NCBI GenBank assembly: GCA_001430755.1
Contig: CP013062.1
Coordinates: 90,001-122,000 of the forward strand
Source: Candidatus Peribacter riflensis
Lineage (GTDB): Bacteria; Patescibacteriota; Gracilibacteria; Peribacterales; Peribacteraceae
DNA: 32,000 bases
Direction of reading: 5' to 3'
The translations under genes were made by a program, and so were the position numbers. A model generated the notes under the pieces. The model saw only the letters and a list, made by a program, of their open reading frames with translations, did no database searches and was not told the origin of the DNA. Below are positions 1 through 32,000 of this stretch, piece by piece; positions within the stretch are counted from its first letter, which is position 1; the number at the start of each line of letters is the position of its first letter.

Positions 1-133
1 GCTTCCGCATGTGACGTGCTTAGGGGAGGTACGATCCGGGGCCAGAGGATGGCGGCTGGATCTCTCTGTACACGATGAATATTGTTACGGGGTGGCCTGT
101 GAAACGACGCAGAGAGAAAAGCACGAGTGGTTA

Positions 134-808
134 CTATCGAGCGAAAGACCAATTCTGAGAGTATTGCTGCCACGCATTAATTTCCATTTCACAAAGCTTT
201 CGTTTCTTTTCATTTGGCATCTTGGCACAGAGAGAAGGATCTTTCATTTTAAAGGCATATCGTCTCTCGCAGATTTCCCGCAAGCCAGGCGGATCGGTGG
301 AGATCTTGTCGCACTCATACACGTTCGGCAACGAAGCAGAACGCTCTTCATGGCACCAATCGCGGAGGATTCGTTGATCATAGGCATTACAATCATCGAT
401 GCCCAAGTTTGGCGAGAAGACGTTATATGCTCCGCAGTTTATTTTCTCTTTGGTGCTTCCACAGCCAACGCCTTCCCAGAGTTTGCCCTTCACTGCCCCC
501 AAGCATGACCATCCGTAACTGCTCGGCATCAGAAGCTCACATGCGGAGGGATCTTTGGCGGTTTTGGCGTACGAATAAATGCACGATGCTCTTTGTTCTG
601 CGGCAGTGGGCGACATAATCTCAAACCAAATCAGATCCCAGCACTCGTTCGCTGGCCTCCCGTTCTTTACGAGATACTCGGCCAGATCCCACGGTGCCCA
701 ATTGATGTAGGGCCGGTGCCAGCCAAAGATTGTCATCCAACCATAGACGATCAGAGCTAAGACAGTTAGGGCGAGAGTGCCAATGAGGTATGGGGCACGG
801 AATCTCAT
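134..808 (-). CDS. Membrane-anchored cysteine-rich hypothetical protein (224 aa); candidate partner/immunity protein of the upstream lipase-domain giant protein
   Basis: Complete ORF. N-terminal hydrophobic helix (YLIGTLALTVLALIVYGW) followed by a ~190-aa domain with 12 Cys in paired helical-repeat-like spacing (DPSACELLMP..C, DPSLCAKMP..C, CNAY..RDWC, ECDKI..REIC). Its start at 808 lies 1 nt after the stop codon (810-812) of the upstream gene. GC is visibly lower than the window average. Confidence 0.7.
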   Translation of the reverse strand: MRFRAPYLIGTLALTVLALIVYGWMTIFGWHRPYINWAPWDLAEYLVKNGRPANECWDLIWFEIMSPTAAEQRASCIYSYAKTAKDPSACELLMPSSYGWSCLGAVKGKLWEGVGCGSTKEKINCGAYNVFSPNLGIDDCNAYDQRILRDWCHEERSASLPNVYECDKISTDPPGLREICERRYAFKMKDPSLCAKMPNEKKRKLCEMEINAWQQYSQNWSFAR

Positions 809-809
809 A

Positions 810-3800
810 CTAGTTTCCTAGGATAGGGGAACCATTTTCATCTTGCGAATAGAACTGGTAGGCGTTTGCTATCCATGCCTGCTTTCCGTTATCCGCTCCA
901 CTCGTGAATGTCGTCAACGACGGGTTGGCATAGAAGCAGCCTTCCCAATTATTCTCCCGCGCGCTGAATTCCGCAGCATTGGAACGGAGATTGGGCAGGG
1001 AAAATCGGTTTGCTATTACATCGCTAGGATTCTCCTTCTGTCTCCTCAAGAGTCCTGAGAAGAGAGATACGGCAAATCCGTGTTCATTGTAGGCATCGCG
1101 GAGTTCATCGGCAGTTTCAATTCCAAGCGCTGTAAAATAGTGTTGTGAAGCGACCATCTGTGCGGCAGCGGCGTCCCACGATCCCTGTTCGTAATTTTCG
1201 GGAGCGACGATGCTGAAAGCGTACTGCGCCGTGAGTGCGCGATTCCTGTCTCCGAATGTGCTTGAATGGAACGCGTACGAGTTCGCCGCGATGTTGGCGA
1301 ATGAGAAGTTGGGATCCTCGATTCCTTTGTACTTTCCTCCACCCAGCAGCTTGGAATCCGCCGCCGGATCCAGCGCGATCAAGGTCTGTACTCCGCCCGG
1401 TGTCCGCTTGCCAATTTCGTATGCCACGTATGCACCCCAGCTGTGGCCCACGAGGCAGATATTCTGCGTGCTGAAGCCAGCCGCCTGCAATTGATTGGTA
1501 ACCCATGTGCCCACGCTCTCAATCCAGCGTGAACCTTCCAGGCCGATGGGCGTGGCATTATCAGCTGCCCCGTCTCGCCAGTCCACGGTGGCGACTTGTG
1601 CGCCCAATGCATGAAGATTCTTAGTCAATTCCGCGATCTGACTACTCTCTTCACTATTCCCTCTCCCATGCACCACCACCCAGACGGGCTTGGAGGGATC
1701 GAGTTCTGACACTTTGTTGTAGTCAGTGATTCGTTGTCCGTTTTCAAACTCCGCCACACTCATGCTCACCGGCATTGCCACATCCCTCCCTTCGATACTG
1801 ACCATCCCCTCAATCTTCTGCGACCGATAGGGTTTGATTTCATACTGCACCGAAGTTGCAGAAGGCGCACAGTCAAATGTTGAATCGTCCCTCACGGTGA
1901 TCGTATATGTCCCCGGGAGCAGTGCGAGACTGACAGATTCCGCCGAGGCCACGGACTTGCCGGATGTGTAGGGTCCGACGGTGTGCCCGTCCACAGTAGT
2001 CCCCGAAAGAATCAGCGAGTAATTGGGGGGCAGTGAGGTATGTATGCCGCCGAAGGAGGGTTTGCCCGGCGAAGCCCACAGATTCACCATCTTTTTCTCC
2101 GTGAGCGTGAACGTCGAGGAGATCTTTTTCCCCGCCTCCGGCCTCATCGTGATTTCCCCCTTCATGTCTTCCCCTGCGGGGATCTCGCCGATTTGCTCGG
2201 CAATCGCCTCCGTCCCTTCCGCATCCGGTGCGTAATGTAGTGATGCGACCAGCTCCCTGCTCACTACATCAAGGTCCCCGTTCCCCGCTTCGATCACCTC
2301 GTCCACCCGGTCCGCCATCCGCTCCGCCTCCGCCGTGGTGATAGTGATCTGTGTGGTGCCATTGGCGAGTTGGCGTTCCCGCTGGATGTTGGAATCGTCG
2401 CTAATGGCTACGGACATCTGTGCCCGTGGATCGTTTTCCAGTCTGGCCCGGAGGACGAGGTCGGCGGCTCGTTGTCGTCTGCGCGCCTCGTTCTCACTCA
2501 CTTCCTGCTGCGTGTACCCGCGCGCGACGGTCCGGCGCTCCGCGAGGACAGAGACATTCACCTTGCCGTCGATTTCCGCGGACCAGATGCCGCTGCGCTG
2601 GCGCGCCGCATAGTTGTCGTGCAGGCGGGTGTCCTCCGAATCCTTGAAGACTAAGTCGTCGATGCGCTGGGCGACGATGCGGTTCGCTTCGGCGATGACC
2701 TGGTGCCGCGTGGGGAGCAAGACCCCGATCCCCTTGAGGCGTCCCACCGCCTCCCAGTAGTTCCGGGACGTGATGAGCTCCTCCAGCTCGCGGAAGAGCG
2801 GACCCTCGTTCTGCCCCTGCCGGATCGCGATGCAGGCCCGTACTCCCTTTTGCATGATTTCCGCCGCGGCGGCCGAGAAGATGTGCAGATCGCGGTCGAA
2901 CCGGTTGAGCTGGTCGAGGATGACGCCGTTGAGCCAGTCCCGCGTGTCGCCGCTCTGACCCTTGCTACCGCCGTCCTGCCACATGCGCATGACGGTTGCC
3001 TGGAAGTTTTCCGGCCGCCAGTCAGGATGCACTGTGAAGAAATACTCGTGCATCTTCTCGGGGGAGACGAAGAGGGATGATCGTTCGTAGAGATCCTGCG
3101 CCTGCGTCTCCCACAGGGCGCGGTTCACGCCGTCGATGATGGGATTCGTGCTCAGGTTTATCTGCTTTTCGAGCAGCAGTTCCAGTCGTTCCTGCTCCAG
3201 GAGTTCTGTTGTCTCCTCGGTCAGTGTCTGCGCGATCCGTTCGGCGGGTGTGCCGTCAGAGCCCAGTGCCGACAGAGAAGCGGATCGGGCCAGAGAAGCG
3301 CCGTCCGCGGACCACTGATCCTGGGCATCCATCACCGTGAGAACGCTGCCGTCCCACTGCACCGTGACGGTATCGCGCACCGTGCCGCTACGATCCTGCA
3401 GAGAGAACGCATACTGGCCCGGCGTGTTCGGCGTGAGTGTGAGGAGCGCCACCCCCGTTGTCGTGCCTCCGGGGTGCGAGTGCATTTCCTGTCCGTACAG
3501 CCCTCCCGTACTGGAGGTAATCACGCTCTCGTCATCCGGCGAGGTGAAGTGCAGCACGGCGCTCGAGCCGCGCACGCTCATGACCTTCACGTCGTAGGGG
3601 AGCGGGGTATCCACCAGGCGGCCGGTATCGTGAGACGTCAGATTGTTGAATGTGGATGTCACGCGTGCCGCGTTCTGGAGGGATTCACGGGTATTGTACG
3701 TTGCCGTCGCACTGTCGACCTGTCTCATGCCATTTGCGCCCCGGCTGAAGTATCGAAACTCGAGATCGCCGTGCCAGCTGCCATCTTCGGGAGCGTACAC

Positions 3801-6143
3801 GAACGCGCCGTCCGGCTGGCCGGCTGGGTGGCTGAGCTCAGTCAGGCTTAAGCGCATGCCGTCGCGGTACACCTCCATGCGGGAATCCGCATCGGGAGAG
3901 CGGTAGTGCACGCGGAACCCGACGCGGATCTCCCCGCTGCGCAGCTCTGTCACCTGCGGTTCGATGCCCGTGATGCTGCCGTAGGCGATCGTCTCCCGTT
4001 GGGCGGCCTGCCAGTCTAAGAGAGCCTGTGCCGCATCCGCCTGTGCCTGCGGGAGTGCGGATTCCGCCTTGGCCAACTGTTCTGCCGCACCGCTCCGTTC
4101 CTTCTGCCTCTGCCCCACTTCTTCCGCGCTGATCGTGCGTACCGCGCTCAGGCCCGGCAACGCGATGCTGCGGTCATCCACGTTCTCGCGGACGTATCCC
4201 TTCAGGATGCGGAAATCCACCAGCGTGCCCACCACTTCGTTCGTGCCGTGTTTCATGATGCCGATCTGGGCATCGGCCGCAATGCCCTGGGGAATGCCGA
4301 AATCTACGGTGCCCGATCCCGCCGGCATCGCTTCGCGCTCGCCGAAGCCGCTGCCAAACATCACCGCATCGTAACCAGCCGGCATATCTGTGTAGTTGAG
4401 CCAGATCGTGCGATTGGGGAAGATGCCGTCGATCCGGAAAGAGGATGTGCCGACGTTCTTTTCCATCTGCGCTTCCAGGGCGGCTTTCTGCAGGACGCCA
4501 TCCGCTGCCGCGATGGTTTGGGACGCCGAAGCGATCGTCTGTTCGAGGGACTGCACTTCGTCTTGCGCCGATTGGAGAGCGGCTTCACACCCTGCCAAAC
4601 GCTCGTTGGCACCGGCCATGCGCTTTTCGTACTGCTGCACCTGCCGTTCGGTGAGCGAGAGCGCCGCCTGCTCCGTCGTCTGTTCAGATGGGAGACGTGT
4701 TGCCTCTTGTCCCTCTGCAGGTGTCGTGACCGTGGTGTCTGCCACCGTCGTCAGCTCCTCCGCCTCCGCCTCCGTGAGGGGCAATGCTGCCTCCTCCTCC
4801 GCGGCCGCCGTATCCGTCTGTGTCTGCGCCACGAAGGATGCAATCGGGGAGAAGCGCGCATCCTGAATGCCTGCGTTGAGGTAATTTCCATCGCCACCAC
4901 CCGTTCTCCTGCCTCCCACCCGTACCGCAGTCTTGCTGTCGTAGAGCGCCGTGATGTCCGCTCCCGTCTGGATGGTCTCGCCCGGCACATCCTGTCCATC
5001 CACCGTGATGGAAAGCTGGCGGTGTTCCAGATCAAAGATCGCCCGCACGGTCTGCCACTGCCCTACGGCAAGCGGAGTACCGGTTGTCCGGAAGGTGAGG
5101 TAGCTCCGTCCCTCTGCATCGCCGAACACATCGAATTGCAGTTGCCCGGTGTTGAGCATGCAGAAGTGGAAGCTCCTGTCTTCCGCTCCAGAATCATATT
5201 TGGTGATGATGGATTGTTGTTGAATGGCATTCACACGTATCTGCGTCTCGAGCGCGAACGATCCATCCGTGAAGACGGGGCTATCTGCGATGCACTCCAT
5301 GGATGACCCGTTGAATTCCCTTGTTCCCGATAGTAATGCCACAGGCTCGGCACGGAGCACGGCGTCGATCGCGGCAACAGTGGTCTGCTGCTCCTCTGCC
5401 ACTGGTTCTGCCGGTGTCTCCTCCTCCGCGATGACCGCATCCGTTGCGGCCGCCTCCTCCTGCGCGTCGAACGATTGGACGGGATAGTAGGTGATGTTCT
5501 CCATTCCGCCCTCGTAGATCCAGCTCCGCCCGCCGCCGAAGATCGTATCGCCCACCCGCACGGGGCTCACGCTATCGTAGATCGCCGTCACCGGGGGCAG
5601 GCCCTCCACCTGCGTTGCCGGAACAGCCACGCCATCCACCATGAGAGACATCTTCTGGCTCTGGATATCGAAGCTCGCCTGCACCTTCTGCCACACCCCC
5701 GCCTGCAGCGCCCCATCGGTCTCGGTCATCTGCATCTCATTGGCCGCAGGATTCCCGTAGACGCAGAACCGCAGCCGGCCGTCTGCGAGCATCGTAAGAA
5801 TGAAGCTCTGCCCCGGTTCGCTCTGCGAGTTGTACTTCGATACGAGCACCTGTGCGCGGATGGCGTTGGGCCGCACCGAGGCTTCAATGGTGAACGAGCC
5901 ATCCGTGAAGACGGGACTATCCGCAATACACTCCACGGTCGCGCTGCTGAATTCCTTCGCGCCCTCCAGCAGTTCCACGGGATCCCCACGCAGAACCATA
6001 TGAGCCGCCTGCACCGTTTCCTGCTGCATGGGCGTCAAAGCGGTGCCCGACATCATCTGCCGCGATTCGAGGCTTTCGAAGGAGAGGTGCTTTTCTCTGA
6101 GAGAAGGGGATTTCGGGGGCATGGAGGGGGAGGGGAAATTCAC
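810..6143 (-). CDS. Giant modular protein (1777 aa): 2x LamG/ConA-like modules, coiled coils, beta-rich middle, C-terminal lipase-type alpha/beta hydrolase
   Basis: 5334-nt ORF. Residues ~43-225 and ~254-440 are duplicated LamG-like modules, with the 14-aa stretch ECIADSPVFTDGSF identical in both. Two Ala/Gln/Glu-rich coiled-coil stretches follow. The C-terminal domain has VWVVVHG, the nucleophile elbow LVGHSWGAY (Ser codon 1440-1442) and LIALDPA, resembling the pancreatic-lipase-type family (GHSLGAH / GLDPA). There is no hydrophobic signal peptide, but the N-terminus carries FESLESRQMMS. GTG start at 6143; alternative ATG at 6122. Confidence 0.85.
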   Translation of the reverse strand: MNFPSPSMPPKSPSLREKHLSFESLESRQMMSGTALTPMQQETVQAAHMVLRGDPVELLEGAKEFSSATVECIADSPVFTDGSFTIEASVRPNAIRAQVLVSKYNSQSEPGQSFILTMLADGRLRFCVYGNPAANEMQMTETDGALQAGVWQKVQASFDIQSQKMSLMVDGVAVPATQVEGLPPVTAIYDSVSPVRVGDTIFGGGRSWIYEGGMENITYYPVQSFDAQEEAAATDAVIAEEETPAEPVAEEQQTTVAAIDAVLRAEPVALLSGTREFNGSSMECIADSPVFTDGSFALETQIRVNAIQQQSIITKYDSGAEDRSFHFCMLNTGQLQFDVFGDAEGRSYLTFRTTGTPLAVGQWQTVRAIFDLEHRQLSITVDGQDVPGETIQTGADITALYDSKTAVRVGGRRTGGGDGNYLNAGIQDARFSPIASFVAQTQTDTAAAEEEAALPLTEAEAEELTTVADTTVTTPAEGQEATRLPSEQTTEQAALSLTERQVQQYEKRMAGANERLAGCEAALQSAQDEVQSLEQTIASASQTIAAADGVLQKAALEAQMEKNVGTSSFRIDGIFPNRTIWLNYTDMPAGYDAVMFGSGFGEREAMPAGSGTVDFGIPQGIAADAQIGIMKHGTNEVVGTLVDFRILKGYVRENVDDRSIALPGLSAVRTISAEEVGQRQKERSGAAEQLAKAESALPQAQADAAQALLDWQAAQRETIAYGSITGIEPQVTELRSGEIRVGFRVHYRSPDADSRMEVYRDGMRLSLTELSHPAGQPDGAFVYAPEDGSWHGDLEFRYFSRGANGMRQVDSATATYNTRESLQNAARVTSTFNNLTSHDTGRLVDTPLPYDVKVMSVRGSSAVLHFTSPDDESVITSSTGGLYGQEMHSHPGGTTTGVALLTLTPNTPGQYAFSLQDRSGTVRDTVTVQWDGSVLTVMDAQDQWSADGASLARSASLSALGSDGTPAERIAQTLTEETTELLEQERLELLLEKQINLSTNPIIDGVNRALWETQAQDLYERSSLFVSPEKMHEYFFTVHPDWRPENFQATVMRMWQDGGSKGQSGDTRDWLNGVILDQLNRFDRDLHIFSAAAAEIMQKGVRACIAIRQGQNEGPLFRELEELITSRNYWEAVGRLKGIGVLLPTRHQVIAEANRIVAQRIDDLVFKDSEDTRLHDNYAARQRSGIWSAEIDGKVNVSVLAERRTVARGYTQQEVSENEARRRQRAADLVLRARLENDPRAQMSVAISDDSNIQRERQLANGTTQITITTAEAERMADRVDEVIEAGNGDLDVVSRELVASLHYAPDAEGTEAIAEQIGEIPAGEDMKGEITMRPEAGKKISSTFTLTEKKMVNLWASPGKPSFGGIHTSLPPNYSLILSGTTVDGHTVGPYTSGKSVASAESVSLALLPGTYTITVRDDSTFDCAPSATSVQYEIKPYRSQKIEGMVSIEGRDVAMPVSMSVAEFENGQRITDYNKVSELDPSKPVWVVVHGRGNSEESSQIAELTKNLHALGAQVATVDWRDGAADNATPIGLEGSRWIESVGTWVTNQLQAAGFSTQNICLVGHSWGAYVAYEIGKRTPGGVQTLIALDPAADSKLLGGGKYKGIEDPNFSFANIAANSYAFHSSTFGDRNRALTAQYAFSIVAPENYEQGSWDAAAAQMVASQHYFTALGIETADELRDAYNEHGFAVSLFSGLLRRQKENPSDVIANRFSLPNLRSNAAEFSARENNWEGCFYANPSLTTFTSGADNGKQAWIANAYQFYSQDENGSPILGN

Positions 6144-6287
6144 CCCCCATTCCAGAGGAGAAGGACGGCAACCGGAATGCCCGCAGGGAGGTGCCGTGGA
6201 GTGGAATGCCTGTTTATGTCTTCAGAGAGCGGAGAAAGGCGTTCTGGTGGGTGGTGGAACGGGGGTGGATGTTTGCTGTTTCTGTCC

Positions 6288-6327
6288 GACCTCACCCCCG
6301 GCCCCTCTCCTGCGCTCAGGAGAGGGG
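6288..6327 (+). repeat. CT/GA hairpin element, copy A (GACCTCACCCC-N3-CCCCTCTCCT-N6-AGGAGAGGGG)
   Basis: Perfect 10-bp stem (6302-6311 with 6318-6327) and a 6-nt loop, preceded by GACCTCACCCC. It overlaps the stop codon of the DUF559 gene (6316-6318). It is the inverted partner of copy B. Confidence 0.8.
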
Positions 6328-6726
6328 AGGTGTTTGTGTAGTGGTGTGTTGTGCAAGTTTTTCTCCTGCGTTGCCAATCCGATCCAATACCCCGGGGAGC
6401 GAGATCCGGACCTCTGCATTTTTGATGCGCATGACGCAATAACCGCAGCCGTGCAGGAATGCGTCCCGCTCGCGATCGTATGCTCTCCGGTCCTTTCGCT
6501 CATGGATACCGCCATCGACTTCGACGACCAGGCGGGATTCCTTGCACAGAAAATCGACGATGTATGGCCCGATATTCACCTGTCTGCGGAATTTGAGTCC
6601 CCGGCACCTGCGTGCTCTGGGTACTTTCCAGAGCATATTCTCTTCATGCGTCATCTTCCGTCTCAGCCGCTTTACAAAGGCGCATTTGTGTTTACGCTCC
6701 AGCGCGTCTCTGGTTTCTTCATTCAT
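6316..6726 (-). CDS. DUF559 / Vsr-like endonuclease-domain protein
   Basis: Motif series LKFRRQVNIGPYIVDFLC..RLVVEVDGGIH..DRERDAFL..GYCVMRIKNAEV is typical of the DUF559 restriction-endonuclease-like fold. The ORF track starts at a TTG (6765); I prefer the ATG at 6726 (MNEETRD...). Confidence 0.85.
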   Translation of the reverse strand: MNEETRDALERKHKCAFVKRLRRKMTHEENMLWKVPRARRCRGLKFRRQVNIGPYIVDFLCKESRLVVEVDGGIHERKDRRAYDRERDAFLHGCGYCVMRIKNAEVRISLPGVLDRIGNAGEKLAQHTTTQTPPLS

Positions 6727-6784
6727 AGGGCGGCCGATCCTACGCTCCGTTTTCCTGACAAACAAACATCCAACATCAACATTT

Positions 6785-6824
6785 CCCTTCTCCTCCAGAG
6801 AGGAGAGGGGAAAGGGGTGAGGTC
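6785..6824 (-). repeat. CT/GA hairpin element, copy B (inverted relative to copy A)
   Basis: The minus strand reads GACCTCACCCC-TTT-CCCCTCTCCT-CTCTGG-AGGAGAAGGG. Compared with copy A, the leader is 11/11 identical, the left stem 10/10 and the right stem 9/10. Confidence 0.8.
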
Positions 6825-6854
6825 ACCTCCCCCCATCCGCTACAATTCCCCCTC

Positions 6855-7256
6855 ATGCACCGAAAAGCCATCCTTCAATGGGCAGCGGCACACATCGAGA
6901 AAGCGGACCTCTCTTCCGCGTTGCGATCCAAAGCCTTGCGGGAACTTGAGAGGTATTTCTCCGGATCCTGTTCGTGTCGCATGGATGTGCCGCTCCCGGG
7001 TACCGCGTTTCAGCGCTTGGTCTGGCGCTCTCTCATTCGCGTTCCTTTTGGCCACACCATCACCTATGGGGAGCTGGCCACGCGCATCGGGCACCCCCGC
7101 GCCGCGCGGGCTGTGGGCACTGCCCTCCGCAAAAATCCGCTCCCCATTCTCGTGCCGTGTCACCGCGTTGTGCCCGCGTCGGGGGGCATCGGGGAGTACG
7201 TCGGTGGAACGCCGCGCAAGCGGTGGCTGCTACAGTTCGAGCGCACTGGTCGCTGA
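6855..7256 (+). CDS. ogt: Methylated-DNA--protein-cysteine methyltransferase (MGMT/Ogt), short form
   Basis: TAFQRLVWRSLIRVPFGHTITYGELA..PRAARAVGTALRKNPLPILVPCHRVV contains the PCHRV active-site motif. ATG start; 133 aa. Confidence 0.9.
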   Translation: MHRKAILQWAAAHIEKADLSSALRSKALRELERYFSGSCSCRMDVPLPGTAFQRLVWRSLIRVPFGHTITYGELATRIGHPRAARAVGTALRKNPLPILVPCHRVVPASGGIGEYVGGTPRKRWLLQFERTGR

Positions 7257-7463
7257 TGCGCTGTCGTCAGTGTCCGGCGCCGCCGCTTCGGCACCCGGAG
7301 TGCCGTTACCCCTCAGTAGAGCCATCATTGCGGCAGTCGGTTTCGCCTCGTAGGGATTGCCGATGGGCCCCGCATGTTTATCGCGAATGATTTCTTCCGT
7401 TTCGAAGACTTCGTCGAAGGGCGAAGGTGAGCGGGCCGGTGCGTCGGTCTTCAGAGGGGGCAT
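7230..7463 (-). CDS. Possible small hypothetical protein (77 aa)
   Basis: ORF with GC-rich third codon positions, lying 64 nt downstream of the S8 protease gene on the same strand. Its 3' end overlaps the ogt 3' end antisense by 27 nt. No recognisable motif. Confidence 0.25.
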   Translation of the reverse strand: MPPLKTDAPARSPSPFDEVFETEEIIRDKHAGPIGNPYEAKPTAAMMALLRGNGTPGAEAAAPDTDDSASATSALEL

Positions 7464-7527
7464 GGGCGCGCACTATTGTGCGTCCCGCTGTGAGAGTCAA
7501 GGCCGGAAGCCCACTATTCCCCCTGCA

Positions 7528-9633
7528 TCATTCCCTCCGGTTTCCCGTACTGTTCGGGCGATTTTCATCTTCATCTTCATCGTCATCATCATTCTCATCG
7601 TCAGTATTCTGCCGGGAGGATGAGGAGGAAAAGGAGGGGGGACAGGGGGGGAGGGGCGGCACCGAGAACCCGCACTGGGGGTACTTTTCGATCACGTCCT
7701 CGATCTGGTGCTGCACATCCTCGAACAATTGCTTCTCCCACCCGCTCACCTGGTTCCAGTTGCGGCAGCGCCGTTGTTCGTAATCCCGCAGAAGATTGGC
7801 GAACAGGGGACGCATGATCGGGCACACGACATCCTTCTCGCACTGCTCAATGGGCGGGGGGAAGGGGAAGGAACAGTTGGGATGCCGCAGGCGCAGGGCT
7901 TCCATCTTCCGCTTCAGCTCCTCCATCTTATTCGTATCGCACCGGTGCATTCTGCCCCAGAGGTTGCGCAATTCGTCGAAACCCCGGACGTGCTCCATGA
8001 ATTCCTTTTGCTGTTCCTCGCAGGCTGCGCGGGAGGAACGCGAGGAGGAAGAGGGGCGAGAGCTGCGGGAGGAGACGGAGGAGGCGGCGCAGGTGCAGAA
8101 CGACGTGCACACTCCTGCGGGACATCCCAGATTCGGCTCGCACTCTTCGCCCACTTCAAGAAGCCCGTTGCCGCAGACCGGGCCGGCCGCAACCGACGAT
8201 TGCGCGCTGGAAGCGGCAAGGGAGGAAGACGAAGACGCAGGCGGCGGGGCACAGCCTTCATCTACCGCACCGTCACAGTCATCATCGATCTGATTGTCAC
8301 AGACTTCAGGGGCGAGAGGCGAGATCTGCGCGTCGTCATCATTGCAGTCCATCGGAAGGGGCGAACCGTCGCTATCCATGTCACGTGCATGCTGCACTGT
8401 CACGTAGGCATCGACGCGGCCGAAACCGTAGGACTCATCAAATCCGGCGTTCCCCAGATCGTAGGCGGTCGCCGCGAGGATGGCACGTGTCTGATCGGGC
8501 GTGAGGGCGGGGTTCGCGCCGCGCACGAGGGCGGCGATGCCGGCCACGTGGGGGGCGGCCATGCTCGTGCCGCTCCACCAGCCGAAGCCCGCCTCGGGGC
8601 AGGTGGAAGAAACAGCGCAGGGCAGTGAAGAGAGAATACCCAGTCCCGGAGCCATGAGATCCAGTGCCGGACCGTCCCCTGACCAGGGCTGGCGCACGTT
8701 GTTGCGGTCCAGCGCCCCCACAGAGACAGCCTTCGAGGCGCAGCCCGGCGTCGAAACCCCCGGAGCCGTCTGGGCGCCATTGCCGGCGGCCGCTACCACG
8801 AGCACGCCCTGATTGGCGGCCCAGTTCGCCTTGTCGGCGAGGGGGTCGAAGTCACAGTGGTTCATGAACGAGCCGCCGCCCAAACTCATGTTGATCACTT
8901 TGGCTCCATGCGTCACCGCCCACTCGATGCCTGCCAGAATATCGCCCTCGGCGCACCAGCCGGAATCGCTGCAGACCTTGACGATGAGCAGGTCCAGTTC
9001 GGGGGCGGTACCGAGGATGCGGTTGTTGCCCAGCTCATCGGCGTGCACCGCCGCTCCTGCACCGGCGACGATGCCGGCCACATGTGTTCCGTGTCCGTTG
9101 CCGTCCGCGGGGGAGCTCCCCACGACGAAGGAAGTCTGCTCCACAACGCGGCTCGAGATCTCGGGATGACTGGCGTCGATACCGGTATCGAGAATGGCTA
9201 CGCGCACGCCGGTCCCCTTGGTGCCCTGTTCCTGCAGGACCGCCACATTCACCTGGCTGACCGAGAACAGATCCTGCGTCTTGAAGACACGCTCCTCATT
9301 CGCCCCCGCGATGAGCGTGTTTTCGGGGCATTTGAGCACGACATCGTCATTGAGCCAGCGCTTGGCGCGGCACCCTTTGAGGAGCGCGGAGAAGACGTCT
9401 TTCGGCGATTTGGATCCGAGCAGAACCCGTTTCTCATTCTGTGCGCAGAGGCCCACTTCTTTGCAGGTGTGAATCTCACTGTCTTTCTCGCGACGGTTCT
9501 CGCCTTCGATTCTGCCGTTCACCTGGGCGGCGGGCTGCGGGGCCGCTTCCGCCGGAAGGGAGAGAGCGAGAGAGAAGGAGGACAGGACAACGATGCCGCA
9601 GAGGGCGGCGAGGAGGGTGGTGCGGTTTTGCAT
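7528..9633 (-). CDS. Secreted subtilisin-like serine protease (peptidase S8) with long Cys/Ser/acidic C-terminal extension
   Basis: Signal peptide LLAALCGIVVLSSFSLALSLPAEA. Catalytic triad motifs AILDTGID, HGTHVAGI and GTSMAAPHVAG. The C-terminal ~290 aa contain DSDG..CNDDD..CDNQIDDDCDGAVDEGC, CGNGLLEVGEEC, poly-Ser tracts, a helical Cys-containing domain and a DDENDDDDEDEDE tail. Confidence 0.9.
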   Translation of the reverse strand: MQNRTTLLAALCGIVVLSSFSLALSLPAEAAPQPAAQVNGRIEGENRREKDSEIHTCKEVGLCAQNEKRVLLGSKSPKDVFSALLKGCRAKRWLNDDVVLKCPENTLIAGANEERVFKTQDLFSVSQVNVAVLQEQGTKGTGVRVAILDTGIDASHPEISSRVVEQTSFVVGSSPADGNGHGTHVAGIVAGAGAAVHADELGNNRILGTAPELDLLIVKVCSDSGWCAEGDILAGIEWAVTHGAKVINMSLGGGSFMNHCDFDPLADKANWAANQGVLVVAAAGNGAQTAPGVSTPGCASKAVSVGALDRNNVRQPWSGDGPALDLMAPGLGILSSLPCAVSSTCPEAGFGWWSGTSMAAPHVAGIAALVRGANPALTPDQTRAILAATAYDLGNAGFDESYGFGRVDAYVTVQHARDMDSDGSPLPMDCNDDDAQISPLAPEVCDNQIDDDCDGAVDEGCAPPPASSSSSLAASSAQSSVAAGPVCGNGLLEVGEECEPNLGCPAGVCTSFCTCAASSVSSRSSRPSSSSRSSRAACEEQQKEFMEHVRGFDELRNLWGRMHRCDTNKMEELKRKMEALRLRHPNCSFPFPPPIEQCEKDVVCPIMRPLFANLLRDYEQRRCRNWNQVSGWEKQLFEDVQHQIEDVIEKYPQCGFSVPPLPPCPPSFSSSSSRQNTDDENDDDDEDEDENRPNSTGNRRE

Positions 9634-9729
9634 GGGAGAAAGTGTACCCTCTGGCGATTCCTCCCGCTTTTTTGTGTGCAGAGTCGTGGTGCGAATACGA
9701 AAGAGTATTGTAGAATACTTTTTCTCTCT

Positions 9730-11184
9730 ATGGAAGAACTACACCATGAATGCGCTGTGGCTGGAGCGGTGGATCTCGCGGGCACGCGGGATGTCGTTCC
9801 CATGGTCGTCGCAATGGCCAAAGAGCTCGACCATCGCGGTGGATGCGCTGCGGGCATTGCCGTGCCGAAGAACGGTGCATTCCATGTCATGAAGGATAAC
9901 GGCCATGCCGCGGAGGTTCTGACGCCGCGCCGCCTTCGGGGAATTTCGGCTTCATCCGCAATCGCCCATGATCGCTATGCCACGATGGGGCCTGAGGATC
10001 CCTCCCTCGCACAGCCCGAAGTGCAGAAGTCCCGCAAGCACGGAGAACGTTTTGCATTCGGCTGGAACGGCAATCTTGCCAATGCCGAGGAATTGCGGGA
10101 GGAGGCATCCCGGCGCGGTTCCGTCTTGAAGACACAGGGCGATACCGAGCTTCTCAAGCTCCAGATTCTCCACGGTATCCAGAAATACACTGTTCATGAC
10201 CTTGCGGCCGTGTTCGGTGATGTGGAGGAGAAGGTGGATGGATCATTCAATGTTGTGATGCTCCTGCCCGACGGAACACTCGCTGCATACCGTGACAAGC
10301 AGGGAAGGCATCCGCTGAACTATACGGAGGAAGCCGTCGTTGCATCCGAAGATACAGCCATCCGCGCAGTCCGACCGCAAGCACGCGTCATGCCGATCAA
10401 GCCGGGCGAACTGTTCGTCGCCAACCATGACGGCATCCGGTTGACGCAGGTCGCCGAGCCCGATCCGCACCGTTGTTTCTTTGAGTGGGTGTACTTCTCG
10501 AACTGGCAGTCCCGCTTCGACGGGATGAGTATAGGGTCCGCGCGCCAGGCATGCGGCCGGATTCTGGCGCTGCTCGATACGGTCTCACCGGAGGGGAGCG
10601 TCGTGGTGGCTGTGCCGGATTCCGCGCGCAAGGCAGCCGAAGCCTACGCACACGAGAAGAAATGGCCGTTCGAGGAGGAAGGTCTCACCAACCTGCTCCC
10701 CGGACAGCGCACCTTCACCACCAGTGATCCCGCGCGCACCGATAAGGCGCGCCGGAAGTACGGCATCCGTCGCGATCGCCTGGAGGGCAAGACCATCATC
10801 CTCGTCGATGACAGCCTCGTGCGCGGCACCACCATGCGCGAGCTCATCCGGCGGCTCCGGAAGGAGGGAGGGGTTTCGCAGATTCACCTGCGGCTCGCCT
10901 GCCCGCCGATCCTTTCGCCGTGTTACTACGGCATCGATTTTCCCGAGATAAAACAACTCATCGCGCGTCACAACTTCAACGGCACGCTCCGTTCGGGCGT
11001 GCTCCCTCCCGAAGTGCTGCAGCTCATCGCGGCGCGGTTGGGGGTCGACTCCATCCAGTTCCTCCCCGTCGAGGCGACGGCGCTCGCAATCGGTTTCCAG
11101 ATGCGCTCTCTCTGCATGGCGTGCGTGACCGGGCAGTACCCCACACAGGCGGGAAACCAGAGGTCGCAGCAGCACTGCTCGTGA
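9730..11184 (+). CDS. purF: Amidophosphoribosyltransferase-like protein (PurF family, [4Fe-4S]/propeptide type)
   Basis: The ORF track entry 8857..11184 is extended antisense through the S8 gene, so I take the in-frame ATG at 9730. MEELHHE precedes the nucleophile Cys (CAVAG), like a short propeptide. Further motifs: FGWNGNLAN, VVAVPDSARKAAEAYA, the PRPP loop IILVDDSLVRGTT, SPCYYGIDFP and the C-terminal CMACVTGQYP. Confidence 0.85.
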   Translation: MEELHHECAVAGAVDLAGTRDVVPMVVAMAKELDHRGGCAAGIAVPKNGAFHVMKDNGHAAEVLTPRRLRGISASSAIAHDRYATMGPEDPSLAQPEVQKSRKHGERFAFGWNGNLANAEELREEASRRGSVLKTQGDTELLKLQILHGIQKYTVHDLAAVFGDVEEKVDGSFNVVMLLPDGTLAAYRDKQGRHPLNYTEEAVVASEDTAIRAVRPQARVMPIKPGELFVANHDGIRLTQVAEPDPHRCFFEWVYFSNWQSRFDGMSIGSARQACGRILALLDTVSPEGSVVVAVPDSARKAAEAYAHEKKWPFEEEGLTNLLPGQRTFTTSDPARTDKARRKYGIRRDRLEGKTIILVDDSLVRGTTMRELIRRLRKEGGVSQIHLRLACPPILSPCYYGIDFPEIKQLIARHNFNGTLRSGVLPPEVLQLIAARLGVDSIQFLPVEATALAIGFQMRSLCMACVTGQYPTQAGNQRSQQHCS

Positions 11185-11682
11185 TCAGCGCGTGATCGCT
11201 GTTCCCAGCACAGATCCGGATGTCTCTACACTGGTGCGTTCCCTTTCGCAGCTGCCGACCGTGACCGTCCCGTCGGTGTTGCGATTGACGAAGTAGCGCG
11301 TGTCGTGCGTCGACCCGCTCTTGGGGTCTAAGGGCAGCTGTCCGATAGAGGGCTGCAAGACGGTATCGAAATCGGTAATGGCGCAGTTCGTTGCGGCAAC
11401 ACGCTGCCCTTCGCACTCGATGGAGGTGCAGGGGCCGGGATTTTCGCCGATGATCTGCACGGTTTCGGGCAGCGTATCGATGCTGGCGGGGAGCTGGCCG
11501 GTGTCTTCACGGTGGCGCTGCAACGCATCCATGATCTGTGTCACATCCGCCAGACGTTGCTTGTTGCGCCCGCTCTGAATGCGGCCCGCCGGATCGGCGA
11601 AGATGAAGATAGCGACTGCGAGCAGGGCCAGCAGCGCGAGGGCGACGGTGAATTTGGTCAGAGTAAAGCCGGGTTGTCGCAT
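11185..11682 (-). CDS. Type IV pilin/pseudopilin-like protein with atypical N-terminus
   Basis: MRQPG-FTLTKFTVALALLALLAVAIFIF resembles a prepilin cleavage/methylation motif plus hydrophobic helix, but position +5 is Lys rather than Glu. It converges on purF with zero gap: the two stop codons form TGATCA. Confidence 0.6.
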   Translation of the reverse strand: MRQPGFTLTKFTVALALLALLAVAIFIFADPAGRIQSGRNKQRLADVTQIMDALQRHREDTGQLPASIDTLPETVQIIGENPGPCTSIECEGQRVAATNCAITDFDTVLQPSIGQLPLDPKSGSTHDTRYFVNRNTDGTVTVGSCERERTSVETSGSVLGTAITR

Positions 11683-11785
11683 GAGAGGGGAGAGGGGAAC
11701 TGTCTGGAGTCTAGCCCCAAAGATGCGGCCGCAGGAAGGATAGTTTTCGCTTTAGTTTTTTTGTGCGCAGAGTCAGAATAGCCGT

Positions 11786-11968
11786 GTGGAACTCCTCAGC
11801 CTTGCCCTCATTATCGTGCTCATCGGAGCGCTGCTCTCGATCGGCTGGCAGCTGGCTCCGCTCATCCTCATCGGGGGCATCGTGTACGCGGGTGTGCGGT
11901 ACCGACGTCAGATTCCCGGCGCCATTCGGGGGCTCTGGAAAGCAATACGCTCGCACTTCAAGAAATAG
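11786..11968 (+). CDS. Small two-helix membrane protein (60 aa), hypothetical
   Basis: GTG start. Two hydrophobic segments (LLSLALIIVLIGALLSIGW, LAPLILIGGIVYAGV) and a basic C-terminal tail. It sits in an otherwise empty 300-nt intergenic gap. Confidence 0.5.
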   Translation: MELLSLALIIVLIGALLSIGWQLAPLILIGGIVYAGVRYRRQIPGAIRGLWKAIRSHFKK

Positions 11969-11980
11969 GATTGGAAAAGC

Positions 11981-12778
11981 TCACAGATGTGCTGCGTCCA
12001 TAGACTGTTGGTAGTCCGTGATCCGCTTTTTTCGTTCGTCGAGTGACAGTGTCGAGATGATCCCCGGGCCGGCGATGCAGCCGCCTTCGCAGAACAGTAC
12101 GTCCACGAAGCGGATCGTGGGATTCCTCTCGAATTCCTCGAGCACAGCGGGGATCTGCTTGTAGCCCGAGATGATGCGTATTTCCTCCTCTTTGAGGATT
12201 CCTTTGAGCCCGCTCGTGATCGTGAGGCCGCCATCCATGGGGTAGATCCTCGTTGCGGCGGCAGCCACATCGAATGCCGCGTTCGCGGTGTCTGCGTCTT
12301 CGCCGATCTTGAAATGCTCCAGCACTGCGTCGAGCTCCTTGTACGTGAGCACGAGGATGTTCAGATCCGGATAGTCTTCGGATGCTTCCATCTTCTTGGC
12401 GAAGCAGGGGCCGATGAAGACCGGCTGGCAGTTGGGGTACTTCTCTTTGGCGATGCGTGCCGTCGCCACCATGGGCGAGTCGGCTGCGAGGGCGAGGTAT
12501 GGGAGGAGCTGTGGATGACTCTTGCGCACGAGACGCACGAATCCGGCGCAGGGGCTTGCGATGTAGCGGGCGTGCGGATTCTTCTTCAGCAGCGCGATCA
12601 CCTGCTCGTTGGTTTTCACCGCTCCCGCCGAAACCTCGAGCACTGCGGCGAATCCCAGCTTCTTCAAGCGGGCGACGATGAGGGGATAGGTGTAGACGAC
12701 GGGAAAAGACGGCGCGAGCAGGGCGACGAGAGGCGCCTTGTTCTTCAGAAGCGCGATGCAGCGCTCAATGTCATTCAT
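11981..12778 (-). CDS. [FeFe]-hydrogenase large-subunit C-terminal (H-domain)-like protein, minimal 265-aa form
   Basis: The three H-domain signature regions are recognisable: ASPCAGF (variant of TSCCPxW), GPCFAKKMEA (MPCxxKxxE) and VLFCEGGCIAGPG (ExMxCxxGCxxG). The N-terminal VALLAPSFPVVY is typical of the domain start. Confidence 0.7.
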   Translation of the reverse strand: MNDIERCIALLKNKAPLVALLAPSFPVVYTYPLIVARLKKLGFAAVLEVSAGAVKTNEQVIALLKKNPHARYIASPCAGFVRLVRKSHPQLLPYLALAADSPMVATARIAKEKYPNCQPVFIGPCFAKKMEASEDYPDLNILVLTYKELDAVLEHFKIGEDADTANAAFDVAAAATRIYPMDGGLTITSGLKGILKEEEIRIISGYKQIPAVLEEFERNPTIRFVDVLFCEGGCIAGPGIISTLSLDERKKRITDYQQSMDAAHL

Positions 12779-13298
12779 GGGTGGAGCGCAGAAAGCTCAG
12801 GATGCCGAGGGCGAGCAGCCCTCCCGCAAGTGCGGTGAAGAACTGCAGCAGGCTCATCGACTGCAAGAAGAGTGCGGGCACGAGGTCCAGACGTAAAAAG
12901 AGGAGAGCGGAGAGCGCGAGGAACGTCGCTTTGATCAGGGCTCCGGAAGCCATGGCGATCGGAGCGGGCACCGAAGGTTTCAGGAGCAGGAACGATGCGG
13001 TGAACAGCCAGTTGCCCGCCCAGATGAAGGGGACGAAGAAGACGAGGAAGCTCGTGAAAGGACCGAAGAGCGCCCCGTGTGCCACGGCGCCCAGGCTCGG
13101 CAGAATGATCACGGGCCAGACGAACTGCCGTGGCAGACGCGCGGCCGCGAGGAGAAGCAGGCAGTTCACGGCCGTCCCCGTAAGCCACTGTGGGCCCGAG
13201 ACGAGGAAGGGGATGGCGAACGCCACGACGGGCAAGAGCAGGGCCCCCTGAGTGGAGGTGAGCGTTCCGGCTACAGCGAATGCAGATGTACGTTTCAT
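12771..13298 (-). CDS. Polytopic membrane protein (175 aa, ~5-6 TM), function unknown
   Basis: Almost entirely hydrophobic helices. Its stop overlaps the start of the hydrogenase-like gene by 8 nt, which suggests an operon with translational coupling. Confidence 0.75.
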   Translation of the reverse strand: MKRTSAFAVAGTLTSTQGALLLPVVAFAIPFLVSGPQWLTGTAVNCLLLLAAARLPRQFVWPVIILPSLGAVAHGALFGPFTSFLVFFVPFIWAGNWLFTASFLLLKPSVPAPIAMASGALIKATFLALSALLFLRLDLVPALFLQSMSLLQFFTALAGGLLALGILSFLRSTHE

Positions 13299-13456
13299 GG
13301 CGTCGTCATCGTATCGGAACGGATCTTCTTTTGCATGCCGGTTTCCGCAGGTGATGGTGCCGCCGGAGGAAATTTTTGCCCATCACATCTTGCTCCGCGT
13401 ACTTCGTGAGTTTCTCCCAGGCGGGTTCACGTAATGCTGCCGGATGGCAGAATGGG

Positions 13457-14137
13457 CTATTGCAGAACAGCGCACACGGCCAGAAAGTGGCAGGCGCTCC
13501 CGCCAAGGACCATCAGGTGCCAAGCCGTATGCGCGAGGAATTTTCGGCTCATGAAGAAGAGCACGCCAGCCGAGTAGAGGATTCCTCCGGCGAAGAGCCA
13601 CGCGATGCCGACGGCGGGCAGGCGCTCGAGCATCGGGACGATCGCGATCACCGAGAGCCATCCCATGCCGAGATAGAGCACGCAGGTGAGCACCGGAAAC
13701 TTCCGCACCGAGAGGTTGACCAGCAGGATGCCGACGAGAGCGAGACCCCAGATCACCCCGAAGAGGCTCCATCCCCATCCTCCGCGCAGGGCGACGAGGG
13801 CGAAGGGCGTGTAGGTTCCGGCAATGAGCACGTAGATCGTCGAGCGGTCGATGAGCTGCAACAGACGGCCTGCCTTTGTCCCTTTCAGGCTGTGGTAGAG
13901 CGTGGAGGCGAGGTAGAGCGAAACCAGGGCCGCTCCGTAGAGACTCACCGCCGTCACCTGCCGCGCGCTTCCCTGGTCCGCGGTCCACACGACGAGGAGC
14001 ACCAGTGCGGCGACGCTCAATCCGAACCCCGCCGCGTGGGTGATGCTGTTCGCCGCCTCCTCGATTCGTCGTCCGCGCATGAACCACCATTGTACGGTGG
14101 CGATGCGGATGAGGGCAATGCGGCAACCTCCTTTCAT
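13457..14137 (-). CDS. Hemolysin III / PAQR family membrane protein
   Basis: EEAANSITHAAG, STLYH, DRSTIYVLIAGTYTPF and HTAWHLMVLGGSACH match the hlyIII/PAQR His/Asp signature. The ATG overlaps the upstream stop as ATGA (14134-14137). Alternative start M20 at 14080. Confidence 0.85.
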   Translation of the reverse strand: MKGGCRIALIRIATVQWWFMRGRRIEEAANSITHAAGFGLSVAALVLLVVWTADQGSARQVTAVSLYGAALVSLYLASTLYHSLKGTKAGRLLQLIDRSTIYVLIAGTYTPFALVALRGGWGWSLFGVIWGLALVGILLVNLSVRKFPVLTCVLYLGMGWLSVIAIVPMLERLPAVGIAWLFAGGILYSAGVLFFMSRKFLAHTAWHLMVLGGSACHFLAVCAVLQ

Positions 14138-15171
14138 TCCACGACGGTGGCGGCGGCACGCGTCGTGCTGTTCATGGCTTCCAGCGGCACGTCATCCGGC
14201 AGACGCAGGGCATTGAGAATCTGGAAGAGGAGGAACAATCCGTAGAGAACCAGAAGGATGCTGCCTTCCGTGCGGGAGAGCTTCTCCTTCGTCCGCGCGA
14301 AGAGGAAGAAGAGCGTAAACCCGATGGCAGAGACGGCGCACGTCAGCACTGCCTCGCTCATGATAATGGTGAATGCGCCGTTGGCGATGGCGAGCACACC
14401 GAAGATGAGCGTGTTGGCGGCAGCCGAACCCATGTAGTCGCCGAAGGCGATATCCTTGTGGCGGCCCAGCACGCAGCGCAGGGCGACGACGAGCTCGGGG
14501 AAATTGGTGCCGATCGAGAGCAGGAGGAGCCCGACGAAGGAGAGTGGCAGATGGAGCAGGCGGGCGAAGTAGGCTGATTCATCCACCAGCACGTTTCCTG
14601 CGATGAAGATGAGCGCAGCCCCCAGGATGATTTTCGCGATATCCATCGCCGTGGCATACCGCGTGCGGGTGAGCGTCTCTTTGGTTTCGCGCAGGGCTTT
14701 GGATGCCGTTTCGCGGGCGGGGACTTTCTTGCGGATGCGGAGGATGAGACCTCCGTAGAGCAGCAGCATGAATGCGCCCTCGTACGGCATGATTGTTCCG
14801 TCGAGCGCGAACAGGGCGGGCAGCAGGACGACGAAGAGGAGCAGTGCGACCGTGCTGGGCAGCATGACGCGCGTCATCGGCACGCCGTTCCCGAGCACAG
14901 CGAGGAGCGGGATAATGAAGAGGATGATGACGAGCGATGCTCCCTGCAGGTTCCCCGCCGAGACCTGCGGGATGCCCTGTGCGGTGGCGTTCACCGCAAC
15001 CGACATTTCACTGATGGAGGTGAGGAACCCGAGTACGAAGAAGGCCACGGCGAAGCCGGGCTTGTGGTAGCGTTTGGCCACCTGATCCGTGGCATCGATC
15101 AGGATGCCCGAGAGGAACCAGATGACGCTCGTTGCCAGCAGGAACGACAGGATGTGTGTGAGGACCGGCAT
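14134..15171 (-). CDS. Ca2+/cation antiporter (CaCA, YrbG-like Na+/Ca2+ exchanger family)
   Basis: About 10 TM helices. Two alpha-repeat-like motifs (GFLTSISEMSVAV and SIGTNFPELVVAL) are separated by a charged loop. Confidence 0.8.
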   Translation of the reverse strand: MPVLTHILSFLLATSVIWFLSGILIDATDQVAKRYHKPGFAVAFFVLGFLTSISEMSVAVNATAQGIPQVSAGNLQGASLVIILFIIPLLAVLGNGVPMTRVMLPSTVALLLFVVLLPALFALDGTIMPYEGAFMLLLYGGLILRIRKKVPARETASKALRETKETLTRTRYATAMDIAKIILGAALIFIAGNVLVDESAYFARLLHLPLSFVGLLLLSIGTNFPELVVALRCVLGRHKDIAFGDYMGSAAANTLIFGVLAIANGAFTIIMSEAVLTCAVSAIGFTLFFLFARTKEKLSRTEGSILLVLYGLFLLFQILNALRLPDDVPLEAMNSTTRAAATVVE

Positions 15172-15190
15172 GAGAGTGAGTGTTTTAGAT

Positions 15191-15219
15191 ATTATACAAT
15201 ATAAAACTATAAATGTCCA
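15191..15219 (-). promoter_or_regulatory. Sigma70-type promoter for the antiporter/hlyIII operon
   Basis: The minus strand reads TGGACA (15219-15214), a 17-nt spacer, then TATAAT (15196-15191), in an AT-rich 85-nt gap. The ATG lies 19 nt after the -10. Confidence 0.55.
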
Positions 15220-15256
15220 TTTCGCACATCAGACACAGAAAGCGATGGAGCTCTGC

Positions 15257-16522
15257 CTAGCGGCGCCTCCGGAATCCCCGAAACGACCGTGTACGGCCCG
15301 AAGAGCGGAAGGGTGGACGGGAGGAGGGGGAGCGCGGCGGGCGGCTGGAGAAATCCGGACGGTGATCGTCGGGGGTCGGAGCCAGACGCTGCAGGAGGGG
15401 CGTGGGTTTGCGTTGCAGCGTGGAGCGGACGAGACGCTCGATGTCGCGGATGGATCCTTTCTGTTCCGCAGTCGCGAACGAGATGGCACGACCTTCACGT
15501 CCCGCGCGCGCGGTGCGCCCGATACGGTGCACGTAGTCGTTCGGATCATCGGGCAGATCGAAATTGATCACCACTTCGATCCCGGTCACGTCGATGCCGC
15601 GGGCTGCGATATCCGTGGCGATGAGAATGCGGTACTTACCGGTCTTGAATCCCTGCAGCGCCTCGCGCCGCTGGCTGAGGGAACGGTTGGCATGGATCTC
15701 GGCTGCGGCATGGCCCATGACGTTCACGGCCCGCGCGATCTTCTTGGCACCGTGCTTGGTGCGCGAGAACACAAGAATCGATCCGTGGTGTTCCTTGAGC
15801 AGCACTTCGAGCAGCGCAAGTTTTTCCATTTTGTGCACGATGAAGAGCTCCTGCTGAATGCCTTTGGCCGTCGTGCCCGAAGGCGCCACCTCGATGCGGA
15901 TGGGCAGCTTCATGTGGGCGTTGGCGAGCTTCATGATTTCCGAGGGCATGGTGGCGGAGAAGAGCATGGTCTGCCGTTCCTTCGGCACGTGCCGGAAGAT
16001 TGTTTCGATCTGCGGGCGGAAACCCATGTCGAGCATGCGGTCCGCTTCATCCAAGACGAGAATGTTCACTTCTTTGAGCGTGATGGTGCCGTGCTGCAGG
16101 TGGTCATTGAGGCGTCCGGGCGTGGCGATGACCACACGGGGGTTTCGGCGGATCATCTCGCGCTGCAGGTGCATGGAGGCTCCTCCGATGAGTACGGCGG
16201 TGCGAATGTTGAGCTGCGGTGCGAACGTGCGCAGAGACTCATCCACCTGGCTGGCGAGCTCGCGCGTCGGCACGATGACGAGGCCGCGGCCGGGTTTCTG
16301 CGCCAGTCGCTGGAGCATGGGGATGCCGAAAGCGAAGGTCTTGCCTGTGCCCGTCTGCGCGATGCCAACGATATCTTTCCCCTCGATGGCCGGCGGAATC
16401 GATTGCTGCTGGATGGGTGTCGGCGTCGTGAAATTACGGCTCGCAAGGATCCCGAGGATCTGCGGGGCGATACCGAGCGTGAGGAAGCTCGGGCTGGGTT
16501 TTTGGGGGACTGCGTCTGGCAT
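15257..16522 (-). CDS. DEAD-box ATP-dependent RNA helicase
   Basis: AQTGTGKT (I), PTRELA (Ia), VLDEADRML (II), SAT (III), HRIGRTARAG (VI), and a basic Arg/Ser/Pro-rich C-terminal tail. Confidence 0.92.
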   Translation of the reverse strand: MPDAVPQKPSPSFLTLGIAPQILGILASRNFTTPTPIQQQSIPPAIEGKDIVGIAQTGTGKTFAFGIPMLQRLAQKPGRGLVIVPTRELASQVDESLRTFAPQLNIRTAVLIGGASMHLQREMIRRNPRVVIATPGRLNDHLQHGTITLKEVNILVLDEADRMLDMGFRPQIETIFRHVPKERQTMLFSATMPSEIMKLANAHMKLPIRIEVAPSGTTAKGIQQELFIVHKMEKLALLEVLLKEHHGSILVFSRTKHGAKKIARAVNVMGHAAAEIHANRSLSQRREALQGFKTGKYRILIATDIAARGIDVTGIEVVINFDLPDDPNDYVHRIGRTARAGREGRAISFATAEQKGSIRDIERLVRSTLQRKPTPLLQRLAPTPDDHRPDFSSRPPRSPSSRPPFRSSGRTRSFRGFRRRR

Positions 16523-16643
16523 TGCTTGTGTAAGGAAGGCCTATGATAGTCCTCTCCACCGCATTCACCTACAAATGAGGGCACAATATTGACGAGTCAA
16601 TAGCTGAGTACTTTCCTGACTCCGGAATCATCATTCCGCTGCT

Positions 16644-16682
16644 CCTCTCCCCCCGGGAAGGGGGAGAGGTGGGCGAGGGGAC
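16644..16682 (-). repeat. CT/GA hairpin element, copy C (solo, intergenic)
   Basis: The minus strand reads GTCCCCTCGCCCA-CCTCTCCCCC-TTCCCG-GGGGGAGAGG. The 10-bp perfect stem pairs 16644-16653 with 16660-16669 around a 6-nt loop. The architecture matches copies A and B. Confidence 0.7.
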
Positions 16683-16916
16683 CCGCATAGTGGGAATTTT
16701 CACACTCAAGCTCAAAACAAGACGAAAGCGAGTGGAAAATACAGGAGCAGCGCGCTGCCGCTTAGAACCGTTTCGGCCCGGAATCAGCTCTTCCTCCCGC
16801 CAAAGAAAGAGGGGGCATTCCATTGAATAGTTCCGCAAATAAACGTAGAATCACGGTCTTACGCCACTTTTCTTCCCCCTCCTCTCATTCCTGCTCCTCT
16901 GCCCACTGCCTGCAAG

Positions 16917-17126
16917 GTGAACGGCTGCCGCAGCCCGTCGCACGGCAGATCCTACTGTCACAAACATGCGAAGATCGGCAGAGAGAACGGAGTGGTCTTC
17001 ACACCCGAGCAGCGTTCGCACATGCGTTCGCTCTGTTGCGGTGCCGCGTGCACGGCCGGCGCACAGCACGAGTACGGCAATCAGTACTGTCAGAAGTGCA
17101 AAACGGCGTGTTGCTGGCACATGTGA
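16917..17126 (+). CDS. Possible small Cys/His-rich protein (69 aa)
   Basis: GTG start. Third codon positions are strongly G/C-biased, as in real genes here. 11 Cys and 7 His (GCRSPSHGRSYCHKHAKIG ... CCGAACTAGAQHEYGNQYCQKCKTACCWH). It converges on the giant Cys-rich gene. No SD and no recognised family. Confidence 0.35.
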   Translation: MNGCRSPSHGRSYCHKHAKIGRENGVVFTPEQRSHMRSLCCGAACTAGAQHEYGNQYCQKCKTACCWHM

Positions 17127-17175
17127 GCGGAGCGGGCACTGGTTGGTTTTGCCATGCCTACAATGGCTCCACCGG

Positions 17176-20100
17176 TTACATCGAGAGAAGCGCCAGCCCG
17201 ATGATGATGAAGAAGCGCGTATCCCCGTAGGTCTCGGGGTCGGCGGAGATCGGCGCTCCGTCGCCGATGAAGATCTGCAGGTCCTGCACCAACTGTCCGA
17301 TGGTGAGGAAGGTATTGCGGTACGTGCAGTCGGTGTCGCAGGCACCCGGTTCGGTGTCGCTGTTGCGGTTGCCGTCATCGCAGCGTTCCTGCGGGCGTCC
17401 GGCGGGATTGGCGTTCACGATGCCGTCGCCGCACGAGGAGGGGGTGTCTTCGGTCTCCGTCACGGTTTCTGGAGCAGGAAGGGGATCGTCAGCTGAGGGA
17501 TGGTCGGCATCATTGGGGGCAGGGGCCGGGAAACAGGGGAGTTCTCCGTGAAAGGTTCCATTGATCGGGAACCCTTCACAGACGGTCTGGGCGATTGCGT
17601 CGAAGCACACGCCAACACTGTCACTGCTCACGCTGCAGAACCCGGTGGTCGGAGGGGGCCCGATAAGAGGAATTTCTGTCTCATCTGTTCCGTCCGCCTC
17701 GTTCGTTTCTGCGATCTCCGCCGCATGCCGTTGCTCGCAGATCGTATCCTTGCTCGGCGAACACACCTTGCTGGCACTGTACCGCTTGCGCCCATCGTCG
17801 GACACGAAGGATATATACGAAAATACCGATTGATCTTTGCAGTTCTGTTCCTGCGTCACCGCGCATTTGGTTCCGTCAATCGGGCAGCAGGCCACTTTCT
17901 CATTCGCAGTCTTTCTGCAGTGGGCTTCGAAGGCCGGGCTGCACGAGGCGTAGTCGGTGAACACGGTGGAACACGCGGTCCGCACGTCTTCTTTTCTCAC
18001 CGTCTGGCAGTAGGGGAACGAATCGGAGACCCGGCGCTTCACGCAGCAGGCGACTTCCTGCACCGCTGCGCAACTGACGCCGTCACAGGAGTTGACCTCG
18101 TTGATCGGTTTCTCATCGTCGCAGTCTTCGCGTTTCTGGTTCTGCTTGCAGAAACCGCCTTCCTTCGGGCAGCAGGCGACAGGAGTCTCTTCGACCACCT
18201 CCTCACAGCTCTGCGGGGGGTTCGTACAGGTGGAAAATCGTTTCTCTCCCACACAGGATCCGGCCGGCAGCAGCTGGCAGGTCCACAGGCCGCTCGCGGG
18301 TTTTGCGCCGCAGCAGGCGACCATGGTGTCGGGGCACTGCTGCTTCCAGTTCTCCGGGCAGAATGCAGCCTCGCCGAGGCTCTTCACGTTCGGTCCGTTG
18401 ACACACTGGCTCTCGGCAACCGCCGCGCAGCCCCACGGAGAAAATTCCGATTCGCGCGCGCAGCAGGCCACCTGCTTTTCGGGCGGCTGACACTTGCGCT
18501 GGACTTCGGCGGCATCTGTGGGGCACGCGTCGCCTTCGATCTGCCTACTCTGTTCGTCGCAGGGGGACTGAGCGGTACACGTATAGGCGTTATCCGTTTT
18601 TTTGCAGCATGGAACGAGCTTTATGGGACCGCAGGCGGATGGAGCGTTGAGATTCGCGGGACAGGTGGTCGACGCGATCGGCCGCATGAGGGAGCCGGTG
18701 CAGGACGCTCTGGAGACAGAAGGGCTGCACGACCAGTCGGGATCTGTTTCTGAATCACGCTTGCAGCAGGCGACAGTGTTCGCAGGTGTGCAGGTCTGCG
18801 CGGTGCAGGTATCTGGAGGATCGAAAACGTCACTGTAGAACACGTTCACGCCGTTCTGGCTGTCACACTTCTGGCCCTGCGCGAGGCTGAGGTGCCAGCA
18901 GGTTCCCTTGATAGAACAGCACCCCACCTGACGTTCGAAAGGTTTGTAACAATTGGCGCCAGCGGGGCAGGTCTTACCAAAATCCGAATTCTTCTGGCAC
19001 TTTGCTTCCTTCTCGGGCTTGGGGAAGTTCGTGCAGGTCCATGTGGGGTTGCGTGCAGTGTCCTCTCCATTACTTTCGATGGGGCAGCAGGCGACGGTCT
19101 CTTCCGACTGTTTGCACGTTTCCTGCCAGTTGTCGGGACAGGTATCGGCAGATGCCTTGCCGAGCGATACCTGGTTCGTCGGATTGTTGCACTCGTTTAC
19201 ATTCTTCACCGCGCAGGTCCACGGTGCACTCTCTGCTGTCCGCTCGCAGCACGAAACTTTCTCTTCGCTGCCGCCGCACCGCTCCTGCAGTGCTTTTCCT
19301 GTCGGACACTTGTCTCCGGAGAGCTGTTTTCGTCCCTGCTGTTTACATTCCTCCGCAGTGGTGGGAGCCGGGAACGTACTATCGACACAACCATAGCGAT
19401 TATTTGCTAGCGTGATGCAGCAGGGAACGTATTTTCCGCACAGAGAGGGTGAGCAGGACCGTGCGTCAGACTTGAATGTGCCGCCCCACGTGTTGCAGTC
19501 CGTCTTCGACACCGTGCTGCAGCCTCCGTTGATCTTTTCGCTGCAGCACGGCCTGAGGCAGAAATCCGCTGGTGGCGAAGCATCCGTACCCTCTACGAAG
19601 TTTCCGGCGTTCGCGCTGGTATTGCACTCGTTCCGGCGCATCTTTTTGGGGCCGTCGGCGGTGCAGCACCAACCCTGCGGGCTGCAGAAGTCATCGTTGC
19701 AGGTGCGCATTCCCAGCTGCGCAGACGGCACGAAGGATCCCGCGAACGAGGAGCAGACCTCCGCAGGCGACTGGCCCGCCGTACCGTAGCCGCTGTTGTA
19801 GCTGATCCAGAGCGAAGGATTCCCTGCGAATGTGCCGTTCTTCACGTTGCAGCAGCAGCCCCCTTCCTGCGTCTTGGCGTTGCACTTGTCTGCGCAGTTT
19901 CCGGGGATGACGGTTCCGGGATGGTAGATGGTGCCGCCCACGTTCTGCATGCCGCACGAGGGGAGGGGCGAGCCGTCGGCATTGCCCCCGTGCGTGCACT
20001 GCCAGGAGGTGGTGTACGGAGGGGCGCCCCCTGCCGTGGGTGTCGAGACCATGCGGCAGCAGGTTTTGGTCTCGGGCGCTGGGCAGCAGCACACGCCTTT

Positions 20101-21870
20101 GGTGACGGGCTTGGGATCGAGCGCGACAGTGATGTCCGTTCCCTCGATCTGCCACGAGCACTCCGACGCATTCTGCTTCCAGATGCACCCCAGGTAGGTC
20201 TCGCCCGATGAGCCGCCGGGAACGGGAATCGTGGCGCAGTCGCTCTGCGCGCCGCACTGGCTGGAATTCTGCACGGCGAAGGCGCCGCTCTTGCTGCTGC
20301 ACTGGGCGGCGGTCAGGTTCTCGATCGTCTTCTGCACTGCATTGGTGCAGCAGAGGATGGTGGAACAGGGAGTGGCGTCCGTGACGGGGAAGCCTCCTCT
20401 GCTGCTGCACGCTGCTGCCAGGAGCTGTTCGGTCCGCCTCTGGAGAGGATTCATGCAGCAGGAAATCTTCTCTGGAGGGGAGGTGTTGCAGCCCGCAGTG
20501 CACTGCGTAGCCGGTTGCATGGAGCCCGGAGCGCACTTTCTCACAACACCGTCGACCCAAATATCTTTTTCCCGTTTGCATTCCGCGGCAGATTCCCCCA
20601 CGCACCGGGCATGCCTGCTGTCGGGATTCGTGAAGGCGGGCATCAGGTATGTCTGGCAGTCCGTGCGGCAGCACTTCTGAGCCTCGGGGGTCGGGCAGTA
20701 TACGGGAGACTGGCTGAAAAACTGCGCGAAGAGCCGGCCCCACTTTGATTGGGCGTAGCCGTTTTCTTTGCACACCCCGTTGCGGCCATAGGGTTCGACC
20801 CCATGCGCGCGGCACTCGTCGGGACAGACGTTATCATTGCAAAAGTGCAGCGAACCGATGTTGTAGCAGCAGGAACGTTTTTCAGAATCCGCGCACCGGC
20901 TCGAGACACTGGAGGAGGATGAAGAAGAGGGTAGTTGTGTCTGGGAAGAGGATGACTCTGCAGGAGAGGAGGATGCGTCGGGCTGGCAGGGGAAGCCGGC
21001 ACAGATTCCATTGCGGACACTGGCTGCGGAGCCGGCCGCCGGACTGCCGTGGATCGCGCACGCATCCGCCGGCATATTATCAAAGCAGCTCGTTCCGAGG
21101 CAGCAGGAAAGCAGCTCTTGAGAGGAGGAAGAGGAAGATACCGAAGAAGAGGAAGACGGCTGGATCGAATCCGGCGAGCTGCTGCCGGGAGTGACGGGGA
21201 GCACACAGGTGTTGCTTTGCGTGTCGCAGGAGACACCGGGGCAACAGACGAGGCTGGGATTGGTGTAAGAGCCGGACGTGTTACAGCAGGGAATCACCTG
21301 CGCGCAGGGATACGTGCCGGCTGGAAAGCACGCTCCCGCCCCGGGGCATGCCGACACGCCGTAGAGGGCCATACACTGTTGTTGCGGAGAACCGCTGCTC
21401 ACGCCCCCGGTTGACGACGAGGAATCCAGGCCGCCGGTCCCTCCGGAAGAGGCAGACCCATTCGATCCGCAGTTCTGTGCGGGGGGAGTGGCGCAACTCC
21501 CGTCGGGCATGCAGACGGTGCCGGCGCCGCACGTGAAGCCGCCCGGGCAGGTCACGCCGGCAACCATGTTCACCCAGCAGGAATCCTGGACGCTGGTGAT
21601 CCAGACGCAGGTGCCCTGCTGTTGCCCTTCTTCTTTCTGGCATCCGCCGTACATGTGGCCGCTGTACCAGTCGTACCACTGCGACCACCACGTGCATTCC
21701 GATACGAAGGCGCAATCGCAGTTCGTCTCGCAGACATCCCCCAGTTGCCCGGTCCCGTACAAGACCGTTGCCGTCAGTGCCGCGGAGGAATCTCGGCGGT
21801 CGATCAGTGAAACGGAGGCGGCCAGAGCGACAAGGAGCGCGCAGCCGATGATGAGCCGGGACCTTTGCAT
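17176..21870 (-). CDS. Giant secreted cysteine-rich repeat protein (1564 aa) with C-terminal tail anchor
   Basis: Signal peptide MQRSRLIIGCALLVALAASVS. Ser-rich linkers. Many degenerate modules start with a CC doublet (VACC/VSCC/VPCC ... C ... C ... C ... C). The C-terminal SCGDGIVNANPAGRPQERCDDGNRNSDTEPGACDTDC resembles the CGNG..EECDDGN..DGC cysteine-rich repeat. The extreme C-terminus is hydrophobic (RFFIIIGLALLSM). Confidence 0.9.
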   Translation of the reverse strand: MQRSRLIIGCALLVALAASVSLIDRRDSSAALTATVLYGTGQLGDVCETNCDCAFVSECTWWSQWYDWYSGHMYGGCQKEEGQQQGTCVWITSVQDSCWVNMVAGVTCPGGFTCGAGTVCMPDGSCATPPAQNCGSNGSASSGGTGGLDSSSSTGGVSSGSPQQQCMALYGVSACPGAGACFPAGTYPCAQVIPCCNTSGSYTNPSLVCCPGVSCDTQSNTCVLPVTPGSSSPDSIQPSSSSSVSSSSSSQELLSCCLGTSCFDNMPADACAIHGSPAAGSAASVRNGICAGFPCQPDASSSPAESSSSQTQLPSSSSSSSVSSRCADSEKRSCCYNIGSLHFCNDNVCPDECRAHGVEPYGRNGVCKENGYAQSKWGRLFAQFFSQSPVYCPTPEAQKCCRTDCQTYLMPAFTNPDSRHARCVGESAAECKREKDIWVDGVVRKCAPGSMQPATQCTAGCNTSPPEKISCCMNPLQRRTEQLLAAACSSRGGFPVTDATPCSTILCCTNAVQKTIENLTAAQCSSKSGAFAVQNSSQCGAQSDCATIPVPGGSSGETYLGCIWKQNASECSWQIEGTDITVALDPKPVTKGVCCCPAPETKTCCRMVSTPTAGGAPPYTTSWQCTHGGNADGSPLPSCGMQNVGGTIYHPGTVIPGNCADKCNAKTQEGGCCCNVKNGTFAGNPSLWISYNSGYGTAGQSPAEVCSSFAGSFVPSAQLGMRTCNDDFCSPQGWCCTADGPKKMRRNECNTSANAGNFVEGTDASPPADFCLRPCCSEKINGGCSTVSKTDCNTWGGTFKSDARSCSPSLCGKYVPCCITLANNRYGCVDSTFPAPTTAEECKQQGRKQLSGDKCPTGKALQERCGGSEEKVSCCERTAESAPWTCAVKNVNECNNPTNQVSLGKASADTCPDNWQETCKQSEETVACCPIESNGEDTARNPTWTCTNFPKPEKEAKCQKNSDFGKTCPAGANCYKPFERQVGCCSIKGTCWHLSLAQGQKCDSQNGVNVFYSDVFDPPDTCTAQTCTPANTVACCKRDSETDPDWSCSPSVSRASCTGSLMRPIASTTCPANLNAPSACGPIKLVPCCKKTDNAYTCTAQSPCDEQSRQIEGDACPTDAAEVQRKCQPPEKQVACCARESEFSPWGCAAVAESQCVNGPNVKSLGEAAFCPENWKQQCPDTMVACCGAKPASGLWTCQLLPAGSCVGEKRFSTCTNPPQSCEEVVEETPVACCPKEGGFCKQNQKREDCDDEKPINEVNSCDGVSCAAVQEVACCVKRRVSDSFPYCQTVRKEDVRTACSTVFTDYASCSPAFEAHCRKTANEKVACCPIDGTKCAVTQEQNCKDQSVFSYISFVSDDGRKRYSASKVCSPSKDTICEQRHAAEIAETNEADGTDETEIPLIGPPPTTGFCSVSSDSVGVCFDAIAQTVCEGFPINGTFHGELPCFPAPAPNDADHPSADDPLPAPETVTETEDTPSSCGDGIVNANPAGRPQERCDDGNRNSDTEPGACDTDCTYRNTFLTIGQLVQDLQIFIGDGAPISADPETYGDTRFFIIIGLALLSM

Positions 21871-21987
21871 GAACCGATGTGCGTGACTTTTTGCAGCATA
21901 ACGAGATCTGCGGCTTCTGTCGCTTGGACAGACATGGCCGATTGTTGCTAAAACACTATCGTCGTACCGCCGTCCCCGATGGGACCC

Positions 21988-22371
21988 TCACCGCCGCACG
22001 AATGTGTCTTCGTTCTGCGTGTCGATGCAGCCCGGCACGATGTCACTGGGAAAATCGTACGCATTCGCGATCTCGCAATTCATCATGCCGTTGCCGTCGA
22101 AGGCCAGTTCCCACCCACGGGCCGTCCTGGCTGCGAACCACATGCCGCCGCCCATTTCGCCCTCGAAGCGCACGGTACCGCGCGCGAATGCATTGGTCTC
22201 TTTCTGCACTTCGATGGCAAAGGTGCCAACAGGCCGGCTGTATTTTTCACTGAAGGCCTGGGCGACTGCCTCGCGCACGGGGCCGGCCGTTTCATCATTA
22301 TTCCGCCAGAGAAACGCTGCCGCGAGGAGGAGCAGGATGCCGAGGGCGCCGGGCAAAAGGTATTTTTTCAT
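21988..22371 (-). CDS. Small secreted/anchored hypothetical protein (127 aa)
   Basis: N-terminal signal/anchor MKKYLLPGALGILLLLAAAFLW. Host-like GC. No recognisable family. Confidence 0.7.
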   Translation of the reverse strand: MKKYLLPGALGILLLLAAAFLWRNNDETAGPVREAVAQAFSEKYSRPVGTFAIEVQKETNAFARGTVRFEGEMGGGMWFAARTARGWELAFDGNGMMNCEIANAYDFPSDIVPGCIDTQNEDTFVRR

Positions 22372-22454
22372 CGGCGTAATGCTACTGGTATTTCAAAGCT
22401 GTGCAAGCGTGCATACTGAGTGCGGGCTCGCTTTTTTGTATGCTTCTTCGCTTC

Positions 22455-22820
22455 TTAAAAACTCATCCAAAAAAACCAGGCACCAATGAGAACAATAACG
22501 CCGCCCCACAGTACCTGCCTGCTCTTGAACATCTGGGCTTTTCGATGAACACGATCAGGAAAACAAATTTTTTCAATTCCTTTCAATAACGTAGTCCATC
22601 CTAAAATCGTGATGGCAATCCGCCAGTCGGCGGTCCAGATATTGTGTGAAACGACGGTAGCCAAGCCCAACAAAAAGGTAATGTAACCGGTAGAAACCGT
22701 AATGGTTTTATTGTCGGTATACTCGATCACTCTCCCTAAAAACTTGGCGCCAACAGACAGTGCACCGAGAATCATAAAAAGACTTCCCCAAAATCGTGCT
22801 AGAAAAATTGTGATTTCCAT
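22455..22820 (-). CDS. Four-helix membrane protein (121 aa), hypothetical, low-GC
   Basis: Four hydrophobic segments. Visibly AT-rich codon usage compared with the core genes. It lies just outside the distal direct repeat of the tRNA-Asn island. Confidence 0.7.
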   Translation of the reverse strand: MEITIFLARFWGSLFMILGALSVGAKFLGRVIEYTDNKTITVSTGYITFLLGLATVVSHNIWTADWRIAITILGWTTLLKGIEKICFPDRVHRKAQMFKSRQVLWGGVIVLIGAWFFWMSF

Positions 22821-22877
22821 AGAGTGATTGAATCACAGTATGCATTATCTCTCAAACGGGACTTTTCATAGAAATAT

Positions 22878-22893
22878 TGGCTCCCCCGGCTGG
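22878..22893 (-). repeat. Direct repeat DR1 = exact copy of the last 16 nt of tRNA-Asn (CCAGCCGGGGGAGCCA); putative distal att site
   Basis: Plus-strand tggctcccccggctgg is identical to 26324-26339. Confidence 0.85.
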
Positions 22894-23057
22894 CCGTCTC
22901 CGCCTCCGGCTTCGCCGAGCCATTCCCATCCGTCGCCATCCTGTTTTTACGCACATCGAACTACCGAGCAAATCTCGGCGTAGTTCGATGAGTGAAACGA
23001 ATCGAACGAAGACGGATGGCTCCGCTGACTGGGTGTTTTCAGAACTCTTCCGAATAT

Positions 23058-24704
23058 TTAGCCTCCTGAAGACTCACCAGCGGGAAACAAATCTTCTGCA
23101 ACGCTTCGTATCGTAAATTCTGAGAAAAACCTTCTTTCTAAGAGTTTACCGTTTTTTAATCTTCCACTTATTCCGTTCCCATTTAACCCACCCAGCCTGT
23201 TAGTTATTGTTGTTGGCGTCACCCCCAGCCTTTTTGCCCAATAGAGTTTCAGTCCGTACTTTTGGTCATGATAGTCAAATGAGAGGGAATCGTCCGCAAG
23301 TGGCTCGGGGTACAATGCCCAATCAGTTACTTGCTTGGTGCGTGTTAACGCAGGTTTTTCCTCTCTCCTTGATTCTCTCAGTACTGGTTTCGGATAAAAA
23401 ACTGCCACAAGTCCATTTCTTGTTTTTCCTCTGATTCCCTCTGTAGTCCGAAGGCTTTCGGTGATGATCTTGTGTTCAGCATTGAGAATCTTTCGCCAAC
23501 CCTTCCTTGTTCTTAGTTCTATTCCATTGATTATAACAACTCCATCATCGTTGGCGACGGGAAGATTTGCAACCGACTCACCAACATTAGATGGCATGCA
23601 AAGCATATCCGCCATTTCCTCCATCTCGAGCATTCCTAATCTTGACGTTTTCCCTGTTAATAAACTGAATAACTCGAAAGTGCCACCCCAATCTTCAATT
23701 TGGGCACTTCTGAATCGGGTAACTCCAAAATGCAGTAATTCACCTTTTGTACGGATACCCAAAGCTTCCATTTTTCCCCTAATGTCACATTTTGTTGATT
23801 CACTGATTTTCGGCAAATCGATAATCCTAAAGAATTCCTCCATACTTTCCGCGGTTAGATTTTTTGGGATTTTTCCTGTCAGATTAAAATACATTTTCTT
23901 TGCCTTTCCGAATTCTTTAAAATCAAATTCCCTAAATTTATTAACTCCCTTTCGACGAGCAGTTACCCAATCGGTTACTCCGTTTATTCTCAATAGTTCT
24001 TTACATCGAGCCTTCGTATTTTCGTGAGCGGTGGGTAGATGAAGAATAGCAGCAATTTCAAGACCATCTCTCCGAGATAATTTTGATGCTTGTCCCGTTA
24101 GTACTCGAAATAATGCTGCACCATGATATCCATCGAATTGAACTCTCCTAAATTTGTTAGTTCCAATATTGCGCATTGTGGCCACATCAATTATTCCTGC
24201 CTTTTCCTCAAGCATCGCAACGAATCGAATTCTTGTCTCCTCAGACATTTCAGGCAGATGGAGTACATCAGCTAGTTCCTCCAGATTTTCTACTCGCAGT
24301 TGTGTGAGAGCCCTACCCGTTACAGCCCCGCAAAAAGCAATTCCTTTTCCTATTCCCTGGAAAGATAATGCTGCAAACCTACTCACTCCACACAATCTCA
24401 ATTCAACTCTATCCGATATCTTGTTCTCTTTGAGTCGTTGCAACAACTGTTGTTTCCATAATTGCGGGTCTTCTTTTGGTAGAAGTAAATCCATGCATAA
24501 GCGTCTGACATCTTCTTCGACGAAAGCACGGGCCACATCTCCTTTGTTCGTTACTCCTTGTATGTATGGGGCATTTCTCAATCTTGCATAAAGAATTGAA
24601 GGCTTAATTTTTAGAGCTTCGGCCCAGGCGTTGATATGCCCATATAGAATGGTCTCCTCAGATGACGCCTCTGGTGTCAGTTCTGCTTCTGACATACTAT
24701 TCAC
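23058..24704 (-). CDS. Repeat protein (548 aa): 4 tandem ~72-aa repeats plus 3 excisionase/MerR-like HTH-type motifs; function unknown
   Basis: The repeats share G(V/T)x(K/R)FR..F..G....F..LTG.....L......E.A..L.LP. Three motifs have the form W(A/R)(E/K)xL...P..I..RL....I.G....G.....F, at the N-terminus, after the repeats and at the C-terminus. The GTG start overlaps the helicase stop (GTGA); alternative ATG at 24695. Confidence 0.85.
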   Translation of the reverse strand: MNSMSEAELTPEASSEETILYGHINAWAEALKIKPSILYARLRNAPYIQGVTNKGDVARAFVEEDVRRLCMDLLLPKEDPQLWKQQLLQRLKENKISDRVELRLCGVSRFAALSFQGIGKGIAFCGAVTGRALTQLRVENLEELADVLHLPEMSEETRIRFVAMLEEKAGIIDVATMRNIGTNKFRRVQFDGYHGAALFRVLTGQASKLSRRDGLEIAAILHLPTAHENTKARCKELLRINGVTDWVTARRKGVNKFREFDFKEFGKAKKMYFNLTGKIPKNLTAESMEEFFRIIDLPKISESTKCDIRGKMEALGIRTKGELLHFGVTRFRSAQIEDWGGTFELFSLLTGKTSRLGMLEMEEMADMLCMPSNVGESVANLPVANDDGVVIINGIELRTRKGWRKILNAEHKIITESLRTTEGIRGKTRNGLVAVFYPKPVLRESRREEKPALTRTKQVTDWALYPEPLADDSLSFDYHDQKYGLKLYWAKRLGVTPTTITNRLGGLNGNGISGRLKNGKLLERRFFSEFTIRSVAEDLFPAGESSGG

Positions 24705-26194
24705 TGTTGCTCTGGCTCAATATCATCTCTACGCACATACCTTCGTGGAATGCGGAAAAACCCTTTTTCATCAAATTGAGGTCTCTCTCTCCTGATCTGC
24801 TCGAGAAGGTTTATGCGTCTAATAAGAGTTAGCTGAAGAGGTGGATTTTTTGCTTCAATGTGAGCACGTATCTGCGCAACAAGATCTCCTTCAGGACTCC
24901 CGCCATTCGTTTCTCCTTCTCTCTCGCCACGCAATCTCTGAAGCTCTTGCCATCCGCCAATAATGTCTGTGAACAACGCCGGGCGGAACTTATTGGATTT
25001 TGGGACTATTTGCACGATAACAGCATCATTTTTTTTCCATCCTCTTTTCCAGAGAGAACTACCTGGACGGATTTTACGCAAAATGCGTCCATGCCTTTGC
25101 TCAAGTTTATTGAGCGATTTTGTTGGGTAGGCATCGATGAGCAATTTTGCATTCTCTAAATTCATGCCTCGTCCTCCCATCTCGCACAGGACAATCACCT
25201 GCACCTCTCCATCTCGAAAACCATCAAGGGCAGTCTCAACTTCATGCGAATAATCTTCACCGGTAAGCCCAACTATTGTGAGTTCCGGGAAGCGTCCCTG
25301 GAATGATGCTGTAGTGGCAGCAACCATATCCTTACTAGGAACGTATACGAGAGTTGGACAATTTTTTCGGATATTTTCGGGAAGGAGATGCCCATATACA
25401 TCTGGAACTGCTCTATGTAATTCCGCATGTCTCCATGCCGCTTGTAATATTTTAGGATCGTAGTCACCCTTTCTAATCTTAAGGTCTGATTCCCTAATTT
25501 GTGATTCGTAAATGAAAAGTTCCGGCACAACATTAATGCGTTGTTTCATTGCTTCTAAAAGTGGGAGTTCATGAACAACGGGGCCATACCTATCAGAAAT
25601 ATGTCTGCCATCGGGCCACTCTTTTGTTGCTGTGAATCCTGCTGTAATTCGTGGATTGAGTGCATCAATGATTTTTGAACGCAAACTCGTTAGGAATCGA
25701 TCTACCTCATCGACGACACAGAGGTCGATTGCTTGGGAGGGGAGATATTTATGAAGCTCCCTTCGTGAATGTGCCATCTGTAAGGCATGAATTCCCGCTA
25801 CGATGATTGGTGGTTCAAATTCTCTGCGATTTCCGGACCAAATTCCTGTTTCAATTCCCAACGATTCAAATTGCTTTCGAATTCCACTAACAACTGTTCG
25901 ACCTTCGGTGATCACAAGATCCTTTCGATCGCTATTAATCCCAAGCTGGTCTTTGGCTGCTTGTGATGCAGACACTGCAGCTATCTCGACAAGCGTCTTT
26001 CCCGAACCACAGCTTGCAACCGCACACATTCGTTCTCGATTCAGGAGTAATCCTTCATATAATTCCTTCATCGCTTCTTGTTGATGATCTTCAAGACGAA
26101 TTCCGCTCTGTTTTGGGTCGGAATGAGGCAGGTATTCAAAACGGCTAGCAAACTGTTCCTGAAATGCCTCAAGGTACCCCGGGAGTTGAGCCAT
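24701..26194 (-). CDS. Superfamily-2 DEAD/DEAH-box helicase (ResIII/RadD-like), island-encoded
   Basis: LEDHQQEAMKEL, Walker A ASCGSGKT, DEVD (motif II), FTAT (III), KGDYDPKIL and QRHGRILR (VI). AT-rich codon usage. Confidence 0.88.
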   Translation of the reverse strand: MAQLPGYLEAFQEQFASRFEYLPHSDPKQSGIRLEDHQQEAMKELYEGLLLNRERMCAVASCGSGKTLVEIAAVSASQAAKDQLGINSDRKDLVITEGRTVVSGIRKQFESLGIETGIWSGNRREFEPPIIVAGIHALQMAHSRRELHKYLPSQAIDLCVVDEVDRFLTSLRSKIIDALNPRITAGFTATKEWPDGRHISDRYGPVVHELPLLEAMKQRINVVPELFIYESQIRESDLKIRKGDYDPKILQAAWRHAELHRAVPDVYGHLLPENIRKNCPTLVYVPSKDMVAATTASFQGRFPELTIVGLTGEDYSHEVETALDGFRDGEVQVIVLCEMGGRGMNLENAKLLIDAYPTKSLNKLEQRHGRILRKIRPGSSLWKRGWKKNDAVIVQIVPKSNKFRPALFTDIIGGWQELQRLRGEREGETNGGSPEGDLVAQIRAHIEAKNPPLQLTLIRRINLLEQIRRERPQFDEKGFFRIPRRYVRRDDIEPEQQ

Positions 26195-26200
26195 ATTTTT

Positions 26201-26228
26201 ATTCTAAACTGATATGAATACTTGTCAA
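26201..26228 (-). promoter_or_regulatory. Near-consensus sigma70 promoter of the island operon; predicted leaderless transcript
   Basis: The minus strand reads TTGACA (26228-26223), a 16-nt spacer, then TAGAAT (26206-26201). Only 6 nt (AAAAAT) separate the -10 from the ATG at 26194. It lies directly inside DR2. Confidence 0.55.
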
Positions 26229-26233
26229 TAAGT

Positions 26234-26246
26234 TGGCTCCCCCGGC
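26234..26246 (-). repeat. Direct repeat DR2 = exact copy of the last 13 nt of tRNA-Asn (GCCGGGGGAGCCA)
   Basis: Plus-strand tggctcccccggc is identical to 26324-26336. It is preceded on the minus strand by the nested hairpin CTGCGA-AGC-TCGCAG. Confidence 0.75.
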
Positions 26247-26323
26247 CCGTGCTTCGCTCTGCGAGCTTCGCAGGGCCTCGCGGCTATTACACAGGTGTTG
26301 AACTGGTTGATTGTTGTTAGAGA

Positions 26324-26398
26324 TGGCTCCCCCGGCTGGACTCGAACCAGCAACCTTGGCGTTAACAGCGCCCTGCTCTACCATTGAGCTACAGGGGA
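26324..26398 (-). tRNA. tRNA-Asn (anticodon GTT), CCA encoded
   Basis: Manual cloverleaf. Acceptor stem TCCCCTG/CGGGGGA (one G-U pair). D arm GCTC-AATGGTA-GAGC. Anticodon arm GGGCG-CTGTTAA-CGCCA (one G-A mismatch at 27-43). 5-nt variable loop. T arm GCTGG-TTCGAGT-CCAGC. Discriminator G, then CCA. 75 nt in total. Confidence 0.9.
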
Positions 26399-26426
26399 AC
26401 GTTGATGGAAAGAACTGCCGGTTGCT

Positions 26427-26525
26427 CCCTGCCCTGAGCGACTCCGCATGCGGAGGAGTCGAAGGGTACCATTGAGCTACCCGCCTTCGTCCCGCGACTG
26501 CGGGACTACGGACGGGCAGGCAGGG
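26427..26525 (-). other. Cloverleaf-like structured region containing a tRNA D-arm-derived fragment (not a canonical tRNA)
   Basis: The 14-nt stretch 26467-26480 is identical to 26379-26392 of tRNA-Asn. Three hairpins (26489-26506, 26464-26482, 26439-26461) are enclosed by a 7-bp closing stem (26427-26434 with 26514-26525). There is no anticodon/T-loop consensus and no CCA. Confidence 0.3.
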
Positions 26526-26627
26526 GACCGATGCATGCAAAGAACAAGACAGTCACTGATGTACGACTGGCGTCAGTATACGGATACCCGGCTGGGAAGA
26601 AATAGCGAAAAATGTCAGATATTCTTC

Positions 26628-27896
26628 CTACTTCCTCTTCCGCGGCAGGAGCAGCACGATTTCGCGTCCCACGAACTGATCGGGGCGGCGGTACAGCAGC
26701 GAAAGGCGGTTTTCGCGCGTCGGCTCGATGCCCGGAGGAAGGGTTGCGATGTACCCGGCCTTGTGTGCGGCCTCCCATGCGTGTTCCAGGAAGATCGTCT
26801 CGTTCTTGATCTTCCAGAAGGGCCACGTGAGGGCGAGCGGCACGCCGGGCAGGGTCTTGCTGCAGTTCTCGATGAACGCGGCCTCGAGCTTTTCGAGCTC
26901 CGTCTTCATTTTGGCGGCGGATTTCTGCGTGGGACGGTCCTCCAGCGCCGGGCCGAGGGTCGTTTCGGTCACCACCATGGCGGGCAGCTGCTTCAGCACG
27001 AACGGCTTGAGGGCATCCTGCTTCCAGACGGTGCTCTCGGCATCTTTTTTGAGAATCTTCAGTTCCTTGCGCAGCCACTCCAGGTTCTTCTCGCAGCCGT
27101 TCACGGCTTTCTGCGCGAGATCCGACGCGAGCACGTGCCAGCCGCGCACGAGGCACTCGATGGGGATCACGCCGGTGCCGCAGAAGGGATCGAACACAGT
27201 GAGAGGCTCGGGCTTCTTCGCCCGCTTCTGTGTGGGATCGTGCAGGGGAGTCTGGCATCCGCGCGACAGCCACGCGCCCATGTTGAGCAGAATCTGTGCG
27301 AGCTTGGGCGGCAGCAGACCAACGGTCGTGTCGCGCACGGGCTTGCCGATATCCCGCTTGGTGTAGGCGTTGACGTCCTGTGCGGCGATGGTGCGGCCGA
27401 TCCAGAAGGTCTGGTTATCTTCCTCTTCGCTCTCGGGCAGGAGCACGAGTTCACAGCCGCGTTTGGGATCCAGCAGGCCCGCATCGCGCAGCAGCACCGG
27501 AGGCGCAGGCTCGCGCTCACTGCCCACATAGCGGCAGGGGCGGCCGAGCTTGCGGAGTGCTTCCTTACACTGGCGGTAGAGCGTGTGGATGGCCGGGCGC
27601 GGCAGGAGCAGCGTGCGGAGCGAGAAGGTGACTTTACTGCGGCGCGCATCTTTGAGTTCGCTCACGAGCAGCGAAGGAACTTCTGCAGGGGTCACCGCCT
27701 GATCGGTGGCGCGGCGGGCGAGGATGACGATGCCTCCCAACGTGTCGAGAAAAGCCGCATCGAGTTCCACGGGGCTCTCGAAGAGGACGACGGCATCTTT
27801 GATGGTCCTGCGATACAGAAAGCCCGGAACGGCGGCGGCCAGTTCTGCGAGCGAGATGCGCGGCTGATGACCGAGGAAGGCGGCGTACGATGGCAT
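26628..27896 (-). CDS. Class I SAM-dependent methyltransferase, Trm11/UPF0020-like (probable RNA methyltransferase)
   Basis: YTKRDIGKPVRDTTVGLLPPKLAQILLNMG ... VFDPFCGTGVIPIEC matches the Trm11-type pre-motif and motif I. Motif IV is the non-canonical VVTETTLGP rather than (D/N)PPY. The start at 27896 (MPSYAAF) is preferred over the ORF-track start at 27986, because a promoter-like element and an inverted repeat lie in between. Confidence 0.7.
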   Translation of the reverse strand: MPSYAAFLGHQPRISLAELAAAVPGFLYRRTIKDAVVLFESPVELDAAFLDTLGGIVILARRATDQAVTPAEVPSLLVSELKDARRSKVTFSLRTLLLPRPAIHTLYRQCKEALRKLGRPCRYVGSEREPAPPVLLRDAGLLDPKRGCELVLLPESEEEDNQTFWIGRTIAAQDVNAYTKRDIGKPVRDTTVGLLPPKLAQILLNMGAWLSRGCQTPLHDPTQKRAKKPEPLTVFDPFCGTGVIPIECLVRGWHVLASDLAQKAVNGCEKNLEWLRKELKILKKDAESTVWKQDALKPFVLKQLPAMVVTETTLGPALEDRPTQKSAAKMKTELEKLEAAFIENCSKTLPGVPLALTWPFWKIKNETIFLEHAWEAAHKAGYIATLPPGIEPTRENRLSLLYRRPDQFVGREIVLLLPRKRK

Positions 27897-27906
27897 AGCG
27901 GCAGCG

Positions 27907-27935
27907 AGTATACAGGGAAGAGTATGAAGTATGAA
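27907..27935 (-). promoter_or_regulatory. Candidate promoter for the methyltransferase gene
   Basis: The minus strand reads TTCATA (27935-27930), a 17-nt spacer, then TATACT (27912-27907). The ATG lies 10 nt downstream. Confidence 0.35.
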
Positions 27936-27982
27936 GGAGGCTTGTTCACGCGCATCCTGCATACCGCATTCTTCATACTTCA

Positions 27983-29431
27983 TCACTGTTCGTTCATGGC
28001 ATCACGTGTCAACAGAACGACCAGCATCACCACGAGCGGAGCCAGCTGCACGAATCCGCGGGCGAGCCCCGTCTGGCGCAAGGCCTCTGCCGAGAGCGAG
28101 GTGAAGAGGAAGAGCGAAACCTGCAGCAGAATCGCAACCAGTACGAGAAGCACGAGCGGCGCGAGCGGCGAGCGCAGAATTTGTTTGCCCTGCAGAACGA
28201 GCAGCAGGAGGAAAGCCGGGAAGAGTAGGTGCCAGTTGCCCTCGAAGAAGGTGTTGACCCACAGGGCGTAGAGCACGCCCGGCTGCCAGCCGAATTCGTA
28301 GCTGGAGGAGAGAGACTTGGCGTTGCCGAATCCGAGTCCGTAGGTCCATTTGAAAGTCACCCAAGCGCAGCCGATGGCGAGCAGCCAGCCGACGGTCCAG
28401 GCGAGCGTGGCGCGCACCTCGCGCCCCGTCATGCGTCCGCGCCGGTTGAGCACGATGAGGCTGCCGATGAGCAGGGCGAGGAGGATCGGCAGGTAGAGGA
28501 CGAGCGCTTCGTTCTTCGTGAAGATGAGCAGACCCAGTGCGAGGGCACCCAGACGCAGGAAGCTTGAGCGACGTGCGGCATCCGGTTCTGTGAGAGCGCT
28601 CCAGATCAGTGATCCGGCTGCGAACAGGTGTGCCGACAGAAACACATCGGCGTAGGCATTCACACCGTGGAAGAGGGAGAGGGGCAGGCTCGCGAGCAGG
28701 TAGACGCCCAGCAGCGCCCACCTTGGTCCTGCTTGGCGCTGCAGAACACCGTAGAGGAGTGCGAGAGAGGCCAGGAACCAGAGCAAGTGGATACTGTTCA
28801 CGAGCCCTTCGTGCCACTGCCCGGCGAATGAGGCGAGCGATGCCTTGGCGAGCGAGACGGTCGGCGGATAGCTGCTCAGGGGTCCCGTGTCTTCACCGCC
28901 CATCTGCCCGATGTCGATGGTCTGTGTCGTGAAGAACACTTTGGCGCGGTAGTTCCAGTTCTTCAGCGTGTCGTCGAAGTACGGGGGAGTCGTGGCAAGG
29001 ATGAAGGAGCCGAAGGCGATTTTTGCGATGGTCCAGATCGCGAGGAGGACGAGGAGGACGGAGACGGACTTCGGGATGCGGACTTCCCCCTTCGCCAAGG
29101 CTTCGGGGGACAGGTCGGACCTTGGAAGAGGGATAGGGTTAGGGCTAGGGTTAGGGTTAGGGAAGAGGTGCCATTGCAGAATTCTCAAGAGGAGCAGCAG
29201 GAACGTGAGCGAGCCCTGCACCGAGAGGAATCCGAAGCGCGTGAAAAGGATCAGTCCGGCGATGTGCACGAGGAAGGTGACGAACATCGTGAGCGTGAGC
29301 CCGAGCAGGAATCCGAGCGCAAGGCGCTCCAGCCAGAGCAGCACCAGTGTGCGGCCTTCGAGGAGGCGCAAGAGCAGCCAACCACAGAGCGTTGGCAGTA
29401 TGATGCCGGCGGGGAGCCAGAGGAGCGTCAT
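27983..29431 (-). CDS. Large polytopic membrane protein (482 aa, >=10 TM); a GT-C-like glycosyltransferase topology is only a guess
   Basis: Hydrophobic helices occur throughout, with a Pro/Asn-rich loop PNPNPSPNPIPLP. ATGA overlap with the upstream gene (29428-31). Confidence 0.8.
   Translation of the reverse strand: MTLLWLPAGIILPTLCGWLLLRLLEGRTLVLLWLERLALGFLLGLTLTMFVTFLVHIAGLILFTRFGFLSVQGSLTFLLLLLRILQWHLFPNPNPSPNPIPLPRSDLSPEALAKGEVRIPKSVSVLLVLLAIWTIAKIAFGSFILATTPPYFDDTLKNWNYRAKVFFTTQTIDIGQMGGEDTGPLSSYPPTVSLAKASLASFAGQWHEGLVNSIHLLWFLASLALLYGVLQRQAGPRWALLGVYLLASLPLSLFHGVNAYADVFLSAHLFAAGSLIWSALTEPDAARRSSFLRLGALALGLLIFTKNEALVLYLPILLALLIGSLIVLNRRGRMTGREVRATLAWTVGWLLAIGCAWVTFKWTYGLGFGNAKSLSSSYEFGWQPGVLYALWVNTFFEGNWHLLFPAFLLLLVLQGKQILRSPLAPLVLLVLVAILLQVSLFLFTSLSAEALRQTGLARGFVQLAPLVVMLVVLLTRDAMNEQ
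29133..29162. repeat. Five tandem NTAGGG hexamers (ATAGGG TTAGGG CTAGGG TTAGGG TTAGGG) inside a CDS
   Basis: Read directly from the sequence. On the coding (minus) strand it encodes PNPNPSPNPI in a loop of the 482-aa membrane protein. Confidence 0.9.
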
Positions 29432-30600
29432 GGTGTTGCCGATGCAGGAGGCGTCGTGCGAAAGACGAAGGTGCCATCCATAAATTCGTGGATGATCTGG
29501 CCGACCGGCGAGATCGGTTGTCCCTTCTGCACGATCCGTCCATCCGTGCTGAAGGCGAGATCAGGTCGCTCGTAGACGAGCCAGATCGTAGCTCCGGAAC
29601 CGTCGGCGGGCGATACGGGCGCGCTGGGATACGTCTGATAGCGCATGAAGTTCATGAAGTTGGTCGTCGGGGTCATGAGCACGTACCGCGGCTGGTCTGA
29701 GAGGATGCCGCGCGTCGCCAGTGCGAAATCAGAGAGGAAGTTGAACGTGCGAAAGGTGCGCTTGCCGATGGGCTGCATCAGGTAGGAGCGCACATCATAG
29801 GTCCACGTTGCGAGAAACTCGGCTCCCATGCGGATGTCGAGCACGATCCAGAAGACGAAGAACAGAACGAGCACGCGCCGGATGATTGTGGCTCTCTGCC
29901 CGGAGTGGGGATTTTTCCACGCGCGGAACAGAATGACGGCGGTACCGAGGATGAGGAGCGCGTAGATTACGCGCAGGGCGGAGTGCGCGGCGGGCGGCTG
30001 GCTTTGGAAGAGGTGCGTGCGGGTGATGGGGGAGGTGCAGAGGAGCGGCCCCCAAAAGAAGTTGATGCTGTAGGCCTTGAGTCCATCGAAGATCCAGAAG
30101 CACCGAATCGATTCGATTACTTTCTCCCCAATGCTCCATCCGCTGAGTTCGATAGTGTGGAAGATGACGTCGGAGCCGGGCGGTATCTGAAAGCCAATCG
30201 AGACAGTGTGAGGATCCCATCCTCCTACCGCACTCAGGTCCACGATGATCGATGTGGGTGCCAGACTCGGCTGGAGTGTGACAGGAATTTGCATGTAGTT
30301 GTTTGTTGCGCTCCCTTTTTTTCGCCACATGAATGAGATGGAAGCTCCCCGTGGACTGGTGTACAGGATCTCGACCACGTCGATGCGGTGCGAAAGCCCG
30401 ATGGGCCGCGAGAGGATGCCGGGGACGGATGTCGTGATATGAATGCCATCGGGCACCAGGCCGACGTTCTTGAGTCCGATGGTCTGCCACTGGGCCTGTT
30501 CCGCAGAGTCGCCCAAGCGCAGCGTCGTCTGTTCCTCGGCCGAGGCGGCCATCGGCAGGGCGAGTATGAGTGCAGCGAAGAGGAGTAAGCGCAGACGCAT
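29428..30600 (-). CDS. Membrane protein with N-terminal signal peptide, extracytoplasmic beta-rich domain and 3 internal TM helices; unknown function
   Basis: MRLRLLLFAALILALPMAASAEE is a signal peptide starting at ATG 30600. The ORF track extends to 30696, with another ATG at 30624. TM segments include VIYALLILGTAVILF and VLVLFFVFWIVLDI. Confidence 0.75.
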   Translation of the reverse strand: MRLRLLLFAALILALPMAASAEEQTTLRLGDSAEQAQWQTIGLKNVGLVPDGIHITTSVPGILSRPIGLSHRIDVVEILYTSPRGASISFMWRKKGSATNNYMQIPVTLQPSLAPTSIIVDLSAVGGWDPHTVSIGFQIPPGSDVIFHTIELSGWSIGEKVIESIRCFWIFDGLKAYSINFFWGPLLCTSPITRTHLFQSQPPAAHSALRVIYALLILGTAVILFRAWKNPHSGQRATIIRRVLVLFFVFWIVLDIRMGAEFLATWTYDVRSYLMQPIGKRTFRTFNFLSDFALATRGILSDQPRYVLMTPTTNFMNFMRYQTYPSAPVSPADGSGATIWLVYERPDLAFSTDGRIVQKGQPISPVGQIIHEFMDGTFVFRTTPPASATP

Positions 30601-30732
30601 GAGAAAGTCGGCGATATGGTACATCAACTCGATGTTGGTTTTTCGGATATTCCGCATAACCAGTGTCACTCTGAGCTCTGTCGAAGGGCGACACATGCCA
30701 TGGTTCGACAGAGCTCACCATGACATTCTTCC

Positions 30733-32000
30733 TCACTCTTCCTGAGCCACCGTGATCTCTGCCGGGCCTCCTTCGATCACCGCCTTGATGCGCCGCACAC
30801 CTGCAGAAGAGCTCTCTTCTTTCTGGATCGTGAGGGAGCCGAGCATACCGGTACGGGCCACGTGCGGGCCGCCGCAGATTTCTTTGCTGAAGATTCCTTT
30901 TTTGTCGTCCCCGACCACGTACACCTTCACCTCAGCGCCGTACTTGGCATCGAAGACCCCGATCGCCCCCTCCTTCTTCGCGCCCTCCACGCTCGTGACG
31001 TGGTAGGCCACGGGCAGGTCGGCGGCGATGGTCTCGTTCACCAGTCGCTGCACCTCTTTCAGCTGCTCCGGCGTCATTTTGTCTACGTGACTGAAGTCGA
31101 AGCGCAGCCGCTCCGCTGTGATGTTCGAGCCCTTCTGGTACACATGATCGCCCAGCACTTTCCGCAGTGCGGCATTGAGCAGATGCGTGGCTGTGTGGAG
31201 CTTGGTGGTTTCGCTGCTGTGATCCTGCAGGCCGCCCTTGAACTTCTGCTCGGCGCCCGCCCGCGACAGGGCCTGGTGCTCCTCGAATTTTTCTTTGAAC
31301 CCCTTCTCATCCACGGTGAGCCCTTTTTCCAGGGCCAGCTCCTTCGTGAGCTCCAGGGGAAAGCCGTACGTGTCGTACAGGTGAAAGACCACGGTGCCAT
31401 CCATCTGTGTTCCCGCATGTTCCGTTGCCCGTTCGAACTGTTTCATTCCTTCTTTCAGCGTCTTGCCGAACTGCTGCTCTTCCCGGCTCAGGGCTTCGAG
31501 AATTTCAGTTCTCCGGTCCTTCAGCCTTCCGTACACGTGCCCGTACTGGGCGATCACTGCCTCGGCGACTGCGGGCGTGAACGTGCCATCGTGCTCGATC
31601 TTCAGCTGGCGTGCGGAGCGGATGGCCCGCCGGATGAGGCGGCGCAGGATGTAGCCCTGATCCACATTCGAGGGGAGGACGCCATCCGCGATGATGAACG
31701 TGGCGGCCTTGAGGTGATCCACGATGATGCGCAGGTGTCGCTCATCCCTCTGGTCGGCCATTTCCATCACACAATCCATAATCGGTTTCATCCGGTCCGT
31801 CTCGTACACGCTCGCGACGTTCTGCAGCACCTTGGCGACGCGCTCCAATCCCATGCCCGTATCCACGTTCTGCTGCGCGAGGGGCTCGAAGGTCCCTCCC
31901 TCGCTCGGTCTCTCCCCGGAGGGGAGAGAAGGATCGGAAGGGACGAGTTTTTTGTTGTACTGCATAAAAACATCATTCCAAATCTCGAGCCATTCCTTTT
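30733..32000 (-). CDS. alaS: Alanine--tRNA ligase, 5'-truncated by the window edge; ends after the editing domain
   Basis: The frame stays open to 32000 (KEWLEIWNDVFMQYN). Motifs include DTGMGLERVAKVLQ, the editing-domain HTATHLLNAALRKVL and CGGPHV. No C-Ala/DHHA1-like tail follows. Confidence 0.9.
   Translation of the reverse strand, partial: KEWLEIWNDVFMQYNKKLVPSDPSLPSGERPSEGGTFEPLAQQNVDTGMGLERVAKVLQNVASVYETDRMKPIMDCVMEMADQRDERHLRIIVDHLKAATFIIADGVLPSNVDQGYILRRLIRRAIRSARQLKIEHDGTFTPAVAEAVIAQYGHVYGRLKDRRTEILEALSREEQQFGKTLKEGMKQFERATEHAGTQMDGTVVFHLYDTYGFPLELTKELALEKGLTVDEKGFKEKFEEHQALSRAGAEQKFKGGLQDHSSETTKLHTATHLLNAALRKVLGDHVYQKGSNITAERLRFDFSHVDKMTPEQLKEVQRLVNETIAADLPVAYHVTSVEGAKKEGAIGVFDAKYGAEVKVYVVGDDKKGIFSKEICGGPHVARTGMLGSLTIQKEESSSAGVRRIKAVIEGGPAEITVAQEE
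31892..31929 (+). repeat. CT/GA hairpin element, copy D, in frame inside alaS
   Basis: GTCCCTCCCTCGCTCGG-TCTCTCCCC-GGA-GGGGAGAGA, with a 9-bp perfect stem (31909-31917 with 31921-29). It is translated on the minus strand as PSLPSGERPSEGG. Confidence 0.65.

Follow-up and report, generated by a model that had tools for sequence, protein, structure and literature searches.

The closest described parallel to the locus analyzed here is at the ssrA gene of Dehalococcoides, where repeats of a tRNA-like 3' end delimit tandem islands, some of them without an integrase (PMC3146451). The window, a 32-kb stretch of DNA, comes from Candidatus Peribacter riflensis, a tiny CPR bacterium from groundwater. 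Both systems have tandem low-GC islands downstream of a tRNA or tRNA-like gene, each with a direct repeat of the gene's 3' end. In both, a short conserved motif carried by the element directly precedes the repeat. Both also have many islands without an integration module, and a large serine recombinase ORF that crosses attL into the RNA gene (in our case, in relative L012). However, integration here targets a genuine tRNA (tRNA-Asn, with others in relatives), not tmRNA. The units are far smaller: the smallest is 3.1 kb long and has two genes. Each unit opens with its own promoter. There is no recombinase in the window, and the foreign-type site and its target have just 7 nt in common. Finally, the host is in the CPR, and the cargo is a helicase/poly-HTH pair, not dehalogenase genes. 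A preliminary description of this DNA had raised the possibility of an undescribed module. For the architecture that was too strong, because it is that of the Dehalococcoides ssrA islands, and the L012 recombinase is of the same style.

Other known systems share some of these features. The genome of Prochlorococcus, with its tycheposons, is likewise streamlined and has variable islands adjoining tRNAs. Successive integrations have left partial tRNA repeats scattered through these islands, some elements are degenerate, and helicases are among the hallmark genes (10.1101/2020.12.28.424599). However, tycheposons by definition carry their own integrase, mostly a tyrosine recombinase (10.1101/2020.12.28.424599), of which there is none here, and their helicases are DnaB- or primase-linked rather than ResIII-type SF2 enzymes with an HTH-array partner. 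Integron cassette arrays resemble the array in relative L006: small one-directional cassettes, short end sites, a fixed attachment point, and content that differs among relatives. They differ in that there is no IntI beside the attachment site here, the sites mimic tRNA ends and lack attC-type hairpin potential, and the cassettes carry their own TTGACA promoters.

The proteins have parallels too. Bacterial HA-repeat helicases (Pfam PF03457), which have the repeats at the C terminus, also combine an SF2 helicase with tandem short helical DNA-binding repeats. The partner protein of L007 matches HA (7.9e-10), and the central repeat region of the window partner (about residues 79 to 370) is common to the L006 partner. 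However, the window partner is under the Pfam threshold, and helicase and repeats here are usually two coupled genes. The helicase core is in the same fold class as SauUSI (type IV), HsdR, type ISP, and RadD/XPB, and its nearest folds are RadD, XPB, SauUSI, and HsdR (Foldseek E about 1e-15). Unlike the restriction or defense translocases, it comes with no nuclease/PLD domain, methyltransferase, or known-type specificity subunit, and sequence identity is only 13 to 21%.

Copies of the tRNA-Asn 3' end downstream of the gene

The tRNA-Asn gene (GTT) is on the minus strand at 26324 to 26398 (ARAGORN; Rfam tRNA, 66.9 bits). We took its 3'-terminal 16 nt (26324 to 26339), which serve the array as the attachment site, as the reference repeat copy. 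A repeat search found the 16-mer TGGCTCCCCCGGCTGG exactly at 26324 and at 22878, and its leading 13 nt again at 26234, just as the preliminary description had reported. Allowing three mismatches, the tRNA 16-mer had four matches in the window versus 0.54 expected. The 12-mer CCGGGGGAGCCA with up to one mismatch also had four (0.30 expected; 0 of 100 shuffles reached four). The four share the minus strand, one is the tRNA terminus itself, and none lies upstream of the tRNA 3' end. The terminus has five same-strand copies downstream of the tRNA and none elsewhere in the window, and the att-type footprint proposed for the tRNA 3' end is real.

The copies differ in their likeness to the tRNA. Copy S1 (26234 to 26251, minus strand) matches the tRNA end at 14 of 18 positions, with the terminal 13 nt, GCCGGGGGAGCCA, exact, and is the left junction of the helicase unit. 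The right end is a 30-mer, site X (23017 to 23046, minus strand; AGTTCTGAAAACACCCAGTCAGCGGAGCCA in tRNA orientation), which begins 11 nt past the stop of the partner gene and includes TGGCTCCGCTGACTGG at 23017 to 23032. Site X, a foreign-type site, has only the terminal GGAGCCA in common with the host tRNA, and 29 of its 30 positions match four copies in the L006 array. Copy S3 (22878 to 22895, minus strand; 17 of 18 positions, 16 exact) had been taken as the left boundary. Copy S4 (17164 to 17181, minus strand), with CCGGTGGAGCCA at 17164 to 17175 in tRNA orientation (11 of 12 positions), is directly past the stop of a 1564-aa ORF and is likely the distal end of the variable interval.

Contrary to what had been proposed, the two exact 16-mers are not the ends of one simple element. 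The helicase unit proper is 23017 to 26233, from the 26234 copy to the 30-mer. Because of the two extra same-strand copies (23017 to 23046 and 17164), the best reading of the interval from tRNA-Asn to approximately 17164 is a hot spot of site-specific insertion, with a chain of units of which the originally flagged cassette is one member. Two GC-rich spacers are part of it, both on the minus strand. A 77-bp unit (26247 to 26323; GC, 0.545) separates the tRNA from S1. It had been thought to reflect tandem events, and this held up because homologous 104-bp units stand in tandem at the same place, before the helicase, in L012. The other, a 123-bp unit (22894 to 23016; GC, 0.561), contains an inverted repeat with 18-nt arms (22947 to 22964 and 22980 to 22997).

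The length of identity to the tRNA varies by site (16, 13, 12, and 9 nt), and in L007 and L011 the repeat runs 10 to 17 nt beyond CCA (28 to 31 nt of near-identity overall, with one mismatch). Therefore, a single fixed crossover point is not demonstrated. The sites have no RNA folding beyond background (z near 0), which points to DNA-level sites. Asn-type and Ala-type sites alike have the motif AGTTCnGAAAAC ahead of the tRNA mimic.

The helicase unit and its neighbors

The helicase unit is AT-rich, foreign in composition, integrase-less, and has two genes. Its GC content is 0.434, versus 0.60 to 0.61 in the flanks, and GC3 of the helicase and partner genes is 0.35 to 0.36, versus 0.74 to 0.81 (about 0.78) in host genes. 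The drop in GC that had been noted is therefore genuine, but it does not stop at the 22878 repeat. It runs approximately 480 bp further left, to about 22380, and includes a third ORF outside that repeat (22455 to 22820, minus strand; GC, 0.429; GC3, 0.47). This ORF encodes a 121-aa predicted membrane protein with no homologue in any fetched relative. Next are two strain-specific minus-strand ORFs of 127 aa (21988 to 22371) and 1564 aa (17176 to 21870), with host-like GC, no Pfam match, and no homologue in the fetched relatives. Their segment (17176 to 22371) is probably an older unit of the array.

The first gene of the unit (24701 to 26194, minus strand) encodes a 497-aa SF2 helicase/translocase (Pfam ResIII, 2.6e-16; Helicase_C, 4.6e-12), whose C terminus closes with a motif that opens an HTH module. 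The second (23058 to 24704, minus strand) encodes a partner of 548 aa if read from a GTG overlapping the stop of the helicase gene. In public gene calls it begins at an ATG at 24695, 6 nt past that stop, and has 545 aa. The partner has three copies of an approximately 73-aa HTH module (residues 17 to 74, 380 to 444, and 465 to 541), which gave HTH-family matches. The module is absent from Pfam, the partner is below every Pfam threshold, and a single-sequence AlphaFold model had a pLDDT of 33. A predicted sigma-70-type promoter, TTGACA-16-TAGAAT (26228 to 26201, minus strand; 11 of 12 positions), starts 5 nt past S1, inside the unit, and would drive the helicase operon. TTGAC(A/T) is also directly past the site in L006, L026, and L013. 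Therefore, the coupled helicase and multi-HTH genes and the near-consensus promoter just inside the repeat were as first described.

The pair recurs across genomes, a point that the preliminary description had proposed to check. The partner gene is next after the helicase in nearly all loci, long family members are a helicase fused to HTH modules, and the pair forms one unit. Module number and sequence vary among family members, and some genomes have several tandem partner paralogues. The nearest phage matches of the helicase are replication-module helicases (phrog_16 at 8e-33), and it is 22 to 26% identical to the Corynebacterium phage BFK20 helicase, helicase regions in Streptococcus phage records, and others. 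The family was not found in IMG/VR viral contigs, nor was the partner found in phage records. PADLOC returned only generic helicase matches for the pair, weak ones to type IV restriction helicases, and no nuclease or other effector domain was found in it; both observations count against a defense role.

The pair at tRNA genes in relatives

L006 and L012 have the orthologous locus, with the MTase-like gene and tRNA-Asn (60% and 80% identity, respectively), but downstream of the tRNA the contents of all three are entirely different. L012 is the closest relative fetched, yet helicase identity is 69% to L006 and 40% to L012, the opposite order to host relatedness. In L006, there are eight promoter-bearing cassettes, each closing in a 28- to 30-nt site that ends in GAGCCA. 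Four of the eight sites are type X, and unrelated cassettes bear the same sites without the pair as part of them. The order of tRNA, one or more approximately 100-bp units, and helicase is common to the window and L012. With this shared arrangement, the unit could be a long-standing resident and not a newcomer.

Other Peribacterales have homologous pairs immediately past tRNA-Asn, Gln, Glu, Ala, or Gly, with no recombinase seen beside them, and two are bounded by repeats of the 3' end of their own locus's tRNA. In L007/L003, the pair is 258 bp past tRNA-Gln, with an approximately 31-nt flanking repeat (one mismatch) at a spacing of 3139 bp, and helicase and partner are the sole genes of the unit. 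At tRNA-Gly in L025, the 3'-end remnant of a partner gene and its site come first, and then a full unit with TTCCA[GA]TAACCCGCTCCA at its boundaries. Other examples are at tRNA-Glu (L009), tRNA-Asn (L013), and tRNA-Ala (L011, with three repeats), and in L026 TTGACA is immediately past the CCA of tRNA-Gly. That one element family uses five tRNAs is hard to square with a single site-specific enzyme acting in trans.

By our own estimate, a tRNA on the same strand lies no more than 1 kb upstream at 7 of approximately 25 distinct loci, whereas 46 tRNAs in 1.25 Mb (PMC4736985) would give an expectation of about 0.018 per locus. The corresponding binomial P is about 3e-7. Many family members are not near tRNAs, and this includes pairs in L041, L039, and L043, which sit less easily with insertion at tRNAs. 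The preliminary description had held that pairs of host-like composition at such loci would speak against an island. This objection does not apply because these pairs are still in low-GC islands, as are the pair clusters in every genome checked.

A serine recombinase in a close relative

No recombinase was found in the window by Pfam on every large ORF, by tblastn with the serine recombinase of a relative, or as a fold in the helicase model, which is a good one. Therefore, the profile and structure searches agree with the original report of no recombinase ORF. Precomputed Pfam lists of L003, L039, L041, L043, L057, and L059 contained none, and among the scanned ORFs of the window, L006, and L012 there was one exception. 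The large serine recombinase encoded by L012 ORF 1690 to 3294 matches Resolvase (5e-14), Recombinase (9e-12), and TP901-1 integrase (7e-9). It adjoins the orthologous tRNA-Asn, its reading frame continues across the junction into the tRNA antisense strand, and it lies in a 7.7-kb element bounded by GGGGAGCCAATTCTT.

We found no empty tRNA-Asn site, and 24 of 24 contigs with the identical flanking protein also carry the island. There was no circular form or circular junction, and no small helicase-bearing contig with terminal overlaps. These observations, like the absence of a recombinase gene from the 32 kb, count against the reading set out below.

Origin and possible role of the unit

On balance, we think it probable that this is an integrase-less unit, mobilized in cis or in trans, in an accretion array at tRNA-Asn, with the pair favored as island-borne defense. 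The array would have grown by serial integration at the tRNA 3' end. The 3.2-kb cassette (23017 to 26233) would consist of its own promoter, the SF2 helicase gene, the coupled poly-HTH gene, and a terminal 30-nt tRNA-Asn-mimic site. Crossover with the chromosome may occur within the last approximately 7 nt (GGAGCCA), which would keep the tRNA intact and put the foreign-type site at the distal end. A recombinase from another element might have installed the unit and could move it again, and the best candidate is a large serine recombinase like that beside tRNA-Asn in L012. Without a recombinase of its own, the cassette would thus be a cis-mobilizable or satellite-like unit. Helicase and partner may be one machine, in which the HTH array binds DNA and tethers or directs an XPB/RadD/HsdR-like double-stranded DNA translocase. 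Most likely the pair acts against invading DNA, and less likely it serves replication or maintenance of an excised element. A DNA-targeted translocase for defense is the putative function that we favor.

The unit could instead be an immobile remnant of a complete element that lost its recombinase by deletion, with the pair a fixed leftover and the extra repeats scars. The island is in every Peribacter riflensis contig examined, the GC-rich 77- and 123-bp spacers and the L025 gene remnant indicate that arrays do decay, and L012 exemplifies a complete neighbor. However, independent decay would not time and again leave just promoter, helicase, partner, and site as all that lies between the repeats at different tRNAs (L007 and L025), and both ORFs are intact behind a near-consensus promoter. 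Moreover, two genomes with helicases of only 69% identity agree at 29 of 30 positions of site X, which implies selection on the site. We consider a remnant unlikely. There is a small chance that the pair is a resident, fast-evolving operon and that the repeats came from other insertions or local tandem duplication. It can be found at ordinary chromosomal positions, the window and L012 share an arrangement, and in L011 and L012 repeats and inserted DNA lie between tRNA and helicase, with an apparent native tRNA terminator in the site copies. A resident operon fits poorly with a GC3 of 0.35 in a genome at 0.78, low GC in every genome checked, and helicase similarity discordant with host relatedness. 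It also fits poorly with repeats on the distal side in the window, L007, and L025, each matching its own tRNA, and with the L025 remnant before a site.

Two other explanations assign the pair itself a part in the life of the element. As a self-mobilizing element of a new kind, helicase and poly-HTH protein would target and integrate at tRNA 3' ends with no canonical recombinase, the HTH array reading the mimic of the tRNA end. They are the sole coding content of minimal repeat-bounded units and the only cargo that recurs across the arrays at five tRNA species, AGTTCnGAAAAC could be a protein-binding site, and module variation is as expected for retargetable DNA binding. Even so, this is very improbable. 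The helicase, nine long fused relatives, and 11 partners scanned had no nuclease, HUH, DDE, or tyrosine or serine recombinase domain, unrelated L006 cassettes carry the same sites without the pair, a conventional recombinase is at the same site in L012, and many family members are away from tRNAs. We are also doubtful that, with the same island mechanism, the pair is a replication or maintenance module in which the HTH array binds an origin and the helicase unwinds it, so that the excised 3.2-kb circle would be maintained or packaged with help from a helper. The nearest phage matches (phrog_16 and BFK20) and the pair's place as the minimal content of a mobile-looking unit agree with it, and helicase-type replication modules are present in tycheposons and elements like them (10.1101/2020.12.28.424599). 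However, no primase, polymerase, or Rep protein is present, no iteron-like repeats were reported when the region containing the unit was searched for repeats, and no circular contigs were found. IMG/VR viral contigs lack the family, phage records lack the partner, and the fold is no closer to anything replicative than to restriction-type translocases and repair helicases. Furthermore, the tandem partner paralogues of some genomes fit diversifying recognition better than origin binding.

Copies of the tRNA-Asn 3' end bound a chain of units

ARAGORN and Rfam concordantly place a tRNA-Asn(GTT) gene at 26324-26398 on the minus strand of the window. The island units are on the same strand, start at its 3' end (26324), and extend towards lower coordinates. 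The preliminary description had proposed an integrase-less, low-GC island bounded by direct repeats of the tRNA terminus, and the repeats are as it reported. The plus-strand 16-mer TGGCTCCCCCGGCTGG, the complement of the tRNA-Asn 3' end including CCA, occurs exactly at 26324 and 22878 (S3), and its first 13 nt are found again at 26234 (S1). The core of that reading is right, and the island is bounded by tRNA repeats, but its boundaries are more complex than two exact copies, because two more had not been listed. One of these, at 23017-23032, is a 13/16 match inside a 30-mer (site X, 23017-23046) that begins 11 nt past the stop codon of the helicase partner gene. The other is CCGGTGGAGCCA (tRNA orientation) at 17164-17175 (S4), immediately past the stop codon of a 1564-aa ORF. 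This brings the same-strand copies of the tRNA-Asn terminus in the window to five. We considered whether the repeat might be a generic dispersed motif. With at most 1 mismatch, the terminal 12-mer has 4 matches, compared to 0.30 expected, and 0 of 100 shuffles gave 4. All four are on the tRNA strand at or downstream of the tRNA 3' end, and one is the tRNA terminus itself. Therefore, the repeat is not a dispersed generic sequence.

GC content is 0.434 in 23017-26233 and 0.60-0.61 in the flanks. GC3 is 0.36 in the helicase gene and 0.35 in the partner gene, versus 0.74-0.81 (about 0.78) in neighbouring genes. The reported fall in GC between the repeats is real, but it overruns the 22878 repeat by 480 bp, reaching approximately 22380 and taking in a 121-aa membrane-protein ORF. 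In tRNA orientation, tRNA-Asn is followed by a 77-bp unit and S1; by a promoter, the helicase gene, the partner gene, and X; by a 123-bp unit and S3; and by ORFs of 121, 127, and 1564 aa and S4. A near-consensus promoter had been described just inside the repeat, and TTGACA-16-TAGAAT (11/12) does start 5 nt inside the 26234 copy. S1 and X flank only this promoter and the two genes, with no recombination or transfer genes, as in a CIME.

BLAST of the 77-bp and 123-bp spacers against the other loci matched only the repeats, and the three strain-specific ORFs had no homologue in any fetched relative. The 1564-aa ORF (17176-21870) has host-like GC, ends exactly at S4, and has no Pfam or NCBIfam match. 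A conserved DEAD-box helicase gene comes after S4. It also closes the array of L006, a locus in Peribacteraceae STB_179, in the opposite orientation. The two copies (window, 15257-16522; L006:15051-16298) are 83% identical and inverted relative to the tRNA between the genomes, which implies rearrangement at the distal island edge.

The helicase and its partner encode one machine

The preliminary description of a coupled SF2 helicase and 548-aa HTH-repeat protein was borne out. Both proteins are identical to Candidatus Peribacter riflensis proteins (CPR/Peregrinibacteria, 1.25-Mb genomes). The 497-aa helicase (Pfam ResIII, 60.4 bits; Helicase_C, 46.6 bits) has the two RecA-like domains and the Walker A (GSGKT) and DExx motifs of SF2, and G65 K66 T67 and D162 E163 are invariant across 38 relatives. 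Its AlphaFold model (pLDDT 85) resembles RadD, XPB, SauUSI, and HsdR-type dsDNA translocases and has a plain SF2 fold with no additional catalytic domain. PADLOC, NCBIfam, and PDB sequence searches returned generic helicase matches only. The matches in PADLOC-DB 2.0 were partial as well as generic, the best being 1.5e-7 to a type IV restriction helicase region, and PHROGs gave phrog_16 "DNA helicase" (8e-33).

The partner is 548 aa when read from a GTG overlapping the helicase stop codon, and 545 aa in public calls, which use an ATG 6 nt past the stop. It matched no Pfam, PADLOC (including PADLOC-DB 2.0), PHROG, or NCBIfam family, and a word-index search returned only the partner itself. Searching all 1.84 billion cluster representatives with HMMER recovered 247 relatives. 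These consist of 1-13 copies of a ~73-aa module with the consensus LP.AD..GF....G.RYGT...W...LG.S...I..RL.....I.GK...G....FY.E..VR..C.DLL. Family members have HTH-type Pfam matches (HTH_8, HTH_50, HTH_10, DUF739, and NUMOD1). HA (PF03457) was matched by the partner from the tRNA-Gln locus L007 alone (7.9e-10) and not by the window partner. A profile of the module gave only weak, non-significant HTH matches in the PDB. The window partner has three modules and a central repeat region that is also in the L006 partner; its single-sequence AlphaFold model has a pLDDT of 33.

At almost all loci, a partner gene comes immediately after the helicase gene or overlaps it, which answers the earlier question of whether the pair co-occurs. 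The helicase C-terminus ends in a motif that opens an HTH module, and long family members are an N-terminal helicase fused to a C-terminal module array. The two genes therefore specify a single machine: an SF2 translocase equipped with an HTH array. This ties a previously unannotated protein family, physically and genetically, to an SF2 translocase.

At two other loci, the helicase is followed by ORFs without Pfam matches: five in L039:11478-16110 (296, 374, 316, 493, and 88 aa) and three in L041:11462-16970 (435, 437, and 964 aa). Repeat families in the DNA of both loci display partner-module motifs, which points to a putative local expansion of HTH-module arrays.

Related helicases are associated with tRNA genes

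There were 45 helicase relatives in the word-index database, and 30 further loci were fetched from genomes and metagenomes. Most helicases at least 46% identical to that of the window are just downstream of a same-strand tRNA. The helicase starts 258 bp past tRNA-Gln in L003/L007, roughly 120-160 bp past tRNA-Glu in L009, and 47 bp past tRNA-Gly in L026, where TTGACA is directly past CCA. At the tRNA-Ala of L011, three copies of the tRNA end plus downstream sequence precede the helicase, and at tRNA-Asn in L006 and L013 the helicase is within or after other cassettes. Overall, a same-strand tRNA was present at 7 of about 25 loci, compared to about 0.018 expected per locus from the 46 tRNAs in the 1.25-Mb P. 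riflensis genome (PMC4736985), for a binomial P of ~3e-7 by our own estimate. Therefore, the association is far beyond chance.

Two loci are particularly telling. In L007, only the helicase and partner genes are between two copies of a ~31-nt repeat with 3139-bp spacing, made of 20 nt of the tRNA-Gln end and 10 nt downstream, with one mismatch. L025 has a remnant unit after tRNA-Gly and then a full unit bounded by TTCCA[GA]TAACCCGCTCCA. What is left in the remnant is the 3' end of a partner gene and, after it, the site. This places the site at the right end of the helicase unit and documents both tandem accretion and decay.

Distant helicases (≤41% identity) and some close ones (L041, L039, and L043) had no tRNA nearby, and a search near the non-tRNA loci for tRNA 3' halves, which would betray intron-hidden tRNAs, found none. 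Copies of the pair at tRNA-free loci with host-like composition had been suggested beforehand as evidence against an island. Such tRNA-free loci exist, but the helicase clusters there are nevertheless low-GC islands.

Small cassettes and their sites in a syntenic relative

L006 is syntenic with the window upstream of tRNA-Asn and has different content downstream. There (L006:4665-15016), tRNA-Asn is followed by eight same-strand cassettes, whose cargo comprises small uncharacterised proteins, TspO, an ACT-domain protein resembling a dehydrogenase, and a helicase pair. After every cassette comes a 28-30-nt site that ends in GAGCCA, with a TTGAC promoter box 0-10 nt after it. The sites fall into types X, Y, and Z, which occur four times, three times, and once, respectively. 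The four X sites are AGTTCTGAAAACACCCAGTCTGCGGAGCCA, which the window matches at 29/30 positions (23017-23046), even though identity between the helicases is only 69%. In L011, the tRNA-Ala mimic has a related 12-mer, AGTTCGGAAAAC, ahead of it. Type Y resembles the 3' terminus of another tRNA, joined at GCC to GAGCCA.

Site X has only GGAGCCA (7 nt) in common with the host tRNA, and tRNA-Asn is intact. From this we infer a crossover within the last ~7 nt, such that host sequence would stay tRNA-proximal and the site of the element would go distal. With 7 nt in common, RecA-type Campbell integration through homology is unlikely. Identity to the tRNA begins 9-16 nt from CCA and in L007 and L011 runs past CCA, so the data do not place the crossover at a single point. 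When folding was compared with that of shuffled sequence, z was near 0 for all of the sites and only the real tRNA folded. This argues that they are DNA sites and rules out tRNA-like RNA elements at mRNA 3' ends.

A serine recombinase at the same tRNA in L012

The closest relative fetched was L012 (Peregrinibacteria CG1_02_54_53). Its MTase-like protein is 80% identical to that of the window, and a 77-nt non-coding block upstream of its tRNA is 91% identical. A group I intron (Rfam RF00028, 78.4 bits, 1489-1793) splits its tRNA-Asn (1465-1842) within the anticodon loop, which is why ARAGORN reports no tRNA-Asn. Directly downstream, on the opposite strand, is a 534-aa large serine recombinase (Resolvase, 5e-14; Recombinase, 9e-12; TP901-1 integrase, 7e-9). 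Its frame crosses the junction (attL) into the tRNA antisense, yielding the peptide WLPRLDSNQQPIG. The read-through tail enters the antisense strand of the intron. The recombinase element is 7.7 kb and is bounded by the 15-nt repeat GGGGAGCCAATTCTT. Beyond it are two tandem 104-bp units ending ACGGGTCGGGGGAGCCA and then a helicase with partners. Compared by eye, the 104-bp units appear homologous to the 77-bp unit plus S1 of the window.

Helicase identity to the window is 69% in L006 and 40% in L012, but host similarity is the reverse (60% and 80%). The discordance indicates that cassettes were exchanged rather than inherited vertically.

No tyrosine or serine recombinase or DDE transposase domain was found in any large ORF of the 32-kb window, as the preliminary description had it, and the window has no homologue of the L012 recombinase. 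Judged by this lack of a recombinase, the window unit is not an autonomous integrative element (prophage, ICE/IME, tycheposon, or phage satellite). L012 has a candidate cognate recombinase at the same attachment site, an observation of its presence and not of activity on the sites of the window. This suggests that a large serine recombinase in the style of DsiB of Dehalococcoides operates at the same site in a relative. A second large-serine-recombinase-like ORF (L015:339-1661), 28% identical to the L012 enzyme, is ~8 kb upstream of a helicase/partner pair without a nearby tRNA.

Comparison with known systems

A close precedent exists in the ssrA islands of Dehalococcoides. [quoted passage not shown] The enzyme that integrates them is a large serine recombinase resembling CcrB, with an ORF that in every case overlaps attL and ssrA, and 15 islands without an integration module were read as cis-mobilisable elements moved by accretion (PMC3146451). 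The anatomy matches that of the tRNA-Asn array. However, the array here is in a new host phylum, and its targets are true tRNAs of five kinds. Its units are very small and self-promoted, with a tRNA-mimic site that has only 7 nt of target identity, and the recurrent helicase/poly-HTH cargo is of no described family. An undescribed two-gene module had been among the readings offered beforehand; the term holds for the cargo family but not for the island type (PMC3146451). What is new is a variant in CPR bacteria with an uncharacterised cargo family.

The same scattered partial tRNAs are found in Prochlorococcus islands and tycheposons, but tycheposons are defined by their own integrases. Integrons consist of an IntI gene and attI beside an array of promoterless cassettes ending in hairpin-forming attC. 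The cassette logic is in common, but neither the window nor L006 has IntI upstream of the tRNA or attC-like folding, and their cassettes start with TTGACA promoters. A phage or plasmid origin was also rejected. There were no relatives in IMG/VR, site X was absent from viral contigs, the partner was absent from phage records, and the helicase was only 22-26% identical to phage helicases. Viral contigs with the tRNA-Asn 18-mer mostly had full phage tRNA genes and were uninformative.

Origin and function of the helicase unit

Considered as a whole, the helicase unit is probably an integrase-less member of an accretion array at tRNA-Asn, mobilised in cis or in trans, with a DNA-targeted SF2 translocase as its cargo. 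It would have been installed by a site-specific recombinase encoded elsewhere, most plausibly of the L012 type. The predicted circle junction is CAGTCAGCGGAGCCA joined to ACTTATTGACAAG for the helicase unit and GGCCAGCCGGGGGAGCCA joined to TCTCTAACAAC for the composite, and the predicted empty-site junctions are tRNA GGGGGAGCCA joined to TCCGTCTTCG, ATATTTCTATG, or TTGTAGGCATGG. No empty site was found, all 24 of the 24 contigs with an identical flanking protein also carrying the island, and no terminal overlaps were found in a search for circular small helicase-bearing contigs. The unit might instead be a fixed, decayed remnant, a reading that we regard as unlikely; decay is seen at L025, and both window ORFs are intact behind a near-consensus promoter. 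It is very unlikely that the pair is a resident operon with insertions around it. Small units do lie between the tRNA and the helicase in the window and in L012, and the GC3 of both genes is far below that of their neighbours. Slightly less likely still is an element that mobilises itself without a recombinase. The L007 repeats enclose nothing beyond the pair, and scans of 11 partners and 9 fused relatives found HTH and helicase domains only, with no recombinase or nuclease domain.

For the function of the accreted cargo, we favour defence because the island is hypervariable, the repeat arrays diversify and have tandem paralogues, the translocase fold is restriction-like, and the host is without CRISPR. 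The P. riflensis genome paper reported no CRISPR-Cas (PMC4736985). The pair has no PADLOC assignment to a known anti-phage system. A role in replication or maintenance of the element comes second, and that the pair is a replication module rather than a defence module, a difference of function only, seems improbable. There is a small chance that the pair moves autonomously without any recombinase, or that it is a machine for retargetable recognition of DNA. Its variable ~73-aa HTH array would then recognise an extended DNA address (such as the tRNA-end mimic plus the AGTTCnGAAAAC motif) and load the SF2 translocase there. If either were true, it would mean new integration chemistry at tRNA 3' ends or modular TALE-like DNA targeting native to CPR.

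CPR bacteria have very small genomes in which, to our knowledge, only a few mobile elements or defence systems have been characterised. Our analysis suggests that in Peribacterales a hypervariable insertion site is maintained at tRNA 3' ends and filled with very small self-promoted cassettes. Should the array prove to read DNA module by module, it would be relevant both to defence biology and to DNA-targeting tools. If not, a known island type is still extended to a new phylum, with testable att sites.

Other features of the sites

The GC-rich spacer of 123 bp that separates X from the 22878 repeat has an inverted repeat (22947-22997) with 18-nt arms, 83% complementary, a 15-nt loop, and no T-run after it. 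Just upstream of tRNA-Asn is the non-coding block at 26399-26520, 91% identical to L012 over 77 nt. Within it are an imperfect palindrome (gactccgcatgcggaggagtc) and a second copy of 14 nt from the tRNA D-arm region (26467-26480 = 26379-26392). Rfam has no family for this block, which could be a promoter/leader, a degenerate tRNA fragment, or a small RNA. At five independent loci (L006:12362, L011:9749 and 9904, L012:9789, L025:588, and L061:456), 8-11 nt past tRNA-like sites, there is a palindrome that reads GGCTTATATAAGCC or nearly so, in most cases with a T-run behind it. It looks like a terminator travelling with the site, or it could be a protein-binding site.

Follow-up and report, generated by a model that had tools for sequence, protein, structure and literature searches.

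The 548-aa protein encoded by a GTG-initiated gene in the window analysed here (32,000 nucleotides of the Candidatus Peribacter riflensis genome, contig CP013062.1) is probably the array subunit, for DNA binding or targeting, of a two-gene SF2 translocase cassette, and such helicase-plus-array cassettes are characteristic of the Peregrinibacteria/Peribacteria/Gracilibacteria branch of the CPR bacteria. It is built from two small repeat domains that had carried no annotation: R, with a predicted fold that has no detectable solved relative, and M, a helix-turn-helix (HTH) with conserved extra parts of its own. Conserved gene order and gene fusions bind both domains to a specific SF2 helicase family, and more than 240 clusters of CPR "hypothetical proteins" become a testable system of a motor plus a candidate DNA-binding array. 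Table 1 gives the features of the cassette and its surroundings.

Table 1. Features of the helicase-array cassette and its flanks (nucleotide positions are those of the window).
Feature	Nucleotides	Residues	Strand	Basis or remark
Array-protein gene	23058..24704	548 aa	(-)	ORF list and domain dissection
M1, N-terminal HTH-plus-wing module	24471..24662	~15-78	(-)	Family HMM
R1, first ~72-aa repeat copy	24231..24449	~86-158	(-)	Smith-Waterman, HMM, AF2
R2	24012..24230	~159-231	(-)	Smith-Waterman, HMM, AF2
R3	23790..24011	~232-305	(-)	Smith-Waterman, HMM, AF2
R4	23568..23789	~306-379	(-)	Smith-Waterman, HMM, AF2
M2, HTH module	23361..23546	~387-448	(-)	Family HMM
M3, HTH module	23073..23282	~475-544	(-)	Family HMM; weak Pfam HTH_8/HTH_50 match at aa 490-504
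SF2 helicase/translocase (ResIII + Helicase_C)	24701..26194	497 aa	(-)	Directly upstream of array gene
Sigma-70-like promoter, TTGACA-16 nt-TAGAAT (11/12)	26201..26228		(-)	Just upstream of helicase start; consensus match only
Terminator-like hairpin	23005..23026		(-)	Just downstream of array-gene stop; consensus match only
tRNA-Asn(GTT)	26324..26398		(-)	ARAGORN; Rfam 66.9 bits; 3' end faces cassette
16-nt direct repeat TGGCTCCCCCGGCTGG, proximal copy	26324..26339			tRNA 3' end; attL/attR-like
16-nt direct repeat, distal copy	22878..22893			Exact copy
Inner partial copy of tRNA 3' end	26234..26249			13 nt exact; between tRNA and promoter
Inner degenerate repeat copy	23017..23032			81% identity; overlaps terminator-like hairpin

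The initial annotation of this DNA had described four consecutive ~72-aa repeats interleaved with three HTH motifs. The four repeats are real: their starts fall at aa 96, 171, 243 and 317, which gives a spacing of 72-75 aa, and in pairwise Smith-Waterman alignment each of the six pairs outscores 500 of 500 shuffles (z = 8.0-18.7). A family HMM recovers four copies and no more, spread over aa ~86-379 (DNA 23568-24449). Default self-BLASTP of the 548-aa protein misses them, since one copy shares just 25-30% identity with another, but the shuffled Smith-Waterman comparison and the HMM both return four significant copies. The modules are not interleaved, however, and their true order is M-R-R-R-R-M-M. 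The likeness of M1, M2 and M3 to one another is modest (z of 6.2, 5.3 and 3.0; matched by 0, 2 and 10 of 1000 shuffles), and the family HMM picks up all three clearly (i-E values of 5e-15, 3e-12 and 6e-14). With a pI of 9.3 and a net charge of +13 it is a basic protein, and the charge is concentrated in R2, R3, M2 and M3. Gene callers take an ATG three codons after the GTG start and so predict 545 rather than 548 aa.

Module M is a ~65-aa HTH with a beta-hairpin wing. Its HTH segment (RYGTIEAWAKELGISESTIRKRLKG) lies at consensus positions 10-36, where many HTH models align and recognise it weakly; in a consensus test HTH_10, HTH_8 and HTH_30 match every M copy, and the Pfam matches among 63 M-type relatives are to HTH_10 (28/63), HTH_50 (19/63) and HTH_30, HTH_8 and DUF739 (16/63 each). 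NUMOD1 and I-HmuI-NUMOD also match M weakly, and among PDB sequences it comes closest, without significance, to the HTH regions of Cro and of TyrR. The natural 548-aa protein falls under every HTH cutoff (HTH_8 at 14.1 bits), and AlphaFold2 models its M modules poorly (pLDDT 25-65). By these profile matches the M modules belong to the HTH superfamily in the generic sense. The earlier description of them as three excisionase- or MerR-type winged HTH motifs thus stands in its HTH part, which the 63 relatives bear out, but not in the specific assignment: HTH_17 (PF12728) and MerR_1 (PF13411) have no match in the 548-aa protein and give weak matches in 4/63 and 3/63 of the relatives, far behind HTH_10, HTH_50, HTH_30 and HTH_8. 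M shares the canonical helix-turn-recognition-helix with generic HTH families (HTH_10, HTH_8/Fis, HTH_30, HTH_50 and Cro/C1) and differs from them in its long arrays and in its own conserved N-terminal beta-hairpin (GFFxxxGxRYG), wing and C-terminal helix (FYsExxVRxxCxDLL).

Module R is modelled by AlphaFold2 as a four-helix domain of ~72 aa with a small Gly-rich hairpin. With a 57-sequence alignment the pLDDT is 94-98 across the R block (aa 80-375), and the four copies come out as one confident block (pTM 0.60); without an alignment it is only 33. R is by this modelling a real folded domain with a confidently predicted fold. The initial annotation recognised no named family in the repeat and allowed that profile searches might yet place it in a well-known one; R found no match above cutoff in Pfam, PHROGs, PADLOC or NCBIfam, a PDB profile search with R gave nothing significant, and Foldseek of the full model gave no match at E < 0.3 against PDB or BFVD. 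Below the cutoffs, HTH_26 (PF13443, Cro/C1-type) matches weakly in 13/57 R proteins (those scanned individually lie below the 22-bit cutoff), PsbU matches weakly in 9/57 (best whole-protein E 5e-07), and matches to HHH_5, HHH_RecD2 and short Rho_N/SAP-like motifs are all sub-threshold. The copies differ in charge: strongly basic in R2 and R3, neutral in R1, acidic in R4. The sub-threshold matches hint that R may bind nucleic acid, and the charge of R1 and R4 speaks against it. A likeness to the Protein A B-domain (PDB phmmer, whole-protein E 6e-4) was rejected, each individual stretch having E > 79, as a chance match of the short motif 'LHLP..EE.R..F'.

The partner helicase has intact motifs I, II, III and VI, which are invariant in the helicase family, and the solved structures closest to it are those of restriction-type translocases and XPB. 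The two genes overlap by 4 nt, where the helicase stop codon runs into the GTG start of the array gene (caGTGA), and one promoter-like and one terminator-like site, both consensus matches, flank the pair. Whether homologs of the array protein always adjoin an SF2 helicase had been put forward as a check, and in the helicase family they do: M/R arrays lie directly downstream of the helicase, or are fused to its C-terminus, in 27/27 assessable loci, which span Peribacteria, Peregrinibacteria and Gracilibacteria. The downstream array genes number 1-4 per locus and often overlap the helicase stop codon. Fusions to this same helicase family make up 18 of the 150 best relatives of the 548-aa protein (12 HEL-M and 6 HEL-R), and of ten members scanned five more are fused to SF2/SNF2 helicases that have diverged further (P0059, P0060, P0110, P0168 and P0169), P0168 being M modules joined to an SNF2-type ATPase. 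The fusions are Rosetta-stone evidence for a functional complex of helicase and array. The 548-aa protein is thus a probable DNA-binding partner of the upstream SF2 helicase, and we propose that the two proteins would be in physical contact. The idea of a split M module, in which the helicase tail complements the first M, was dropped, since the two share only a 'LPQADxxGFF..RRY' motif and an HMM test did no better than the control.

The M/R family comprises at least 247 cluster representatives, found by exhaustive HMMER searching, with R or M arrays of 3-13 copies; that method was required, as a word-indexed homolog search with the 548-aa protein retrieved only itself, and one with the R-domain alignment found no relatives. 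The repeat had been called novel and is indeed unnamed in the libraries searched, but the protein is not a singleton. No annotation was found for any family member, and literature searches returned no description of the cassette. M occurs head-to-tail in up to 13 copies, and to our knowledge HTH domains in arrays of such length are unusual. Among the genomes sampled the arrays are restricted to CPR bacteria; tblastn found no relatives of the array protein in phage and plasmid collections, viral-contig scans with the helicase alignment, P0050, P0055 and the 548-aa protein found none either, and phage helicases are just 22-26% identical to the cassette helicase. Array partners share ~30% identity and have 4 versus 6 repeats, as against 68% identity for the helicase, and M1 is the sole module clearly orthologous to the partner at locus L004. 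Along the arrays, positions of a conserved core are interspersed with highly variable ones, and array length varies widely. Certain R-only proteins, for example P0050, have no helicase beside them (on short contigs), and M/R modules can therefore act in other contexts.

The closest parallel in architecture is the Pfam HA "helicase associated domain" (PF03457), a small helical module of ~60-70 aa that, like M and R, occurs in several tandem copies on or beside SF2 helicases; for the M/R arrays this tie is seen in the 27 loci and 18 or more fusions above. At locus L006, in another species, what follows the M module of the array partner is an HA domain (39.4 bits; cutoff 28.4). With HA in this position, M, R and HA look like exchangeable add-ons to a single helicase family. 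HA is DNA-binding according to the title of a structure paper (Mills et al. 2013, cited as reference 64 of PMC12191111). The 548-aa protein itself has no Pfam HA match, HA being present only in the L006 homolog, and hhalign, run with the R and M profiles against each other and against the L006 partner that bears HA, detected no homology (probability <1%). M/R arrays also differ from HA arrays in usually being a separate, translationally coupled polypeptide and in their restriction to CPR bacteria as sampled. They extend the little-studied theme of helicase-associated repeat arrays, of which HA is an example. SNF2/ISWI remodelers with SANT-SLIDE and homing endonucleases with NUMOD repeats are likewise motors or enzymes with appended DNA-binding modules. 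The cassette may be analogous to these in joining a motor to multiple small helical modules that position it.

An att-like repeat had been noted next to the array gene, and it proves to be an exact 16-nt copy of the 3' end of the neighbouring tRNA-Asn. The 3.4-kb islet between the two repeats (22894-26323) contains only the two cassette genes and has a GC content of 0.436 versus 0.607 outside, and Rfam searching of 21800-26800 found only the tRNA. The islet has the pattern of a tRNA-integrated island, in which direct repeats of a tRNA end bound a segment of atypical composition; the integrase and the empty site or excision by which such islands are also known were not found for it. Locus L006 has the same layout at a tRNA-Gln, where a 20-nt repeat bounds an islet with only these two genes. 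A tRNA lies <1 kb upstream of the cassette in 7/27 loci versus ~2% expected, and cassette GC is under that of the flanks in 5/7 loci. Most cassettes are without flanking repeats: tRNA-end repeats were sought in L016, L020, L031 and L032 and none was found, and L018 has only short tRNA-end copies between tRNA and helicase, on a contig that stops before a distal repeat would be visible. Integrase, recombinase and replication Pfam families were absent from the annotated flanks of 7 loci and from the islet, a search for an empty site by way of the exact flanking proteins found the islet in all 24 contigs of the species read (the 452-aa flanking protein, with that start codon, had no record), and the tRNA-Asn and tRNA-Gln islets have no terminal sequences or inverted repeats in common. 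Such integrase-less two-gene islets linked to tRNAs bear on how cargo of this kind moves in CPR genomes.

The tRNA-end repeats invite two other explanations of the cassette. The 548-aa protein could be a recombination-directionality factor (excisionase) or replication initiator of an integrated element and act on the att-like repeats, roles that the initial annotation had raised together with sensing. Its HTH modules are followed by a short wing-like hairpin, as in the excisionase/MerR families, its gene lies near att-like repeats, exact tRNA-3'-end repeats flank the cassette in two species, and a few family members match HTH_17 or MerR_1. Those matches are nevertheless confined to 3-4/63 of the relatives, the cassette has no partner integrase, no recombinase or replication gene is present in any annotated flank, flanking repeats are missing from most cassettes, relatives are absent from the phage, plasmid and viral-contig collections searched, and arrays of up to 13 modules with helicase fusions are unlike any known excisionase. 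We consider this very unlikely, and none of the three earlier proposed roles gained specific support. Even less credible, and in our judgement highly improbable, is that the two genes are a minimal integrase-less mobile element aimed at tRNA 3' ends, with helicase and HTH arrays as its integration machinery. The existence in two species of two-gene-only islets with exact repeats at different tRNAs, and the enrichment of tRNAs beside cassettes, would be expected of such an element, but the two islets lack common termini, the cassette has no detectable catalytic recombinase or nuclease domain, the 24 contigs include no empty site, most loci have no repeats, and the nested degenerate repeat copies better fit the decay of larger tandem insertions.

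The other alternatives concern what the arrays bind and what the cassette is for. The R array might be a solenoid-like protein-protein scaffold that recruits other factors to the helicase, and not a nucleic-acid binder. This would suit its modelling as one confident block (pLDDT >94), its lack of significant similarity to any DNA-binding family and the fact that R1 and R4 are not basic, but on one helicase family R takes the place that HA and the HTH module M also occupy, two of its copies (R2 and R3) have a strongly basic charge, and the weak matches of R are to HTH_26, HhH-type (PsbU) and SAP-like motifs, so that we think a scaffold unlikely. It is conceivable, if rather doubtful, that the cassette serves in defence against phages or mobile elements, with the variable arrays as the sensor or specificity component and the SF2 translocase as the effector motor or as the recruiter of one. 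The low-GC islet at a tRNA, the GC deficit and tRNA proximity of other loci, the fast change of the arrays relative to the helicase, the restriction-type motors among the nearest solved helicase relatives, one locus whose neighbours are an MmeI-type restriction-modification gene and an AIPR protein, and weak PADLOC matches of the helicase to type IV REase helicase, PbeA and DpdE all argue for it. On the other side, the cassette yielded no nuclease and no other effector domain, the best PADLOC-DB match (1.5e-07) covers the helicase core only and the array protein has none, the islet is fixed in all contigs read, and most loci are outside recognisable defence neighbourhoods. As a proposal on biological role, defence does not conflict with the array-subunit architecture.

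In the array-subunit reading that we prefer, the 548-aa protein would be a non-catalytic subunit whose gene is translationally coupled to that of the upstream translocase. Its conserved N-terminal M would probably dock to the helicase, its M/R array would contact DNA at several adjacent or dispersed points, and the DNA-bound array might then load, anchor or target the ATP-driven translocase encoded immediately upstream. A housekeeping role seems less likely for the cassette than one in genetic conflict or mobile DNA, given the low-GC tRNA islet, the fast-evolving arrays and the patchy placement in genomes. A bolder version, to which we give little credence, is that M/R arrays are modular combinatorial DNA readers of 4-13 modules that address the translocase to long lineage-specific targets. 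Each module may read a few base pairs, with specificity from the variable recognition-helix and loop positions, and the arrays would by analogy give CPR bacteria a motor-coupled form of programmable recognition akin to that of TALE or PUF proteins, possibly for defence against mobile DNA. Arrays of this kind, if indeed sequence-specific and modular, would be of interest to protein engineering as well as to microbiology. Repeat turnover within lineages, the variable positions and the varied array lengths are compatible with such modular reading.

The initial annotation had described the array protein as four tandem repeats of ~72 aa interleaved with three excisionase- or MerR-like helix-turn-helix (HTH) motifs, and the four repeats are borne out. 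They start at aa 96, 171, 243 and 317 (period 72–75 aa), and because these copies (R modules) are only 25–30% identical to one another, default self-BLASTP did not detect them; all their pairwise Smith-Waterman scores exceed those of 500/500 shuffles (z = 8.0–18.7), and a family HMM places precisely four of them at aa ~86–379. The three motifs of the second kind (M modules) are also present, at aa ~15–78, 387–448 and 475–544, where the family HMM recognizes them strongly (i-E 5e-15 to 3e-12) and their mutual likeness is modest (z = 6.2, 5.3 and 3.0), but they are not interleaved with the repeats, since the module order is M-R-R-R-R-M-M. The protein is basic overall (pI 9.3); gene callers start it at an ATG three codons after the GTG, which gives 545 aa.

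Features of the cassette, its flanks and related loci (window coordinates unless a locus is named)
Feature	Position	Strand	Remarks
Array gene	23058..24704	minus	548 aa from GTG start
SF2 helicase gene	24701..26194	minus	497 aa, upstream of array gene
tRNA-Asn(GTT)	26324-26398	minus	
Partial repeat copy	26234-26249		11/12 promoter-like site (26228 to 26201) directly after
Partial repeat copy	23017-23032		overlaps terminator-like hairpin (23026 to 23005)
tRNA 5'-part copy	26467-26480		14 nt of tRNA-Asn D-arm
tRNA 5'-part copy	L006 5551-5562		12 nt of tRNA-Gln 5' end
tRNA 5'-part copy	L018 8859-8879		21 nt of tRNA-Ala 5' end

Against Pfam the array protein gives sub-threshold matches only (HTH_8/HTH_50 at aa 490–504, PsbU at aa 261–318), and it has no match in PHROGs, PADLOC or NCBIfam. 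A word-indexed search returned only the protein itself, on many contigs of one species (e.g., GCA_003509365.1); exhaustive HMMER comparison with 1.84 billion representatives returned 247 proteins at E ≤ 1e-3, of which 159 reach ≤ 1e-10 and 25 reach ≤ 1e-30. Dissection of the best 150 of the 247 relatives with iterated local HMMs yielded two independent modules, R and M, each in head-to-tail arrays of 3–13 copies, and the architectures among these 150 were M only (77 proteins), R only (48), M and R mixed (14), helicase-M fusion (12) and helicase-R fusion (6). Five of 10 poorly covered relatives were found by Pfam scan to be additional fusions, in which R or M is joined to SF2/SNF2 helicases that are more diverged. 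Family members have no database name or are called "hypothetical", apart from one fusion named "superfamily II helicase/AraC-like DNA-binding protein", and literature searches found no description of the helicase-array cassette.

The R module is ~67–72 aa long, with consensus YREALAEHGITDRRSLLAKGVKKFKKLDFGPFGKGKAFASAVLGRSIKNVTLEDLEEIADKLGLPEL. Weak matches among 57 R-type proteins were to HTH_26 (13), PsbU (9), DUF6301 (6) and INT_rpt (2), and the consensus gives only short, sub-threshold motif matches (Rho_N/SAP/HeH-like) over helix 4 and the next loop. The AlphaFold2 model of aa 80–375, built from a 57-sequence family alignment, is confident (pLDDT 94–98, pTM 0.60) and predicts for each repeat four helices, of which the second and third are separated by a small hairpin (F.G.GKG). 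Foldseek, with this whole multi-domain model as query, gave no match at E ≤ 0.001 (best 0.33 in the PDB and 0.49 in BFVD), although small helical domains are hard to place, and the R profile found nothing among PDB sequences (best E 0.45). The initial annotation had not recognized the repeat as any named family, which held in Pfam, PHROGs, PADLOC, NCBIfam and the PDB profile search, and R is apparently one new domain family. Profile-profile comparison found no mutual relationship among R, M and HA (Pfam PF03457, "helicase associated domain"). P0162, a helicase-R7 fusion, has an above-cutoff match to Pfam INT_rpt ("integrase repeat unit", 35.5 bits) at aa 652–688, just ahead of its first R.

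The M module is ~65 aa long, with consensus DGFFEIDGERYGTIEAWAKELGISESTIRKRLKGIKGIKGKDKNGRIRDFYSESDVREACADLLE, and many HTH models align to its positions 10–36, RYGTIEAWAKELGISESTIRKRLKG, when the triplicated consensus is the query; M is therefore an HTH, with a predicted N-terminal beta-hairpin, wing and C-terminal helix of its own. The HTH nature of the motifs thus stands, but a specifically excisionase/MerR-like identity is not supported: among 63 M-type proteins the weak matches were to HTH_10 (28), HTH_50 (19), HTH_30, HTH_8 and DUF739 (16 each), whereas HTH_17 matched four and MerR_1 three. Among PDB sequences the M profile came closest, below significance, to the HTH segments of a Cro and TyrR. 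Judged by sequence, M belongs to the broad HTH superfamily only.

The stop codon of the helicase gene overlaps the start of the array gene (caGTGA). The helicase matches ResIII (2.6e-16), Helicase_C (4.6e-12) and phrog_16 "DNA helicase" (8e-33), the ATPase motifs of its family are invariant, and among solved structures it is nearest to restriction-type translocases (7clg, E 1e-17; type I R subunit) and XPB. Clear homologs (34–69% identity) are annotated as Peribacteria, Peregrinibacteria or Gracilibacteria. Six loci from exact look-ups, 14 from species-representative genomes and 16 from metagenomes reduce to 27 distinct assessable ones, and the constant helicase-array neighborhood that the initial annotation had proposed checking was found in all 27, as one to four array genes immediately 3' of the helicase or as a fused array. 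Separately encoded partners always begin with M. Closely related helicases have differing arrays: helicases 68, 66 and 57% identical to the window's have as partners M-R6-M-M (L004), M6 + M6 + M11 (L029) and M followed by a Pfam HA domain (L006; 39.4 bits, cutoff 28.4), respectively. The partner in L004, a syntenic relative, is only ~30% identical to the window protein and has six R copies rather than four; R copies are more alike within each protein than between these orthologs, which indicates lineage-specific repeat turnover, and M1 is the only module clearly orthologous between the two (score 152). Helicase tails end in LPQADxxGFF.LPRRY, a motif that also joins consecutive M modules; this sharing suggests that a fusion gene may have split to give the separate genes and that the tail may dock to M1. 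An HMM test of a split M module in the helicase tail did no better than its control.

Some loci are more elaborate. One genome (L008/L017; L017 8977-16089) has five consecutive M-module ORFs downstream of the helicase (four arrays of 4–6 modules and a 91-aa single-module ORF) and a divergent four-module gene upstream, ~24 HTH modules overall. Three array genes stand in a row in L029 and L034-L038. In Gracilibacteria locus L012/L023 (L023 9798-13200), whose 3' end abuts a tRNA-Gly, a helicase-M5 fusion is overlapped in a different frame by an M4 ORF that follows it; this second ORF has in-frame TGA codons under table 11 and the called helicase gene's translation differs from the database protein, both consistent with genetic code 25 in that lineage.

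We consider it probable that the 548-aa protein serves as the array subunit in a helicase-array machine, in which its modules would bind DNA and the DNA-bound array would load, anchor or target the translocase. Four observations argue for this: gene linkage is strict and fusions recur (Rosetta-stone logic), M is an HTH, the protein is basic, and M and R are interchangeable with HA, which is reported to bind DNA (Mills et al. 2013, as cited in PMC12191111). We infer DNA binding by R, helicase contact and biological role. SF2 helicases with tandem HA repeats are the nearest known kind and are alike in architecture, and the L006 homolog literally uses HA, but by sequence R and M are not HA domains. 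That R is instead a protein-protein scaffold is unlikely. An excisionase or replication initiator, as HTH modules beside a repeat had suggested, is very improbable; by sequence M is not an excisionase/MerR domain. A defence role is compatible with the helicase-array architecture and is a tentative possibility. The cassette represents a new family, solid and well delimited, from a phylum that has received little study, and it offers a clear hypothesis for testing rather than a demonstrated new mechanism.

The cassette stretch has 42–46% GC versus ~61% for the genome, and the last 16 nt of tRNA-Asn, TGGCTCCCCCGGCTGG, are exactly repeated at 22878-22893; the 3.4 kb islet between the copies holds the helicase and array genes only. 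In a second species (L006/L014/L030) the tRNA-Gln 3' end recurs exactly over 20 nt, and the two copies likewise bracket only helicase and partner; in L013 a degenerate repeat (16 nt, two mismatches) follows the tRNA-Asn at a downstream distance of ~10 kb. In 7/27 loci the helicase is preceded within 1 kb by a same-strand tRNA (Asn 2, Gly 2, Gln, Glu and Ala 1 each), against a chance expectation of ~2% (rough binomial p ~1e-6). Cassette GC is below flank GC in 5/7 loci. Such placement might point to a self-mobile, integrase-less element, but we regard this as scarcely credible, since integrase and recombinase families are absent from all annotated cassette flanks, the two islets bounded by repeats have neither end sequences nor inverted repeats in common, most helicase loci lack repeats, the islet is present on 24/24 contigs read for the window species, and no relatives were found in phage, plasmid or viral-contig collections. 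Most economically, the cassette is read as retained cargo of decayed tRNA-integrated elements rather than a currently mobile unit.

At the syntenic tRNA-Asn of a related Peribacteraceae (L004/L013; L013 4590-15016) a larger insert, in which no integrase was found, places three unannotated genes (93, 203 and 590 aa) between tRNA and helicase. In three loci the 5' part of the island-linked tRNA is copied exactly over a short length ~90–120 nt upstream of that tRNA (table); these copies may be what remains of a disrupted tRNA or of previous insertions that targeted tRNAs. Outside the 22878-22893 repeat, 22455-22820(-) encodes a predicted membrane protein of 121 aa that matches no family and lies in the low-GC stretch (~42–47% GC), so the atypical composition reaches ~500 nt past the islet; this segment may be left over from an older insertion. 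Farther along, 17176-21870(-) encodes a Cys-rich protein of 1564 aa that has a signal-like segment at its N terminus, Ser-rich linkers and no Pfam match on record; large secreted or surface proteins of this sort are typical of CPR genomes. The only defence-like neighborhood among the loci seen is L011 (1-3087), where an MmeI-type restriction-modification fusion gene and an AIPR (abortive-infection-like) gene are found a few kb away from the cassette and a RecQ helicase flanks its opposite side.
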